Source of the DNA: a virus
Taxonomy: Duplodnaviria > Caudoviricetes
Strand: one strand, 5' to 3'
Length of the DNA stretch: 64,000 nucleotides
Virus record (IMG/VR): IMGVR_UViG_3300032213_000542
Location: 1,966-65,965 of that record
Shown here piece by piece: positions 1 through 64,000 of this stretch. The notes below the pieces were generated by a model. That model did not search any database, was not told where the DNA came from, and was given only the letters and a program-made list of their open reading frames with translations. The position numbers were made by a program, and so were the translations under genes. Each line of letters opens with the position of its first letter. Position 1 is the first letter of the stretch.

Positions 1-40
1 CGCCACAGCCAGCACCACTGCCTTGGTAATTTAAGCCGCC

Positions 41-835
41 ATGTTTGGCCTCAACCCAGTATCGTCAACGTCGTTTTCAACGGTAGGGGAGTTTCTTTAC
101 CCGTTTATTGTTGAATCCGCTACGGCGACTGATACTGTGGCTGTTGCCTCCAGTGCGTTTGCTGCACAAGCCGTCGAATCTGCCTCGGCTAATGATGCTG
201 TTTTTGGGGTACCCCTCTTTAGCACGCAGGTTGTTGAGGCTGTTTTGGCTGCGGATGCAGCGCTTGTTGCGGCCAGTACGTTTTCGGCAATAAGCCTTGA
301 AACTGCCCTAGCGACGGAAACAGTTGCCTCTTTGGGGGTGTTAAACGCGGCCCTTGCCGAAACTGCCACAGGTTCAGAAACCACCGCTGCGCAGCTAGAT
401 TTACCAGCCACCATTACCGAGTCTGCCGCAGGGTCAGAGACAAACGTATCTACGATTGGTTTTGCTGCCACAATTTTGGAATCTGCACTCGGTGCCGACT
501 CCGTTGCGGTTGCGCCGTCCATTTTTGGTGCTGCTGTAGAAGAGGTTGCCAATGCGCTCGATACGCTGGTTGCGGCTGCGGTCTTCCTAGCTTCCGTTTC
601 TGAGAACTCTCAGGGTGCCGATGCAATTTTGGCTCGCTTCCTGTGGGAAGTTATTGATGACAGCCAGACCGCCGCGTGGCAAAATATCGACGACGCACAA
701 ACTCCAGCATGGGCTTTGATCAACACTGCGCAATTTACGCCGTGGCAAACCATAGATAACGCGCAAAGCTCAGGCTGGACAAACATTGACGACTCACAAG
801 CTCCGGGGTGGGGCGACATCCCAACCGCTGAATAA
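41..835 (+). CDS. Putative virion/tail-associated repeat protein
   Basis: 264 aa, Ala/Thr/Ser-rich; ~20-aa E-S-A-x-A-x-D/E repeats and five C-terminal 11-aa D-x-x-Q-x-x-x-W repeats; in the tail region. Confidence 0.6.
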   Translation: MFGLNPVSSTSFSTVGEFLYPFIVESATATDTVAVASSAFAAQAVESASANDAVFGVPLFSTQVVEAVLAADAALVAASTFSAISLETALATETVASLGVLNAALAETATGSETTAAQLDLPATITESAAGSETNVSTIGFAATILESALGADSVAVAPSIFGAAVEEVANALDTLVAAAVFLASVSENSQGADAILARFLWEVIDDSQTAAWQNIDDAQTPAWALINTAQFTPWQTIDNAQSSGWTNIDDSQAPGWGDIPTAE

Positions 836-844
836 GGACTAAAA

Positions 845-1435
845 ATGTCATCTTCATACACCACGCTGCTCGGGCTTGTTCTACCAGTTCAGGGCGAACT
901 TGTTGACACTTGGGGCGATACCGTTAACGCACAACTGACGCAGTTGTTGGAAGACTCCATTGCGGGGTACGTCACAGAAAGCGTTACTGCTGGCAACTGG
1001 ACGCTAACCTCTACAGGCTCAGGCGCACCCAACCAAGCACGCTACGCCATCCTGATTGCAACCGGCACCCCCGGCACTACGCGCTATATCTACGCGCCCA
1101 AGCAAAGCAAGAGCTACGTTGTCATCAACAACTCAGACAGTACGATCTACGTCAGCGGTGGGCCCGTATCCCCCACAACAGGAACACCCATCACAGCAGG
1201 CGACTCCGCACTTGTGACTTGGGACACTACCCTGTCGGACTACATCAAGATTGCTGGTGGTGGTGGCGGAGCAACGGGCGGTGGCGGAGACCAAGTGTTT
1301 TTTGAAAACGACCTTACCGTCACGCAAAACTACACCATTGGCGCTACCAAGAACGCAGGAACTTTTGGCCCCGTGTCTATCGCCAGCGGCGTAACCGTAA
1401 CAATACCAAGCACTAGCGTGTGGTCCATCGTCTAA
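845..1435 (+). CDS. Putative tail fibre/adaptor protein
   Basis: 196 aa; AAGGA RBS; N-terminal 'LGLVLPVQGELVDTWGDTVN' and C-terminal 'GATGGGGDQVFFEN...GVTVTIP..SVWSIV' modules typical of phage fibre-associated proteins. Confidence 0.6.
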   Translation: MSSSYTTLLGLVLPVQGELVDTWGDTVNAQLTQLLEDSIAGYVTESVTAGNWTLTSTGSGAPNQARYAILIATGTPGTTRYIYAPKQSKSYVVINNSDSTIYVSGGPVSPTTGTPITAGDSALVTWDTTLSDYIKIAGGGGGATGGGGDQVFFENDLTVTQNYTIGATKNAGTFGPVSIASGVTVTIPSTSVWSIV

Positions 1436-1444
1436 GGAAACAAC

Positions 1445-1978
1445 ATGAGCACCTTAAAAGTCCAAGGTAATGCCAGCGGTTCTGGGGCAATGACCCTGAT
1501 TGCGCCAAACACAAATTCCATGCAGACAATATATCTGCCTGATACGTCAGGCACATTGCTGTTTCAAAACGCGTACAACTCGCTGCCAACAACGTCGATT
1601 CTTGAGACTGCAACGATCACCGCGTCCGCTCCGGCATCTACGACAAACTTTGATGTTGTTACACAATCTGTTCAGTACTACACAACCAACAACGCCAACA
1701 ACTGGACACTGAACGTGCGCGGCAACAGCGCAACTACGTTGAACACAGTAATGTCTATTGGCCAGTCTTTGACTATTGCCATGCTGACCACCAACGGCGT
1801 TACGCCTTACTACATGACAGCCATCCAAGTTGACGGCATAGGTCAAACAATCCGTTGGCAAGGCGGCGCTGCGCCTTCTTCTGGCAACGCTAGTTCAGTA
1901 GATGTATACGGCGTGACCATCATTAAAACAGCGGTTTCTACATACACCGTGCTGGCATCTCAAACCCAGTTCAGGTAA
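1445..1978 (+). CDS. Putative tail fibre-associated protein
   Basis: 177 aa Thr/Asn-rich beta-type sequence with RBS, in fibre cluster. Confidence 0.55.
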   Translation: MSTLKVQGNASGSGAMTLIAPNTNSMQTIYLPDTSGTLLFQNAYNSLPTTSILETATITASAPASTTNFDVVTQSVQYYTTNNANNWTLNVRGNSATTLNTVMSIGQSLTIAMLTTNGVTPYYMTAIQVDGIGQTIRWQGGAAPSSGNASSVDVYGVTIIKTAVSTYTVLASQTQFR

Positions 1979-1986
1979 GGACTGCC

Positions 1987-2805
1987 ATGCCTACACTTGG
2001 AACTTTCGGCGCGGCATCTGCAAGGGGCTTTGGTTTGACCTCTGGCGGGGCGTTTTTACTCGCGATTTCAAGCAACCAGACGAATGCCAATTTGCGTACT
2101 CTTGCAGTTGCTGCCGGGTGGAATCAAAACTCTCCTGTTCTTGCCACGATTAACTCAGGCATTTTTGTAAGCTCAACAAGCACAGGAACACCGGCGCTCA
2201 CAATTAACGGCAGCTTCCCCGGCGGCGTAACGCTCGTCAACAGCGGCACTATTCAGGGTATGGGGGGCGCAGGCGGTCTTGGCGGTGCTGGAAATGGAAC
2301 TGCCCCAAACTTTATTGGCGCTGCTGGTAGTTCTGGTGGTTTGGCTTTGAGTGTTTCTGTTCCAGTGAGCATCAACAACTTGAATCGAATTGCTGGCGGG
2401 GGTGGCGGTGGCGGTGGTGGCGGTGGATCGCAGTACAACGCAGGCAAGAGCGGACTTTGGTCATCTGGCGGTGGTGGCGGCGGCGGTGGTCTTGGTGGTA
2501 CTGGTGGCGCTGCTGGTGGCGGTAGAGCAGGCGGCGCTGGTTCTAGCAGTACAGGTGCATCAGGTACCGCTGGCACGCAGACAACCAATGGCAACGGCGG
2601 CGCTGGCGGCTCTGGTGGTGGAATTGCTGGCGGTAGTGGTGGTGCTGGTGGCTCTTATGGAGCTAACGGAAGCGGTGGTGGGTCTGGCTCACCAAGTAGC
2701 GGTTGGGGTGTTGGTGGAGGCGGCGGAGCCGCTGGTGGTGCAGTGACAGGAAACTCCAACATTACATGGATTGCGACAGGAACACGTAACGGAGGCATTT
2801 CTTAA
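1987..2805 (+). CDS. Glycine-rich putative fibre/receptor-binding protein
   Basis: 272 aa with poly-Gly tracts; AAGGA RBS. Confidence 0.6.
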   Translation: MPTLGTFGAASARGFGLTSGGAFLLAISSNQTNANLRTLAVAAGWNQNSPVLATINSGIFVSSTSTGTPALTINGSFPGGVTLVNSGTIQGMGGAGGLGGAGNGTAPNFIGAAGSSGGLALSVSVPVSINNLNRIAGGGGGGGGGGGSQYNAGKSGLWSSGGGGGGGGLGGTGGAAGGGRAGGAGSSSTGASGTAGTQTTNGNGGAGGSGGGIAGGSGGAGGSYGANGSGGGSGSPSSGWGVGGGGGAAGGAVTGNSNITWIATGTRNGGIS

Positions 2806-3191
2806 TGGATTATCAAATCATTCGCGCAACGCCGGAGATTGGGCAAATAGAAGTGTTGTACAAGGAAGGCGACAAGTCCGTTGCTGCTTACGCTATTGAC
2901 GTCCCAGTGGTAGATGGCGCGTTCCTGACTGGTGATGCGCTTCACAATGAAATCATGCACCGCGCCCCAACATGGGTAAGCCAACGAGCGCAAGAAGTTG
3001 CAACGGCAACTGGCTTTGACCAAATTACTGCGCTTGTGCAACCCCTACCAGTGGACGAACTGACATCTGAACAACAAGCAAACGCAGCTATGTGGGCGCA
3101 AATTGAGTTTGATAAAAAGGCGGCTAAATCACTTGTAAGATTTGGTTTGCTTGAGTCAGACCCTACTGAAATTGGCGTGACTCAACTATGA
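2805..3191 (+). CDS. Hypothetical protein (possible fibre chaperone)
   Basis: 128 aa; TAATG-coupled to the Gly-rich gene. Confidence 0.55.
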   Translation: MDYQIIRATPEIGQIEVLYKEGDKSVAAYAIDVPVVDGAFLTGDALHNEIMHRAPTWVSQRAQEVATATGFDQITALVQPLPVDELTSEQQANAAMWAQIEFDKKAAKSLVRFGLLESDPTEIGVTQL

Positions 3192-3547
3192 GCTTTCCAG
3201 AAACAAAAATGGCCTGCGTGAGTAACCTGTGGTTACGCCAGATGCACTTTGTCAAAGCCGGTGACCGCAACGAAGGCCATGTGCACAACTTCGACCATAT
3301 GACGTTGCTTTCCAAGGGTAGCGTTACGGTTGACGTTGAAGGCCAATTGACGGAGTTCACAGCCCCGCACATGATTTACATCGCCGCAGGCAAGCGCCAT
3401 TTCTTGATTGCTAAAGAGGACGACACAGTGGCATACTGCGTCCATGCCCTGCGCACAGGCGAGCGCGAAGAAGACATCCTTGACCCAGCTATGATTCCGG
3501 CTGGCGTTGATAATCCGTTGGCCGCTGGGCTAGCGCAACCCCTGTAA
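3188..3547 (+). CDS. Cupin-fold protein
   Basis: 'GHVHNFDHMTLLSKGSV...IYIAAGKRH' matches the two-motif cupin His pattern; ATGA overlap. Confidence 0.75.
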   Translation: MSFPETKMACVSNLWLRQMHFVKAGDRNEGHVHNFDHMTLLSKGSVTVDVEGQLTEFTAPHMIYIAAGKRHFLIAKEDDTVAYCVHALRTGEREEDILDPAMIPAGVDNPLAAGLAQPL

Positions 3548-3556
3548 GGAAACAGC

Positions 3557-4411
3557 ATGACTGTAAAAATTGACGGCTCAAATGGCCTTCTCGCAAACTA
3601 CGATTTCCAGACACCGACGACTGGTTTCTCGTATACGTTCACCACATACAACGTGTTGTTTGCTGTCCCTGCCGGTACGCTGGCTACGGGCACTGTGACT
3701 ATGTCTGCCACTCCAGTGGACGGCACGATGTTGACGATTAACTCAACACAGCAGATTACCTCACTGACCATCAACGCCAACACAGGCCAGTCAATCATCG
3801 GCGGTGGTGCAGTTCAATTAAACGCAAACACAAGCCGCCAGTACATGTACCGCGCAGCCAACACAACTTGGTATCTCATCAACGTAGCTGCGGGCAACGT
3901 GGTGGCTTCGGTAAACGGTGCAACGGGAATTGTCACGGGGGTAATTGTCAGTGGAACTTCTGTCGCCTCTACGTCAGGTACGTCCATCGACTTCACAGGT
4001 ATCCCTTCTTGGGCAAAGCGTGTTACTTTGATGTTCAACGGGGTAAGTACCAATGGAACCGCAAATACTCGCGTTCAGTTGGGTGTGTCTGGTGGAGTAG
4101 AAACCACTGGTTACAACTGTACAGCGGGATGGATTGGTGCAAGCTCTGCCGCTGTTCAATCTACTACTGGCTTTGACAGCTATGGAGACTCTGGCGCTCC
4201 ATGTGCAAGACATGGAACATACGTTTTTACTTTAATTGGGTCAAACACTTGGACAATGACAGGTTCTTTCATGGGCGTTAGCGGCGGAAATTTTATATTT
4301 TGTATCGCTGGCTCAAAAGCACTTGCAGCCACTCTCGACCGTGTTCGCATCACAACCACCAACGGCACAGACACCTTTGATGCTGGTTCTATTAACATTC
4401 TTTACGAGTAA
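3557..4411 (+). CDS. Putative tail fibre-associated protein
   Basis: 284 aa; 'VASVNGATG' linker and 'STSGTSIDFTGIPSWAKRVT...LDRVRITTTNGTDTFDAGSINILYE' C-terminal domain. Confidence 0.6.
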   Translation: MTVKIDGSNGLLANYDFQTPTTGFSYTFTTYNVLFAVPAGTLATGTVTMSATPVDGTMLTINSTQQITSLTINANTGQSIIGGGAVQLNANTSRQYMYRAANTTWYLINVAAGNVVASVNGATGIVTGVIVSGTSVASTSGTSIDFTGIPSWAKRVTLMFNGVSTNGTANTRVQLGVSGGVETTGYNCTAGWIGASSAAVQSTTGFDSYGDSGAPCARHGTYVFTLIGSNTWTMTGSFMGVSGGNFIFCIAGSKALAATLDRVRITTTNGTDTFDAGSINILYE

Positions 4412-4416
4412 ATACC

Positions 4417-4554
4417 ATGCCTACCAAAATCATTGTTGACCTTGCCACTGGTGAAGTAACTGAAGTCGAACTTGAAGGCGCGGAGTTAGAGGCGTACAAC
4501 GCGTCATTGGCTGCTCAAGCAGCACAAGCAGCGCAAACTGAAGAAGGAGCATAA
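4417..4554 (+). CDS. Small hypothetical protein (45 aa, possible fibre chaperone)
   Basis: Read from sequence, below the ORF-track cutoff: MPTKIIVDLATGEVTEVELEG...; fills the gap between fibre genes. Confidence 0.6.
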   Translation: MPTKIIVDLATGEVTEVELEGAELEAYNASLAAQAAQAAQTEEGA

Positions 4555-4556
4555 CC

Positions 4557-5030
4557 ATGCCAGTATCAATTAGCGGAACAACCGGCTATGCCGGACCCCT
4601 TGGGGCAATCACGGTAGACACCGGCTCTATCGTCAACAACGCTGTAACTCCAGCAAAGATGTCGCGCTCAGGCACTTCGGGCCAAGTGTTGACTTCTGGC
4701 GGCGCGGGTGCAGACCCTTCATATCAGTCTTTGCCTTCTGGCGTAACTTCCGCAGCCGCAGGTAACGGTATTGCTGTCTCTGCCTCGACAGGCGCTGTGA
4801 CGTTTAGTGCTGCTGCGCCTACGTTTAACTCTGTTGGAAGCTACGCAAATGCCATTCTTGTTGCAAGCTCTATAAGTTCAGGTTCCACTTATTCTGCGGG
4901 CGCAAACTTACTTTCAACCGATTTTTTTAATTTTCAAACTACAAATAACCTTTCAGGCACGTGGCGATGGATGGGCGCAACTCAAAGTGGAGTAAGCAAC
5001 ATCGCTGGAGTTTTTGTTCGCACTGTGTAA
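4557..5030 (+). CDS. Putative short fibre protein
   Basis: 157 aa; 'AVTPAKM', 'GTSGQVLTSGG', 'LSGTWRWMG' fibre-type motifs; AAGGAG RBS. Confidence 0.6.
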   Translation: MPVSISGTTGYAGPLGAITVDTGSIVNNAVTPAKMSRSGTSGQVLTSGGAGADPSYQSLPSGVTSAAAGNGIAVSASTGAVTFSAAAPTFNSVGSYANAILVASSISSGSTYSAGANLLSTDFFNFQTTNNLSGTWRWMGATQSGVSNIAGVFVRTV

Positions 5031-5039
5031 GGAAAAATC

Positions 5040-5285
5040 ATGGTAACTATTGAATCAGCAACAAATCCTGTTTACGCAAACGCAGATGGAACGTGTATTA
5101 CTCTTCAAGTTAAGTTTGAAGAGTTTGCCGAGGTGATGCCTTTTGGCGCTACTCCATTTGACCCAATGCCTTACGGTGTTGAGTTATACAACCGCGCATT
5201 GGCCGGTGAGTTTGGGGCTATTGAACCTTTTGTTGCTCCGGCGGAACCAGTACAGCCAACAACACAAAGCGCTCAAACCCTATGA
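5040..5285 (+). CDS. Tail fibre assembly chaperone-like protein
   Basis: 'PFGATPFDPMPYGVELYNRALAGEFGAI' is typical of Tfa-like N-terminal domains. Confidence 0.6.
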   Translation: MVTIESATNPVYANADGTCITLQVKFEEFAEVMPFGATPFDPMPYGVELYNRALAGEFGAIEPFVAPAEPVQPTTQSAQTL

Positions 5286-5425
5286 TTTACCCCGGCTCTG
5301 TCCCAGAGTTTCGTGTGCTTGTAAAAGCAGACGGCGCACAAGTTTTGCAAGTGCGCTACATCAACTCGACTCAAGGGTACACGGGTAAATGGCAAGACGT
5401 ACCGGTGGTACAAGAGCAAACCTAA
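5282..5425 (+). CDS. Small hypothetical protein (47 aa)
   Basis: MIYPGSVPEFRVLVKADG...WQDVPVVQEQT; ATGA overlap with the upstream gene. Confidence 0.55.
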   Translation: MIYPGSVPEFRVLVKADGAQVLQVRYINSTQGYTGKWQDVPVVQEQT

Positions 5426-5428
5426 GAT

Positions 5429-6163
5429 GTGGACCCAATCAGCCTTCTTCTTATGGCTCAGAGTGCAGTGGGTGCTATTCGCGCCGGTTGCCAAATGCTT
5501 TCAGAAGGGAAGGCTGAAATTGGAAAATTCAAAAAACAAGTTGAAGGCGGAATTGCGGACGCTAAAGCAATCTATAAAGAAGTCACTGGGTTCTGGGGAT
5601 GGATTACAGGTCTATTCGGAGCGCCTGCTAAACATACTGGAAGCCCTAGTGCCAAGCAAACCCAAGTCGCCGAAGCTTCCAAGCCAGCAAAAAAAACTAA
5701 ACGAGAGCCAGAACCCGAACTGACCTTTGAGGAGTTTCAAGCGCGTGCGGTGCATGACATCTGCGAAAACTTAAAAATTTACTTTGAGGCTATGCGCCAG
5801 CTCAAAGCACACTGCCGGGAACTAGACGAGTTGGCACTGACCACCGACAAAGTTGCCGATAGTGCGATTGACCGAATTGAGATTCAATGGCAGATGAATC
5901 AACTGTCCGCGCAGTTGAAGCAGGCCATGATCTACGGTACGCCAGAGTCCTTGGGGCTAGGGTCGATGTACAAAGAGTTTCTTGTCAAGTACGACGAGAT
6001 TTTGGAGGAGCAGGAAGTTGCTCGCGAACTCAAAGCAAAGAGGGAACGGGATAACCGATGGCGACTAGAGCACCGCAGAGAAATCCTGATCGCCAAAGTG
6101 ACCTACGTGGTGGCAGTGGCGCTGGGGGCGCTGCAACTGATTGGAATGTATTTCACTCTATGA
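5429..6163 (+). CDS. Hypothetical coiled-coil protein with C-terminal TM helix
   Basis: 244 aa, GTG start, hydrophobic C-terminus; directly upstream of lysis genes. Confidence 0.65.
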   Translation: MDPISLLLMAQSAVGAIRAGCQMLSEGKAEIGKFKKQVEGGIADAKAIYKEVTGFWGWITGLFGAPAKHTGSPSAKQTQVAEASKPAKKTKREPEPELTFEEFQARAVHDICENLKIYFEAMRQLKAHCRELDELALTTDKVADSAIDRIEIQWQMNQLSAQLKQAMIYGTPESLGLGSMYKEFLVKYDEILEEQEVARELKAKRERDNRWRLEHRREILIAKVTYVVAVALGALQLIGMYFTL

Positions 6164-6336
6164 AGGAATTTTGGTTCTGGGTAGCCATCGTCACGCTGAT
6201 CATCTTTTGCTTGATGGGACTGTCCTTTGCCATAATCCACGTAAACAAGCAGATCACCAAGGCTGAAGTTATTTTGCAACGCGCCGAGCAACTGGAGAAA
6301 AAGCGCTCGAAGCTCGAACCTAAGAAGGACGAATAA
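6160..6336 (+). CDS. Small membrane protein (58 aa)
   Basis: MKEFWFWVAIVTLIIFCLMGLSFAII; ATGA overlap; one TM helix plus charged tail. Confidence 0.6.
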   Translation: MKEFWFWVAIVTLIIFCLMGLSFAIIHVNKQITKAEVILQRAEQLEKKRSKLEPKKDE

Positions 6337-6818
6337 TGTTACCCATCATTGCAGGCATCGTAGCCAACCTCATCAACAACGGGATGCACAAGGTAGCCGA
6401 CGAGGTTATTGAAAAGGGTGTTGACGCCGTTCAGCAAAAACTTGGTATGGAACTTAAACCCGAAGGCGAAGCCACCCCCGAGTACAACGCCAAGCTGCAA
6501 GAAGAGGCCAACCGCCACAGCGAGTTCATGGCTGCGCTTGACGAGAAGTCCACCCAGCGTGCAACTGACATGTACATGGCCGACCCCAGCACGCGAGCGT
6601 TCACCCAGCACTACGCTTGGTTCTTGACCTTTGTGTCGTTCCTGTATTTCTTCTTGGTGTCATTCATGCCGATTGACAACCACAACCGCGACTTCATCAA
6701 CATCATCTTGGGTTTCCTGATCGGCACCGCGGTGAACTCCCTCATCCGCTTCTTCTACGGCAGCAGCAACAAGAGCCAAGAGGCTGTTGACCAAAAGCAA
6801 AAGGAACAACAACCATGA
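6336..6818 (+). CDS. Putative holin
   Basis: 160 aa with two C-terminal TM segments ending 'FFYGSS'; immediately upstream of the endolysin. Confidence 0.6.
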   Translation: MLPIIAGIVANLINNGMHKVADEVIEKGVDAVQQKLGMELKPEGEATPEYNAKLQEEANRHSEFMAALDEKSTQRATDMYMADPSTRAFTQHYAWFLTFVSFLYFFLVSFMPIDNHNRDFINIILGFLIGTAVNSLIRFFYGSSNKSQEAVDQKQKEQQP

Positions 6819-7471
6819 AGCCAGAAAGCCCACTGCTTGTCGCGGCTGGGGTGAAGGACCCCGCCAAATGGTTGGACGCTGTGGTTGAGACCTGCGTTGA
6901 GTTCGAGATCAACACGCCACAACGCGTTGCCGCGTTCCTAGCGCAAACTAGCCACGAGTCCGGCGGCTACACCATGCTGACCGAGAACCTGAACTACCGC
7001 GCCGCTACGCTAGCCGCGTGCTGGCCCAACCGCTTCGCTGTCCTTGGTGCTGACAAAAAACCCATCAAAGAAAACGGTAAGTTAGTACCCACTGCTGTGG
7101 CAAACAGCATAGCAGGTAAGCCGGAGCTTATTGCCAACTTGGTTTACAGCTCACGTATGGGCAACGGCCCTGCCGAATCTGGTGAGGGGTGGCTGTACCG
7201 CGGCAGGGGTCTGAAGCAATTGACCGGCAAGGACAACTACACTAGGTGCGGGGCAGGGCTTGGTGTTGACCTTGTAAGTACGCCTGACAAGTTGCTTGAG
7301 CCTATGTACGCTGCACGCTCGGCTGGCTGGTTCTGGAAAACAAACAAGCTGTCTGACTATGCAGACCGTGGCGACCTTGAAGGCATGACCAAACGCATCA
7401 ACGGCGGGCTGATAGGCTACGCCGAGCGCAAAGCTAAGTACGACAAGGTGCTTGCCGCTATCAACGCTTAA
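6815..7471 (+). CDS. Endolysin, glycoside hydrolase family 19
   Basis: 'RVAAFLAQTSHESGG', 'ENLNY', 'YRGRGLKQLTGKDNY', 'TKRINGG' GH19 signatures. Confidence 0.92.
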   Translation: MKPESPLLVAAGVKDPAKWLDAVVETCVEFEINTPQRVAAFLAQTSHESGGYTMLTENLNYRAATLAACWPNRFAVLGADKKPIKENGKLVPTAVANSIAGKPELIANLVYSSRMGNGPAESGEGWLYRGRGLKQLTGKDNYTRCGAGLGVDLVSTPDKLLEPMYAARSAGWFWKTNKLSDYADRGDLEGMTKRINGGLIGYAERKAKYDKVLAAINA

Positions 7472-7486
7472 TGAGAAAATGCCGTC

Positions 7487-9829
7487 ATGCCTTTACAAAA
7501 AATTGTCCTCAAGCCCGGTATCAACCGCGAAAATACCCGCTACACCGCTGAGGGCGGTTGGTACGAGTCCGAGAAGATTCGTTTCCGTCAAGGCACGCCT
7601 GAGAAATTAGGCGGCTGGCAGGCTATTTCGTCTTACACCTACGAAGGTGTTTGCCGCTCATTGTGGAATTGGTCGCTGCTTACTGGTACACCTTTGATTG
7701 GCGTGGGTACAAACCTGAAGTTCTACATTGAACAGGGGTTGCGCTATTACGACATTACCCCGATTGCATCCTCTGCCACGCTAAGTGGGCCTTTTGCCGC
7801 TACTACAGGCTCAGCGGTTATCACAGTCACCGATGTCGCGCACGGTGCCGCTACTGGAGATTTTGTAACTATTTCTGGGGCCGTGGGACTCAGCACCCAG
7901 ACCTACACAGTCAACACCGGCACAGAGTATTTAACATTTACAACAGCACTTGCAGCAAACACACCCGTTAACCTGTTTACCACTGGCACTTACCCCGGAG
8001 GTTTGACAAGCAATTTCACGTACTACGTGGTCAATCAGATTGGCGCTACTTGTCAATTAGCCAACGTGCCCGGCGGAACACCTGTCAACATCACCACTGC
8101 TGGCACAGGCACCCAGACGCTTTGCGTGGCCAACGGCATTACCGCTTCGGTGTTAAACCGTACACACCAGATTACCAGACTAACAGCAAACACATACACG
8201 TTTGTTGCCTCAACTACTGCAACGGTTTATGACACAGGGACAGGCGGAACTGCCTACGCTGCTTATGAAATTGGGGTTGGCCCAGCTATTACTTCGCCGC
8301 TCGGCGGTTGGGGTGCTGGTCCGTGGGGCTCGGGCGCTTGGGGGTTAGGCACAACTTCAACGGATGCACTACGTATTTGGAACCAAAACAACTGGGGACA
8401 AAACTTAGTCTACGGCCCGGTCGGTGGCGCTATCTACTACTGGAACGCAGATATTGGTGTTTCCAACAGAACCTTTACGGTGACCATTGCTAGCCCTGCT
8501 GTGGTAACTTGTAGCACAACGTCAGTACCTCTTGTAAACGGCACGGCTATTGTTTTTAACACGACTGGTGCACTTCCAACAGGCTTAACCGTAGGCACGG
8601 TTTATTACGTCGTCAACGCCTCTGGTTCTACGTTTAACGTATCGGCTACCGCGGGCGGCTCTGCTATTACAACGACTGGCACACAGTCCGGCACACATAG
8701 CATCTCCCCAAGGGGCATCCCAATTTCAGCATTAGCTGGCGCTGGGTCAGACTACCCGTTGATTCAGAACTTTATGATGGTCTCCGACGCTAGCCGCTTC
8801 TTGCTGGTGTTTGGCACAAACGATACGCTGTCCACCACATTCGACCCGATGTTGATTCGTTGGAGCGATCAAGAGTCTTTGACCGAGTGGACGCCATCCA
8901 TCACAAACCAAGCTGGTAGTGTGCGCTTGTCTCACGGCTCAGCCATCATCACCGCCTTGCAAGTGCGTCAAGAAATTGTGGTGTGGACTGACACAGCGCT
9001 GTACTCTTTGCAGTACTTGGGCGCTCCATATGTTTGGAGTACTCAACTCTTAGCCGATAACATTTCCGTGATTAGCCCTAAATGTGCCGCGCTGGCATCA
9101 GGCGTTGTGTACTGGATGAGCGTGGATAAGTTCTATCGTTACGACGGTCGAGTCAGTACTTTGCGTTGTGACTTGCGCCAGTACATTTTTGATGACATCA
9201 ACACAGAACAATATTTGCAAGTTTTTGCAGGTACAAACGAGGGTTTCAACGAAGTCTGGTGGTTCTACTGTTCGACAAACTCTACGGTTATTGATAAGTA
9301 CGTGATTTACAACTATGCTGAAGACATCTGGTACTACGGCAGTATGGGCCGCACGGCTTGGTTAGACTCCTCGCTCGATAACTACCCTGTAGCTGCCTCT
9401 TACTACAACAACCTTGTCTACCACGAGTACGGACTCAATGACGCAGCAAGCGGCACAGCGCAGCCTATGAACTGCTCAATCACATCGTCCCAATATGACA
9501 TTGGGGATGGCCACAACTTTGGTTTTGTATGGCGCTTGCTTCCTGATGTGACGTTCCGTGGTTCAACCACCGCCAGCCCGCAAGTAACCATGACGCTGTT
9601 ACCCCTACAAAACTCAGGCTCTGGGTACAATAACCCGCAATCTGTAGGCGGCTCAAGCAATGCTCCAGTCGTAGGCACAGCCATCGTCCCTGTTGACCGG
9701 TTCACAGGGCAAGTCAATATCCGCGTGCGCGGTCGCCAGATGTCTATGAAAATTGAGTCAAACCAGCTCGATATGCAGTGGCAGCTTGGTGCTCCGCGTG
9801 TTGACATCAAACCAGATGGACGTCGTTAA
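7487..9829 (+). CDS. Tail stabilisation / tubular protein (P22 gp10-like) with inserted beta-rich domains
   Basis: 780 aa; 'IRWSDQE', 'EVWWFYCS', terminal 'DIKPDGRR'; two internal 'PxGLT...YYVVN' modules; position before the ejection genes. Confidence 0.7.
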   Translation: MPLQKIVLKPGINRENTRYTAEGGWYESEKIRFRQGTPEKLGGWQAISSYTYEGVCRSLWNWSLLTGTPLIGVGTNLKFYIEQGLRYYDITPIASSATLSGPFAATTGSAVITVTDVAHGAATGDFVTISGAVGLSTQTYTVNTGTEYLTFTTALAANTPVNLFTTGTYPGGLTSNFTYYVVNQIGATCQLANVPGGTPVNITTAGTGTQTLCVANGITASVLNRTHQITRLTANTYTFVASTTATVYDTGTGGTAYAAYEIGVGPAITSPLGGWGAGPWGSGAWGLGTTSTDALRIWNQNNWGQNLVYGPVGGAIYYWNADIGVSNRTFTVTIASPAVVTCSTTSVPLVNGTAIVFNTTGALPTGLTVGTVYYVVNASGSTFNVSATAGGSAITTTGTQSGTHSISPRGIPISALAGAGSDYPLIQNFMMVSDASRFLLVFGTNDTLSTTFDPMLIRWSDQESLTEWTPSITNQAGSVRLSHGSAIITALQVRQEIVVWTDTALYSLQYLGAPYVWSTQLLADNISVISPKCAALASGVVYWMSVDKFYRYDGRVSTLRCDLRQYIFDDINTEQYLQVFAGTNEGFNEVWWFYCSTNSTVIDKYVIYNYAEDIWYYGSMGRTAWLDSSLDNYPVAASYYNNLVYHEYGLNDAASGTAQPMNCSITSSQYDIGDGHNFGFVWRLLPDVTFRGSTTASPQVTMTLLPLQNSGSGYNNPQSVGGSSNAPVVGTAIVPVDRFTGQVNIRVRGRQMSMKIESNQLDMQWQLGAPRVDIKPDGRR

Positions 9830-10092
9830 TGTCTCAGTTGAATGCAACCCCACCAAACCTGCCCTTGGCTCCGGGGCAGTATGCGCCGCAATATCAAGAA
9901 CAGCTCAACAACGTCTTGCGTTTGTTTTTTAACCAACTGACAAACCCCGGGCCGGTGGGCGCTACTTCCCTGAACTTTGATATTACGCGTTTGCCCAATG
10001 ACACCGATTTTGCCAACCTTCGATCAGGCGATGTCTACTACGACACTTCAGGTGGCGTAGCCACTAGCTACCCGCTTCGTATCAAGGCATAA
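9829..10092 (+). CDS. Hypothetical virion protein
   Basis: 87 aa, TAATG-coupled; 'PNLPLAP..Y...YQEQLNNVLRLFFNQL'. Confidence 0.65.
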   Translation: MSQLNATPPNLPLAPGQYAPQYQEQLNNVLRLFFNQLTNPGPVGATSLNFDITRLPNDTDFANLRSGDVYYDTSGGVATSYPLRIKA

Positions 10093-10122
10093 TATGTTCA
10101 ACCCCCATTTTACGAGGCACCC

Positions 10123-11220
10123 ATGAGCCTACATGACGCTGCACAACACCTAGCCGCCCAAGGTCGTGGGCCAGATAACACACTTGTCCACATGTCGAAA
10201 GACGAAGTGGCGGGGCTTCAAGCTATCGCCATGATGAAGGGCGGTTCGCTAACCATCAACCCCGAGACAGGTATGGCCGAAGCAGGGTTCTTGGATGACA
10301 TAATGCCAACGCTTGTTGGTGCAGCCGGTATGTATTTTGGTATCGACCCAATGACCACTGCGGCCATCATGGGCGGTGGTACAGCGCTGCAAACGGGCGA
10401 CTTAAGCAAAGGTCTAATGGCCGGTCTTGGCGCGTATGGCGGCGGTAGTTTGATGGGCGGCACGATGGAAGCCGGTGCCGGTGCTTTAGGTGCGGATGTG
10501 GCTCCTTTCGCAAGTAACGCAGACAAGCTGTCTGCTGGTTTTGGCGCGGTGACTAGCCCCGGTGGTTTAAGCACACTGCAAGCAGGTATGCCAATTGGCG
10601 GAACATCCGCGTTAAAAGCAGCAGGCATGGCCGCAGCGCCAGCAATTATGGGCGCACTTCAACCCCAAGCGGGTTCTTCAGCGCCCGGCACACCCCAGAT
10701 GATCCGTCCCTACACGTTTGCCGCCAACAAGCAAACGCCAGAAAATATGGTGGGCTCAGAGTACCAGCCCGGCCAAGACACAAGCGAGCGCCAGTGGTTC
10801 CAGCCTTCGTACACAGCGTTGCAACCTTATCGAGCCGCGCAGGGCGGTTTGGCCGATCTGACAAGAATTGTTACCGGCGAGGACGTAATGCCGTCCGAAC
10901 GCCAAGAAGAAAAAATGGCTGCTGGCGGGGGCGTTTCTTCATTGGGCGGCTACGCTGCTGGCGGCAACCCTCGTTTGCTCAAGGGCCCCGGTGACGGTAT
11001 GTCTGACAACATCCCCGCAATGATTGGCGCTAAGCAACCCGCACGTCTTGCCGACGGCGAGTTTGTGGTTCCTGCCGATGTAGTGTCGCATCTAGGCAAT
11101 GGTTCGACTGACGCTGGTGCCAAGCAGTTGTACAAGATGATGGACAGAATCCGTCAGAAACGCACAGGCAAAAAGAAGCAAGCGCCGCAAGTCAACCCAG
11201 CACGGGCTATGCCTGCATGA
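10123..11220 (+). CDS. Putative internal virion/ejection protein
   Basis: 365 aa, Gly/Ala-rich; C-terminal 'GPGDGMSDNIPA...LADGEFVVPA' resembles the motif found at tape-measure C-termini. Confidence 0.6.
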   Translation: MSLHDAAQHLAAQGRGPDNTLVHMSKDEVAGLQAIAMMKGGSLTINPETGMAEAGFLDDIMPTLVGAAGMYFGIDPMTTAAIMGGGTALQTGDLSKGLMAGLGAYGGGSLMGGTMEAGAGALGADVAPFASNADKLSAGFGAVTSPGGLSTLQAGMPIGGTSALKAAGMAAAPAIMGALQPQAGSSAPGTPQMIRPYTFAANKQTPENMVGSEYQPGQDTSERQWFQPSYTALQPYRAAQGGLADLTRIVTGEDVMPSERQEEKMAAGGGVSSLGGYAAGGNPRLLKGPGDGMSDNIPAMIGAKQPARLADGEFVVPADVVSHLGNGSTDAGAKQLYKMMDRIRQKRTGKKKQAPQVNPARAMPA

Positions 11221-11618
11221 ACGTTCAACGCGTCCCGATCAACCTAGTGCCGCAGGTGTTGCCTGTGGTGCGTCCGCACATCGAGCGCGGGTTGGAGTTC
11301 ACGGATAGTTGCAATGTTGACCATGCTTGCGCGTATCTTGTGACAGGGGCATGGACGTTATTGGTGGCGGTAGTGGACGACGCAATTCAAGGCGCGTACG
11401 TGTTGTCATTTAGCAACACGCCGACTGAGCGCACAGCGCTTATCGTGTCTGCTGCCGGTGCTGGCTTGGCCAGCCAAGATGCGTTTGATCAGGTCAAGAC
11501 CATAGCGCGGGAGCAAGGCGCTACACAGATTCAAGTACTTGCGCGAGAATCCGCGGCAAGGTTGTACAAACGGGTTGGGCTTACCGAAAAGGCCACTTTG
11601 ATGGAGATTAAATTATGA
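11217..11618 (+). CDS. Putative GNAT-fold protein
   Basis: 133 aa; 'AREQGATQIQVLARESAARLYKRVG' resembles a GNAT C-terminal half; synteny with podovirus internal proteins. Confidence 0.5.
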   Translation: MNVQRVPINLVPQVLPVVRPHIERGLEFTDSCNVDHACAYLVTGAWTLLVAVVDDAIQGAYVLSFSNTPTERTALIVSAAGAGLASQDAFDQVKTIAREQGATQIQVLARESAARLYKRVGLTEKATLMEIKL

Positions 11619-12427
11619 GCGGACTATTCGGCGGTGGTGGAGGTGGTAGCCAAGCCCCAGCAAACCAAACAGTTAAACAAGAAAACGCAGTCTCGTCATT
11701 TGCCGCTCCGTATGTGGAGAACATGCTTGGCCAAGCCCAAGCACTGACTGCACAACCGTACCAGAACTATGGTGGTCAACGCACCGCTGACTTTACTGGT
11801 TTGCAAAATCAAGCGTTCAACATGGCCGCAGGGCCACAAGGCTTTTCGCAAAACATCGGCGGCTACATGTCGCCGTACATGCAGAACGTGGTGGACATCC
11901 AGAAGCGCGAAGCTGCGCGGCAGTCCGGTATCGCAGGTCTTGGCCAGCAAGCACAGGCAGTGCAGGCAGGTGGCTTTGGTGGTTCCCGTGATGCCATCAT
12001 GCGTGCTGAGCGCGAGCGAAACCTGAATACCCAGATGAACGATATCCAAGCGCAGGGCTTGCAGTCCGCGTTTGCCAACGCCCAGAACCAGTTCAACACC
12101 AACCTTGGCCAGATGGCGCAGTTCGGTGGCCAGCAACAGCAGCAACAACAAAACATCTTGAACCAACAGTATCAAGATTTTCTAACGCAAAAGCAAAACC
12201 CATACAACCAATTGAGCTTTATGCAAAGCATGTTGTCCGGCGTGCCGTTAGCGTCATCGACACAGAACGTGTACTCCAACCCATCAATGCTGAACCAAGT
12301 GGCTGGTCTGGGTTTGACAGGCGCAGCGATGAGCCGTGCCGGCATGTTTGCCAAAGGCGGCAAGATTAAAGAAGACACTGGTCGCCCTGCTGGGCTGGCT
12401 GAGCTGGCTATCCATAAAATGGCGTAA
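11615..12427 (+). CDS. Putative DNA ejection (pilot) protein
   Basis: 270 aa Gln/Gly/Ala-rich; 'AGGFGGSR' motif. Confidence 0.6.
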   Translation: MSGLFGGGGGGSQAPANQTVKQENAVSSFAAPYVENMLGQAQALTAQPYQNYGGQRTADFTGLQNQAFNMAAGPQGFSQNIGGYMSPYMQNVVDIQKREAARQSGIAGLGQQAQAVQAGGFGGSRDAIMRAERERNLNTQMNDIQAQGLQSAFANAQNQFNTNLGQMAQFGGQQQQQQQNILNQQYQDFLTQKQNPYNQLSFMQSMLSGVPLASSTQNVYSNPSMLNQVAGLGLTGAAMSRAGMFAKGGKIKEDTGRPAGLAELAIHKMA

Positions 12428-12436
12428 GGGAAAACC

Positions 12437-14482
12437 ATGATTAACGTCAATCAAATCACGTCGCAACTGGCCAAGATGCCCGACCCTGCGTTGCAGCAGT
12501 ACGCTGCCATGCACAAGAATGACCCATACACCGTGGCGTTGGCATTGGCTGAGTCCAATCGCCGTAAACAAATGCGCACGGGCGCTCAGATGGACCCCGG
12601 CCAACAGCCCAAAGTGGTTGACCAAGAGATTGCTAGTATCGTTGCGCCCCAACAGCAGATGCTCCCTGAAGACACGGGCATTGCCCAACTCCCTGCTCAG
12701 AACATCCAAGGTATGGCCGGCGGCGGCATCGTTGCGTTTGATGAGGGTGGCGAAGTCCCTCGTTTCCAAAACCGAGGCCAAGTTGAAGACCCATTTAAAA
12801 ACGTTTCACGCGACCTCAAAGAAATGGTTTTGGCCGCTGCGGCTAAGTACGACATTGACCCCGACATTGCTATGCGTTTGGTGCAGCAGGAATCAAAGTT
12901 TGACCCTACTGTAACGTCGAAAAAAGGCGCAGTAGGCTTGACGCAACTGATGCCAGACGCATCCAAAGAAATGGGCCTTGACCCAGACGAGCGTACTAAT
13001 CCAGCCAAAAACGTAGACGCTGGGTTTGGTTATTTACGCAAACAGTTGAACAAGTATGGTAACGACTACTCCAAAGCGTTGTCTGCGTACAACTGGGGCG
13101 GCGGCAATGTGGACAAGCACTTGGAAAAGAATGAGGGCAAGATTAGCCCTGTTGGTTTGCCTAAAGAAACTGCAAACTATCTGACAAAGATTCTGCCAAT
13201 GGGCGCGGCAGAAGCTGCAACCAAACAAGAAGCGCCAAAAGACACTACTAAAGCCGCGCCGACTCAAGACAGAGCTTGGTATGACCGTTACCGCGACCTG
13301 ATGACAAGCGGTCAAGGCCAACGCGCTATGTTGCAAGGTGTGCAAGATGTGCCAGCCGCGTTGCTTGGCGCTCCGGTAGACATAGCAACAGCGGCTATGC
13401 GTCCGTTTGGTTACAAAAACGAAGCGCCCATAATGGGTAGCAAGTTTTTAAAAGAAAAATTGACAAACATGGGGTTGCGTGAAGCGGACTCAGCGAACCC
13501 AGACTTGCAGACTATTCGTTCTGGCACAGAAGGTATCGCATCCCTATACAGCCCTGTAAAAACAGGCGTAACCCAGCCACGCTCCGCGATTGCTGGCGAT
13601 GCCGCACGCCAAGAAGCTATTGCCGCCGAAGCTCGCGCTGCGGTAGCAAACCCCCGTTTGGCAGGCCCGACAACGTCAACAACTATGGCGCAAAAGCCCG
13701 GCTACGCCCCTGTGGTTAACAGCCCTGCTAAGGCCTTGGAAGTTGCCGACAAAGAACGCGCTATTGCAGAAACAGAACGTGCCGCGCTCCTAGCTAAAGA
13801 AGCTGTTGCTGCAAAAGCACCTTCGTTGTACAGCCCCGGCGTTAATCGTGTTGGTGCAATGGGCACAGCCTCAGCAGCCGCCCCCGGCGTTGCTAGTTTG
13901 CTAAGCAGCGACCAAGCAGCACCCCTTACTATGGGCGACGATACGTTCAACCCAGATGTAACACGGGTGCCTACTCCCGATGGGTTGGATAAAAAGACCC
14001 TCCCAGAATCCGCAGCAGCCGCCAAAGGTGGTATTGGTGACTTGTTCAAGGACCCAATGCTTCAAATGGGCCTGCAACTGATGGCGTCTCAAAACCCAAG
14101 GTTCCTCAGTGGCGTTGGCGAAGCAGGTATTGCCACAGCAGGTATGCAAGCCGCGCAGCGCAAAGACGAAGCCGAGCAAGCCTACAAGGCAGCATTGGCC
14201 AAAAACTACGGTGTCGATCCTTTGCTCCAGCGTTTGAACGCCTTGCAAGACCCAAAGACAGCCGCTGCGTACGCCAAGATGAAAGAAATGGATCGCGAAC
14301 CAGTCACAAAAGCTGCGCTGTTCAAAGAGTTCTTGGCATCTCCTGCCGGTATGGCCGTGTCTATGAAACCAGATGAAATTGGACCAGCGTTCTCAAACTA
14401 TGTAAAATCCTACGAAAGCGTGATGGGACCACTGGGTGGAACCGGAGCGGGATTTAAAGTGTTGGGTAGCAGACCCGGCTAA
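12437..14482 (+). CDS. Internal virion protein with lytic transglycosylase (SLT) domain
   Basis: 'QQESKFDP..TSKKGAVGLTQLMP', 'ALSAYNWGGGNV', 'ETANY' SLT motifs. Confidence 0.85.
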   Translation: MINVNQITSQLAKMPDPALQQYAAMHKNDPYTVALALAESNRRKQMRTGAQMDPGQQPKVVDQEIASIVAPQQQMLPEDTGIAQLPAQNIQGMAGGGIVAFDEGGEVPRFQNRGQVEDPFKNVSRDLKEMVLAAAAKYDIDPDIAMRLVQQESKFDPTVTSKKGAVGLTQLMPDASKEMGLDPDERTNPAKNVDAGFGYLRKQLNKYGNDYSKALSAYNWGGGNVDKHLEKNEGKISPVGLPKETANYLTKILPMGAAEAATKQEAPKDTTKAAPTQDRAWYDRYRDLMTSGQGQRAMLQGVQDVPAALLGAPVDIATAAMRPFGYKNEAPIMGSKFLKEKLTNMGLREADSANPDLQTIRSGTEGIASLYSPVKTGVTQPRSAIAGDAARQEAIAAEARAAVANPRLAGPTTSTTMAQKPGYAPVVNSPAKALEVADKERAIAETERAALLAKEAVAAKAPSLYSPGVNRVGAMGTASAAAPGVASLLSSDQAAPLTMGDDTFNPDVTRVPTPDGLDKKTLPESAAAAKGGIGDLFKDPMLQMGLQLMASQNPRFLSGVGEAGIATAGMQAAQRKDEAEQAYKAALAKNYGVDPLLQRLNALQDPKTAAAYAKMKEMDREPVTKAALFKEFLASPAGMAVSMKPDEIGPAFSNYVKSYESVMGPLGGTGAGFKVLGSRPG

Positions 14483-14502
14483 CATAATTTGGAAACACAG
14501 CA

Positions 14503-17500
14503 ATGGCAATCTACAGCGTACAAGGCCCTGACGGACGTATTTACGATGTGGAGGGTCCCGAAGGCGCAGCCGAAGCTGATGTCATTGCTGCTGTTCAACG
14601 CCAGCTAGCGGTTGTTGAAAAACCGAAACCAAAAACTGAAGAGCCTACCTTTGGCGGGCAAGTAAAAGAGTTTGCCAAAGGCATCATCCCCGGCGCTATC
14701 GGCATGGGCCAAACGGCCCTGACTGGTATCTCGGCACTCCTCCCAGAAGAAACAGAGAAAAGCGCTCGGCAGTACATTGACCGTGGCGCTGCTGCGCTCA
14801 AGGCTCCGTTTGCTGCTGCCCCCGGCTACGAAGAAACTGTTGGCCGCAAGTTTGGTGAATCTGTCGGTTCCATCGGGCCGTTAATTGCTATGGGCCCGTT
14901 GGGTGCCGCAGGCCGTGTTGGTATGACCGCACTTGCGGGTGGAGCCGGTGCTGGCGAGGCACGTCTTGGAGCCGAACAAGAAGGAGCTACTGCTGAACAG
15001 CGTGCAACCGCAACAGGCTTGGGCATCATCCCCGGTTTGGCCGAAGTGTTTGCGCCGATGCGAATCCTTAGCCGGTTGTCCGCGCCAATCCAAGCAGGCA
15101 TCACGAACAGAATTCAACGTGCTTTGGTCGCCGGTGGCGAAGAAGCTGCACAAGAAGCCGCGTCACAGATTGCCCAGAACCTGATTGCCAAGGGCGTCTA
15201 CAAACCAGATAAAGCCATCATTGATCAAGTTGGTGAGTCCGCCGCGTACGGCGGTGCTACGGGTGCTTTGGTGCAGGGCATTTTGGACATGGCCATCGGT
15301 CGCCGTGCTAAGTCAACTACGCAACCCCAAGGCCGACCTGCCGAACAAAAACTCCAGACTCCAGTACCGGCACCAGAAACGGCTCCGATCGCTGAACCTA
15401 CTGTTCGTGGTGAAGAGCCTGCGCTGGAAACGCCTGAAGAAATTGCTGCTGGCCCAACCAAAGCCGCACAACGCAAAGCACTGGCAGAACAAAACGCATA
15501 TCTCAAACAGTACGAGAAGCTGCAAAAACAGCGTGAAGAACAAGCCGCAGAGTACGAGCGCATCAAAGCACTGACCCCTGAAGAATACGCGCTGGAGCAA
15601 ATGCAGGGCCGCGGCAAAACGGTTAAGAACAAATATGATCCCGCCGTCCAAGAGGCGCTCAACGCGCAGCTTGCCGAACTTGGCTACCAGAACGCACCAG
15701 CAGAAACAGTTAAGCCTGAAGTAGAGTACGCTGCCGCGCAAATGGCGCTGGTCAAAGACCGTGAGCTTCAGCCTAACCTGAATACATACGCTGATTACTT
15801 GTTGGCTGACCCACAGGCAGCAGCAAAGCTGGTGGCAAATAAGACACTGATCCCCGGTTTGCCTGAATCTCAGAGCTACGCGGTGTTGAACATTATGAGC
15901 AAGCGCTTGCAAAAGGCAGCGCAGGATGAAGCCGCCCAGACACAGCAACGCCAGACTGCCGCACAAGATCGTGCCCGTGGTTTGTTTGAGCAGCAAGGTC
16001 AAGACCAGACTTCTGACCTGTTGGCAGGTGCCCGTGAGCAAGTGGGCAACGCTGTTGTTCGTCCTGAGATTCAAGCGTTGCAGCGCATTGGCGCTCGTCC
16101 AAATCCTTTGCTGACTACCAACCGCGACATCGAGGCTAAGCGTGCCGAAGAAGAATTGATCGGTAAGTTAGTTGACACTCTCCCCCAAACTAACGGTCGT
16201 ATTACGCCCGGCGATGTATACCTCGGCCTTGGTACAAAGAAGCAAGACATGCGGGACTTGCAGGCGCAATTGGCTGTCGCTCGTTTGACCGGCAACAAAA
16301 CTCTGCAAGCAGAAATAAAGCGCCAGCTTGATGCGCAGCGTGCTATTCCCACTGAAGGCGGCTTGGGCACCGAAGCCGGCAAGTACGCTGCTGAATTTAT
16401 TAGCCGTAGCAAAGTTCCTGCACTGCGCGAAGGCGAAGCCGAAGGCGACAAGTTTGCTGCTGAACAGCGCAGCACGTTGTTGGGCATGGCCCGTCTGCTG
16501 AACTCTACGCAAATTATGTTGCCGGGTAAACGCGCAGCGTTGCTAAGCGAGGCCAAAGAAAAGTACGTGGCGCAGCACGCCGCAGAAATTGAAGCACGCC
16601 GAAAAGCGTTTGACTTGCCGCCTATGGCAGATTGGGAGCGAGCAGAAGCCCGTGCCCGTGCGCTTGAAGGACTGAACACGCTGACCAACAACTGGGGCAC
16701 GTTTGAAGACCCTGTGATCAGCGTCAAAGCCTTACAAAACATTACACGCGAGTCCGTGTACCAGAACTTGTACAAGGCAACCCAACGCCGCGCTGATACG
16801 GAGAAGCAAGACTTAGCCGAAAAAACAGGCACACCAGCGCAAAAGTATTTCTATGAAGATGCAGAAGGCAACCGCATCGAAGGCAAAGAGATGGAAGTCC
16901 CTCGTCAAACTGGTGCGCGTGTTGCCGCGCCTGACGAACTGTCTTTAAAGAACCGCCCCAACATTGCCGCGACAGATGCCGATGCTGCTCAGCAGTTTAT
17001 TGAGCAGGTGCTTAGCCAGATTGAAACCAAAGGCCGTAGCCGCGTTGAGCCAACCATTGAGAAAGCGCCTCCTAAGCAAGTCAGTGACATGGCATCGTTG
17101 GCACAGTTGTTCAAGAAAGCCGAGACCGGTGGTCGTACTGCTGAAATTGACGCGGCTACGATTGCTTTGTTGGAAAACTTGCGCGGTCAGTTGCGTACCA
17201 ACACCGATCCTGAGTTTGTAAGTCTTGCACGCGAGACCGCCCAGAAGGTTGCAGAAGGCAACCTGCCCAACGCATTTGATGTGCGTGATCTTGGCGAAAT
17301 GATGAAGGCCCACGAAATTGCTGGCCGAAGCGAGACCCGTCCCGGTGCTACCCCAGAGGAGCTGCAACGCACCAGCGCTCAGCCCCAGAAAGACTTGTTC
17401 CCTGAAGCTGCGGTGCAGATTCAACGTGCAAACCCTGCCAACTTCCAAAAGATGTTGGACTCCAAGAACATCCAAGGTATGCGCGATGCGCTGGCTAAGC

Positions 17501-20500
17501 AACGGGCCGACAACATTGCGGCATTGCAGGCAGCAGGCAAGGCACTCCCCACGCTTAAAAACAAACTGGCCAAAGCCGAAGAAAAATACAAGCGCACGCA
17601 AAAACGGGCGCAGGCTGCTGGCACTGAAGCGTCTGCTTATGTAACAGAGTACAAGACGGCGCTCGAAGACGCGCAGGATTTGGTTGTTGTCTTGCGTGAC
17701 GAACTGGTGCTTTTGGAAAACCAACTCAAAGACGTTGAGTTGACAAAAGAAGTGTTGGCCAACGAGCCGACAGACATGCGTTTCTTGATCAACGCACCAA
17801 CAATGTTGGCCACAGAAAAGCCCCTACGCAACAGCATTAAGCTGATGGAGTTTGAGATTGCCAACGCTCAAAACCTTGTTGCATCCATTGAAGCCAGCTA
17901 CCAAGCACAACAAACGCTGGTAGTTCCTGCCCAAAAGCGTGCGGAAAAAACTGCCAAAGAGCTGGAAGAGGCGCAAGCGGAATTGTCAACGGCTAAGAAC
18001 GAAGCCAACGCCGCTGCCAAACGCGCCGAGCGTTTGGAGCAAGCCGACAAAGAAGCCAAGGCAAAAGCAGAAGCCGACATTGGTACGCCTAAAGAAGTTT
18101 TTAAAGCCTCGGCTCAAGCTGGCCGTGAAGGACTGAACCTGCCCGGCATCCGTCTGGAAAAAGACACAACGCGCATGAAGGAGACCATTGCCAACATGCG
18201 TCGCGCTATGGGTTCGCTAGACGAACAAATTGCCAACGAAAAAGACGAGACCAAACTGGCTGATTTCAAAGCCCAACGCGCAGAGTACGAGCGCAAGTTG
18301 GAAACCGTCTACGCGGATGCCCCGTCCGTCAAAACGGTGTTGCAGTCAAAGGCTTCCGAAAAAGCAGAGCAAGAGTACGAAGACGCGCAGAAGGCTGGCT
18401 TTGACCAAATGATGGCCAAGCGCCGCAAACGTGCTGGTGAAAAAGCGCCTCGCTTGGAAAAAATTGAGCAGGTGCCGGTCTATCGCTCCGCTAAAACTAC
18501 GCGCATCGTGCAGCCATACCGCACTGCTCGGATTGCAGAAACAGCTTCGGCCATTACCGACAGGCTCATCACAGCGCGTAGTGACTTGACGGAAGTAAAC
18601 CGTCGCATAGATTTCTTACGCGCCAACGGCAAAGACAAGGTTAAGAACCGTTTGACCGACACGTTTAAAAAGCTGCAAGAGGAGCAGACCAAGCTCAAAG
18701 AACGTATTGATTCTTTGGACACTCGCCAAAAACGAATTATTGCCCTTGAAAGCAAAGCCGAGTACGAGACCCCCCGCGCCAAAGAACTGCGTGAAGCACG
18801 GGAAGTGCAAGCAGAAAACGATCAGTTCAAGATGCGTGAGGCCAGCGAAGAATTCAACGCCCCCTCGTTAACCTTCGTGAAGAAAGACATTGCTGAAGCT
18901 GTGCGTGATGGCCGCATCTTGGATGCGCTTGATGGCATTGCCGAGACAGGCTCGACAGAGTTTGTTCGTAACTTGGCAGAGCGCCTGCGCCCGTTGTTGA
19001 TGCGTACAAAGCTGCGTACCGAGCCGGGCTTTATGGTGGGCGGCAAGCAAGCCACTGGCGTGTACATGCCGAAGACAAACGAAATTGTCATCGACGACAA
19101 CTACATCACGCAAGAAAACTTGATGCACGAGTTTGTGCACGCCGCGACTGACCGCGTACTGAACACGCCTGATGCTGACCTTACTCCTAGCCAGCGCAAA
19201 GCTAAGGCAGAGCTAAACGCATTGTTTGACCAAGTTAAAAACAACCCTGCGCTGGTCAAAGAGTACGGCTTGACGGACATCGACGAGTTTGCTTCTGAAG
19301 CTATGTCGAACGAAGTGTTCCAGAAAAAACTTGAGCAAATTAAGACTGAAGGTAAGTCCGGCTGGCAGCGCTTTAAAGAAGCAGTCATGCGTTTGTTCGG
19401 CGTGGACATTAGAAGCAATGCCTTTAAAGACGCCCAAGAAGCAATTGATCAGATTTTTATGCCATCCCGTAAGGCTGCTGGCACAGCTAAACCAGCCTTG
19501 TTCCGTCAAGAAGCAAAGGCTGCTGGCTTTGAGGACGAGCTGAATACGGCGGCTGACATGATTGCGTCGCCCAAGACCGTGCGCGAAAAGGTTGAGGCCA
19601 ACCTCGGCTTGGCGTTCCGTACGCAAGTGCTGGACCGTTTGGCCCCCTTGGAAAAAGTAGCGAACGAACAGATGGACGCGTTCAAGGGTATGCAGATGAT
19701 GTACTACCTGCGTATGGCTGACCAGAAGATGTCGTTTGTGCAGCAGTCTGTTGGCCGTGGTGTTCCTCAGTTGGTTGAGAAGCAACGCGCTGACGGCAAA
19801 GTCGAGCGCCTCATTGAAAGCCAGAACGGACCAAACTTGGTTAACGTGGTGAACACCCTAAAAGAAGCGCCGGGCATGAACGCCCAAGCTGCGAACCAGT
19901 TGTTTACCCTGTACTTGGCGGCTAAGCGTGCTGACCGTGTTGGCTACGATGTGCTGAACTTTGGTCAGTCCGAGGCCAAGATCAAGTCTGCTGTGTCCAA
20001 GATTGAGTCGAACGAAGAACTACGCAACGTGTTTGAAAAAGCACGCGAGCAGTACAACGACTACAACCGAGACTTAGTTAAGTTCTTGGAAGACACCGGC
20101 TCCATCACACCAGAAGAAGCCGCACGCTTGGCTAAGACCAACGACTACATCCCATACTACCGCGAACAAAACGGCAACGCCGTGCTGGTGATTGGCGGTG
20201 AGGGCACGTTCAAGGTCGGCAACCTGACTGACCAGCCACAGTTGCGCCAGCTTATTGGCGGCAACGAAAAGATTTTGGATTTCTTAACATCGAGCGTTCA
20301 GAACACATCCATGATCATGGACATGGGGCTACGTAACCAAGCAGCCAAGAACGCGATGTTTGAGTTAGCTAACTTGGATATGGCGCAGTTCCTTGGTGGT
20401 TCGCCATCCGGCCCCGACATCGTGCGCTTTAAGGACAAGGGCGTCGAGAAGTTTGTGCGTATCGACACCTCTGCTGCGGGCATCCCTGCCGATCTTTTGG

Positions 20501-22026
20501 TCAAGGGTATGGAAGGCATCCCTGTCAACAACTCCGCGATCGTCAAGGTCATGGGCGGGTTTGCTACGTTGCTGCGTCGCTCAATCACGGTCAGCCCGTT
20601 GTACTCTGCACGCCAAGTCTTCCGTGACTCGGTTGCTGCTCCTCTGTTGTCAGGTGCAAACTTTACCCCTGTGGTTGGAGCGCTCAAGCAGATCGGCAAC
20701 TCCGCCACACGCGAGAAGTTGGAAGCCCGAGGCATTGTTGGCGGTCAGATTTTGACTGGCACAAACGAAGACTTGACCCGCATTTTGGGCGAGCTGCAAT
20801 CCGGCAAGATGGGTGTTGGCCAGTTCATTGCCAAGGCTGAAGCCCTAGCGATGGAAGCCGATGCGCTTACCCGCCGCGCTCAGTACGACTCGTACATCGA
20901 GCAGGGCTTGTCGGAGATGGAAGCCACCCTGATGTCGTTGGAGTCTATGAACTTTAACCGCAAGGGCCTTTCACCATCGGCACGGTTTGCGACTACCGTC
21001 ATCCCGTTCTTCAACGCACAGTTGCAGAGTTTGGACGTTTTGTACCGCTCCATGACAGGCAAGATGCCGATGAGCGAGCGTCTGGACATCCAAGGCAAAC
21101 TGCTGCGCCGTGGCTCGTTGCTGGCCGGTACCGCCGTGGCTTACGCTTTGATGATGCAGGACGACGAGACCTACAAGAACGCCAACCCTGACGAGAAGTA
21201 CAACAACTTCTTCGTGCATGTGCCCGGCATCAAGGAAGCCGTCCGTGTACCGATTCCATTTGAAATTGGTTACATCTTCAAGAGCTTGCCTGAAGCCATC
21301 GTCAATACGATGAACAGCGAGAAGGGCAGCGAAGAAGCGTACAAGGCGTTCAAGAACATCGCCATCCAGACTGTGCCCGGCGGCACATCCTTGTTCTTGC
21401 CTGCGGCGGTCAAGCCAATCGTGGAAGGCGTCACCAACTACTCGTTCTTTACGGGCCGTTCGTTGGAGACCAAGCGCGAGCAAATGCAGCAAGCTGAGTA
21501 CCGCTACCGCGACAACACGTCGGAGCTTGCCAAGCAAGTTGGCGCAATGACAGGCACATCGCCCATCAAGATCGAAAACTTGATCCGAGGCTATACCGGC
21601 GGCATGGGCGTTGCGCTGGTGCAGTCGTTTAACTTTGCGATGCCGACCAATGGCACGCCAGAGCAAGCCGCAAAACGTCTGTCAGATGCAGCAGTGATTG
21701 GCCCGTTGTTCCAACCAGCAGACGCTGGCGGTATTGTTGGTGCTGTCTACGATCGCGTTTCAACTATTACTGAGACCAAGCGCACCTACGACAACTTGCT
21801 CAAATCTGGTCAACGTGCCGAGGCGATGGAGTTCTTGCAACGCAATATGGATGACTACGCTAAGTCCGCCATCGCTGGCAATGTGCAGCAGCAGTTGGGC
21901 AAGGTCACCCAAGCCATCAATGCGGTCAAAGCATCCAGCATGTCTCCTGAAGATAAGCGCGAAAGCCTTGACCGTTTACAGCAGTTGCGAATCAACCTTG
22001 CATCTAGTGTGCGCGGGGTACTCTAA
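14503..22026 (+). CDS. Large polyvalent internal virion protein (zincin-like HExxH plus C-terminal LPD38-like region)
   Basis: 2507 aa; long coiled coils; 'LMHEFVHA' at ~19120-19143; C-terminal 'IPFFNAQLQSLD...VPIPFEIGYIFK..PE' LPD38-like. Confidence 0.75.
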   Translation: MAIYSVQGPDGRIYDVEGPEGAAEADVIAAVQRQLAVVEKPKPKTEEPTFGGQVKEFAKGIIPGAIGMGQTALTGISALLPEETEKSARQYIDRGAAALKAPFAAAPGYEETVGRKFGESVGSIGPLIAMGPLGAAGRVGMTALAGGAGAGEARLGAEQEGATAEQRATATGLGIIPGLAEVFAPMRILSRLSAPIQAGITNRIQRALVAGGEEAAQEAASQIAQNLIAKGVYKPDKAIIDQVGESAAYGGATGALVQGILDMAIGRRAKSTTQPQGRPAEQKLQTPVPAPETAPIAEPTVRGEEPALETPEEIAAGPTKAAQRKALAEQNAYLKQYEKLQKQREEQAAEYERIKALTPEEYALEQMQGRGKTVKNKYDPAVQEALNAQLAELGYQNAPAETVKPEVEYAAAQMALVKDRELQPNLNTYADYLLADPQAAAKLVANKTLIPGLPESQSYAVLNIMSKRLQKAAQDEAAQTQQRQTAAQDRARGLFEQQGQDQTSDLLAGAREQVGNAVVRPEIQALQRIGARPNPLLTTNRDIEAKRAEEELIGKLVDTLPQTNGRITPGDVYLGLGTKKQDMRDLQAQLAVARLTGNKTLQAEIKRQLDAQRAIPTEGGLGTEAGKYAAEFISRSKVPALREGEAEGDKFAAEQRSTLLGMARLLNSTQIMLPGKRAALLSEAKEKYVAQHAAEIEARRKAFDLPPMADWERAEARARALEGLNTLTNNWGTFEDPVISVKALQNITRESVYQNLYKATQRRADTEKQDLAEKTGTPAQKYFYEDAEGNRIEGKEMEVPRQTGARVAAPDELSLKNRPNIAATDADAAQQFIEQVLSQIETKGRSRVEPTIEKAPPKQVSDMASLAQLFKKAETGGRTAEIDAATIALLENLRGQLRTNTDPEFVSLARETAQKVAEGNLPNAFDVRDLGEMMKAHEIAGRSETRPGATPEELQRTSAQPQKDLFPEAAVQIQRANPANFQKMLDSKNIQGMRDALAKQRADNIAALQAAGKALPTLKNKLAKAEEKYKRTQKRAQAAGTEASAYVTEYKTALEDAQDLVVVLRDELVLLENQLKDVELTKEVLANEPTDMRFLINAPTMLATEKPLRNSIKLMEFEIANAQNLVASIEASYQAQQTLVVPAQKRAEKTAKELEEAQAELSTAKNEANAAAKRAERLEQADKEAKAKAEADIGTPKEVFKASAQAGREGLNLPGIRLEKDTTRMKETIANMRRAMGSLDEQIANEKDETKLADFKAQRAEYERKLETVYADAPSVKTVLQSKASEKAEQEYEDAQKAGFDQMMAKRRKRAGEKAPRLEKIEQVPVYRSAKTTRIVQPYRTARIAETASAITDRLITARSDLTEVNRRIDFLRANGKDKVKNRLTDTFKKLQEEQTKLKERIDSLDTRQKRIIALESKAEYETPRAKELREAREVQAENDQFKMREASEEFNAPSLTFVKKDIAEAVRDGRILDALDGIAETGSTEFVRNLAERLRPLLMRTKLRTEPGFMVGGKQATGVYMPKTNEIVIDDNYITQENLMHEFVHAATDRVLNTPDADLTPSQRKAKAELNALFDQVKNNPALVKEYGLTDIDEFASEAMSNEVFQKKLEQIKTEGKSGWQRFKEAVMRLFGVDIRSNAFKDAQEAIDQIFMPSRKAAGTAKPALFRQEAKAAGFEDELNTAADMIASPKTVREKVEANLGLAFRTQVLDRLAPLEKVANEQMDAFKGMQMMYYLRMADQKMSFVQQSVGRGVPQLVEKQRADGKVERLIESQNGPNLVNVVNTLKEAPGMNAQAANQLFTLYLAAKRADRVGYDVLNFGQSEAKIKSAVSKIESNEELRNVFEKAREQYNDYNRDLVKFLEDTGSITPEEAARLAKTNDYIPYYREQNGNAVLVIGGEGTFKVGNLTDQPQLRQLIGGNEKILDFLTSSVQNTSMIMDMGLRNQAAKNAMFELANLDMAQFLGGSPSGPDIVRFKDKGVEKFVRIDTSAAGIPADLLVKGMEGIPVNNSAIVKVMGGFATLLRRSITVSPLYSARQVFRDSVAAPLLSGANFTPVVGALKQIGNSATREKLEARGIVGGQILTGTNEDLTRILGELQSGKMGVGQFIAKAEALAMEADALTRRAQYDSYIEQGLSEMEATLMSLESMNFNRKGLSPSARFATTVIPFFNAQLQSLDVLYRSMTGKMPMSERLDIQGKLLRRGSLLAGTAVAYALMMQDDETYKNANPDEKYNNFFVHVPGIKEAVRVPIPFEIGYIFKSLPEAIVNTMNSEKGSEEAYKAFKNIAIQTVPGGTSLFLPAAVKPIVEGVTNYSFFTGRSLETKREQMQQAEYRYRDNTSELAKQVGAMTGTSPIKIENLIRGYTGGMGVALVQSFNFAMPTNGTPEQAAKRLSDAAVIGPLFQPADAGGIVGAVYDRVSTITETKRTYDNLLKSGQRAEAMEFLQRNMDDYAKSAIAGNVQQQLGKVTQAINAVKASSMSPEDKRESLDRLQQLRINLASSVRGVL

Positions 22027-22204
22027 AGAACCAGACCCCCATGAAGCCGTTGCGGATGCCGGGCGTAGCCCGAGCGTCCAGCAACCTTAGCTTGACGGCT
22101 TGTTTGAGTCCTTCTTCACGGACGGCAGCGGTATCTAGGCAGGGGATGAAAAACCCCTGCCCCTTCTCAGTCTGCTCCCAAGGATAGTGAATCGCGAGTT
22201 TCAT
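22004..22204 (-). CDS. Small hypothetical protein
   Basis: MKLAIHYPWEQTEKGQGFFIPC...GVWFFRV; last gene of the - strand operon, overlaps the primase end. Confidence 0.6.
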   Translation of the reverse strand: MKLAIHYPWEQTEKGQGFFIPCLDTAAVREEGLKQAVKLRLLDARATPGIRNGFMGVWFFRVPRAH

Positions 22205-25067
22205 CGTCCATGTCCGATATACGGCAGCTAATCTTGAGCACACTCACGCGCATCTGTGGGCCCTGCGTCCGCGCAGTCATGTTCTTTTTAGCCACATGCG
22301 ACACGGTAAACACGGCGGCGAGCTGGCGCTTGAAGTCAGCATACCCGAAACTCATTGAAGAACAATACGCTTTGAGCAACGCTTCCTCAATAAAGAAGTC
22401 AACGTGGTCAGGCGTAAAGCCGTGCTCCACACGCCCCATGATCTGAGAACGCGTTGTGGACTTGTCCACCTCACCGCCTCGGCCAAGCTCGGCCAGCACC
22501 GTACCAGCAGTCTCCCGCACCACGATGAAGTGGCCGTAGTGTTCGCGTGTAAAGGCGTTCAGGACATCTTCCGCACCACGGGCGCTGGCCTTGATGTTGC
22601 CGCGCATAGCCGTGACCACACGCTTGAAGCAAGCCAGAATCTGCTTCATGGGCAGCGTGACGATGCCAGCCTTGTTGAAGATCACGCCAGCGTAGACGAT
22701 AGCGCCAATACCTGCCATCCAGAAACGCTCGTCGTTGGTGGCACCGAACTCTTTGTACATCTGGGCAACAGCATCGGGCACAGCAGTCTTGAGTTCGCCC
22801 ACGTTGTCAACCATGTACTGCGCCATCATGTGGCCAGCTACCGCGTAGTTGTGCTGCAAGGACTTGATGATCTCAATCTCGTGCGGTTCCCATTCACAGG
22901 TCTTGGTCAGGATGAATTCCAGCAAGCGGCGCAGCTCGCCCTCGGATGAGTGCTTGCGCCCACCAGTCAGGCCATCGACTACGTGCGTGTTGGAAGACAT
23001 GATCGCGCAGGTCATCCATGTGGACAGGTTGATACGCTCCTTGTTGGCACCGGACTCCATACGCTCCTTGCCACGACCCTCGGTCATGTCCAGCAGGAAC
23101 TCAGGCAACCACTCAAAGTTAGCGCGGTTCTTGCTGGTCAGCTCGTCCGTGATCAGGGGGTGGCTGTTGAGCAGGCCAAGGCGTTGCTGCATAGCAACAG
23201 GTGATGTGCTCTTGCCCGTGCGGTAGTGAACAGGGTGGCCCCACACAGATGCGGCGGCTTCCAAGGCTAGGGATTTACCCGTACCTGACTCGGTTGAACC
23301 GCAGTGGTAGGTCATGCCGTAGATGCCAGTGAAGCGCATGAGCGGAGCCGAAGCGCCAGCCAGCATGATGGCCAAGTGCTCAAACATTTCCTTCTTGACG
23401 AGGAGTTGCATGAACGAGCGCCATGCTTCGATGGTGCCTGTTGGCTTGGTGTTGGCTACGATGTTCTCAAGGCCGGGCATGGGTACGGTGACTGGGGGTT
23501 TACCCGCAGAGAAAATCTTGCCTGCAAACACGTAGGTGTCGTCGTGCTGCCAGCCATAGTTCGATGGGACTTTAACGGGAGCCCGCCCTGTACTTGCTTG
23601 TTCCACTGATGCTCTCACATAATCAAATAAGTTTTTGTCGTTGCCAGAGCCGTAGGCGGCTATGACGTTTTGGTTGGCCAGCGCCTTGACGGTTTCGTCT
23701 TTGCTGACGATGGCCTTTTGGGACATGGTGATCGTCTCCGCGCCTTCAGGCCGGATGCTCAACATGTGTACGGTGTGTTCACCGTTGTGCTTCAGGATGT
23801 CCACCACGAACAGGTCGTGGGGCAGGAGCATGATCTGGCGCTTGGTCTTGTTGCCTTCGCTGTCCTCGTCTTCCTTCTCCATGAAGATGCCACCACGCGC
23901 ACCGTAGGCGTAGCCCTTGGGCGGTGTTGGGCGCAGTACTTTGAACACGTCTTCCTTGATCGTCTCTGACTCGGAAGGCATGTGGACTTCGATCTCTTTG
24001 GCTTCGGTCTCGACCATGACCTCGCGACCCAAGGCGAGTGGGTTGGTGATCTTGCCAAAATGTGGACACCCGTCACAAAGGCCGGGGTTCTCGCTATCGA
24101 ACTTCACGCACGCATAGGGGCCCTTGATCTCGGCCAGCTTCTGGTGCATACGGGATTGGGGGTAGGGGTGCAGATCGCTCAGCCAGATGGCTGCTTTCAT
24201 GCCATCCGAGCAGGGCTTGGCGATACTCAGCCACGCACGCCACAGGGGTTCCATCCCGTCATCGCTTGCGTTTTCAACGTAGTGGCGCAGTTGGGCGCAT
24301 CCGTTGCCAGCCTTGGTCGCTTGGAAGATTTTCTTGAACGACGTGGTGCTGTTCTCCATGAGCTTCACACCAGTAGCGGTTGCAGGCGCGTTGGATGGGC
24401 GCTGGCCGGGCAAGCTCAATGCTGTCGATGCCGGTGCTGCCACGGGCGCAATAGTCTTGAGCAGGCTCACCACATGAGCCTTCAGTGTCTCGAAGTCGAA
24501 CGTGTCGCCCTCGATGAGCAACGTCACGGGGCGTGGCTCTGGGTACTTGGGTTTGAAGTTGAATGTGTCAGGGATGCGTAAGACTCGGGCAGAGTCGGCA
24601 GTCACCGTCATGTCGATCGTCAGCTTCTGTTGTTTGCACAGGCGCTTGAAGTTCTCAGCCAGCGGCTTCCACTCCTCGATCTCGATGTCTTGGGTGAATG
24701 GCCAGTAGCAGTGCAGCCCACCGCCTGAACCCACGATGTAGGGTGAGCCGAGCAAGTCCAGCCCAGTCTCGGCAAGGAACGCTTTGAGCGCGAACGCTGC
24801 CTTCTTCTTGGATTCATAGCCGTCCATGTCAATGAACAGCGAGCGCACGTACAGGGCGTTCTCTGCCTTGCGCTTGCCCTTGTCGTCGAATGTTGCCAGT
24901 GCGAAATATGCGTCAGTCTTTTGCTCGACCCAAGTGTCAACCTTGGGGTATATGTCCTCCAAATTTTCTACGAACAGGTGTTCTTTTTTCTTCGTCAGCT
25001 CTGCCGCGCAGTACGCCCCGTGACCCGGAGACGGCAAAACCACCGCTAGGAATTCAAGCGGATTCAT
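22167..25067 (-). CDS. Primase-helicase (N-terminal primase domain, DUF927-like/SF3-type C-terminus)
   Basis: 'SLFIDMD' and 'GSGGGLHCYW' primase motifs; Cys cluster; Walker A 'ESGTGKS', Walker B 'LITDE'. Confidence 0.85.
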   Translation of the reverse strand: MNPLEFLAVVLPSPGHGAYCAAELTKKKEHLFVENLEDIYPKVDTWVEQKTDAYFALATFDDKGKRKAENALYVRSLFIDMDGYESKKKAAFALKAFLAETGLDLLGSPYIVGSGGGLHCYWPFTQDIEIEEWKPLAENFKRLCKQQKLTIDMTVTADSARVLRIPDTFNFKPKYPEPRPVTLLIEGDTFDFETLKAHVVSLLKTIAPVAAPASTALSLPGQRPSNAPATATGVKLMENSTTSFKKIFQATKAGNGCAQLRHYVENASDDGMEPLWRAWLSIAKPCSDGMKAAIWLSDLHPYPQSRMHQKLAEIKGPYACVKFDSENPGLCDGCPHFGKITNPLALGREVMVETEAKEIEVHMPSESETIKEDVFKVLRPTPPKGYAYGARGGIFMEKEDEDSEGNKTKRQIMLLPHDLFVVDILKHNGEHTVHMLSIRPEGAETITMSQKAIVSKDETVKALANQNVIAAYGSGNDKNLFDYVRASVEQASTGRAPVKVPSNYGWQHDDTYVFAGKIFSAGKPPVTVPMPGLENIVANTKPTGTIEAWRSFMQLLVKKEMFEHLAIMLAGASAPLMRFTGIYGMTYHCGSTESGTGKSLALEAAASVWGHPVHYRTGKSTSPVAMQQRLGLLNSHPLITDELTSKNRANFEWLPEFLLDMTEGRGKERMESGANKERINLSTWMTCAIMSSNTHVVDGLTGGRKHSSEGELRRLLEFILTKTCEWEPHEIEIIKSLQHNYAVAGHMMAQYMVDNVGELKTAVPDAVAQMYKEFGATNDERFWMAGIGAIVYAGVIFNKAGIVTLPMKQILACFKRVVTAMRGNIKASARGAEDVLNAFTREHYGHFIVVRETAGTVLAELGRGGEVDKSTTRSQIMGRVEHGFTPDHVDFFIEEALLKAYCSSMSFGYADFKRQLAAVFTVSHVAKKNMTARTQGPQMRVSVLKISCRISDMDDETRDSLSLGAD

Positions 25068-25081
25068 GTGAGTCCTTGGTT

Positions 25082-25288
25082 TTATTTGGTGTCGAGGAAA
25101 AGGTCGAGCTGCTTGGGGTCAACAGACGGGAACTCATCAAGCGGTGCAAGTGCAGTGAAGCGGCGCAGCAGTTCAATCTGGTAGGCCGTGGGAAGTTCGT
25201 TCACTTCGTCCATGAGGCTGGCGCAATGGTTGATGAGTTCCGTGTTGCTCAAGGTGCGAGGTTGTATAACTTGCATATTTTTCTCCAT
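25082..25288 (-). CDS. Hypothetical protein
   Basis: 68 aa in the replication operon; 'QLDLF' near the C-terminus. Confidence 0.6.
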   Translation of the reverse strand: MEKNMQVIQPRTLSNTELINHCASLMDEVNELPTAYQIELLRRFTALAPLDEFPSVDPKQLDLFLDTK

Positions 25289-25527
25289 GCGTCATCCGCA
25301 CTGTGTGCGTGTTGTAATATTTTTAAAAGGGTTTCGGCACGGTCTTGGTACGCAGGGAAGATGTCCTTGCCCAAGAACCAGTTATAGACAGTCTGCCGTG
25401 TCACGCCCAACGCTTTGGATACGCGCACCACAGAGAAGTCATGGTAGATGCACCACCGTCCGAGCTGGTTGCCCAGCGTCTTCGGGGTGTCACCCACGTC
25501 GTTAATCATTTTTTGTGAATATGGCAT
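25249..25527 (-). CDS. Cro/XRE-like helix-turn-helix protein
   Basis: 'SVVRVSKALGVTRQTVYNWFLG' HTH pattern. Confidence 0.75.
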   Translation of the reverse strand: MPYSQKMINDVGDTPKTLGNQLGRWCIYHDFSVVRVSKALGVTRQTVYNWFLGKDIFPAYQDRAETLLKILQHAHSADDAWRKICKLYNLAP

Positions 25528-25535
25528 GGCTAGTA

Positions 25536-25551
25536 GGGGGCCGAAGCCCCC
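25536..25551 (-). other. GC hairpin with UUCG tetraloop, no U-tract
   Basis: GGGGGC-TTCG-GCCCCC on - strand after the SSB-like gene; identical 16-mer at 53950-53965 (+). Confidence 0.7.
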
Positions 25552-25559
25552 ATCCCTAC

Positions 25560-26528
25560 TTAGTCTTCGTCATCCCAGCCACCGACCACATCGGCCAACG
25601 ACTTCTTGCCGGGCACTGCGCTTGGCTTCTTCTCAGCCTTGCGAACTTCTGGCTCGGCTTCGTCATCGTCTTCAGCCACAGGTGCTGGCTTGGCCTTGGC
25701 TTTGGCCTTGGGTGCTGGCGCGGGGGCTTCGTCTTCTTCCTCTGGCTCAGGTGCTGGCGCTGCTTTGGCCTTGGGTGCTGCACCCTTCAGGGCGTCTGCT
25801 GGCTTGGCGTTGTCCACCGCACCGACTGACATCGTTACCGCCTTGGTAGCGTCATCGGTTTTGCCTTGCTCACCGGCTTGGGTGAACTCGTCATCGGTCA
25901 ACCAGCGCATCGCTTTGAAGTGAATCTTGGGAGCCTCGGCCTTGGTGTCGAACTTCATGCGGGTCACGACCATGCTTGGGTCAACTGACTGCGCGACCAA
26001 CCAACGAGCGTACGCTTGCAGTGGGCGGTTCTCGCCTTCTTCCTTACCGAAGATGGATGTTGCTGGCAAGGCCAGTTGCATCACGTCACCCTCGATGTTG
26101 TTGGCCAAGACCACAGCCAAGCGCTGTTGGTAACGGCAAGCGCGGCTCTGACCATTGCCTGAACCAGCGATGTTTTGTGGGCAGCTCTCGCATGTAGCCG
26201 ACTGCTTGTTGGCTGACTTGGCATCGGGCTTGTCACCATCGGGCGACCAGCAATCAGGTTGTGCTGCGGTTTCGCCATCGTACTTGGCTGCGTAGAAGAT
26301 GCGCGACACTTTGGGTGCGGCCTTCACGATCACCACGTCGAGGAAACGCTCGTCAATAGCGGCGACTTCTTTGCCAGCAGACATCAAACGAAACACGCCG
26401 CCCTTGATAGAGATGCGTTTGCCACCGCCTGCACCGCCACCGGCCAGAGCCTTAGCGATGTCAGACAGTTCGCCACTACGAGCGAAGGCGGGAAGTTGTG
26501 CGGGGTTGAATAAAGCTACGTTGCTCAT
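25560..26528 (-). CDS. Putative ssDNA-binding/annealing protein
   Basis: 322 aa; Cys motif (C..CxxC..C), Ala/Pro/Lys linker and acidic aromatic tail 'WDDED'; replication context. Confidence 0.5.
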   Translation of the reverse strand: MSNVALFNPAQLPAFARSGELSDIAKALAGGGAGGGKRISIKGGVFRLMSAGKEVAAIDERFLDVVIVKAAPKVSRIFYAAKYDGETAAQPDCWSPDGDKPDAKSANKQSATCESCPQNIAGSGNGQSRACRYQQRLAVVLANNIEGDVMQLALPATSIFGKEEGENRPLQAYARWLVAQSVDPSMVVTRMKFDTKAEAPKIHFKAMRWLTDDEFTQAGEQGKTDDATKAVTMSVGAVDNAKPADALKGAAPKAKAAPAPEPEEEDEAPAPAPKAKAKAKPAPVAEDDDEAEPEVRKAEKKPSAVPGKKSLADVVGGWDDED

Positions 26529-26737
26529 TTGTAATCTCCTGTGATGAAATTTAAAAATACAGTCGCAGTGCCTACGACTTGTTGAGGTTGGGACATGCCG
26601 CCGTTGTTCTTGTGGAACGTGATGGCAAACTCCAGTGCAGTTTGACGCTGCCAGTGGTTACTGGGCTCAGCCGCTGGTCCGGCGACGAGCGTGTCGTCAA
26701 TCTCTGACACGTCTGTGGTTTGTGGTTTCTTTGTCAT
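26525..26737 (-). CDS. Hypothetical protein
   Basis: 70 aa, ATGA-coupled. Confidence 0.6.
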   Translation of the reverse strand: MTKKPQTTDVSEIDDTLVAGPAAEPSNHWQRQTALEFAITFHKNNGGMSQPQQVVGTATVFLNFITGDYK

Positions 26738-26740
26738 TGC

Positions 26741-27151
26741 TTACTTAGCTGAAGGTTTGCGTACCGAAATGTCATACTCCGCATTGGAGTTGAGGCCGGG
26801 CGGTACGACCCCGGGGTTTTCTTCAAGGAACTGCTTCATGTTGGTCTGCGCGATGCGCTTCTCAAACAAGTCCAGCGCGTCATGTTCCATGACGAAAGAC
26901 TTGAAGCTGTCCCAATCGGATGTGGAGTAGCGCGTCTTGACAGACAGCACCACGGTGCCTTGGTCAGTGCGAACAGATGTCACGCCAAGCGCCTGCATCT
27001 GTTCCTTCATCGCGGCTGCGATCTCTGCTTGCTGAGCCTTGATAGTCTCGACTTCGGTGTCGTACTCACGGGTCAGTTCAGATACGCGGTCACGCATCTT
27101 ACGGTAGATTTTGGCCAGCTTATCCAGCGGCACTACGTCTTCTTTTTCCAT
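26741..27151 (-). CDS. Hypothetical phage protein
   Basis: 136 aa, AGGAG RBS; coiled coil plus 'SDWDSFKSFV...LFEKRI'. Confidence 0.7.
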   Translation of the reverse strand: MEKEDVVPLDKLAKIYRKMRDRVSELTREYDTEVETIKAQQAEIAAAMKEQMQALGVTSVRTDQGTVVLSVKTRYSTSDWDSFKSFVMEHDALDLFEKRIAQTNMKQFLEENPGVVPPGLNSNAEYDISVRKPSAK

Positions 27152-27180
27152 TTGCTTCTCCTATGAAGTGGTTTATTGTT

Positions 27181-27200
27181 TGTCTAAGGTTGGACAGTGT
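27181..27200 (-). promoter_or_regulatory. Palindromic operator-like site (family B) abutting a TACACT -10-like box
   Basis: TGTCTAAGGTTGGACA at 27181-27196; related sites at 37816 and 44641. Confidence 0.55.
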
Positions 27201-27230
27201 ACACACATTTTTAAATTTGTTTTGCTCCTT

Positions 27231-28793
27231 TCAAGATTTAATTTCTGTATCAAACATTTGGGTTAACAGTGAGTGGTCACTAACTTTCATTTCTAATGCT
27301 TTAAACATCTTCTTCTCAATTGGCGACCCCTGAATGTGGATGACGGTCACCTTGTCTGAGGTCTGCCCCTTGCGGTCAGCACGCGCACAACACTGCACAT
27401 ACTGCTCAACAGACATCAACGGGCCATAGAACACCACGGTGTCAGCGGCTGTCAGGGTAATACCGTGAGCAGATGCTTGGGGCTGCATCACCAGCACGCG
27501 AGGGTCAGGCTCGTTCTGGAACCTGCGGATGATGTCCCCACGCTTGGATGCAGGCACGTCACCACGGATCATCTCGGCGCTGATACCTTTCTTCAACAGG
27601 TAGTTGTGGATGTTGTCGATGCTGCTGGTGAACAACGCGAAGATGATGACCTTGCGTGAGGTCTCGTCCAAGATTTCCTCCAGTACCGACAAGCGAGGCG
27701 CGGCATCAAACTCAACCACCTCACCGCTCTCGGTGTAGGCAGCGCCGCAACTGATCTGCAACAACTTGGATACACCAGCGGCAGCGTTGACTGCGGTGAT
27801 CGTCTCGCCTGCGGCTTGGATGAGCATACGTTCTTTGAGCAAGTCGTAGTACTTCTTTTGCTGCGGGGTCATCGGCACTTCGCGTGTCATCGTAATCACT
27901 GGTGGCAAGTCCAAGCACTCGGCCTTGGTGAAACGAATCGCTGGTTGCAACGCTTCATGTACGAGATCAGGTGCGTTGGACTTCGGTGCCCACTTGAACA
28001 TCGTGATCTTGTTCATCACCTTGTCGCGCCATGCTGTGAAAAACTTGGGCACGTTGTTGGGGTTGACGAGCTTGGCCAGACCAAACGCATCAGCAGGTGA
28101 CTGCGATGCAGGCGTACCAGTCATCATCCACAACAAGGTCTCAGGTTTGATGATGGAGTTCAACGACTTCCAGCGGCGTGTGGTGATGGTCTTGTATGCG
28201 TTCGCTTCGTCAACGATGATCAGATCGAACTTGCCGTTGGCCTTCACCTCGTCGGCTATCAGGTTCAAGCCTTCGTAGTTGGTGATGACAAACTCATAGT
28301 TCTTTTGAACCATCTCAATGCGACGCGATGCTTGTGGGTGGTGGGCGATGACCGCGCTGCGATGGATGATGGATGCGTTCAAGTCCTGCATCCACGCCGA
28401 CTGCATGATCGACAAGGGGCACAGGATGAGAACACGTCGCACCTCACCACGCGTCATCAGATAGTCAGCCGCCCACAGTGCAGAGAGTGTCTTACCAGTG
28501 CCGGGCTCGCTGAACACGAATGCTTTGCGATTGAGCGTTAGGAAAGATGCTGTCTGAACTTGGTGTGCCATTGGCTTGTGACGGCCCGGCCAGTTGTAGC
28601 GTCGTGTGATTGGTGAAGGGACATCCTTCACGCCTAAGTTTTTGAGTACACGGGCTTCGTCAAGTCCCCAGAAGACAGCAACTTCCGCAGAACCATCGGC
28701 GTATTGCTCGACGACTTTGCTGCGGGGGATGACGCTGTATTTTTCTGGGTTTCTTGTGCGAAGTAGTAGTGCCTTATCTTCGATTATTTCCAT
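27231..28793 (-). CDS. SNF2-family helicase
   Basis: 'EPGTGKT', 'IIVDEAN', 'MTGTP', 'HGITLTAA', 'ARADRKGQ'. Confidence 0.92.
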   Translation of the reverse strand: MEIIEDKALLLRTRNPEKYSVIPRSKVVEQYADGSAEVAVFWGLDEARVLKNLGVKDVPSPITRRYNWPGRHKPMAHQVQTASFLTLNRKAFVFSEPGTGKTLSALWAADYLMTRGEVRRVLILCPLSIMQSAWMQDLNASIIHRSAVIAHHPQASRRIEMVQKNYEFVITNYEGLNLIADEVKANGKFDLIIVDEANAYKTITTRRWKSLNSIIKPETLLWMMTGTPASQSPADAFGLAKLVNPNNVPKFFTAWRDKVMNKITMFKWAPKSNAPDLVHEALQPAIRFTKAECLDLPPVITMTREVPMTPQQKKYYDLLKERMLIQAAGETITAVNAAAGVSKLLQISCGAAYTESGEVVEFDAAPRLSVLEEILDETSRKVIIFALFTSSIDNIHNYLLKKGISAEMIRGDVPASKRGDIIRRFQNEPDPRVLVMQPQASAHGITLTAADTVVFYGPLMSVEQYVQCCARADRKGQTSDKVTVIHIQGSPIEKKMFKALEMKVSDHSLLTQMFDTEIKS

Positions 28794-28806
28794 TGCTTCT
28801 CACTTG

Positions 28807-29043
28807 TTATTTGTTGTCGCCTTGGTTAGCGCTCTTATCTCTCAATCGCAGGTTGCCCGGTGTAGTCTTGCCGCCTTTACGCAGCGGAACTTTGTGGTCA
28901 ATATCTTTACCTGATCGGTCTATTTTTTTCTTGTCGTACAAGCGTCGTGCTTTCTGGCGCTCGATCTGGTCTTCTGTTTCGCCAGTTTTCTTCTGGAGTT
29001 TGTAGGCGTGTTTGTAGTCACGCTTGCCGTTGGTCTGAGTCAT
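28807..29043 (-). CDS. Small HNH-motif protein
   Basis: 'GKDIDHKVPLRKGG..TPGNLR....SAN'; ATG 29043 preceded by GAGG. Confidence 0.7.
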   Translation of the reverse strand: MTQTNGKRDYKHAYKLQKKTGETEDQIERQKARRLYDKKKIDRSGKDIDHKVPLRKGGKTTPGNLRLRDKSANQGDNK

Positions 29044-29050
29044 AGTTACC

Positions 29051-29716
29051 TCAATGCTTTTTGTGAAACTCACAGCCAGTGCATGGGCACCAGCCGCAGA
29101 GCGGGGTACGGGTTGGGTTCCATACATCGTTGTCGATGCAGGATGCGATACGGCTGACGCGCTCACGATACTTCCACCATTCGGCATCCATTTCGTCAAC
29201 GTTCATGCTGTGCTTAACCATATCATTCTTGACCACAAAGAGCAACGCGGAGTTGACCTTGCGGATGTGCGGGAAGTGTTTGAACACCATGATGGACATG
29301 AGGCGCAACTGATCACGGTCAGGGTACTTGTTGTTGCCCGTCTTGTAGTCCACCACCCATGCTGTCAGGTTGTCGTCATCAATGATGAGCAAGTCGGCAA
29401 CGCCCCTTACCCATGCGTCTTTGGCGAACCATTCAGTAGGCGTGAGGTCTTCACGCAACGTCATCTTGTACTCGGCCAGCTTACGACCGGGCTTCTTGAT
29501 GAGCGCATCAAGCGTCTCTTGGATGTATTCAAATTGCTTGGGCAGGGGTGTGCCGTCAGCTACGTAGAGTTCGGCTGCTTTGTGTAGCTCGTTGCCGTAG
29601 CGCGTAGCCTCGGTCTCCACGAACGGATACATCTTCAGAATCTTTACCTGATGGTAGCGACGAGCGCAACCTTCAAAGTCTTTCAAGGAGCTGTGGCTCC
29701 ACGTTACCTTGGCCAT
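29051..29716 (-). CDS. PD-(D/E)XK (Cas4/RecB-like) exonuclease
   Basis: 'WSHSSLKDFEGC', 'GVADL', 'VVDYKTG', 'QL', C-terminal 'LCGWCPCTGC'. Confidence 0.88.
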   Translation of the reverse strand: MAKVTWSHSSLKDFEGCARRYHQVKILKMYPFVETEATRYGNELHKAAELYVADGTPLPKQFEYIQETLDALIKKPGRKLAEYKMTLREDLTPTEWFAKDAWVRGVADLLIIDDDNLTAWVVDYKTGNNKYPDRDQLRLMSIMVFKHFPHIRKVNSALLFVVKNDMVKHSMNVDEMDAEWWKYRERVSRIASCIDNDVWNPTRTPLCGWCPCTGCEFHKKH

Positions 29717-30018
29717 TAAAACCTCGCAGTCTGGATTGCTTTGGTCAGTCGGTTGGCAAAGCCAGTGACAAACTTCTCGTCGTTGTTCAGGTCGTGCATC
29801 CCCATGTCGGCAAGGATGGCGTGCGTCAGCTCGTGCCAGAACGTATCTTCTACGTCCGTGATCTTGAACTTGCGACCTGTGACGTTGCTGCGCTGGCCGA
29901 TGGTGATGCGCTTGCGGTCATGGTTCACATCCCCCATGCGCCCGCGCTGGGCCATAGCCTCAACGATCTCAACCGAGTAGTGCTTGTTGCCCACTCGTAC
30001 TTTACGTGGTAGTTTCAT
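29716..30018 (-). CDS. Small zincin-like metallopeptidase
   Basis: 'TFWHELTHAIL...NDEKFV' HExxH. Confidence 0.65.
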   Translation of the reverse strand: MKLPRKVRVGNKHYSVEIVEAMAQRGRMGDVNHDRKRITIGQRSNVTGRKFKITDVEDTFWHELTHAILADMGMHDLNNDEKFVTGFANRLTKAIQTARF

Positions 30019-30178
30019 TTGCTTTCTCCTTTGGTCCGTTAAATAGCGCCATGCCCAGTTGACCTAGCATCACTGCTTTCAACTCCTCACGTTCTTCTTC
30101 TGGGTATTCGGCAGCAACCTCGTCCATGATTTTCATGATGCTTGCCGCTACGTCTTTGGCTGGAATTATTTTGCTCAT
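30002..30178 (-). CDS. Hypothetical protein
   Basis: MSKIIPAKDV..., AAGGAG RBS, ATGA overlap. Confidence 0.55.
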   Translation of the reverse strand: MSKIIPAKDVAASIMKIMDEVAAEYPEEEREELKAVMLGQLGMALFNGPKEKANETTT

Positions 30179-30405
30179 CGCTTCTCCTTCTGCTGTGTGC
30201 ACATTGCTCTCAACACATCTTCTACCGGAATACCGGCCCCGCTCCCCGTCCACGAATCCCACATGGCCAGTCGTTTCTGGTTAATGGTCAGGTCACCATC
30301 AGGGCTGTCCCGCAACAACTCCCCCATCTCACGGCAACTTGCTGTGAAAGTTTTTGGGGCCTCTTGGTCGGGGCATATCGTGTATGTGTAAGGTAATTTA
30401 GCCAT
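30175..30405 (-). CDS. Hypothetical protein
   Basis: 76 aa, AAGGAG RBS. Confidence 0.6.
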   Translation of the reverse strand: MAKLPYTYTICPDQEAPKTFTASCREMGELLRDSPDGDLTINQKRLAMWDSWTGSGAGIPVEDVLRAMCTQQKEKR

Positions 30406-30415
30406 CGTCTTCTCC

Positions 30416-32404
30416 TTAGTTCTTTGCTAACCCGTATCGTCTATGTGCGCCACCGTCAGCGTCGAGCGGTATGCCCGGCAAATACTTTGGCTCCATAGTC
30501 ATCTGCGCCAAGACCCAAGTCTTAGCGTCATCCACCTCTGCATCGGGCACAACCACGATCTGTTCATCATGCACTGTTCCCGCCACGAAGTACTTCTTCG
30601 CGGTTCTCAACATACCATCTGTCATCACGCATCTCGCTACGCCCTGCGTGACGTTGTTGGTAATTTTTCCTGCGTACAGTTTAGTCGAATCCGCACCGTA
30701 TGTCCACTGCACCCTACCTTTTTCATCCTTATCCCGCTTCAAGTCAGGATACAGCAGGCTCATGCCAGAGGGCAGCACGATCTCACCCTTCTTAAATGTC
30801 AGGCACTTGTAGGTGTATTCCTTACCCCCGTACAGGCTGGTCTCGATAAGCTGGCCGCACAGGTTCCAGAAGTCCACCACAGGCTGAGCAGTCTTACGGT
30901 ACTTCTCGATGATGGCCTTGGCCGCGAGGCAGTGGATGAGCAACTCCTGCTTGGTGCAGATGTGCGGTATCTCCATCATCTTCTTAACGTAGTCCTCGTT
31001 GTCCAAGAACTTCTCAACATCTTCCGCAGTGACGCCCAAGGCTTTCGCGAACTTGCGCTCGTACCGTACAGGAGGCGCACCCAAGAAGCCGACCAATAGC
31101 TGGGATGCAAATGATGCCCATCCCAAACCGTAGCCAGCGCCGAGTAGAGCGGACTTAGCCGACTGCCGAAGGTCGGGGTGCGACTCTTTTGTGAGGCCCG
31201 GGATGTTGAACATCTGAGCGCCGAACTGTGCGTAGGGGTCACCACCTGCGACGAAGATGCGTAGGAGTTCGTCATAGTCCGCCAGCCACGCAAGGACGCG
31301 TGGTTCAATCTGAGACAGATCGCCCACGACGAGTTGATAACCCTTTGGAGCCATGATAGCTTTGCGGAGAAACGAACCACGCTTGAGGTTTTGCATGTTG
31401 ATGGCCGAACCTTTCGAGGCTGTCCACCGTCCCGTCGCAGCACCATAGTACGAGAGCGGTACAGGTAGCGTGCCCCGTCCGGCGATGTCAAGGAAACGCT
31501 GTGCGCGAGTCCTCTCCGTGGTCGATTTAACTTTGAGCCGCGCTTCGCATAGTGCTGCAACATCTTCGTTGTCTCCGTTCAACATGGCTTGGAACATAGC
31601 GTCTGTCTTAGCGAACGCAAAGTTCACACCGACAGGGTTCGGTGTCTTTGCTGTGGGTTTCTTCTTCTTGGTAGGCGGCTCAACGCCCACGTTACGCAAG
31701 GCTTCGGCGAAGTGTGCATTGCTGGCCAGCACGCTGTCCGTCAACCCGAGGCGCTCAAGCAGGGCCTCACGCTTTTCCTTCTCGTCATGCAACGCATCGG
31801 TGAGCATGTTGGCATCTAGCTCCAGCACCGGTTGCGTGTACATCTTGAGCGTCATGTCGATCAGCCTAAGCTCTTTAGTCGGGTAGCCAACAGCGAGACG
31901 CTTGAAAATTTCTTCGCAGAGATATACGTCATGCTTGCAGTAATCCGCGAGTTCCTTCTCCATCTCCCACGATAGTTCTTCGACACCATTGGTGTTGTAC
32001 ACCGCGTTCCCCTTATCCGGCAGGCCGAAGGCTTGGGCAAGTCTTGCGAGGGAATTTCCCACTTCGACCCCCCTAAGAGCGCGAGCCATACTAAGACTGT
32101 CAAGAATAAAAGCAGGTCGGACGCCGTAGACCCACGATAGGATGGAGACGTCAAACTGAGCGTTGTGTGCGAGCACAGCAGTAGTAGACCAATCATAAGT
32201 GGCCAGAATCTTGGGTAGTTCCTCGGCCCTGTACCACTGGGTGATCTTGTCTGTGCCGAACTCGTGCAAGCACGCGCCGAAGGCTTTGAATCTTTCATGT
32301 CGGATGTACTCCTCTGTGGTCATTTTTTGTAAAGTATACCCTGTTGCGGCGTCCCAAAAAGTTTCAAAATCTATGCAGATAATCTGTTTGTATGGTGCGC
32401 TCAT
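30416..32404 (-). CDS. polA: DNA polymerase family A with 3'-5' exonuclease
   Basis: ExoI 'IDFET', ExoII 'HNAQFD', ExoIII 'YCKHD', motif A 'DLSQIEPR', motif B 'RQSAKSALLGAGYG', motif C 'VHDE'; ATG 32404 overlaps the upstream TGA. Confidence 0.95.
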   Translation of the reverse strand: MSAPYKQIICIDFETFWDAATGYTLQKMTTEEYIRHERFKAFGACLHEFGTDKITQWYRAEELPKILATYDWSTTAVLAHNAQFDVSILSWVYGVRPAFILDSLSMARALRGVEVGNSLARLAQAFGLPDKGNAVYNTNGVEELSWEMEKELADYCKHDVYLCEEIFKRLAVGYPTKELRLIDMTLKMYTQPVLELDANMLTDALHDEKEKREALLERLGLTDSVLASNAHFAEALRNVGVEPPTKKKKPTAKTPNPVGVNFAFAKTDAMFQAMLNGDNEDVAALCEARLKVKSTTERTRAQRFLDIAGRGTLPVPLSYYGAATGRWTASKGSAINMQNLKRGSFLRKAIMAPKGYQLVVGDLSQIEPRVLAWLADYDELLRIFVAGGDPYAQFGAQMFNIPGLTKESHPDLRQSAKSALLGAGYGLGWASFASQLLVGFLGAPPVRYERKFAKALGVTAEDVEKFLDNEDYVKKMMEIPHICTKQELLIHCLAAKAIIEKYRKTAQPVVDFWNLCGQLIETSLYGGKEYTYKCLTFKKGEIVLPSGMSLLYPDLKRDKDEKGRVQWTYGADSTKLYAGKITNNVTQGVARCVMTDGMLRTAKKYFVAGTVHDEQIVVVPDAEVDDAKTWVLAQMTMEPKYLPGIPLDADGGAHRRYGLAKN

Positions 32405-33003
32405 GGTGTTTCCTTTAAAACCCACTCCGCAAAAGTGCGGAGTTGTTTGGGTGTTGCGTTTCTTTTCATGCAGTTAGCCAGCATACTGATAACCTGTATG
32501 TTGCCGGGCACATACCCTTTCTTTGGGTCGATCTTGTCAATACTTGGAGACCAGTTACTAAACCCCGCGCCTCGCTCTACAAACCGCTGCTTGAATACAG
32601 GGCAGTTGTTGGGCTTGATACTTATCACATACGCCGCCAAAGCAGCAACATTTGAAAAGCCTAGCTTCACGCCTTTCTTTTTTGCCGCATAAAACACACC
32701 CGCCGCACGCTTGTACCAAACACTGTCCGAAGAAACATAGTTGTTGCCGCTGAGCGCTATGCTTGCCTTCGCTCTCGGATTATTTTTTCCTGTGAAGTCG
32801 CGCCGTTTAGCGTAGGTCGGACGCAGTTCGTCCCGCAAGCAGCCGCATGAAGATGTGTGCCCAGATCGCAGGTTTGAGCCTGACACTATAAGATACGTTC
32901 CGCAATCACACGCACAGTCCCACATTGTTTGGTATGTTCTATTTGCCTTGCTCAAGACGACTAGCCGTCCAAAACGTTTCCCCATAAGGTTAATCAGTTT
33001 CAT
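32401..33003 (-). CDS. Free-standing HNH-type homing endonuclease
   Basis: 'GKRFGRLVV...WDCACDCG...LRSGHTSSCGC' N-terminus plus 'CP...SIDKIDPKKGYVPGNIQVIS..AN' nuclease core; AT-richer than flanks. Confidence 0.8.
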   Translation of the reverse strand: MKLINLMGKRFGRLVVLSKANRTYQTMWDCACDCGTYLIVSGSNLRSGHTSSCGCLRDELRPTYAKRRDFTGKNNPRAKASIALSGNNYVSSDSVWYKRAAGVFYAAKKKGVKLGFSNVAALAAYVISIKPNNCPVFKQRFVERGAGFSNWSPSIDKIDPKKGYVPGNIQVISMLANCMKRNATPKQLRTFAEWVLKETP

Positions 33004-33079
33004 GTACTCCTCCGTTGTGTATTTTATATTCTACAGCAGTGAAGTCGATGCAGACGATGTGTTTAAATGGTGCGCTCAT
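33001..33079 (-). pseudogene. Degenerate duplicate of the DNA polymerase 5' end
   Basis: Encodes MSAPFKHIVCIDF (pol begins MSAPYKQIICIDF); ends ACAACGGAGGAGTACATG vs pol ACCACAGAGGAGTACATC (TTEEYI). Confidence 0.8.
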
Positions 33080-33282
33080 GCTTCACCTCTTGCTCGGATG
33101 GCTGTTGCAACATCGTCATAGGGCAGTCCCAAGGTATAGGCGGCTTCAACAGCCTTTGCACACGCCTCACGCTCTTTAGCTGCTACCAGTTTGGCAAAGG
33201 CTTCAAAAGCAGCGGTGGAAAGCCAAAGCTTTGGGTCAAGCCCCGCCTGTTCAGCCATCTCAATGATTTCATCTTGTTTCAA
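33076..33282 (-). CDS. Hypothetical phage protein
   Basis: 'FAKLVAAKEREACAK...AIRARG' motif. Confidence 0.7.
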   Translation of the reverse strand: MKQDEIIEMAEQAGLDPKLWLSTAAFEAFAKLVAAKEREACAKAVEAAYTLGLPYDDVATAIRARGEA

Positions 33283-33560
33283 TTCAATAACTCCTTGGGC
33301 GGGGCTTGGTCCGCGTTGATGTCGATGAACATCTCATGCAAGCGGCTGAGTACAACGGCTGCTTCAAGTTCGTCACAGTTGATAGTCAGCAGTGTGGCCA
33401 GCTCGGTCTTGTCGTTGCCGATCACGATCACGCCGTGCTTGTCGTCGCTGAGGTAGCAGTCGATGATCTTCTCAACCACGGTACGCATGTGATCTCGTTG
33501 CTGTGGGTCGAGCAGGGCAATCTTCTCCATGAACTCGATGCTGTCTTTAGTCTGTCTCAC
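33279..33560 (-). CDS. Hypothetical protein
   Basis: Probable GTG start after GGAG; ATGA-coupled downstream. Confidence 0.6.
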   Translation of the reverse strand: MRQTKDSIEFMEKIALLDPQQRDHMRTVVEKIIDCYLSDDKHGVIVIGNDKTELATLLTINCDELEAAVVLSRLHEMFIDINADQAPPKELLN

Positions 33561-33855
33561 GTTGCTTCTCCATTCGTAGTAGTTCTTCAACGTGGTCTAC
33601 GTTGAGTTCGCTGATCACAAACGCCCAGCCTTTGGCCGCTTGGATGTTGTGTATTTCGCGCTCTTGCAATGCCGTAGTCCGTCCGCCGTTTGCTTTGCAC
33701 TCGAACGCAACGAACTGTCCGTTGTAGCAGCCCACGATGTCAGGGATACCCGCACGACCGAAGCCGTTAGCAGGCGGCATGAAGTGGTAGATGCCCAACT
33801 GGTTGAGGTACTTGCGTAGCTTGTCTTTGACTTTCTTCTCGGGCGTATCAGCCAT
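33547..33855 (-). CDS. VRR-NUC domain nuclease
   Basis: 'TPEKKVK', 'GIPDIV', 'FECKA', 'TALQ'. Confidence 0.88.
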   Translation of the reverse strand: MADTPEKKVKDKLRKYLNQLGIYHFMPPANGFGRAGIPDIVGCYNGQFVAFECKANGGRTTALQEREIHNIQAAKGWAFVISELNVDHVEELLRMEKQRETD

Positions 33856-34177
33856 TTGTAATCTCCTCGTATGTCATTTCAAAAATATCTGGCTTGCATG
33901 GGTAGTGCTCGCCCTTCACACCAGTGATGATCCAGTCGCCGGGGCAAACAATATGTCCACCCTCAAGCGTGTCCACCCATCCGTGGTTGTAAAAAACATC
34001 ACGGCAGTGCTCGCAATTTAAGTTTGATTGGTACTTCGGATGCCGGAAGTAGCGCACCACCTGCCCCTCATACCCGATGCGCTGTTCTTCTGCTGTGTTG
34101 TAGTCAAGCGGGTGGTCGCCGTTCTTGAACCACTGCGTAGCCTCGATGACCACGGGCTTCTTGCGGTACTTAGCCAT
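33848..34177 (-). CDS. Conserved phage protein ('KKPVVIEA...TLEG...GDWII...YPCKPDIF' family)
   Basis: Characteristic motif string. Confidence 0.75.
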   Translation of the reverse strand: MAKYRKKPVVIEATQWFKNGDHPLDYNTAEEQRIGYEGQVVRYFRHPKYQSNLNCEHCRDVFYNHGWVDTLEGGHIVCPGDWIITGVKGEHYPCKPDIFEMTYEEITNG

Positions 34178-34442
34178 TGGTCACCTCGCTTAGTTTCTGT
34201 ATGTAGTGCTTGGCCTTGCCTCCATCATCACTGCCGTCCTTGCGCCCAGCCCTCATGCTGTACTTGATGATGTTGCCTTTGAGGAACCCACGGAACTCCT
34301 CTGGTGTGAGCACCGCCTCCATCACAGCCCAAGGCTGCACAGGCATCTCTTTGTAGTGGGTGCCACTGATCTGCAAGTCATCAGCAGTCAGGCCGTTCAA
34401 GCTGCGCTCGAACAGTTCTTTTTGGTTTTTAGTAGGTATCAT
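34170..34442 (-). CDS. DUF3310 (T7 gp1.7/SaV-like) protein
   Basis: 'GTHYK...FLKGNIIKYSMRAGRK...KAKHY'. Confidence 0.8.
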   Translation of the reverse strand: MIPTKNQKELFERSLNGLTADDLQISGTHYKEMPVQPWAVMEAVLTPEEFRGFLKGNIIKYSMRAGRKDGSDDGGKAKHYIQKLSEVTNG

Positions 34443-34920
34443 TTACTTTCTCCTTAGTTACTATAGGTCTCATTAGTTTGTTTTGAAACTCGATGTTGAT
34501 GATGTCCATCGCTTTCTCCATGTCGCGCACAGTCGAGATGTCCAACTGCTGATCGTGCAACTCCATGACGAGGTTGATGGCTTGTAGTTCGCTGGCCTTC
34601 AGGATGAACCGACCTGACTCAACACCCCGCCTAGCCACGGCATAGAGCGCGTCTTGCCCTGCACGAATCTCCTCAGCCCAATCAATACCAAACTCAGGGC
34701 GTAGTCTTGTGTAGGCTTCGGTCATGTTGAACATGCCGATCAGTACGTCGATGTCGTCACGCGTTGCGTCCCCCTTTCGTAGCGTGTCCATCGCTGCGTG
34801 GTTCTTGATACGCAGGTCAGTTGTCAGGGATATGGCGTTCATCGGTTTGAGTCCCGCCAGTACCCAGTTCACCATGTCTAAGCGCACACCTTTTGGCCTG
34901 TACTTGCTTCTCTTTTTCAT
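34429..34920 (-). CDS. Hypothetical phage protein
   Basis: 163 aa, 'MKKRSKYRPK' start, coupled to neighbours. Confidence 0.7.
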   Translation of the reverse strand: MKKRSKYRPKGVRLDMVNWVLAGLKPMNAISLTTDLRIKNHAAMDTLRKGDATRDDIDVLIGMFNMTEAYTRLRPEFGIDWAEEIRAGQDALYAVARRGVESGRFILKASELQAINLVMELHDQQLDISTVRDMEKAMDIINIEFQNKLMRPIVTKEKVNDTY

Positions 34921-36819
34921 TTTCTTACCATTGTTGCGCGGTCTAGTTTACGGATGATGTCCTCAAGCTGGCGCACCCTAGCCTCAAGTTCTTCAATGCG
35001 CCGCTCTAGGTGTGCGCGTATCTGCTCAGGGCTACGATGCGGCACGCTCAGGCCGATGGGTTTTCTTTCTGGCATGGTCGCTCCCGTTGCTCGCGTTCGA
35101 TACGCTCGAACTCATCGTCCTCTGCCTTGGCGTCGTCGCTTCTAAAGATAGCGTCAAAGTTTTCAGCAAAAGATTTGTAGTTTGTTGGGCGTTGCTTGTC
35201 GCCCTTGCCTGCTTCGTGTGTCATGCGTCTTCTCCTTATCGAAATATTGCCCATACCCAAAAGGCAAACATCAGCACTATGAAAGCATCGTTCAAAGCAT
35301 CAATCATTTCTTCATGCTCCTTACAAATGCTGCAAAACTGTCCACTGTGTCCTGACCAAACGCAAACTCAAAGCGCTTCAATTCATCAGCCACCTCAAGC
35401 AAGGTCTCGTTACGCACAGCCTTGGCAAACTCTTTCACGTTGTCGTAGCCAGCGTCAGCCAGCAGTTGGTTGAGTCTCTCGTTCATTTCCATACTCCTGC
35501 TCTGCTATACACATGGAACGTGGTGATCTTGAGCATCTCTGCCTTGACCTCGGCCATCGTCATGCGTTGGTTGGTCTTACTGTTGATGTGCCCCTGCTTG
35601 GGCACCTTGACGGACACCTTGGCACGCTGGACTATCTTGCGTGGCTTTGCAGCATCACGCGCTACTTGGTTGGCCTCGACTGTACGAAAGTCTGTCATGA
35701 AGTCAGGGTGGTACGTCTTCATGTAGTCGGGGTGAAAGGCATTGATGATCATAGTGGGCTCTCCGGTAGTTGTTGTCGTTGTTGCTTCTCGTATTCCCGT
35801 ATCTGCTTGGGCGTCCACGGGATTGGTGGTTGTGTCGGGAAGGGCCATGTCACTGCAACTCCCGCAGTTGGTCAAACAGTTTCCAGAACTTCTGCGTGTG
35901 CTCATCGCTCTCGCCACCGTCAAAATAGTTGACGACGCTTTGTGCTTCGTCTACCACCTTACGCAGTATCTCTGCCGCCGCAGCACCTTGCTCGAAGCCC
36001 AGCTCGTAGGCATTACTCATTGCTGTGACGGTGTTCTCGTCACAGTTCACGCTACGCAGTAGCGTGACCATCTCATGTTTAGTCATCTTGCACCTCGAAA
36101 AAATAAATTAAACCTACCAGCACCGACCACGTTGCGCCTACACCCAGCACCATGAGCGTTACGATAAGCGTGACGTTTTCTATAAAGTCCATGTTGGTTT
36201 CCCCAGTTCTTTCAGTATACGTAGGCGCAGGGCGAAGCCCCACACCAAGCCCCACAGTACCCAAAGGAATCGTATGTCACGCGTCCAGTTGGCAGGGTCT
36301 TTGTCCCACTGCACCAGACCAACCAGCACATACACGGCGGCGATCATGATGGGGTACGCAATCAAGTCAATGTATTTCATGCGTTCTTCTCCTTTTTTAT
36401 TTTCCAAATCCAGCCATCTTGTGGGGGGCTGTAACGCTCGTCATGCGCCAATTCACGGGCTCTCTCCAAGGTAATCTCGGGTAGCAGCCTGCGTGTCCAA
36501 AGAGCGCGAGCGTCAATCGCACCCCGATGCGACTCGGCCAACTTGCCGAACCAGTAAATGTCCATGTCTCTCTTTCGCATACCAGACTTGACATAAAGCC
36601 AGTACAAAAACTTCTGTATGTGTTTCATACCACCCTCCAAAAGTAAACAGCCAACCCCACCCACAAGATCACGCCTGTCCAAAACATCAAGCGGTCTTGC
36701 CATGTTTTCTCAGGTGGGAACCACCACTGTGCGTTGTCCACATCTTCCCTGAACGCCTCGTTGGTTGAACGAGCAAAGCGCCGTGTCGTGGGCCAGTCTT
36801 GGTAATCATTGTTTTGCAT
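34917..36819 (-). other. Run of about 10 short coupled early ORFs (34917-35075, 35048-35224, 35304-35492, 35483-35752, 35850-36086, 36079-36192, 36180-36380, 36377-36628, 36625-36819)
   Basis: Most have AGGAG/GGAG-type RBS and/or overlapping stop/start; several hydrophobic; no function recognised. Confidence 0.6.
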
Positions 36820-37006
36820 TGCGTGCCTCCATCATTGCGTCTGCTATTGCATAACTGCACTTAGTTAGGCGTTCTTGTTGTGTTTCCCATCCTGTACAAG
36901 CAGCCAACATACCCTGCATAGCCTTGGCCGCAAAGTAATCGCGCAGTGTCATGCCTGTCTCGTTGGTCAGGTGTGGGTTGGGAAATGCTTTCTCTTGAAT
37001 AGTCAT
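36806..37006 (-). CDS. Conserved small phage protein ('MTLRDYFAAKAMQG' family)
   Basis: Motif 'GMTLRDYFAAKAMQG...YAIADAMMEAR'. Confidence 0.75.
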   Translation of the reverse strand: MTIQEKAFPNPHLTNETGMTLRDYFAAKAMQGMLAACTGWETQQERLTKCSYAIADAMMEARNAKQ

Positions 37007-37785
37007 CACAGTGCTCCAAAAAGTTTCTGTAAGTAGGCGTGCACAGCCTTGGCTTGCACGAGCGTGAGTTGATCGACAGTATCTTCGGGACGCCAAGGGC
37101 GTGGTCGCGCTTGCAAAGGTTGCTCTGCGCTCACAGTCAACGCCCCGATACCGACACTGGTCGCGTCATGCGCGGATGCAGCTTCACCGCTTGTCTTGCG
37201 CTTAACGATAACGATCTTGCGTGCAGGTGGTGCTGTGCGTGCCACCTCCTCTGCCCTGCGTGCTTGCATCTTCTCTCTGCGTATCTTGCCGATGTTGTAC
37301 GGGATGAACGCAGGCACGATTGTGTGAAAGCCACTTGTGTTCTCGTCTTTACGAATCATGTCAGCCATCACCATCTGATAGACCAGTGATGAGACTGTTG
37401 TCTCCTTGTGTTGTTGCAACCCTTTCCTAATCTCCGCGATGCGCTGGCCGGGGTTGTCGCGCACGTAGTTGAACGTATCACGCGAGGCGTTATTAGTCAC
37501 GCCGAATAGGTGTTTGGCTTGTGTGTTAGTTGTCATGAGTTCTCCTTTGATTTGTTTCTGTTCGTCTTGATCCCACGCATTGAGCGTGTTGTTTAATGAT
37601 TCGCGCTTGGATGCTTCGTCTAGCTTCTCGCGCAGTTGCTCGCCTATCGTCTTTGCTATTTTCATTTCACTCTCCTTTGGTAGTGGTGGATTTCTTAATA
37701 CCTGACCATGCAACAGCAGGTCAACTTGATCTGGCAAAAGCGCAATGCGCCTCGCCGCATGGAACATATGTGCTCGTTTTCCCAT
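37006..37785 (-). CDS. Hypothetical protein with possible winged-helix (in-frame starts with RBS also at 37665 and ~37536)
   Basis: 'TFNYVRDNPG..IAEI...TTVSSLVYQMV...IRK' wHTH-like segment. Confidence 0.55.
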   Translation of the reverse strand: MGKRAHMFHAARRIALLPDQVDLLLHGQVLRNPPLPKESEMKIAKTIGEQLREKLDEASKRESLNNTLNAWDQDEQKQIKGELMTTNTQAKHLFGVTNNASRDTFNYVRDNPGQRIAEIRKGLQQHKETTVSSLVYQMVMADMIRKDENTSGFHTIVPAFIPYNIGKIRREKMQARRAEEVARTAPPARKIVIVKRKTSGEAASAHDATSVGIGALTVSAEQPLQARPRPWRPEDTVDQLTLVQAKAVHAYLQKLFGAL

Positions 37786-37803
37786 ACGCTTCTCCTTTCC
37801 TTC

Positions 37804-37835
37804 AGTATAGCAACTTGTCCAACGCTGGACAAGTT
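37804..37835 (-). promoter_or_regulatory. Sigma70-like promoter (TTGTCC-17-TATACT) overlapped by a palindromic operator (family B)
   Basis: AACTTGTCCA-ACGC-TGGACAAGTT at 37812-37835; -35 at 37827-37832, -10 at 37804-37809. Confidence 0.7.
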
Positions 37836-37843
37836 AGTGGCTA

Positions 37844-38110
37844 CTACGCTTGTTCTCCTTTCGTATAAACGCGGTTCAATGTGTTCGATGGTTGGTACAC
37901 CAAGCGAACCTCTTTCCTCTCGACCATGTAGTCGAGCGCGGCCATCATCAGCCATGTGTCACCCTTGATGATGCGTGTGACCTTCTCAAACGTATACGCA
38001 CCCGCTTGGAACAATAGCTTGCTCGAATGGTCACGCATCTGCATGAGAAGCTCTACGCCCTCCTCGCTGAATAACTCTGGTCGCATGTCTTCGTAGTTGT
38101 AGTTGCTCAT
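37844..38110 (-). CDS. Hypothetical protein
   Basis: 88 aa, GAGGA RBS. Confidence 0.6.
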   Translation of the reverse strand: MSNYNYEDMRPELFSEEGVELLMQMRDHSSKLLFQAGAYTFEKVTRIIKGDTWLMMAALDYMVERKEVRLVYQPSNTLNRVYTKGEQA

Positions 38111-38572
38111 TTCTTTTCCTCGATTGCTTGTTGAAACGCTATAAAGAATAGCGCGTGGGCGCAGGTCATCATGTAGTTCTCTTGTGCAAGGCCCTGCACA
38201 GAACCGATCAAACAGTACATGCCCATCGCTAGGTTCAGGTAGTTAATCCATGTGTTCATCTAATTTCCTTTCAAGGTTTGTATCCTGCCCAGAGGAACAG
38301 GGTGTAGTACATCTGCTTTTGCCAGTTCAGTTCAGGATAGTGTCGGTTCGCTTCAAATATCCACTCGGCTCGTTGCAATAGCTGTTGCTTTGTCATTTGA
38401 TTTCCTTTATTTCATCTACTCGTTCAATTTTCCAATCGTCATTGTTCCACTTGTCAGTGAATGACGCACCATCCATGTCACGCGCTATCGCGTAGGCTGT
38501 CGCCTCGTTTACCGCTTCGATTTCGGCTGAGCAGTATGTCACATAGGACGCGATTACTTTGTATCTTTTCAT
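38107..38572 (-). other. Three short ORFs (38107-38259, 38271-38396, 38393-38572)
   Basis: Read from sequence, below the track cutoff; each has an AAGGA RBS. Confidence 0.55.
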
Positions 38573-38626
38573 AGCTTTCTCCTTTTAAAAACGCAGGGGA
38601 ATTCCCCTGCAAAACGCATACACCCG

Positions 38627-39709
38627 TCACTCGCGGTACAGAGTGTCGAACACAGTGCACAACAATGTGTTGGCATCGTAGGTCTTGGTCAAGTCCATGA
38701 ACTTGTCGATCAACTCGTCCGTCAACAGTTTAGCGTCAAGGAACTTGACCGCCATCTCAGGGTCTTCAGGCCACACAGACTCACCGACTAGATAGAACAG
38801 CTCGTCAACATACCCCTTACGCGCATCATGCAACGCATAGCAGATGTCATCAATGGCAAAGTCGAACGGCTCGTCATAGTCCATGCCGTAGCCTTGCCAG
38901 TTGTATGCGCTGACACCATACGTCTTGACCTCTTGCACCTTGGGGTCACGCTCAACAGGCAGGGCATCCCAGTCGAACTTGAGCACAGCGGCGGCTAAGC
39001 GTTGCAGGTGGTTGACATCGAGGTGCTCACGCTCACCATGCTCAGAGTAGTAGCCGATCGAGATGTTGGTGCACTCAGGGATGTTGTCAACAAACTCTGC
39101 GGTATCGGTATACACACCGCTGTCATCGGTCGAATACATCAGCGCCATGTCATCGTCATTGAGCGCATTGGCAAGCGCTTGACCGAACACATCCGAACAG
39201 CAACGACCCCAACCTTGATGCGTGATCACGCTGTCTGTACCACGACGGTCAAAGGCAATGGCACGATCAAAACAATCGAGCAACTCAGGGTAGTACTTAG
39301 CGATGTGCTTAGCACCAATGCCGCCACACTCCTCGCCTTGCGTGAAGATGTAGTAACCAGCGATACCGCCGTGCATCATGTGCATGAGCATAGCCACACC
39401 AGCACCATCATCAGCACCGAGGCAGGACGCAGGCGTAGCGTGCCACTCATGCACCGCCTTGTTCTTAACCTTGCGTATCGGATTCTTACCCTCGACACGA
39501 TGCACAGTATCAACGTGCGCCACGAACAACGTGCGGTGGTTGTCATTGGTACGCGCATCAACGTGCAGGTTGCCACAGGTATCAATGAACGTCATCTCTT
39601 GCAGGTGCTCAGGCACAGCAGTCGCCAGCCATTGCGTGAACGCTTGCACACCCAAGCCAGCATGAGGGCGCTTGACAGTCAAAGCGCGGGTCAGTGTAGT
39701 CATCAACAT
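38627..39709 (-). CDS. M28/M20-family Zn-dependent peptidase/hydrolase
   Basis: 'FVAHVDTV', 'LGADDGAG', 'GEECG', 'FDRRG', 'YTDT', 'GYYSEH' co-catalytic Zn ligands. Confidence 0.85.
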   Translation of the reverse strand: MLMTTLTRALTVKRPHAGLGVQAFTQWLATAVPEHLQEMTFIDTCGNLHVDARTNDNHRTLFVAHVDTVHRVEGKNPIRKVKNKAVHEWHATPASCLGADDGAGVAMLMHMMHGGIAGYYIFTQGEECGGIGAKHIAKYYPELLDCFDRAIAFDRRGTDSVITHQGWGRCCSDVFGQALANALNDDDMALMYSTDDSGVYTDTAEFVDNIPECTNISIGYYSEHGEREHLDVNHLQRLAAAVLKFDWDALPVERDPKVQEVKTYGVSAYNWQGYGMDYDEPFDFAIDDICYALHDARKGYVDELFYLVGESVWPEDPEMAVKFLDAKLLTDELIDKFMDLTKTYDANTLLCTVFDTLYRE

Positions 39710-39711
39710 AA

Positions 39712-41196
39712 TTATTCTCCAGTAGTTTCGGTTGTTTCATCTTCATCGGTCACAGGCACGTAGTCCTTGTGATACGTCGTGCCGTCAATCTCAACACGAT
39801 CATCGCTGTCGTTGTCGCTGTACCAACCATCGGTTGCCTCGCATTGCCATGCGTCATCCTCGTGGCACATCGAACCATCAACTAGCTCGACACAGTTCTC
39901 ACGCATCTCGTACTGGCTGTTGTAGTCGTCGTAGCAGATGTCATCGTCATCGCACTCGTAGTACTCATCAACCGACTCGATGTACACAGCGTTGTCGCTG
40001 TGGCAGTACTCGCCGTCATGCAACCGAACGATGTTGTTGTCAGACAGATAGTCCTCGTCATACGCCTCGTCACCGACATGCACTACGTTGTCGCAATACA
40101 CATAGTACTGATTACCACGGCGGCCATACGCATAGTAGTAATTGTGGTCGCAGCATGACTGACAAACATACTCGTCCTCGGCAGCATTGACCCAGTACCC
40201 ATCGCCATCGTCAACGTTGGTACCGCAGTCGTTGCAAGTCTCGCAGTCCTCGTTGTCAGAGCACGAGCCGTCTTGGTTCTCGCAGTGATACTGACCGCCG
40301 CTTGTAACGCGCAAGTACTTGTTGCCCTCACGCGTGATGACATCGACATCCTTGAGATCGCCGTCAAGATACGGAGCGAGTGGTCTGTCGTAATGACCAT
40401 CGTAGTAACGCAACAGGCAACCCTCCCAATTACCATCGTGCGAATACCCTTGGTCACGCAACCACGCATTGAGACTGTCGTCAGCGTGTGAGAAGCTGGA
40501 TGAACTGGATGCACGCTGATAGGTACGCACGAACCGCTTGATGCCGTCACGCTCATACACCAGCGCACGACCGACGATCTCGCCACCCTCCTCACGCACA
40601 GCCATACCCCAACCGAGGCGAGGGTCGTAGCATTTGTAAGGATGATTGTCGAGGTTGCAGTTGCGCCAGTTGTTACTCATGCACGATGAAGGCCCGTCCA
40701 TCAGCACTCGAAGCATCTCGGCAGTGGTGTACACAACCTTGCAACCGACAACGCTATACGATGCGACTGTGTTGCGTATCTCATGGTCAGGCAGTTGCGG
40801 GAAGTGGCGCGTTAAGTACTTGCCAAGAGACGTGACAGTCTGAAGGTTGGCCTCACCCTTGCGCTCGTTCTGTGTGTACGCCACACGATTGCGATCTGAC
40901 TCGGCTTGATGTGGGTACTCAAGCACAAGCTGTTGCCAGTCAAGTGGGCGATAGTCAGCGAGTAACTTATCTACCGCAGGGTGCAAGCGAAAGCGTGACT
41001 GCAAGTCGCCGTGCCAATCACGAGCGTACAAGGTGCGCCCCGTATAGCTGTCGTTGTACGCATCCATGCGTCCGTTGGTGTCGATGTATGCCCTGAGTCG
41101 GCGGTGTTGCGACACCTTGCCCTCACGCAGTAAACGCAAGGCGATGTGGATGTTGGTCTGCACGTTGAGTGCGTCTGTCTTTGAATCGTATGTCAT
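39712..41196 (-). CDS. Hypothetical early protein with 'SCM' motif domain and Cys/His/Asp-rich repeat tail
   Basis: 494 aa; 'GPSSCM', 'GRALVY', 'PYLD', then CxxC pairs and acidic repeats. Confidence 0.75.
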   Translation of the reverse strand: MTYDSKTDALNVQTNIHIALRLLREGKVSQHRRLRAYIDTNGRMDAYNDSYTGRTLYARDWHGDLQSRFRLHPAVDKLLADYRPLDWQQLVLEYPHQAESDRNRVAYTQNERKGEANLQTVTSLGKYLTRHFPQLPDHEIRNTVASYSVVGCKVVYTTAEMLRVLMDGPSSCMSNNWRNCNLDNHPYKCYDPRLGWGMAVREEGGEIVGRALVYERDGIKRFVRTYQRASSSSSFSHADDSLNAWLRDQGYSHDGNWEGCLLRYYDGHYDRPLAPYLDGDLKDVDVITREGNKYLRVTSGGQYHCENQDGSCSDNEDCETCNDCGTNVDDGDGYWVNAAEDEYVCQSCCDHNYYYAYGRRGNQYYVYCDNVVHVGDEAYDEDYLSDNNIVRLHDGEYCHSDNAVYIESVDEYYECDDDDICYDDYNSQYEMRENCVELVDGSMCHEDDAWQCEATDGWYSDNDSDDRVEIDGTTYHKDYVPVTDEDETTETTGE

Positions 41197-41227
41197 TTGC
41201 TTACTCCTAAGTTACATAAAAAATGTC

Positions 41228-41243
41228 GGGGACATATGTCCCC
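41228..41243. promoter_or_regulatory. 16-bp palindrome, family A
   Basis: GGGGACATATGTCCCC; followed by a T-run on the - strand, so it may also act as a terminator. Confidence 0.65.
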
Positions 41244-41258
41244 AACGGGTTGCGCTGA

Positions 41259-41516
41259 TTACTCAGCGGGTTCAAAGTAGCCGAGCCATTGAGTGCCCTC
41301 GACTTGTGGTTGAAAAAAGCTGATGTCGTAGTTCGTATCGAAACTAACTGGCACAAGGAACAAGTTGTACCCACGCCCCTGCTCTGTCATGTGCTTGATG
41401 AGCGCAGGTAGATCGCGCGCAGGTGTTGTCGTTGCCCAGTCCCATGTACTTGCGGCAAAGAAATGTTGGTTAGCTTGTCGCTCTTGCTTTGATTTGTAGC
41501 CTGTCATCTGTGTCAT
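41259..41516 (-). CDS. Hypothetical protein
   Basis: 85 aa, AAGGAG RBS. Confidence 0.6.
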   Translation of the reverse strand: MTQMTGYKSKQERQANQHFFAASTWDWATTTPARDLPALIKHMTEQGRGYNLFLVPVSFDTNYDISFFQPQVEGTQWLGYFEPAE

Positions 41517-41704
41517 GCTGTCTCTCCTTGTGTTGCCCACTTGCGGTAGGCTGTTGTGAACAGGTCACCGAACGCGCCCTCGATGCGGCGCTGATTGGTC
41601 AGGTCTGCTTTCAAATACGCATCGGCTAGTGCCGAGGCAAAGCTGCCCTCGCGGGGCAGGTAGCGCACAGCTATCGTGTGCAGTTCATCTTGTGTAAATG
41701 TCAT
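41513..41704 (-). CDS. Hypothetical protein
   Basis: 'GSFASALADAYLKADLTNQRRI' motif; GGAG RBS. Confidence 0.65.
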   Translation of the reverse strand: MTFTQDELHTIAVRYLPREGSFASALADAYLKADLTNQRRIEGAFGDLFTTAYRKWATQGETA

Positions 41705-41765
41705 ATCATTTCTCCATCGGCCAGTACAGGGAAGGTGCGCGGCGTGGCCAGAACCATGCACCCTT

Positions 41766-41781
41766 GGGGAGATATCTCCCC
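41766..41781. promoter_or_regulatory. 16-bp palindrome, family A
   Basis: GGGGAGATATCTCCCC, intergenic. Confidence 0.7.
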
Positions 41782-41817
41782 GAAAAAAAATAGACACCCG
41801 ACAAACGACACTGGTCG

Positions 41818-42060
41818 TCAACGATAGAACGCTTCACGATACGCAAGCTCTGCCGCTGTTTTGTCATGCCCTTCGTAGACACTCGTGCCTTTGTGCAACA
41901 CGTAGTAGGTGTCGTCATCGGGGTGTCTGCCCCAATCGTTTTCTTTGTAGCCGACCCACATGATGGCGTCTTCGCCATAACGCACGATGGTCAACATAAC
42001 GCCCTCCGTCGGTGGTGTCCACACCACATCTCCGTTATCTAGCAGTGTTTGTTTTGCCAT
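41818..42060 (-). CDS. Hypothetical protein
   Basis: 80 aa ORF directly after the upstream stop. Confidence 0.55.
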   Translation of the reverse strand: MAKQTLLDNGDVVWTPPTEGVMLTIVRYGEDAIMWVGYKENDWGRHPDDDTYYVLHKGTSVYEGHDKTAAELAYREAFYR

Positions 42061-42062
42061 GA

Positions 42063-42794
42063 TTAAACCCCTTCGTCTGTATTAAAAAACCCGTGCCATG
42101 TAACAGGCAGGGCTTCGCCAACCTTTGCCTCATCTATCCATACAAGAGCTTGTGTAATGTTGGATACCCTTGTGTTTGCTTTGTTTATTTTCTCGGTGTT
42201 GCCTTCCATTTCGGCGATAGTGCATTTACTCTTGGCAACCTCTAACTCTTTCTCGGTGCGTGTCTTAAGGCGTCCATGCAGCTTTAACCACAGGGGCTTA
42301 GGCACAGTGCGCTCGAACGGCGTTTTCTTTTTGGCCTTCAACTTGTAGGGTATGGCCTCGAACAGTGCAGAGATGGCGAGTTTCTTTGACGGGCTAACCC
42401 AATCGACCCAGTGAATTCCTTTATTCGGGCGCATCGCCGCCTTTGCTATTTCGTAGGGTGTGAACTGTTGGCCGCGTTGTTGCAAGGTCATCTTGCTTAG
42501 TTCTTTATCAAGGCACGCAACGTATGCTTCCAAGGCGATGCGCCGTTCTTCCGATGCGTGGTACTTGAGCAAACCTTTGGCGGTTTTGAGTTCGTACTTG
42601 AGCGGGGTCATGAGTTCTTCCCACATTCGTGTGTGCTGGTATGCCTTTGGTCTTGATTTGACCAGCGGTTCTTTTTGTTCAGCAACCACACGCATGATTT
42701 CCTGCATGGCATGGGGGTGCATCTTGCGCTTTTGCAAGCGGTTGAGAAGTTCGTTCTCGGTGAGTTTCATGTAGTGTCGATAACGCATTGGCAT
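42063..42794 (-). CDS. Basic hypothetical protein (243 aa)
   Basis: ATG 42794 with AGGAAG RBS and extended -10 TGcTACAAT at 42826-42834; the longer track start runs through the AT-rich inverted-repeat region. Confidence 0.65.
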   Translation of the reverse strand: MPMRYRHYMKLTENELLNRLQKRKMHPHAMQEIMRVVAEQKEPLVKSRPKAYQHTRMWEELMTPLKYELKTAKGLLKYHASEERRIALEAYVACLDKELSKMTLQQRGQQFTPYEIAKAAMRPNKGIHWVDWVSPSKKLAISALFEAIPYKLKAKKKTPFERTVPKPLWLKLHGRLKTRTEKELEVAKSKCTIAEMEGNTEKINKANTRVSNITQALVWIDEAKVGEALPVTWHGFFNTDEGV

Positions 42795-42850
42795 GATTAA
42801 TCTTCCTAAAAAACAAGGTGAGGACATTGTAGCATGTAAAAGGGCATGAA

Positions 42851-43122
42851 TAATCTCAGTCGCTACAAAGTGAGACGCTCGGTAAGCCTTATGCGGCGGT
42901 GCTTTCGTGGTAGTCAGGCCTAGGTGTCTATCGTTTTTGAAAAGTGCCAAAAGGCAAACCCTAAAAGCAATGTCTTCGTGCAAGAAAATTTGGGTACACA
43001 TATAAATATGCAGGCTAGTATATATAAGTATTTCTATAAAGATATATATATAGGACGGTTTTGGGCGAAACGCCCTGTTCATGCGGGTTTGCAGATGTCT
43101 GAGTTTGTAGCGACTGAGATTA
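42851..43122. repeat. 19-bp perfect inverted repeat flanking an AT-rich core (candidate origin)
   Basis: TAATCTCAGTCGCTACAAA (42851-42869) / TTTGTAGCGACTGAGATTA (43104-43122); (TA)n-rich 43015-43052. Confidence 0.75.
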
Positions 43123-43162
43123 ATCTTGGACTATGCAAGAACAGGGTGTGATTCTTCCACTT

Positions 43163-43178
43163 GGGGAGATATCTCCCC
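43163..43178. promoter_or_regulatory. 16-bp palindrome, family A
   Basis: GGGGAGATATCTCCCC, intergenic. Confidence 0.7.
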
Positions 43179-43183
43179 GCACA

Positions 43184-43372
43184 TCACTTGAATAATCTTC
43201 CTTGGCGCAGGGGTTTGATGCCTAGCTTGACCATCTCCCATGTCGTCTCGGCTTGCTCTGCGTTGCGTATAGCCTTGGCCTTGCGCTCGTTGTTACGGGC
43301 TTGTTTTGCGAACTCGTCACGCAGGATGCGTAGCTTGGCGAGGTTGACTTCTTTGATTGATGTGTGACGCAT
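43184..43372 (-). CDS. Hypothetical protein
   Basis: 62 aa basic, AAGGA RBS. Confidence 0.6.
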   Translation of the reverse strand: MRHTSIKEVNLAKLRILRDEFAKQARNNERKAKAIRNAEQAETTWEMVKLGIKPLRQGRLFK

Positions 43373-43377
43373 GATGT

Positions 43378-43560
43378 TTATTCCTTAAATGATGTGACGA
43401 TGAGGGTGCATTGGATGCCGATGAGCAGGGGAGAGCCGATGACCATGATCTCCCACAGATAGCCGCCGCCGTTTTCTTCTGCGCCAGCAAGCCCGATGAG
43501 TGTGGTCAAGACGAGCAGGGAGAAAGCGGCCATGTTGCCGAGGATGAGTACTGGTTTCAT
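43378..43560 (-). CDS. Small two-TM membrane protein
   Basis: 60 aa, two hydrophobic segments, GGAG RBS. Confidence 0.6.
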   Translation of the reverse strand: MKPVLILGNMAAFSLLVLTTLIGLAGAEENGGGYLWEIMVIGSPLLIGIQCTLIVTSFKE

Positions 43561-43562
43561 GG

Positions 43563-43823
43563 TTACTCTCCGAGGTTGAGGTTGTGGAACAGTTCGCAAG
43601 CGAGGTTGAACACTTCGGGGTTCTTGCCGTTGCCAGCCTTGCTAATCGCAAACTCAAGAACAGCGCCGAGTGCGGCGATCTGTTCACGACTCAATGTCTG
43701 AGGTTGCAGGACTGCCTGTTGCCACGCCCAAAGGTCTGTGGTTTTTTGCATGGCAGGCCCAAAGGTTTGCCCGTTAATGGCGGATTGCCAACCGAGGTTG
43801 ACGTTGTTTGTGGAAAGTTTCAT
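43563..43823 (-). CDS. Hypothetical protein
   Basis: 86 aa ORF. Confidence 0.55.
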   Translation of the reverse strand: MKLSTNNVNLGWQSAINGQTFGPAMQKTTDLWAWQQAVLQPQTLSREQIAALGAVLEFAISKAGNGKNPEVFNLACELFHNLNLGE

Positions 43824-43904
43824 TTGATTTCTTTCAGAGTTTAGAAGTTAGACAGGTTTTGGAACACCGCACGACCCTCGCTTGCAGAGTCGCACGGAGA
43901 ATTT

Positions 43905-43920
43905 GGGGAGAAATCTCCCC
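43905..43920. promoter_or_regulatory. 16-bp near-palindrome, family A
   Basis: GGGGAGAAATCTCCCC, intergenic. Confidence 0.7.
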
Positions 43921-43922
43921 GA

Positions 43923-44363
43923 TCACTCGAACACGACCGAATCGCGCACCGCTTTGAGCAACGCATCGAACTCGGCTTTGGTCAAACCATCAGCCAGCGC
44001 AATGATCGCCTTGACCTTTGATGCGTTGACGCGCACGACCTTCGCCTCGCTCTTGGCTTGCTCTGGTTTGAAGTCGCGCACGAGGTGATGTGCGGCCTTC
44101 TTGCTCGCCGCGTTGACGGCTCGCTCGTGCTCTGCGCTACGTTGTGAGCGTGGTTGCTCAATGATCTTCTCTGCCTTCTCGCGTGTGATGTGCAGTTTGC
44201 CCATGACGTAGTTCAGGACAGCGCGTTGACGTAAGTCTGTACGTTGCTCAGGTGTCGCGTTGACGTATGCCTTGTGCAATGGGAGCGATGCTTCCAAGGT
44301 GAGGCGGTCAACTGAGCCGAGGTTGAAGAAGAAGTCGTTATGTGAAAGTACTGTGTGTGCCAT
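43923..44363 (-). CDS. First early gene, hypothetical protein (146 aa)
   Basis: GGAGG RBS before ATG 44363. Confidence 0.7.
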   Translation of the reverse strand: MAHTVLSHNDFFFNLGSVDRLTLEASLPLHKAYVNATPEQRTDLRQRAVLNYVMGKLHITREKAEKIIEQPRSQRSAEHERAVNAASKKAAHHLVRDFKPEQAKSEAKVVRVNASKVKAIIALADGLTKAEFDALLKAVRDSVVFE

Positions 44364-44380
44364 ATGGCCTCCGTTGATGT

Positions 44381-44396
44381 GGGGAGATGTCTCCCC
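44381..44396. promoter_or_regulatory. 16-bp near-palindrome, family A
   Basis: GGGGAGATGTCTCCCC between the early promoter and RBS. Confidence 0.7.
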
Positions 44397-44433
44397 GATT
44401 GATGCGGCTAAGAACTCCCTAACCGCTGAGGCT

Positions 44434-44442
44434 ATTATAACA
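44434..44442 (-). promoter_or_regulatory. Extended -10 early promoter (TGtTATAAT)
   Basis: Consensus TGnTATAAT about 70 nt upstream of the first early gene. Confidence 0.7.
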
Positions 44443-44640
44443 CGAGGGTACATCCGAAGCATTACTGGGCGGCGTTGCGGTGTTGAAAACTGAGAACTAT
44501 TGACCCCACCCTAGGGGCATCCCCCGATATTGGCGGACCGCGGTGGCCATGACGTGAACACTGTTCCGTAACCATCTTCACAATTTCTGTAATTCTTTAT
44601 ACCTACCCCAAAAATTTTTATAAAAATTTCCAAGAAACCT

Positions 44641-44656
44641 TGTCTAACGTTGTACA
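44641..44656. promoter_or_regulatory. Palindromic operator-like site (family B)
   Basis: TGTCTAACGTTGTACA, 2 mismatches to the 27181 site. Confidence 0.5.
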
Positions 44657-44753
44657 CTGTGGGGACTTGGCCGGTGTTGCTCTGCGGCGCTGTCAAGAAG
44701 CCCGTGACGATTCGGGACCAAAGCATCCGGGGGAGGGCGACCCGGAGCCAAAT

Positions 44754-44784
44754 AAAAAAACCCCAGCCATTGCTGACTGGGGTT
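44754..44784 (-). terminator. Rho-independent terminator
   Basis: CCCCAGTCA-GCAA-TGGCTGGGG followed by T7 on the - strand. Confidence 0.7.
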
Positions 44785-44861
44785 GAAAGAAGGCCGGAGC
44801 CCCCATAGGAGAAGCAATGGAGCGACAGCTCCTTTGGCCAGAGGCCAAAGGTGGCAACTGC

Positions 44862-44891
44862 TTGCACCACTACCGGAAGTTAGTGTACACT
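44862..44891 (+). promoter_or_regulatory. Sigma70-like promoter for the packaging operon
   Basis: TTGCAC-18-TACACT, 40 nt upstream of the terS start. Confidence 0.5.
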
Positions 44892-44931
44892 GACAGCATC
44901 GGGTAACGCAACCCGCCCCCAATAGGACAAA

Positions 44932-45576
44932 ATGCTGGACCACTTGTTAGATTTCGAGCCCCCTGTGCACGAGCACACGGCGAAGGCTGTTAAGCCCTTG
45001 GAGAAAACTTCCACGGACGAGACACTCAACGCTCAAATCAACACAACCGCATGGCTTGAAAAGCTAGGCGTAGACGATGACGATAAGGCGCTCAAAGAAG
45101 CCAACGCCAAGGCAGCACAGACAGTTTTCACAGCGCTCGCGTCCAACGCGCCGCTGACCGAAACTAAAAATCAGCTCACCCAGATCAAGACGCCAGAGGC
45201 TGTACGCCACTTGGTGGCTATGCTGTCAGCATACGACTGGGAGTTTGTAGAGCAAGCCAAAAACTTGCGCGGCATGGCCGTGGCCAAAATCTTGGAAGAG
45301 ACCAACCACCCTGATGCACGCATCCGGTTGAAAGCGTTGGACATGCTCGGGCGCATCACGGAAGTGGCGCTGTTCACCGAACGCATCGAGGTCAAGAAGA
45401 CAGACATGTCGGACCACGAGATCGACGCCAAGATCAAAGAAAAGCTCAACCGCTTCATGGGCGTGGTGGATGTTGAAGACATCTCCGAAATAGACACACC
45501 ACCCCCAGAAGTTAGTGAGTCCTCACTTAACACACCCACGCCAGATGAACCTGAGCAGCCTCAACCTAACGCCTAA
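44932..45576 (+). CDS. terS: Putative terminase small subunit
   Basis: 'DARIRLKALDMLGRI..VALFTER' helical motif; directly upstream of terL. Confidence 0.65.
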   Translation: MLDHLLDFEPPVHEHTAKAVKPLEKTSTDETLNAQINTTAWLEKLGVDDDDKALKEANAKAAQTVFTALASNAPLTETKNQLTQIKTPEAVRHLVAMLSAYDWEFVEQAKNLRGMAVAKILEETNHPDARIRLKALDMLGRITEVALFTERIEVKKTDMSDHEIDAKIKEKLNRFMGVVDVEDISEIDTPPPEVSESSLNTPTPDEPEQPQPNA

Positions 45577-47083
45577 AGAGGCCAAGGCCCTTCAGCTCGC
45601 ACTCCCGACCATGACGGTCAAGGAGAAGATGGAGTTGATGGACATGCTCGAAGAGCGCGAACGCCGCGCCTCGATGTACGAAGCACGCACCAACATGTTG
45701 GACTTTGCCAAGCATGTGTACCCCGGATTCAAGGTGGGGCCCCAGCACAGGAAGCTGGCCAAGATATTCCAAGACGTGGTTGAGGGCAAGAAAAAGCGCG
45801 TGATCATCAACATCGCGCCACGTATGGGTAAGTCCGAGTTCAGCTCGTACCTGTTCCCAGCGTTCTTTCTAGGTAACTTCCCCAATAAGAAGATCATCAT
45901 GGGCACGCATACTGCAGGTCTGTCCGAAGACTTTGGTCGTCGGGTACGTAACTTGCTCGATATGGAGGAGTACCGTGAAGTCTTTCCAAGCACTCAAATT
46001 GCGGCTGATCAATCGGCTGCTGGCAAATGGTCCACTAGCGCAGGCGGTCAGTACTACGCTGCTGGTGTCGGCGGTGCTCTTGCTGGTAGGGGCGCTGATT
46101 TATTCGTTATTGATGATCCCCACTCTGAGCAGGACGTAAAAATAAATTCGCGTCTAGCGTTTGACACGGCGTGGAACTGGTTCCAAACAGGCCCGTTGCA
46201 GCGTCTGATGCCCGGCGGTGCGATCATCGTCATCATGACGCGGTGGTCAAAGCTGGACCTGACTGGCCGCTTACTGGACTACCAGACCAAAAACGAGGGC
46301 TCCGTGCCGTGGGAGATTGTTGAACTCCCAGCCATCCTGAACGAAGGTACGGACAAAGAGAAATCCCTCTGGCCGGAGCAGTGGCCCCTTGAGACGCTTA
46401 AGTCCACCAAGGCGTCGATTGACCCAAGGTTTTGGAACGCGCAGTACATGCAGCAGCCCACGGCTGACACCTCGGCAATCATCTCTAGGAACTCATGGCG
46501 CATCTGGCAGTCGGACGAACCCCCAGTCTGTGACTACATCATCCAGTCATGGGACACGGCGTTTGAGACCAAGAACAACTCTGACTACTCCGCGTGCACA
46601 ACGTGGGGCGTGTTCTACAACGAGGAAGAGGGCAACGCGCCGCAGGTCATCCTGCTCGATGCGTTTAAAGACCGCATGGCCTTCCCCGAGCTGAAACAAA
46701 TCGCCCTCAAGCACTGGAAGGAGTGGGACCCAGATGCGTTCATCGTGGAAAAGAAGGCGGCTGGAGCGCCGCTGATTCAAGAACTACGCAACATGGGCAT
46801 CCCTGTCCAAGAGTTCAGCCCGTCCCGCGGCAACGACAAAATGGTCCGTGTGAACGCCGTGGCGGACCTGTTCAGCTCAGGTACAGTGTGGGCTCCCGAC
46901 ACAAGATGGGCGCGTGAAGTCATTGAGGAAGTAGCATCCTTCCCTGTTGGCGAGCACGACGACTACGTGGACACGACCTCCCAAGCCCTACTAAGGTTTA
47001 GACAAGGGGGCTTCATTTCTTTAGAATCCGACGAGCCGGACGAGCCAAAGTTCTTCCGCCGTAAGACTCACGCCTACTATTAA
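45545..47083 (+). CDS. terL: Terminase large subunit
   Basis: Walker A 'APRMGKSE', Walker B 'FVIDDP', 'MTRW', nuclease 'SWDTA', 'HDDYVD'. Confidence 0.95.
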   Translation: MNLSSLNLTPKEAKALQLALPTMTVKEKMELMDMLEERERRASMYEARTNMLDFAKHVYPGFKVGPQHRKLAKIFQDVVEGKKKRVIINIAPRMGKSEFSSYLFPAFFLGNFPNKKIIMGTHTAGLSEDFGRRVRNLLDMEEYREVFPSTQIAADQSAAGKWSTSAGGQYYAAGVGGALAGRGADLFVIDDPHSEQDVKINSRLAFDTAWNWFQTGPLQRLMPGGAIIVIMTRWSKLDLTGRLLDYQTKNEGSVPWEIVELPAILNEGTDKEKSLWPEQWPLETLKSTKASIDPRFWNAQYMQQPTADTSAIISRNSWRIWQSDEPPVCDYIIQSWDTAFETKNNSDYSACTTWGVFYNEEEGNAPQVILLDAFKDRMAFPELKQIALKHWKEWDPDAFIVEKKAAGAPLIQELRNMGIPVQEFSPSRGNDKMVRVNAVADLFSSGTVWAPDTRWAREVIEEVASFPVGEHDDYVDTTSQALLRFRQGGFISLESDEPDEPKFFRRKTHAYY

Positions 47084-47091
47084 GGACCAAC

Positions 47092-49674
47092 ATGGCCATC
47101 GACAAATCCCTGTACCAAGCCCCTGTGGGTATTGACGCCCTCGCCCAAGACGAGGAAGCTGTTGAAATCGAGATCGTTGATCCCGAAGAAGTCAACATCC
47201 ACGCCGGCGACCTCGACATTAGTATCCGCCCCGGTGAGGATGAGGAAGGCTTTGGCGACAACTTGGCCGAGTACATGGACGAAGGCGCGATGCAGTCATT
47301 GGCTGGAGAGCTGTCCAGCGCCATCGACCAAGACAAGGCCAGCCGCAAGGACTGGGAAAAAGCCTACACAGAAGGTCTGAAGCTCTTGGGCCTCCAGTAC
47401 GAGGAGCGCACTGAGCCTTGGAACGGCGCATCTGGCGTGTTCCACCCCATGATCACAGAGGCTGTGGTTCGCTTCCAGAGCGAGACCATCACCGAGATGT
47501 TCCCCGCAGCCGGCCCCGTGCGCACAAAGATCGTTGGCAAAGAGACTCCTGAGAAGAAGGATGCCGCGCAGCGCGTTGAGGAAGACTTGAACTACGAGCT
47601 GACTGAAGTCATGCGCGAGTTCCGCCCAGAGCAAGAGCGCATGTTGTGGTCCCTGCCGGCCACCGGCTCTGCGTTCAAGAAGGTCTACTACGATCCCAAT
47701 TTGGGACGTCAGGTGTCGATGTTTGTCCCAGCAGAAGACATCATCCTGCCTTACGGCACGACCGATATGGACACTTGCTACCGCCTGACCCACGTCATGC
47801 GCAAGACCGAGAACGAGATCAAGAAGCTCCAGCAGGCTGGGTTTTACCTCGACTGCGAACTGGGCGAGCCTACGAAAGAAAGCACCGACATCCAGAAGGC
47901 CAAGGACAAAGAGACCGGCTTCAGCGACATTGACGACGATCGTTACACGCTCTTGGAGATTCACGTTGACTTGGACCTCGATGGGTTTAAGGACACGACC
48001 AAGGGCGACGACAGTGAAGAGACAGGCATCGCGCTGCCTTACGTGGTGACGATGGTCAAGGGCACAAACGAGATTTTGGCAATCCGCCGCAACTGGAGAG
48101 AAGATGACAACCTCCGCCTCAAGCGCCAGCACTTCGTACACTATCAGTACATCCCCGGTTTTGGGGCGTATGGCTTCGGTTTGTTCCATCTCATCGGAGG
48201 CTTCGCCAAGTCAGCGACGTCAATCATGCGTCAATTGGTGGACGCTGGAACGCTGTCTAACCTGCCCGGCGGTCTCAAGTCACGGGGACTTCGCATCAAG
48301 GGTGATGACACTCCGATTGCTCCGGGCGAGTGGCGCGACGTAGACGTCGGCTCTGGCAACATGCGCGACAGCATCTTGCCGCTCCCATACAAAGAGCCAA
48401 GCATCGTGTTGTCTGGCTTACTGGACAAGATTGTCGAAGAAGGCCGTCGTTTTGCGGCTTCCGCAGACATGAAAGTGTCGGACATGAGCGCACAAGCGCC
48501 CGTGGGCACGACTTTGGCCATCCTTGAGCGCCAATTGAAGGTCATGACAGCGGTGCAAGCCCGTCTGCACTACGCTTTCAAGCAAGAATTGCGTTTGTTG
48601 GCCGCGATCATCCGCGACTACACCGACCCAGATTACGACTTTGAGCCAGAAGAAGGCAAGCGCACGGCCAAACAGTCCGATTACGCGGCCTGTGACATCA
48701 TCCCAGTGAGCGATCCCAACGCTGCGACCATGTCTCAGCGGGTTGTGCAATACCAAGCGGTCATTCAGATGGCCCAAATGGCCCCTGACATCTACGATTT
48801 ACCCCAGTTGCACCGCAATATGCTGGAAGTCTTGGGCATCAAGAACGCTGACAAGCTGATTCCGCTCGAAGAAGACATGAAACCGAAGGACCCTGTGTCC
48901 GAAAACCAAGATGTTTTGAACTGTGCGCCCCTCAAGGCGTTCATGCACCAAGACCACGAGGCCCATATCAAGGTGCACATGGCGATGGTGCAAGACCCAC
49001 TGGTGCAGCAGTTGGTTGGCCAGAACCCCAAGGCCCCACAGATGCAAGCAGCCCTCATGGCACACATCTCCGAGCACGTTGGATACGCCTACCGCCAGAA
49101 AATCGAGCAGCAACTGGGTATGCCCCTGCCGCCCGAAGACGAAAAGATGCCTCCGCAGGTCGAATTGGCGCTCTCGGCCATGATGGCCCAAGCTGCGAAC
49201 CAAGTTTTGCAGCAAAGCCAAGCGCAAGCGGCCCAACAGCAAGCTCAACAACAGCAACAAGACCCTGTTGTACAAATGCAACAGCAAGAATTGCAGATCA
49301 AAGCACGCGAAGTGGCCATCAAGGAGAAAAAACTCCAAGTCGATGCCGCCGCGCAAGCCGACAAGCTCAAATTGGAAGAAAAGAAGCTGGCTGTGGACGC
49401 TGCGGCCAAGGCAGACCAGCTACGTGCTCAAAATAAAGGCAGTGACCCCGAAACTGAAGCAATCCGTGCACAAACCCAACTGGCCGCGGACCAGCAACGT
49501 GCTCAGTTTCAAGCAGCAGCCGATCAAGCGCGAGCACTCATGGCCGCGCAACAACACAACCAGAGCCTGACTCACAAAGAGCAGGTTCATGAGCAGAACT
49601 TGAGGCACCAACGTGCACAAGCAAAGGCCCGCCTTGAAGCGGCAAAAAAACCACAGGAGAAGCCAACTAAATGA
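47092..49674 (+). CDS. Portal protein with Gln-rich C-terminal coiled coil
   Basis: 860 aa following terL; 'GSAFKKVYYD', 'APVGTTLA'; P22-like Q-rich barrel. Confidence 0.88.
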   Translation: MAIDKSLYQAPVGIDALAQDEEAVEIEIVDPEEVNIHAGDLDISIRPGEDEEGFGDNLAEYMDEGAMQSLAGELSSAIDQDKASRKDWEKAYTEGLKLLGLQYEERTEPWNGASGVFHPMITEAVVRFQSETITEMFPAAGPVRTKIVGKETPEKKDAAQRVEEDLNYELTEVMREFRPEQERMLWSLPATGSAFKKVYYDPNLGRQVSMFVPAEDIILPYGTTDMDTCYRLTHVMRKTENEIKKLQQAGFYLDCELGEPTKESTDIQKAKDKETGFSDIDDDRYTLLEIHVDLDLDGFKDTTKGDDSEETGIALPYVVTMVKGTNEILAIRRNWREDDNLRLKRQHFVHYQYIPGFGAYGFGLFHLIGGFAKSATSIMRQLVDAGTLSNLPGGLKSRGLRIKGDDTPIAPGEWRDVDVGSGNMRDSILPLPYKEPSIVLSGLLDKIVEEGRRFAASADMKVSDMSAQAPVGTTLAILERQLKVMTAVQARLHYAFKQELRLLAAIIRDYTDPDYDFEPEEGKRTAKQSDYAACDIIPVSDPNAATMSQRVVQYQAVIQMAQMAPDIYDLPQLHRNMLEVLGIKNADKLIPLEEDMKPKDPVSENQDVLNCAPLKAFMHQDHEAHIKVHMAMVQDPLVQQLVGQNPKAPQMQAALMAHISEHVGYAYRQKIEQQLGMPLPPEDEKMPPQVELALSAMMAQAANQVLQQSQAQAAQQQAQQQQQDPVVQMQQQELQIKAREVAIKEKKLQVDAAAQADKLKLEEKKLAVDAAAKADQLRAQNKGSDPETEAIRAQTQLAADQQRAQFQAAADQARALMAAQQHNQSLTHKEQVHEQNLRHQRAQAKARLEAAKKPQEKPTK

Positions 49675-49865
49675 TTTCCGACTTCGCACGCGTATTGCGC
49701 GAACAAATACGCAACGATCTGAACAACTATGCTGACGACCTCGCAGGCGGGGTTTGTCAAGATTTTGCCCAGTATCAAAAACTCTGCGGGATTATTCAGG
49801 GTCTAGCCCTTGCAGAGCGTTATTTACTTGACCTTGCCGAGAAAGTGGAGAAAGCAAATGAGTGA
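49671..49865 (+). CDS. Small conserved head-region protein
   Basis: 64 aa 'DFAQYQKLCGIIQGL'. Confidence 0.7.
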   Translation: MISDFARVLREQIRNDLNNYADDLAGGVCQDFAQYQKLCGIIQGLALAERYLLDLAEKVEKANE

Positions 49866-50292
49866 AATCCTATTGCCCCCGGGCATAGCACTACCAGACC
49901 ACATCCAGCCTGTCGATAAGCCAGACGAAGATGCGGACAACGAAACCAAAGCAGGTGCGCTGCCGACCCCCACAGGTTGGAAGCTGCTGTGCGTAGTACC
50001 AGAAGTCGACGAAAAGATTGCCGGTACATCGCTCGATCTCGTCAGAGACACTGCATCCATGCGACAAGAAGAGCACGCCACAACCGTGTTGTTCGTACTT
50101 CGTGTGGGCCCAGACGCGTACAAAGACCCGACCAAGTTCCCCGCAGGCGCGTGGTGCAAGGAAGGCGACTTCGTGCTCGTGCGTACATATTCCGGTACGC
50201 GTTTCAAGATTTTCGGAAAAGAGTTCCGCCTGATCAATGACGATCAAGTGGATGCTGTTGTGCAAGACCCTCGTGGTTTAACCCGCGCATAA
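49858..50292 (+). CDS. groES: GroES-like co-chaperonin
   Basis: 'PTGWKLL...VLRVGPDAY...WCKEGDFVLV..YSGTR.....EFRLINDDQVDAVV'. Confidence 0.85.
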   Translation: MSEILLPPGIALPDHIQPVDKPDEDADNETKAGALPTPTGWKLLCVVPEVDEKIAGTSLDLVRDTASMRQEEHATTVLFVLRVGPDAYKDPTKFPAGAWCKEGDFVLVRTYSGTRFKIFGKEFRLINDDQVDAVVQDPRGLTRA

Positions 50293-50298
50293 GGAGTA

Positions 50299-51246
50299 GT
50301 GATGCCGCCTGACGAATTTAAATTCCCCGACGAAGTCGAAGAAAAGAAGGTCGAAGTCACCACTGATGACGACATCGAAGTCGAAATAGTTGACGACACG
50401 CCTGAGAAGGACCGTGGCCGTAAACCTTTGGACCGTGAGGTCGAAGACCCAACAGATGAGGAGATCGAGAAGTACACACGCGGTGCTCAAGATCGAATCA
50501 AGGAACTCACACATGCTCGTCATGATGAGCGCCGTGCCAAAGAAGCTACTCTGCGCGAAAAGCAAGAACTTGAGCGTCTTACACAACAGTTGCTGGAGGA
50601 GAACAAAAAACTCCGCCAAAACGTCAACACAGGCACTGAACAGTTTGTAGCCCAAGCCAAGACGCTGGCTGAGTCTGAGCTGGAAAAAGCACGCCGTGAG
50701 TACAAGGCCGCACAAGAGTCATTTGACTCCGATGCCATCCTTGCCGCTCAAGAGGCACTTCTCGACGCCAAGATGAAAATGGAGGCAGCGAAAAATTTTC
50801 GTCCAGCCCCTTTACAAGTCGATGAAGATGATGTACAAACTAGCCATCGCGAACCCCAACGCGTACAACCGGACGAAAAAACCTTGCGCTGGCAAGCTAA
50901 AAACCAGTGGTTCGGAGCTGATGGGTTTGAGGAAGTTACCAGCTATGCACTAGGGCTGCACCAAAAGCTAGTGAACTCGGGGACCGACCCAAGGTCTGAT
51001 GAGTACTTCGAGCAGATTGATGCTCGCGTGAAGTCAAAGTTTCCCGAAGTTTTCGGGGAAGTCGACAAGCCTTCGCACGGTGAGTCTTCAAGAAAACCTA
51101 CGTCCGTCGTAGCTCCCGCCACAAGATCGTCGGGGGCTAAAAAAGTCCAACTGACGACAACACAGCTCGCGCTGGCTAAGAAGTTTGGATTGACACCGCA
51201 GCAATACGCTGCACAAGTAGCAAAATTGGAGAATCAAAATGGCTGA
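50299..51246 (+). CDS. Putative capsid scaffolding protein
   Basis: Acidic N-terminus, coiled coil, terminal 'LAKKFGLTPQQYA'; between portal and capsid. Confidence 0.7.
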   Translation: MMPPDEFKFPDEVEEKKVEVTTDDDIEVEIVDDTPEKDRGRKPLDREVEDPTDEEIEKYTRGAQDRIKELTHARHDERRAKEATLREKQELERLTQQLLEENKKLRQNVNTGTEQFVAQAKTLAESELEKARREYKAAQESFDSDAILAAQEALLDAKMKMEAAKNFRPAPLQVDEDDVQTSHREPQRVQPDEKTLRWQAKNQWFGADGFEEVTSYALGLHQKLVNSGTDPRSDEYFEQIDARVKSKFPEVFGEVDKPSHGESSRKPTSVVAPATRSSGAKKVQLTTTQLALAKKFGLTPQQYAAQVAKLENQNG

Positions 51247-51691
51247 AAACCGTACACCCCGTGACTTAGTTTCACGCGAAAAAAATGCTCGCGCAGTCTA
51301 TGTACCGCCGACATCTCTGCCCGATCCGACACCTGAGCCCGGAGTTGTGTTTCGCTGGATTGCGACGCACGTTCTAGGACAGGCGGACCCCACCAACGTG
51401 TCTCGTAAGATGCGCGAAGGTTGGGAACCTGTGAAGGCAGAAGACCATCCGGAGTTGCAACTGTTCGGTAATGAAAAGACCGGGAACGTGGAAATTGGTG
51501 GCCTCATGTTATGCAAGATGTCCATCGAAAAAGCGCAAGCCCGTGATGATTATTACAACGCGCAGGCGCAAAATCAGATGGATTCAGTGGACAACCACTT
51601 CATGCGAAACAACGATCCTCGTATGCCTTTGTTCAGCGATCGCAAGTCAACGAACACTCGCGGAGGGGGTTTTGGTTCAGGTTCTAAGTAA
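51239..51691 (+). CDS. Conserved head-region protein
   Basis: 150 aa 'FRWIA...NVSRKMREGWEPV...GGLMLCKM'. Confidence 0.7.
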   Translation: MAENRTPRDLVSREKNARAVYVPPTSLPDPTPEPGVVFRWIATHVLGQADPTNVSRKMREGWEPVKAEDHPELQLFGNEKTGNVEIGGLMLCKMSIEKAQARDDYYNAQAQNQMDSVDNHFMRNNDPRMPLFSDRKSTNTRGGGFGSGSK

Positions 51692-51706
51692 ACAAGGAGT
51701 CCTTAA

Positions 51707-52309
51707 ATGGCAACAACCGCTTCTCCCTACGGTCTAAAACCCGTAAATCGCGTTGATGGAATGCCTTATGCTGGTGCAACTCAGACTTTTCTGATTGACC
51801 CTGCTGGCGAAGCCACCAACATTTTTAACGGCCAAGTCGTTATCATTGGTGCAGATGGCTATTTGGCTATCTCTACTGCTACCGGCGCTGACATCACGAC
51901 CAATAACCTCGGTGGTAACGGCGTGGGCGCTATCGGCGTGTTCGTTGGTTGCGAGTATGTGAATGCTCAAGGCCAAGTGATCAACAGCCAATACTATCCT
52001 TCGGGCACAACTGGTGTGGTCACTGCTAAGGTCGTTACTGACCCTAACGTCGTGTTCCAAGCTCAGTTGGACGGCTCTGCCGCTCAAACTGCTTTGGGTA
52101 CCAACACCTTCTTTGCCGCTGTGCAGAGCACCAGCACTGGTTCTACCACTACTGGCAACTCTACAAGTGCTTTGGAGTCTACTGTTGTGACAACCGCCGC
52201 CGCCTTCCGTATTGTTGGTTTTGCCTCCGGCCCCGGCGACAATTTCACAGACGTGTTGGTGAAGTTCAACCCAAGTGCTCACAGCTATTTGAACGCTGTT
52301 GGTCTGTAA
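51707..52309 (+). CDS. Putative capsid decoration/cement protein
   Basis: 200 aa beta-rich, strong RBS, immediately before the major capsid gene. Confidence 0.6.
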   Translation: MATTASPYGLKPVNRVDGMPYAGATQTFLIDPAGEATNIFNGQVVIIGADGYLAISTATGADITTNNLGGNGVGAIGVFVGCEYVNAQGQVINSQYYPSGTTGVVTAKVVTDPNVVFQAQLDGSAAQTALGTNTFFAAVQSTSTGSTTTGNSTSALESTVVTTAAAFRIVGFASGPGDNFTDVLVKFNPSAHSYLNAVGL

Positions 52310-52322
52310 GGAGTAATTAAAC

Positions 52323-53252
52323 ATGGCTATTTCACGCGCACAACTGCTCAAAGAATTGCTGCCCGGCCTGAACGCTTTGTTCGGCATGGAGTACGCACGC
52401 TACGGCGAAGAGCACAAGGAAATCTACGAGACAGAGAAATCTGAGCGTAGCTTTGAAGAAGAAACCAAGTTGGCCGGCTTCGGTGCAGCTCCTGTTAAGA
52501 ACGAAGGTTCTGCCATTGCTTATGACAATGCGCAAGAAGCGTTCACAGCACGCTACAACCACGAAACCATCGCCTTGGGCTTCTCGATCACTGAAGAAGC
52601 TGTTGAAGACAACTTGTACGACAGCCTGTCTGCTCGTTACACCAAGTCTTTGGCTCGCGCTATGGCTTACACCAAGCAAGTTAAAGCTGCCGCTGTTATC
52701 AACAACGGTTTCAGCCAGAACTACCTTGGCGGCGACGGCGTGTCTTTGTTCGGTGTTAACTCCAGCGGCACTCGCGTCGGTCACCCACTGATCAACGGCG
52801 GCGTTAACTACAACAGCCCGACTGTTGCTGTTGACTTGAACGAAACTTCGTTGGAAAACGCTGTGATTCAGATCGCTGCGTGGACTGATGAACGCGGTCT
52901 GTTGATCGCTGCTAAGCCTGTCAAGATGGTGATCCCACCAGCTTTGATGTTCGTGGCTAAGCGTTTGCTCGACACCGAGTTGCGCGTTTCTACTGCTGAC
53001 AACGACATCAACGCGTTGAAGCAAATGGGCGCTATCCCCGGTGGCTACACCGTCAACCACTTCTTGACCGACAGCAATGCTTGGTTCTTGACGACTGACG
53101 TGCCAAACGGCTTGAAGCACTTCGAGCGTTCGCCTTTGACTAACAGCATGGACGGTGACTTTGACACTGGCAACGTGCGTTACAAGGCTCGCGAGCGTTA
53201 CAGCTTCGGCTGGTCTGATCCCCTCGGTATGTGGGGTTCTGCTGGCGCTTAA
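52323..53252 (+). CDS. Major capsid protein
   Basis: 'MAISRAQLLKELLPGLNALFG...DFDTGNVRYKARERYSFGWSDP'; strong codon bias, RBS, followed by a terminator. Confidence 0.92.
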   Translation: MAISRAQLLKELLPGLNALFGMEYARYGEEHKEIYETEKSERSFEEETKLAGFGAAPVKNEGSAIAYDNAQEAFTARYNHETIALGFSITEEAVEDNLYDSLSARYTKSLARAMAYTKQVKAAAVINNGFSQNYLGGDGVSLFGVNSSGTRVGHPLINGGVNYNSPTVAVDLNETSLENAVIQIAAWTDERGLLIAAKPVKMVIPPALMFVAKRLLDTELRVSTADNDINALKQMGAIPGGYTVNHFLTDSNAWFLTTDVPNGLKHFERSPLTNSMDGDFDTGNVRYKARERYSFGWSDPLGMWGSAGA

Positions 53253-53264
53253 TTGCACGGCACG

Positions 53265-53293
53265 AGAAAAGGAGCTTCGGCTCCTTTTCTTTT
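53265..53293 (+). terminator. Rho-independent terminator after the capsid gene
   Basis: AGAAAAGGAGC-TTCG-GCTCCTTTTCT-TTT. Confidence 0.88.
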
Positions 53294-53321
53294 ACTTAAA
53301 TCAGGTGTATATTTGCACCAT

Positions 53322-53394
53322 CTCGGGATTTCCGGGGCGTATGACTGACCGAGCAGACGACATGCAGACTACGCCCTTAACTTGCATGTAAGGA
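53322..53394 (+). ncRNA. Candidate structured cis-regulatory RNA (pseudoknotted leader)
   Basis: Three interleaved complementary pairs: CTCGG/CCGAG, GGGCGTA/TACGCCC, ACATGCA/TGCATGT, ending at the AAGGA RBS. Confidence 0.5.
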
Positions 53395-53401
53395 CATTGA
53401 C

Positions 53402-53941
53402 ATGGCACGCACTACTTTTCAAGGCCCAGTACGTTCATTGGGCGGCATCTATCAACAAGGCCCCGCCTCTGTTGTTGACATCACTTCTAGCACTACGTTG
53501 AACCCTGTGGATCACGGCGGTCGCATCCTCACAGTTGGCGGCTCTTTGGCCGCTGCTTTGACACTGACTTTGCCTTCGATCAACGTGAGCACCAACGCAG
53601 TGACTTCTGGCCCCGGCCAAGACCCCAACACTTTGAACAACGAAGGCGTTGTTTACACAATCTGGGTTCCAACAACCATCAGCACCAGCTCTTTGAAGAT
53701 TGGTACAGACGGCACTGACAAGTTTGTCGGTTCTGTGATTTCTGTGGACACAGACACTTCCGGCGCTGTGGTGGGCTTTACTGCTGGCGCATCAAACGAC
53801 TTCATCAACTTGAACGGCACCACAACTGGTGGCGTTGCAGGTACTTGGATTCAGATCGTTGCCGTGGCCGCAAACAAGTACATGGTGACAGGTACCGTGA
53901 ACGGTTCCGGTATTGTTGCCACACCTTTTGCTGACGCTTAA
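53402..53941 (+). CDS. Putative virion structural protein
   Basis: 179 aa Thr/Gly/Val-rich, 'MARTTFQGPVRS'. Confidence 0.65.
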   Translation: MARTTFQGPVRSLGGIYQQGPASVVDITSSTTLNPVDHGGRILTVGGSLAAALTLTLPSINVSTNAVTSGPGQDPNTLNNEGVVYTIWVPTTISTSSLKIGTDGTDKFVGSVISVDTDTSGAVVGFTAGASNDFINLNGTTTGGVAGTWIQIVAVAANKYMVTGTVNGSGIVATPFADA

Positions 53942-53949
53942 TTGATCTC

Positions 53950-53965
53950 GGGGGCTTCGGCCCCC
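53950..53965 (+). other. GC hairpin with UUCG tetraloop, no U-tract
   Basis: GGGGGC-TTCG-GCCCCC; identical to 25536-25551 (-). Confidence 0.7.
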
Positions 53966-53985
53966 ACTAAACAAGGAGATTTATT

Positions 53986-54495
53986 ATGACAATGCAAACC
54001 GACGTAAAACAGGCGCACTTAAACACGTCTGGTTTTTTAGTTCTTGGTAGAAACCGTGTTCGCGGAATTTCTTTTGTTGGCTCGGCGACCGCTGGGTATG
54101 TAACACTGTTTGACACAGCAACAGCCCCAGTTACTACAGCGACTTACGGACGTTCGGGCACAACAATTACAGTTTCAGCAACTGGTCACGGGCTTTCAAC
54201 AGGCGACCAGATCGGGGCTGACTTTGCTGCTGGTACAGGCGGCACAGGCACTAACGGCAACTACATTGTTACCGTAACCAACGCAAACACTTTTACAGTG
54301 ACCGACATTAACTCTGGCAGTATTACTGCTGGGGCGTCTATGGTTTACGCCAGCCGTTGGTTGTTGACGTATGACGTGGCTGCTAGCGACACATTTAACA
54401 ACGCACCGTTTATTCCAGCAGAAGGTGTACTGGCGTTGAATGGTGTGTATGCGCAGGTTTCCAACGTAGTAGCAGTAAACATTTACTACGGCTAA
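53986..54495 (+). CDS. Putative virion protein
   Basis: 169 aa 'MQTDVK...YYG' with an inserted 'TITVSATGHGLSTGD...NTFTV' module also seen in the 7487 gene. Confidence 0.65.
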   Translation: MTMQTDVKQAHLNTSGFLVLGRNRVRGISFVGSATAGYVTLFDTATAPVTTATYGRSGTTITVSATGHGLSTGDQIGADFAAGTGGTGTNGNYIVTVTNANTFTVTDINSGSITAGASMVYASRWLLTYDVAASDTFNNAPFIPAEGVLALNGVYAQVSNVVAVNIYYG

Positions 54496-54498
54496 GTC

Positions 54499-54750
54499 AT
54501 GGAAACAATGGTCTGGAACCTCATCCTTTCAGCAGGCCTCGGCCTGCTGACGTGGGTATTGAAGGAGAAGTCCAATGAACTCGCTCGCGTCACGATCTTA
54601 CTCAATCGCACAAGAGAAGAAATTGCGAAAGAGTACGTCACCAAAATCGAAGTCCACGCCGACATTAACAGGGTCTTGGACCGGCTTGATCGCTTGGATG
54701 AAAAATTGGACAGACTTATGGAGAAGCGCGGTGCCCTCGGTCAGTCTTAA
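54499..54750 (+). CDS. Small membrane-anchored coiled-coil protein
   Basis: 83 aa, N-terminal TM, 'LLNRTREEIAKEYVTK...RLDEKLDRL'. Confidence 0.65.
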   Translation: METMVWNLILSAGLGLLTWVLKEKSNELARVTILLNRTREEIAKEYVTKIEVHADINRVLDRLDRLDEKLDRLMEKRGALGQS

Positions 54751-55069
54751 ACAAAAAAATTTGATGGATGCAGCGGCGCACAACCCTGCATTTGCCAAAA
54801 AGGTCGGCATCCCTTCAAAGGTTGCCAAAGAGTTCAGTACGGCCAGTAAAGGCCAAAAATTTTCAAAAGGTGGTGATACTATGGCAACAAAGAGCAACGG
54901 CATTATTAAAGCCAAAATGGGCGCAGTTCGTACAGCAGCCCCAAGCAAAGACGGCATCGCATCCAAGGGTAAAACCAAGGGCAAGATGATCACTATGGCC
55001 GGCGGCAAACCTCTGGGCATGAAGGCTGGCGGCATGGCCAAAGGCATGAAGTACGGCGGTAAGTGCTAA
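54731..55069 (+). CDS. Small basic Lys/Gly/Met-rich protein (possible internal start at 54881)
   Basis: GTG 54731 after GGAG; repeated xxGG motifs. Confidence 0.6.
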   Translation: MPSVSLKQKNLMDAAAHNPAFAKKVGIPSKVAKEFSTASKGQKFSKGGDTMATKSNGIIKAKMGAVRTAAPSKDGIASKGKTKGKMITMAGGKPLGMKAGGMAKGMKYGGKC

Positions 55070-55072
55070 ATC

Positions 55073-55351
55073 ATGATGGCCAGCCGCGGTATGGGGGACA
55101 TCTCCCCCTCTAAGATGCCCAAGGGCAAGAAGATTACCCGCAAGGATAATCCGAACGAGGTCGAGATGTTCGCCGAAGGCGGCAAAGTCAATGCTGCCGG
55201 TAATTACACCAAACCCTCTCTTCGCAAGAAGATTGTGTCTCAGGTGAAAGCCGCGGCAACTCACGGCACTGGCGCAGGTCAGTGGTCTGCCCGTAAAAGC
55301 CAGCTTGTAGCTAAAAAATACAAAGCATCTGGTGGTGGATATCGTGACTAA
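55073..55351 (+). CDS. Small basic protein (DUF5872-like N-half)
   Basis: 'NYTKPSLRKKI...GQWSARKSQLVAKKYKASGGGY'. Confidence 0.65.
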   Translation: MMASRGMGDISPSKMPKGKKITRKDNPNEVEMFAEGGKVNAAGNYTKPSLRKKIVSQVKAAATHGTGAGQWSARKSQLVAKKYKASGGGYRD

Positions 55352-55802
55352 AGTTTGTACACAGTGCGCAGTGGATAAACCGTTGACTGACTTTTTCAGT
55401 CGCGGGGGAAAACTCGCGCATTTGTATAAATCAAAGTGCAAGCTCTGTATGCAGGCGCAGCGTCAGGAGTGGGCGGTACAAAACAAAGACCACCTAAATG
55501 ACTGGCGTAGAAAAAATTGGGTGACGGCAGATCGTCGATTAAAACGTCGGGGGGCCACCCAAAAACTATATGACGAGCTTTACGAGGCTCAACGTGGGTG
55601 TTGCGCAATCTGCTCTGAGCCTGAAGAAAAGTTTAGCTGGCTATGTATTGACCACGACCACACCACTGGTAGGATACGTGGCTTGCTCTGCCCTAACTGC
55701 AATCGTGGGATTGGTTTGTTGAAAGACAGCGCTGAGCTGTTACAAAAAGCTCAACATTACTTAGAATCTGCTAAGGTAGAAGGGGTAGAACATGTCTCTT
55801 AA
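55344..55802 (+). CDS. Endonuclease VII-like homing endonuclease
   Basis: 'Q.GCCAIC...LCIDHDHTTGRIRGLLCPNCNRGIG..KDS' EndoVII signature; N-terminal CxxC..C..C; overlaps both neighbours. Confidence 0.9.
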   Translation: MTKVCTQCAVDKPLTDFFSRGGKLAHLYKSKCKLCMQAQRQEWAVQNKDHLNDWRRKNWVTADRRLKRRGATQKLYDELYEAQRGCCAICSEPEEKFSWLCIDHDHTTGRIRGLLCPNCNRGIGLLKDSAELLQKAQHYLESAKVEGVEHVS

Positions 55803-56031
55803 AGCGCCGCAGAAATCCCTGAAGGATTGGGGCGACCAGAAATGGAGAACCAAAAGTGGAAAACCGTCTAGCAAAACAGGTGAAAGATACCTTCCTGAAG
55901 CTGCGATCAAAAGCCTCAGCCCTGCTGAGTACGCTGCAACAACGCGTGCGAAACGCGCTGGCAAAAAAGCCGGAAAACAATTCGTAGCCCAACCAAAAAC
56001 CGTGGCAAAGAAAACAGCGAGGTTCAGATAA
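55792..56031 (+). CDS. Small basic protein (DUF5872-like C-half)
   Basis: 'SLKDWGDQKWRTKSGKPS...GERYLP..AIKSLS..EYAATTRAKR'. Confidence 0.65.
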   Translation: MSLKAPQKSLKDWGDQKWRTKSGKPSSKTGERYLPEAAIKSLSPAEYAATTRAKRAGKKAGKQFVAQPKTVAKKTARFR

Positions 56032-56285
56032 TGGCTAAGTCACCAGCATGGCAACGTAAAGAAGGTAAGTCCGAAAAGGGCGGTTTGAACGCCAAAGGAC
56101 GTGCGTCTTACAACAAGGCAAACCCCGGCAAGCCCGGTCTGAAGGCTCCACAGCCTGAAGGCGGACCCCGTAAAAAGTCCTTCTGTGCCCGTATGTCTGG
56201 CATGAAGGCCAAGCTGACTTCTGAGAAGACAGCCAAAGACCCGAACTCTCGGATCAACAAATCTTTAAGAGCTTGGAAATGCTAA
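56031..56285 (+). CDS. Small basic protein (DUF6321-like)
   Basis: 'GGLNAKGRAS...RKKSFCARM...SRINKSLRAWKC'. Confidence 0.65.
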   Translation: MAKSPAWQRKEGKSEKGGLNAKGRASYNKANPGKPGLKAPQPEGGPRKKSFCARMSGMKAKLTSEKTAKDPNSRINKSLRAWKC

Positions 56286-57209
56286 ATGGCAAACACCTCT
56301 GGATCAACAGGTTTTAACCTAGACCTCACCGAGCTGGTAGAGGAAGCGTTTGAGCGCGTCGGTTCAGAGATGCGCACAGGCTACGACCTGCGCACAGCGC
56401 GTCGGTCTTTGAATCTTTTGTTCGCCGATTGGGCCAACCGCGGCGTTAACATGTGGACGTTTGAGCAAGGCACAATTGATTTGGTTGCTGGCCAGAACAC
56501 CTATGCACTGCCAAATGACACTGTGGATTTGCTTGAACATGTGATCCGCACGCAGGCTAACCAGACAGCCAACCAAGCTGACCTGACTATCACGCGTATT
56601 AGCGTTTCTACCTACGCTACGCTCCCAAACAAACTGCAACAAGCCCGTCCAATCCAAGTATGGGTGCAGCGTCTGGACGGTCAACAATCAGCTAACGGGG
56701 GCACACTTGCAACAACAATCACATCGACAAATACCACGGTTACTGTTACCGACGCCTCTGGACTACCGTCAACCGGTTTTATCAAGATTGACAACGAGTA
56801 CATCCAGTACGGTTACATCACGGGCAACACTTTGTACAACTGTTTCCGTGGACAGAACAACTCAACCGCAGCCGCACACACCTCCGGTGCAACCGTCTAC
56901 TGGGCCAAACTCCCAGCAATAACCGTGTGGCCAACCCCTGACAACGCACAGCAGTATCAGTTCGTGTATTGGCGTATGCGTCGCGTGCAGGATGCTGGCG
57001 GCGGTGTGAACGTCATGGACGTGCCCTTCCGCTTTGTGCCTTGCATGACCGCAGGTCTGTCGTACTACTTGGCGCTCAAAGTCCCCGGTGGGCTTGACCG
57101 CTTACAAGTGCTTAAACAGCAGTACGACGAGGCTTGGGAGATTGCCGCAGGCGAGGACCAAGAGAAAGCCGCAGTACGATTTGTGCCGCGTCAACAGTTC
57201 ATTGGCTAA
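56286..57209 (+). CDS. Putative head-tail adaptor / tail tubular protein
   Basis: 307 aa 'EEAFER.G...GYDLRTARRSLNLL..DWANRG...WPTPD...LKQQYDE'; internal beta insertion. Confidence 0.6.
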   Translation: MANTSGSTGFNLDLTELVEEAFERVGSEMRTGYDLRTARRSLNLLFADWANRGVNMWTFEQGTIDLVAGQNTYALPNDTVDLLEHVIRTQANQTANQADLTITRISVSTYATLPNKLQQARPIQVWVQRLDGQQSANGGTLATTITSTNTTVTVTDASGLPSTGFIKIDNEYIQYGYITGNTLYNCFRGQNNSTAAAHTSGATVYWAKLPAITVWPTPDNAQQYQFVYWRMRRVQDAGGGVNVMDVPFRFVPCMTAGLSYYLALKVPGGLDRLQVLKQQYDEAWEIAAGEDQEKAAVRFVPRQQFIG

Positions 57210-57213
57210 GCGT

Positions 57214-57672
57214 ATGAAAGACGAGCTTTTTCTAGCATGGGCGGCAGGTTTTTTTGACGGTGAAGGGTGCGTCCTTGTTTCTGAGCGAAAAAATCAAACT
57301 ATTTATCAACTTTTTGTAAGCGTCACTCAACAAGACCCGACCGCTTTACATCTTTTAAAACAACGTTTTGGTGGAAACGTGACCCCCGATAAAACGGCAG
57401 TGATTGGGTACGAGCGTAAACGCGGCGCGGTATTGTGTTGGCGTTGGAAATCAACAAGCAGTGTTGCGCATGACTTTTTAAAAGCAATCGAACCATACGT
57501 TGTGGTTAAAGCGGAACAAGTTCGAGTTGCATTGGCTTGGCCTACCCCCGGAAAAAAGTACAACGGTGTTGGGATGCCAGAAGAAATTCGAATTGCGCGA
57601 CGTAAAATCATGCACGACTTACGAGCATTACGGCAGGCACACAAGGTGTTTTTGGAGGTTGCACATGGGTAA
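57214..57672 (+). CDS. Single-motif LAGLIDADG homing endonuclease
   Basis: 'LAWAAGFFDGEGC', 'VTQQD', 'FGG', 'PYVVVKAEQ'; AT-richer than flanks. Confidence 0.88.
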   Translation: MKDELFLAWAAGFFDGEGCVLVSERKNQTIYQLFVSVTQQDPTALHLLKQRFGGNVTPDKTAVIGYERKRGAVLCWRWKSTSSVAHDFLKAIEPYVVVKAEQVRVALAWPTPGKKYNGVGMPEEIRIARRKIMHDLRALRQAHKVFLEVAHG

Positions 57673-58054
57673 CCGTTTTTCGTCCGGTAAGTATTCGATT
57701 GCGGAATGTGATCGTTGCGGGATGAGATTTAAACTGACAGACTTACGTCGTGAGGTCGTCAAGACCAAGAACTACGAGCTGCTGGTATGCGGCCCTTGCT
57801 GGGACCCTGACCACCCTCAGTTGCAACTGGGTATGTATCCGGTTGATGACCCTCAAGGCGTGCGTAACCCACGTCCTGATCGCAGCTACATAGCTTCTGG
57901 TTTGTTGGTGGACGGTCTTCCCGGTGAAGGCAGTAGAAACCTACAATGGGGCTGGGCACCGGTTGGCGGTGCTAGCTTTTTTGATGACGCCCTCACGCCA
58001 AACAACTTGGCATTGAGCGTAGAAATTGGTACAGTCAGTATCGTAACGACGTAA
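57665..58054 (+). CDS. Conserved Zn-ribbon phage protein
   Basis: 'ECDRCG...LVCGPCWDPDHPQL...NPRPD'; GGAGG RBS. Confidence 0.7.
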   Translation: MGNRFSSGKYSIAECDRCGMRFKLTDLRREVVKTKNYELLVCGPCWDPDHPQLQLGMYPVDDPQGVRNPRPDRSYIASGLLVDGLPGEGSRNLQWGWAPVGGASFFDDALTPNNLALSVEIGTVSIVTT

Positions 58055-58064
58055 GGAGTCCCTC

Positions 58065-58256
58065 ATGGACAAGAAAGACTTAGCTCAGGACAAAAAGATG
58101 ATCAAGACCGCTGTGGGCAAGCATGAGAAACACATGCACCCCGGCAAGACACCTACCAAGCTGCGTGCTGGTGGCAAGACCAACAGCGACATGCTCAAGA
58201 TGGGTCGTGGTCTGGCCAAGATTGCAAACCAAAAGTCCGCTGGACGTAAAGGCTAA
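58065..58256 (+). CDS. Small basic protein
   Basis: 63 aa, AAGGAG RBS, 'HEKHMH', 'LRAGGKT'. Confidence 0.65.
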   Translation: MDKKDLAQDKKMIKTAVGKHEKHMHPGKTPTKLRAGGKTNSDMLKMGRGLAKIANQKSAGRKG

Positions 58257-58258
58257 TC

Positions 58259-58504
58259 ATGGCAAAGATTAACAACAAACCTGCTTCGGCTTACGCCAAG
58301 CCTCACACAATGTCCGGCAAAACCGTGACTGCAAAAAGTGTTGCGGCTGGCGAGAGCGACAACAAGAAGTACATGCGCGAGATGAACGTCTCGGTGGCCA
58401 ACAGCCACAGCAATGACTACAAGGGCACTAAGACTGACGGCATCAAAATCCGTGGTACTGGTGCAGCTACTAAGGGCGTGATGGCCCGTGGACCAATGGC
58501 CTAA
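58259..58504 (+). CDS. Small basic protein
   Basis: 81 aa ending 'IRGTGAATKGVMARGPMA'. Confidence 0.65.
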   Translation: MAKINNKPASAYAKPHTMSGKTVTAKSVAAGESDNKKYMREMNVSVANSHSNDYKGTKTDGIKIRGTGAATKGVMARGPMA

Positions 58505-58506
58505 AC

Positions 58507-59178
58507 ATGAACTACACTGAGCTTGTAACTGCCGTTTCCTCCTACACGGAGAACACGTTTCCCACTGCGGATATGAACACATTCATTGAGCAGGCGGAGC
58601 AGCGCATCTACAACTCGGTGCAGTTTCCATCGTTGCGTAAAAACGTAACAGGCACAACGTCAGCAAACAACAAATACCTGTCTTGCCCCGATGACTTCTT
58701 GGCCGCGTACTCGATGGCGGTTATTGATGCAACTGGCGCATACGAGTACTTGCTGAACAAGGATGTGAACTTTATCCGTCAGGCGTACCCACAGCCAACA
58801 GACACAGCCATCCCCAAGTACTACGCGCTGTTTGGCCCAACCACAGTGTCAGGCACGCCGCCTACATTGACAAACGAGCTGTCGTTTATTTTGGGTCCTA
58901 CACCCGATGCGCTGTACTACGTAGAGCTGCACTACTATTACTACCCAGAGTCCATCGTAACTGCTAACACAACGTGGCTTGGCGATAACTTTGATTCTGT
59001 TTTGTTGTACGGAACATTGGTTGAGGCCTACACATACATGAAGGGTGAAGCCGACATGATGGCCTTGTACAACGCAAAGTACCAAGAAGCGCTTGGTTTG
59101 GCTAAACGTCTGGGCGATGGTCTGGAGCGTGGCGATGCGTATCGTGACGGCCAGACAAAGATTAAGGTCACTACATGA
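58507..59178 (+). CDS. Putative head-tail adaptor protein
   Basis: 223 aa 'FIEQAEQRI...PKYYA...GPTPD...TWL...LLYGTLVEAY..MKGE'. Confidence 0.6.
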   Translation: MNYTELVTAVSSYTENTFPTADMNTFIEQAEQRIYNSVQFPSLRKNVTGTTSANNKYLSCPDDFLAAYSMAVIDATGAYEYLLNKDVNFIRQAYPQPTDTAIPKYYALFGPTTVSGTPPTLTNELSFILGPTPDALYYVELHYYYYPESIVTANTTWLGDNFDSVLLYGTLVEAYTYMKGEADMMALYNAKYQEALGLAKRLGDGLERGDAYRDGQTKIKVTT

Positions 59179-59603
59179 CAATCGCTCAAGGCGCGACAAA
59201 CACATTCAAGGTTGGACTGCCATCGGGTACGTTCAACTTTAGCTCGGGCTCGTTTAAAATTGCGCTGTACACCGGCGCAGCGTCAATTGGCCCAGATACA
59301 ACTGCGTACACCACAGACGGCGAAGTGGTGGCTTCAGGATATACCGCTGGTGGCAATGCACTCACAGTCACGCAAGTACCTACAATTGGCAGTCAGTCGG
59401 GCAACGCAACGGCGTATCTGTCGTTCAGTAATGTGACTTGGACTTCTGCTTTAACCGCACGCGGCGCTTTGATTTATCAGGTGGGTGGGGGTAACCCTTC
59501 TGTCTGTGTGCTGGACTTCGGTGCAGACAAGACTTCGACCACAACTTTTACGGTGCAGTTCCCTGCTGCCACTGACACAGCGGCTATCATCCGCATCGCA
59601 TAA
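59175..59603 (+). CDS. Putative tail protein
   Basis: 142 aa 'FKIALYT...GYTAGG...ARGALIY...VLDFGADK'. Confidence 0.65.
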   Translation: MTIAQGATNTFKVGLPSGTFNFSSGSFKIALYTGAASIGPDTTAYTTDGEVVASGYTAGGNALTVTQVPTIGSQSGNATAYLSFSNVTWTSALTARGALIYQVGGGNPSVCVLDFGADKTSTTTFTVQFPAATDTAAIIRIA

Positions 59604-59612
59604 GGAAAAAAC

Positions 59613-60131
59613 ATGTTGACCAATAAAGCAAAAGCCGGTGGTGTTTACACGATTGAGTGCCGCGATGAGCAGGGTAACCTGAAGTGGTCGCAAGCAACAC
59701 CTAACCTCGTCGTAAACCAAGGTTTGCAGACGATGAACGCCACGTACTTTGCCAGCGCGGTGCAGGTTACGACTTGGTATGTTGGTTTGATTACTGGCCC
59801 CGGCTCAAGCACCACGATTGCTGCTGGTGACACGTTGGCTTCTCACGCAGGCTGGACTGAATTTACAAACTACACAGGCAACCGTAAAGCGGCTGTATTT
59901 GCTACGGCGACGACAGCAGACCCATCGGTGGTTACAAACTCAGCGTCTCCTGCATCGTTCATCATTAGCGGTGGCGGCGGTACGGTGGCTGGTGCTTTCT
60001 TGTGTGCCGCGGCTACCGGCACATCTGGTACGCTGTTCTCAGCTTCTGACTTCCAATCTCCCGGCGACCGCGTGGTTGTTGCTGGTGACACTTTAAACGT
60101 TACGTACACATTCAGCCTCGATGCGGCATAA
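59613..60131 (+). CDS. Putative tail protein
   Basis: 172 aa 'NLVVNQG...WYVGL...HAGWTE...GDTLNVTYTF'. Confidence 0.65.
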   Translation: MLTNKAKAGGVYTIECRDEQGNLKWSQATPNLVVNQGLQTMNATYFASAVQVTTWYVGLITGPGSSTTIAAGDTLASHAGWTEFTNYTGNRKAAVFATATTADPSVVTNSASPASFIISGGGGTVAGAFLCAAATGTSGTLFSASDFQSPGDRVVVAGDTLNVTYTFSLDAA

Positions 60132-60142
60132 GGAGGGGCTAA

Positions 60143-62557
60143 ATGGCTCTAGTTCTTGCGGATCGGGTACGAGAGACCACGACAACCGTTGGCACGGGTA
60201 GTGTCACCCTTGCTGGAGCTTTAACCGGGTTCCAGACGTTTTCTGCGGCTGTAGGTAACAGCAACACCACGTACTACGTCATTGCTGGTCAAGGCACTTC
60301 CGAGTGGGAAGTAGGTATTGGTACGTACACGTCCGCAGGCAACACACTCAGCCGCGACACAGTTTTATCGTCTTCAAACGGCGGCTCGCTGGTTAACTTC
60401 TCTGCTGGCACAAAAGACACATGGGTTGACTACGCCGCAGGTAAAGCTGTAACAACTGACACATTGGCCTACCCACCTGCCATCGGTGGAACAACCCCTG
60501 CTGCTGGTACGTTTACTACGTTGACTGCTCAGACAGAAGTACTGAAGGGTACTGGGCAGAACTATTTACTTCAATCGCAAGCGTTAGCAACTTCGCCTTG
60601 GAGCGCGGCAGGAGCTGGTGTTGTAACAAACAACGTAACGACAGCACCAGACGGAACAACAACTGCTGCAAAAATATCTGAAACAGCGGTTACAAACTTT
60701 TTTGCCGCGTCACAAAATCCAAGTTCATCTACCGTGACTTTGGCTGGTAGTCGAATGACGTTTTCGTTTTACGCAAAATCTGCTGAACGAACACAAATTA
60801 GCGTTTCATTTACTGTTAGCGTGGCTACGGTATTTTTTGATTTATCTGCTGGTACTGTTGTATCTAGTAGCGGTTCAAACTATGTTTCTTCTTCTATTAC
60901 CAGCGTTGGAAGTGGCTGGTATCGTTGCAGCGTTGTCTTTACTGCATCTGGAAGTTCCAACCCGTTCTATTTTATTTTAGGCCCAGCAGTTGGAGGAACA
61001 GGCACTTACGCAGGAACTCTTGGCTCTGGTGTATACGCTTGGGGAACTCAATTAGAGATTGGCTCTACAGCCAACACCTACGTCCCAACAACCACAACAG
61101 CAGTCTACGGAACTCCAACGCTGTCGTTCTCAGGCGTAGCAGGACTAGGCTTACAGTCAGATGGTTCTCTGTATGTCTCCCCTGCTGGTACTGGAGCTTT
61201 ACAAGCACAGGCTACTACATCATCCACAGTTGGTGGTAACGCTCGCGGGGCTAACGCTGTTGATTGGCAGACTGCAAGAAGTTCTGCTTCACAAGTAGCA
61301 AACGGAACACTGAGTTTTATTGGTGGGGGCTATGGAAACACAGCGTCTCAATACAACTCAACCGTTGTTGGTGGGTATCAAAACAACGTTTCACAAGTTG
61401 CTTCGTTTATTGGCGCTGGTTCTTCAAACACAGCAAGTGGTTCTTATGGAGCGATTGTTTCTGGTGTAGGTAATACAACCGCTGGCTACATGAATTTTAT
61501 TGGCGGCGGTTTTACGAATTCAGGAACATCTGGTTCTGCCGTGACTACGCAGTCAGGCACGATGAATGGAACTACAGCCGTTACATTATCTGGAAGCAAT
61601 GCCAACATTAAGACTGGCCAGCTTGTTACTGGCACTTCAATTGCTTCTGACACTTATGTATCTGGAATCAGCGGCACATCACTCACCCTGTCTAAGAACG
61701 CAAGCGGTTCATCCACAAGCACACTCAGCTTCTTCACACCCCACGGTGTCGTTGTAGGCGGTGGCAATAACCAAGCAACTGGTTCGTATTCATTTATTGG
61801 CGGAGGCGGAGATGCTGGTACTGCTGCTAACCGAAATGTGGCTTCTGGTGATTGGTCGTTTGTTGGTGGTGGTATTAGGAACCAAGCAACAGGATATGGC
61901 TCTGTCATTGTCGGCGGTGGCGGCTATGCTGGCGTAGTTATTCAAAATAACTCAACTGGTTCTTCTTCTTTTATTGGCGCAGGTTTTGGTAATAACAACT
62001 CTGCTTTTGCTGGCTTTCTGGGTGCAGGTTACGGAAACACGGTCAATAGCCAGTACGGTGTAATTTCTGGTGGAAGTTTTGGTTCGACTCGTTCGATTGC
62101 TGGGTATCAAGCATTTCCAGCCAACAATACTCCAATTTCTCAATCTACTGGGATTACTCAAGCTGGTTTACTTGTTTTGGCAGTTCAAACCACAGACGCA
62201 ACTGCGACTGTATTACGTTCAGATTCAAGTGCCGCCTCTACAACAAACCAAGTCATCCTTCCAAACAACGCTGCTTACCACTTCAAAGGTTCGGTCATTG
62301 CAAACGTAACAGGAGCAGCAAACGGTGCTGCATGGAGCTTTGAAGGCGCGATCATGCGCGGGGCTAACGCTGCATCTACCGTGCTAATCAACACGCCTTC
62401 GATCAACAGAATCGCAGCCTCATCTGGCGCAACTGCATGGACGATTGCCCTGACCGCTGACACAACAAACGGTGGCCTAACTGTTACAGCGACAGGCGCT
62501 GCGGCAACGACAATACGATGGGTGGCAAAACTTGAAACAACCGAGGTGACCTTCTAA
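60143..62557 (+). CDS. Tail fibre / receptor-binding protein
   Basis: 804 aa; 'LADRVRETTTT.GTG' anchor, carbohydrate-binding-like middle, (S-F-I-G-G-G-x-x-N) beta-helix repeats. Confidence 0.8.
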   Translation: MALVLADRVRETTTTVGTGSVTLAGALTGFQTFSAAVGNSNTTYYVIAGQGTSEWEVGIGTYTSAGNTLSRDTVLSSSNGGSLVNFSAGTKDTWVDYAAGKAVTTDTLAYPPAIGGTTPAAGTFTTLTAQTEVLKGTGQNYLLQSQALATSPWSAAGAGVVTNNVTTAPDGTTTAAKISETAVTNFFAASQNPSSSTVTLAGSRMTFSFYAKSAERTQISVSFTVSVATVFFDLSAGTVVSSSGSNYVSSSITSVGSGWYRCSVVFTASGSSNPFYFILGPAVGGTGTYAGTLGSGVYAWGTQLEIGSTANTYVPTTTTAVYGTPTLSFSGVAGLGLQSDGSLYVSPAGTGALQAQATTSSTVGGNARGANAVDWQTARSSASQVANGTLSFIGGGYGNTASQYNSTVVGGYQNNVSQVASFIGAGSSNTASGSYGAIVSGVGNTTAGYMNFIGGGFTNSGTSGSAVTTQSGTMNGTTAVTLSGSNANIKTGQLVTGTSIASDTYVSGISGTSLTLSKNASGSSTSTLSFFTPHGVVVGGGNNQATGSYSFIGGGGDAGTAANRNVASGDWSFVGGGIRNQATGYGSVIVGGGGYAGVVIQNNSTGSSSFIGAGFGNNNSAFAGFLGAGYGNTVNSQYGVISGGSFGSTRSIAGYQAFPANNTPISQSTGITQAGLLVLAVQTTDATATVLRSDSSAASTTNQVILPNNAAYHFKGSVIANVTGAANGAAWSFEGAIMRGANAASTVLINTPSINRIAASSGATAWTIALTADTTNGGLTVTATGAAATTIRWVAKLETTEVTF

Positions 62558-64000
62558 TGGCTATCAATCTTGACCACTTAACAGAACAAATCCAAGTAAC
62601 GGATGAAGCGACTAATGCTTCGCTGACGGTTCAACCTAAAGGCACTGGTGCGTTCAACATAGCAGCAGGTAATTCAGGGGTAAACGTCAGCAACGGCGGG
62701 ACTGTTACTGCTATTACTAGGACTGGTGGTGGTACATATACTGGATTTGTAACTGCCACAATTTCAGCGCCAACTACCGCTGGCGGCACAACTGCCACCG
62801 CAACTACATACACAGGTTCTAGTGCCGCAACAGTTGCATCGGGCGGAACAGGTTACACCCTTAATGATGTGATTTCTGTTGTTGGCGGCACAGGGCTGAC
62901 AACTCAAACATTTACCGTCACTGGAGTTTCTGCTGGAGTTGTTACTGCTGTAACAATTGCAACCTTTGGTAGATACACCGTGTTGCCATCAAACCCAGTA
63001 TCAGTAACAGGTGGCACAGGGAGTGGTGCAACACTGAACTTAATTAACTACACCTTGACCGACATTGGTGTAGCAACGGCAGGTTCAGGCTATGTTGAGC
63101 AACCCACAATTACGTTTAGTGGTGGTACTGGCTCTGGTGCTGCTGCTTATGCTACTGTGGGTGGTACAGCAACAGTTAGAGGCCTTGGGACAAATCTGGA
63201 CTTTTTTGGAGCTGGTGGTCGAGGCGCACGAATTAACACAGGGTTTTACTCTGGCGCATTAACCGATTGGGTGACTTTCGTCCCGTCTACTTTTGGTGGG
63301 CCAACTATTCTTGGAGATAACGGGTCTGGAGGAAACGTAGGCTTGCGTTTAAGTTCTTCTGGAACGTCCCCAATAGATGTTTTTACAAACGGAACTGGGC
63401 AGAGGCAATTTAGCGTATCCCACACAGCCTCTGCTGTGAACTACGTACAGGTTACTGGTGCGGCTACTGGTAATGCGACAACAATTTCAACTCAGGGTAG
63501 TGATTCTTCGATAACTTCCAACTACTCATCCAAAGGCCCGTTTTCTCAGCACATCTTTTTAATTAACGGCTATACATCGTTTCAAGTTGCGGCATCAAAC
63601 GGAGTAGTAGTAAACAGGTTAAGCGCACAAGCGTCTTTAACAGGCTTTGGCCCCGTCTTATCTGCCCAAGGCTCAGACACAAACATCCCCCTAGTCCTTC
63701 AACCAAAAGGCACAGGAGCCTTACAAGCCCAACAGACAGACTCTACAGCCACAGGGGGTAATGCTAGGGGTGCATATGCTGTTGATTGGCAGACAGGACG
63801 CACAGGCGCATCTCAAGTTGCTTCTGGACAATACAACGTCATTGGTGGTGGTTTTGCAAATACAGCAAGCGCGTTTAACTCCACAGTTGCTGGCGGTAAC
63901 GGAAACGTAGGTGCTGGCTCATACTGTTTTATTGGCGGTGGATTAGCAAACAGCACAAGCGGTCAGGCATACTCGTCTGCTGTAGGCGGTCAATCTAATA
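62557..64000 (+). CDS. Second tail fibre-like protein (runs off the window end)
   Basis: TAATG-coupled ATG at 62557; reads MAINLDHLTEQ...; near the end GTGALQAQ...GGNARGAYAVDWQT and GGG..N repeats; absent from the ORF track, consistent with no stop in the window. Confidence 0.75.
   Translation, partial: MAINLDHLTEQIQVTDEATNASLTVQPKGTGAFNIAAGNSGVNVSNGGTVTAITRTGGGTYTGFVTATISAPTTAGGTTATATTYTGSSAATVASGGTGYTLNDVISVVGGTGLTTQTFTVTGVSAGVVTAVTIATFGRYTVLPSNPVSVTGGTGSGATLNLINYTLTDIGVATAGSGYVEQPTITFSGGTGSGAAAYATVGGTATVRGLGTNLDFFGAGGRGARINTGFYSGALTDWVTFVPSTFGGPTILGDNGSGGNVGLRLSSSGTSPIDVFTNGTGQRQFSVSHTASAVNYVQVTGAATGNATTISTQGSDSSITSNYSSKGPFSQHIFLINGYTSFQVAASNGVVVNRLSAQASLTGFGPVLSAQGSDTNIPLVLQPKGTGALQAQQTDSTATGGNARGAYAVDWQTGRTGASQVASGQYNVIGGGFANTASAFNSTVAGGNGNVGAGSYCFIGGGLANSTSGQAYSSAVGGQSN

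Follow-up and report, generated by a model that had tools for sequence, protein, structure and literature searches.

The stretch of DNA analyzed, referred to here as the window, comprises 64,000 nucleotides of a Caudoviricetes virus (positions 1,966 to 65,965 of the IMG/VR record IMGVR_UViG_3300032213_000542). The features described here are located on its minus strand. The gene for a Family A DNA polymerase of 662 amino acids, intact and with a complete N-terminus of its own, occupies positions 30416 to 32404 (Pfam DNA_pol_A, 8.1e-20; PHROG 17, 1e-69). It is preceded by HEG-1 (32401-33003), a free-standing gene for an HNH-like endonuclease of 200 amino acids recognized by a PHROG match and an AF2 model. 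The HEG-1 ATG is at 33003 and its TGA (32403-32401) overlaps the polymerase ATG at 32404. Upstream of HEG-1 there is a leader of 37 nt (33004-33040), which contains a -10-like TAGAAT (33033-33028) and a GGAGGAG (33013-33007), and before it a 39-nt copy of polymerase codons 1-13, MSAPFKHIVCIDF (33041-33079), the displaced original start, which we call the remnant. The ORF predicted from this start, MSAPFKHIVCIDFTAVEYKIHNGGVHETD (29 codons and a stop, 32990-33079), crosses the Shine-Dalgarno sequence and ATG of the endonuclease in the +1 frame and ends 14 nt beyond the first base of that ATG. An ORF of 68 amino acids, up68 (33076-33282), for which Pfam and PHROG returned no family, ends in a TGA that overlaps the remnant ATG; most relatives have a homologue of a 103-aa ORF in this polymerase-adjacent slot. 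The first-pass annotation of this DNA had placed an HNH gene between two copies of the polymerase 5′-end, each start coupled by ATGA. This arrangement held on closer analysis, with the remnant and the full gene as the two copies and with the overlaps at ATG 33079 (up68/remnant) and ATG 32404 (HEG-1/polymerase).

The HEG-1 protein matched PHROG 374 'HNH endonuclease' (2.3e-23) and phrog_1035 (4.9e-15); the PHROG families that it matches are annotated as HNH endonuclease or endonuclease VII. There were also 134 matches in BFVD, several of them named HNH. Pfam yielded no family at E<=0.01 for the window protein and nothing relevant at E<=1 for seven members, NCBIfam showed no match, and PDB sequence searches were empty. 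The gene is present in a single copy in this genome. The protein combines a Cys-rich beta module at its N-terminus with a beta-beta-alpha-Me (HNH-like) domain at its C-terminus. In the AF2 model (pLDDT 89.6) the strands of the latter span residues 153-157 and 169-173 and the helix residues 174-180, and the modeled domain has the beta-beta-alpha-metal fold; a model obtained from 7 sequences was poor (pLDDT 59.9) and was set aside. When the model was compared with solved structures by VIA-align, the best match was PacI (3m7k, rmsd 2.8, 88 residues), with a Z of 8.0 that is borderline and within the range that the tool calls common. Hpy99I, Gme HNH, EcoKMcrA, T4 endonuclease VII and GVE2 HNH followed with Z values of 3.8-4.9. 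PacI was also the top match in Foldseek (3ldy, E 0.048). An alignment of 53 sequences shows no conserved His at the end of the first strand, where H-N-H has its first H, nor elsewhere in the beta-beta-alpha region. The motif region, SPSIDKIDP...GN...AN..K, includes the invariant or nearly invariant residues S154, D156, N168, N177 and K180, and a variant active site lacking the canonical His is possible in HEG-1.

The polymerase of one relative, L001, shares 98% amino acid identity with that of the window, and its locus has no endonuclease. As predicted for such a relative, L001 has one polymerase start, which resembles the remnant (33/36 nt identical) and is coupled to a small ORF through ATGA. 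The remnant (33079-33041) and the working start of the window, MSAPYKQIICIDF, are identical at 28 of 36 positions after the ATG. A blastn comparison matched positions 33091-33041 of the window to the junction of the small ORF and the polymerase in L001 (90% over 51 nt). The endonuclease locus is polymorphic, as L001 and 72 other relatives lack the enzyme. A duplicate in such relatives had been named as evidence against the earlier interpretation, and a peptide-motif scan found a second polymerase start in none of the 73; two start copies were restricted to endonuclease-bearing loci. When the DNA of 77 loci was compared with itself, the window scored 41 and the other 76 all scored <=30. These comparisons show that the remnant in the window is native in origin and strictly tied to the presence of the endonuclease.

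The replacement polymerase 5′-end, the new ATG and codons 1-29 (32318-32404), was delimited by the comparison with L001, by GC3 and by a shared signature. Nucleotides 20-87 of the polymerase gene are AT-rich and include 26 mismatches to L001, and there are 0 mismatches in nucleotides 88-131. Immunity to cleavage, if any, must therefore depend on bases further upstream than this identical tract. The GC3 of polymerase codons 1-29 is 0.41, compared with 0.66 in the remaining codons and 0.79 in the same codons of L001; values as low as 0.41 are found in 1% of 29-codon windows. The contrast in codon usage previously noticed between the remnant and the working start was confirmed (0.69 vs 0.41). The patch of nucleotides 20-87 contains TATACTTTACAAAAA at 32338-32324, and TATACTTTACA is present in 6/8 endonuclease-linked alleles and in 0/54 distinct free alleles, a distribution that gives the sole hint at site-specific cleavage of free alleles and immunity of the carrier. 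Taken together, alignment and base composition show that this patch is foreign in origin. The proposal of a replacement start was borne out, but "recoded", the term used for it, is better replaced by "foreign" because the patch resembles the endonuclease-linked alleles of other phages. Its right edge falls just upstream of GAGGAGTACAT (32304-32314), which corresponds to codons E31, E32 and Y33 and the first two bases of I34. This sequence is exact in the window polymerase, is nearly invariant among the compared alleles, and marks the point equivalent to the junction. The Ile is codon 34 in the window because this allele has one extra codon. The conserved ExoI region had been named as the site of invasion. 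The ExoI D-x-E of the window polymerase is at codons 12-14, and the insertion junction at codon 34 lies downstream of it; only the internal deletion of the remnant begins there, at codon 13/14.

The leader also carries polymerase sequence. Positions 33025-33002, AAAATACACAACGGAGGAGTACAT, are homologous to polymerase nucleotides about 78-101 (KMTTEEYI). The alignment of this segment with nucleotides 76-98 of endonuclease-free polymerase alleles scored 36, a value reached by 0/40 shuffles (mean 20.2, maximum 25). Nine of 12 HEG-1 leaders aligned best to polymerase nucleotides 73-98, all with the same end base, and for six of these nine 0/40 shuffles reached the alignment score. The leader of L187 aligned with nucleotides 65-101 of the L082 polymerase over 37 columns (0/100 shuffles), and by this alignment the leader is derived from the endonuclease-linked allele type itself. 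The homology agrees with the earlier proposal that the Glu-Glu codons form the GGAGGAG Shine-Dalgarno sequence and that the position of the Ile codon is that of the endonuclease ATG. The -10-like box that had been described as replacing the missing middle is indeed present, but it is not mere filler: it corresponds to the polymerase codons for Tyr-Thr (TAT ACT) and, as judged by eye, is conserved in most leaders of the family at a position 24 nt upstream of the ATG. A sigma-70 scan found 4 sites where 2.8 were expected, including one weak site (TCGACT/TAAAAT), and thus gave no support for a promoter. A recurrent phage promoter motif was considered as the source of the leader and rejected, as CACAACG is no commoner than expected (15 occurrences, 16.6 expected) and the window contains the 25-nt piece of the leader once. 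Nor does the GAR-GAR-TAY variation in the leaders follow the codons of the respective host when compared by eye. Scanning viral contigs for the leader pattern yielded only two, both already in the compared set. Judging from the leader alignments, the displaced codons appear to serve as the expression signals of the endonuclease.

A search for duplicated N-termini around free-standing endonucleases in other phages, as had been recommended, was successful in five contigs and in the locus L013. The five contigs (L082, L083, L092, L184 and L185) carry a near-identical cassette (88-99%). In pairwise DNA comparisons among them, identity is 88-99% in the endonuclease gene, 89-100% in a 46-nt leader and 69-90% in the 39-nt remnant. 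Each contig has its own, differing 13-codon remnant, and the boundary after codon 13 is identical. Within the upstream 500 nt, 8 of 10 pairs share no blastn match. Between phage clades, the endonucleases are 57-67% identical and the polymerases (amino acids 34-290) 36-48%; the lower divergence of the endonuclease points to transfer between clades. These alignments show repeated insertion into the reading frame in this sister subgroup; the cassette subtype of the window was found once in DNA, and the demonstration therefore applies to the sister subgroup and not to the exact window cassette. The closest protein relative of the window endonuclease, P0001 (96%), is encoded on a contig of 1220 nt. 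A DNA search of the annotated phage collection returned only a 44-nt chance match, and a protein search returned polymerases with <=31% identity and endonuclease relatives below 60% (<=31% among the matches listed). Since there were no close relatives in that collection, the comparisons drew on IMG/VR and metagenome contigs.

L013 exhibits the same design with an unrelated endonuclease, HEG-2: a native remnant, the endonuclease gene and an altered polymerase start follow one another. The endonuclease has Pfam matches to zf-His_Me_endon, HNH_3 and HTH_3, and a profile comparison of HEG-1 with HEG-2 detected no relationship (hhalign probability 0.2). The L013 remnant is identical to L017 at 30/30 positions (by eye), and the working polymerase start is changed at nearly every codon. 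A divergent new end in frame, accompanied by a native duplicate that matches relatives, was found in the window, in L013 compared with L017, and in L005 compared with L011. Two of four HEG-2 leaders had their best alignments at polymerase nucleotides 28-52 (7/40 and 1/40 shuffles reaching the score) and the remaining two aligned elsewhere, which is no more than suggestive of a polymerase origin. The continuity of the remnant ORF in L013 is a better argument for HEG-2 than the alignment of its leader.

We consider it likely that the locus contains a mobile free-standing homing-endonuclease cassette inserted into an essential gene, that of the polymerase, within its 5′-end. The components of this cassette would be a leader derived from polymerase codons about 23-34, the endonuclease ORF, and a foreign start with its Shine-Dalgarno sequence, ATG and the first ~29 polymerase codons. 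Upon insertion, the end of the cassette that carries the foreign polymerase 5′-end would join the resident gene in frame immediately upstream of GAGGAGTACAT, and full-length polymerase could thus still be produced, its translation beginning at a new start with ATGA coupling to the stop of the endonuclease. The old start of the resident gene would be stranded upstream, where a later deletion of its middle would have spared codons 1-13 and the segment from which GGAGGAG and the ATG derive. The endonuclease would cut endonuclease-free polymerase alleles within nucleotides 40-100, the carried allele would be immune, and the conserved -10-like box may drive transcription of the endonuclease gene. 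The cassette could then spread by double-strand-break repair, with the remnant as the left homology arm and the body of the polymerase gene as the right arm. Efficient homing in T4 reportedly requires about 50 bp of homology, compared with which the 39-nt left arm is short. The nucleotide 39/40 boundary was also considered as the cut site, a reading that was set aside since one inherited ancestral deletion, with homology ending there, explains it equally.

An alternative is that the arrangement is a repair scar, in which one-sided double-strand-break repair copied in an intergenic endonuclease gene and an illegitimate join on the left, where homology was lacking, produced a dead stub of the old start that plays no part in mobility or expression. 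One-sided, microhomology-mediated repair during T4 homing is on record in the sections of Edgell, Gibb and Belfort (2010, PMC2988022) that cite Parker et al. 1999. A remnant of codons 1-13 is missing altogether from seven HEG-1 sequence types, which indicates that the gene can persist without it, and the stubs are shorter in L188 (16 nt) and L187 (8 nt; both by eye); this distribution looks like erosion of a dispensable piece. In addition, up68 is atypical for the polymerase-adjacent slot, so left homology with a standard donor would be missing. However, illegitimate joins should vary, and the five contigs share the exact boundary after codon 13 within different upstream DNA. Furthermore, the leaders are derived from the polymerase across the family, including its stub-less members, which argues that the remnant is ancestral to the family and not a one-off accident. 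A scar is an unlikely explanation of the locus.

A second alternative gives the stranded start a function, as an upstream ORF that ribosomes coupled from the gene before it would translate through the Shine-Dalgarno sequence and ATG of the endonuclease, thereby tuning translation of the latter by repression or re-initiation. The ATGA coupling to the preceding ORF is preserved, and the upstream ORF is open in all 7 long-remnant loci (the window, L082, L083, L092, L184, L185 and L013), with stops 14-38 nt past the endonuclease ATG start. The substitution pattern is also codon-like: among six remnants, 11/12 third-codon positions are variable, compared with 4/12 first and 4/12 second positions. 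Such a third-position bias is, however, equally expected if each remnant was freshly captured from a working gene, in line with the cassette explanation. Beyond codon 13, the window and the L082 group have different peptides, and many members of the family do without the remnant. We regard such a function as quite improbable, and it would be compatible with the cassette explanation and not an alternative to it. Still less probable is chance similarity, or a tandem duplication independent of the endonuclease. Since GAGGAG commonly encodes Glu-Glu and is also a Shine-Dalgarno sequence, chance could account for part of the second block of similarity, but none of the 40 shuffles reached the score of the window leader and the duplicate recurs strictly with endonuclease genes of two families.

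Group I introns are known to reside in phage polymerase genes, and the upstream start copy is well placed for translation. Nonetheless, the possibility that the interval is a group I intron, or is spliced or bypassed in another way, with the 13 upstream codons as polymerase exon 1, is negligible: Rfam detected nothing in positions 30000-35000 at E<=1 except a chance snoRNA match, and no match in L013, L005 or L061 at E<=0.1; no ribozyme core (P3-P9) was found and there is no room for one, since a mere 37 of the 675 nt between the remnant and the polymerase ATG are non-coding and the endonuclease ORF takes up the remainder; the polymerase gene downstream possesses an ATG and an SD-like AAGGAAA of its own and a complete N-terminus that aligns with those of all relatives; and the remnant joined to the downstream ORF would repeat the same 13 residues. 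With respect to inteins, Pfam detected no Hint domain, and the endonuclease ORF is read between start and stop codons of its own, without in-frame fusion to the polymerase. Together with the comparison with L001 and the five contigs, these findings support the view of the first-pass annotation that the reading frame was invaded without an intron or an intein.

The closest precedent for the proposed cassette is found in the mORFs of fungal mitochondria, of which it is the mirror image. The mORF passages of Beaudet et al. (2013, PMC3630166) describe them in atp6 of Allomyces macrogynus, a case credited there to Paquin et al. 1994, and in atp6, atp9, cox2 and nad3 of Glomus sp. In both systems an endonuclease ORF enters a gene without an intron and a foreign gene end fuses in frame, and the native end persists as a second copy that matches those of close relatives, in contrast to the divergent inserted one; for Glomus atp6 the same passages give values of 91.2% for the comparison with the relative and 63.5% for the two copies with each other. 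The mORFs described there replace the 3′-end, and hence the C-terminus, and encode LAGLIDADG or GIY-YIG enzymes, whereas the phage cassette exchanges the 5′-end, supplying a fresh start codon and ribosome-binding site, and encodes an HNH-like enzyme in a bacteriophage. Unlike in those mORFs, the codons displaced by the phage cassette appear to have been taken over as Shine-Dalgarno sequence, ATG and -10-like box.

Among phages, the comparison is with the intronless homing of the free-standing Seg and Mob endonucleases of T4, as outlined in the relevant sections of Edgell, Gibb and Belfort (2010, PMC2988022). The cassette resembles them in adjoining a conserved essential gene, in being present or absent among relatives, in the donor co-conversion tract in the flanking gene and, probably, in having its own promoter. 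The T4 genes as presented there lie between genes, with cleavage sites hundreds to thousands of bp away, and the phage cassette lies within an ORF, flanked by two copies of the target start. The same sections mention insertions that split genes, namely mobE in nrdA of Aeh1, mobA in T4 gene 60/39 and seg in gene 43 of phage 25. In these cases, as in the window, a free-standing endonuclease gene is found within an essential phage ORF. There, however, the protein is split into two polypeptides that reassemble, whereas here the carried N-terminus makes the polymerase whole and the fragment left upstream is discarded. One-sided homing with illegitimate repair, as portrayed for T4 in that article, is a plausible origin of the first duplication, with a junction at microhomology; the T4 events were experimental and had variable ectopic junctions, in contrast to the one-base boundary that recurs here across many genomes. 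In the portion of the open-licence literature covered, we found no phage case of a gene start duplicated around a free-standing endonuclease.

We further propose, with somewhat less than even confidence, that this would be a third route, in addition to introns and inteins, by which phage homing endonucleases enter essential ORFs: a self-sufficient "start-replacement" cassette for which the conserved displaced start would act as a universal left homology arm, independent of the upstream gene. The Tyr-Thr codons would have become the -10 box, Glu-Glu the Shine-Dalgarno sequence and Ile the ATG, and two unrelated HNH families would have converged on one polymerase. If so, a portable 5′-end of the target gene would make the insertion harmless, and such cassettes, which annotation pipelines would record as "HNH gene plus small hypothetical ORF", may form a general class that has been overlooked. 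At the sequence level, this offers an explanation for the short orphan ORFs and AT-rich 5′ patches beside phage HNH genes, features that can lead gene calling, the annotation of start sites and phylogenies of the polymerase astray. The allele pairs L001/window, L017/L013 and L011/L005, presumed to be natural sensitive and immune counterparts, could allow direct mapping of the target sites of two uncharacterized endonuclease families. A selfish nuclease can, on this evidence, colonize an essential phage reading frame without splicing machinery, and the link between phage and mitochondrial mobile ORFs suggests a general rule, which is to bring along the gene end that is being displaced.

The virus record is 65,965 bp long with direct terminal repeats, the window spans nearly all of it, and the minus strand carries all relevant genes. 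The TGA stop of a 68-aa ORF (33282-33076) overlaps the ATG at 33079 of a stranded 39-nt polymerase start (33079-33041), which encodes MSAPFKHIVCIDF. A 37-nt leader with TAGAAT and GGAGGAG (33040-33004) precedes the 200-aa endonuclease ORF, HEG-1 (33003-32401), whose TGA overlaps the polymerase ATG at 32404. The family A DNA polymerase (662 aa, Pfam DNA_pol_A, 8.1e-20) begins MSAPYKQIICIDF. After the ATG, the stranded copy and the working start match at 28 of 36 positions. Against endonuclease-free alleles, the last 24 nt of the leader score 36 in alignment with polymerase nt 76-98 (40 shuffles: mean 20.2, maximum 25), and GAGGAGTACAT is found exactly in the window's own polymerase at 32314-32304. 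Polymerase codons 1-29 have a GC3 of 0.41, compared with 0.66 in the remaining gene and 0.69 in the remnant; only 1% of 29-codon stretches have a GC3 this low. Thus, the start copy, the leader homology and the GC3 contrast noticed in the first-pass annotation all hold. Its layout also stands, with one correction of positions: the Ile that it aligned with the endonuclease ATG is codon 34 here, and ExoI (D-x-E) occupies codons 12-14.

Other features of the region were recorded. The DNA encoding EEYIR, GAGGAGTACAT(A/C)CG (window 32301-32314), is near-invariant, including third positions, in all compared alleles, which are 20-30% divergent elsewhere, and protein constraint may not be the sole cause. 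The slot just 5′ of the polymerase is a hot spot of varied small ORFs (55-95 aa) that are each coupled to the start of the polymerase, and is occupied in the window (33076-33282), L001, L004, L014, L033-35, L041, L055, L068 and L074. Homologues of the window's 68-aa ORF sit about 3 kb off in other relatives. A Hjc-like Holliday-junction resolvase (102 aa, 33547-33855, minus strand; Pfam Hjc, 5.2e-05) and a PD-(D/E)XK nuclease (221 aa, 29051-29716, minus strand; 3.8e-17) are neighbours, and therefore the phage encodes recombination functions beside its polymerase.

A scan of IMG/VR produced 80 loci with polymerases 72-98% identical. The endonuclease gene is absent from 73 of them and the polymerase N-terminal motif is single, as had been anticipated for relatives without the insertion; one further locus, L043, has its 5′ end cut off. 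Usually a 103-aa ORF homologue overlaps the polymerase start, and 61 of the 72 endonuclease-free loci with context begin NTGA (TTGA in 40 of those 61). The closest relative, L001 (98% protein identity, 93.7% over 1998 nt), has a different small ORF, ATGA-coupled to one polymerase start. The window's stranded copy is identical to L001 at 33 of 36 positions and is, on this comparison, the native one. The working polymerase has 26 mismatches to L001 in nt 20-87, none in nt 88-131, and about 6% divergence in the remaining gene. Taking an L001-like ancestor as the starting point, the window thus retained nt 1-39, lost nt 40-87 and acquired the leader, the endonuclease and a foreign polymerase nt 1-87. 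Among the endonuclease-free loci, L056 has an AT-rich 5′ patch at polymerase nt about 20-85 and L024 has the YTLQK signature TTACAAAAA at nt about 60-80; these may be footprints of a lost endonuclease cassette.

Polymerase ancestry of the leader extends across the whole endonuclease family. For nine of 12 leaders the best alignment is to polymerase nt 73-98 of endonuclease-free alleles, with an identical end base each time, and for six of those nine none of 40 shuffles reached the score. The L187 leader can be aligned over 37 columns to L082 polymerase nt 65-101, with a single gap the size of one codon and a score that none of 100 shuffles reached, and in this alignment a conserved -10-like box (TATACT, TAGAAT or TATAAT), located by eye 24 nt 5′ of the ATG in most leaders, falls on the Tyr-Thr codons TAT ACT. 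Displaced polymerase codons appear to have been co-opted as endonuclease expression signals. The sequence TATACTTTACA (YTLQK) is present in six of eight endonuclease-linked polymerase alleles and absent from all 54 distinct endonuclease-free alleles, most of which read TACACGCTGTCCAAG. This shared signature, taken with the leader homology, indicates one allele type as the source of both the leader and the carried polymerase start. The working start, proposed earlier to be recoded, does differ from the native one; given the YTLQK link, it is best seen as a foreign, AT-richer allele that is inherited together with the endonuclease.

Scans with the endonuclease protein identified 17 distinct sequence types, window included. 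The polymerase gene lies directly 3′ of the endonuclease in 14, the contig stops before that position in two, and another gene follows in one. Some of the 14 types share 57-67% endonuclease identity with the window clade while polymerase residues 34-290 are just 36-48% identical. The 39-nt remnant ending at codon 13 is found in six types (window, L082, L083, L092, L184 and L185), where third codon positions vary at 11 of 12 sites, and first and second positions at four of 12 each. Between contigs of the L082 group, endonuclease genes are 88-99%, 46-nt leaders 89-100% and remnants 69-90% identical, and the 500 nt upstream gave no blastn match in eight of 10 pairs. For L184 and L185, endonuclease gene identity is 99%, the leaders are identical, the remnants agree at 85%, and the upstream DNA is arranged differently. 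Most simply, one cassette would have entered different working polymerase genes repeatedly, each time leaving the recipient's own first 13 codons 5′ of it; the window's exact subtype was found in one DNA context. Shorter stubs were detected by eye in L188 (16 nt, MSKPF) and L187 (8 nt, TTGAGCGC), and seven types have no stub, the leader there coming after the upstream gene's stop codon. These lengths (39, 16, 8 nt and none) look like an erosion series.

Compatible with this cassette reading is the possibility that the remnant is a regulatory upstream ORF: in all seven long-remnant loci the remnant ORF remains open and terminates 14-38 nt beyond the start of the endonuclease ATG. A pure repair scar could account for the origin of the first duplication, and one-sided illegitimate repair is documented in T4 in an excerpt of PMC2988022, but such a scar alone leaves unexplained why the boundary is fixed in different backgrounds. 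The sequence, as far as it can show, excludes an intron, in agreement with the first-pass annotation: there is no Rfam intron match (window 30000-35000, E<=1; L013, L005 and L061, E<=0.1), the interval from the stranded start to the polymerase ATG has just 37 non-coding nt, and the downstream polymerase has a complete N-terminus.

Sequence searches of Pfam, NCBIfam and the PDB gave no match for the endonuclease; it matches PHROG families annotated as HNH endonuclease (2.3e-23) and endonuclease VII. Its family is large in metagenomes (283 proteins at E<=0.001, word-indexed search), and a precomputed Pfam domain is absent in all 120 proteins listed of these 283. Residues 1-60 (window 32824-33003) form a Cys-rich beta module, G.FGRL.V...W.C.C.CG...SCGC, without a Pfam model, which recurs in other proteins in up to 11 tandem copies and resembles small SH3/Tudor/KOW-like barrels in a fold search (Z about 4). 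The family profile matches 102,025 library proteins at E<=0.001. An AlphaFold model (53-sequence alignment, pLDDT 89.6) has a beta-beta-alpha unit at residues 153-180, and among solved structures the model best matches PacI, an HNH restriction enzyme (Z 8.0, rmsd 2.8, 88 residues aligned). Several further beta-beta-alpha-Me nucleases match at Z about 4-5, Foldseek agreement with the nuclease fold is weak, and 134 predicted viral structures match at E<=0.001, with names that include HNH or homing endonuclease in several cases. In the 53-sequence alignment the motif has no conserved histidine; conservation there falls on D156, N168, N177 and K180. The predicted fold is that of the beta-beta-alpha-Me superfamily, with the canonical catalytic residue missing. 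We infer that the endonuclease is active because of the family's evolutionary behaviour, not its sequence.

A second family, without profile similarity to the first, evidently makes the same architecture at this polymerase. In L013, a 165-aa endonuclease (L013:3456-4017; Pfam zf-His_Me_endon, HNH_3 and C-terminal HTH_3) is directly 5′ of the polymerase; relatives are in L005, L061/L062/L065 and L164-L169. Upstream of it is an ATGA-coupled remnant ORF, MSAPFKHIVC-YT-IDITMYWS, whose first 30 nt equal those of the endonuclease-free L017. Nearly every codon of the working start is altered (AGC to TCA, GCA to GCT, and so on), and from about nt 34 the polymerase is essentially identical to L017. L005 has this endonuclease too but no upstream copy of polymerase codons 1-10, and its polymerase matches L011 exactly from nt 40 on. 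The second-family leader (TACTGGAGTCTAC before the ATG) recurs in eight related contigs and may derive from polymerase codons 11-18 (IDFETYW). The L013 replacement start (L013:4001-4040) keeps the host lineage residues F5, H7, V9 and C10, as in L017, and its codon choices are those of the L005-type cassette (ATG TCA GC. CCG ...); it thus fits neither a plain foreign allele nor direct conversion from the remnant. Separately, ExoI D-F-E reads D-M-E in three distinct second-family-linked alleles (five contigs).

Phage free-standing endonuclease genes are described, in the excerpt of PMC2988022, as lying between genes or splitting genes into two polypeptides, and no phage example of such a start-duplicating endonuclease was present in the literature searched (open-licence papers). 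In fungal mitochondria, according to an excerpt of PMC3630166, mobile endonuclease ORFs bring a foreign C-terminal coding piece with them into the genes that they enter, and the native C-terminus stays as a downstream duplicate. Compared with the mobile ORFs as excerpted there, the window cassette is an N-terminal mirror image, in a phage, and adds displaced codons that are apparently reused as endonuclease expression signals.
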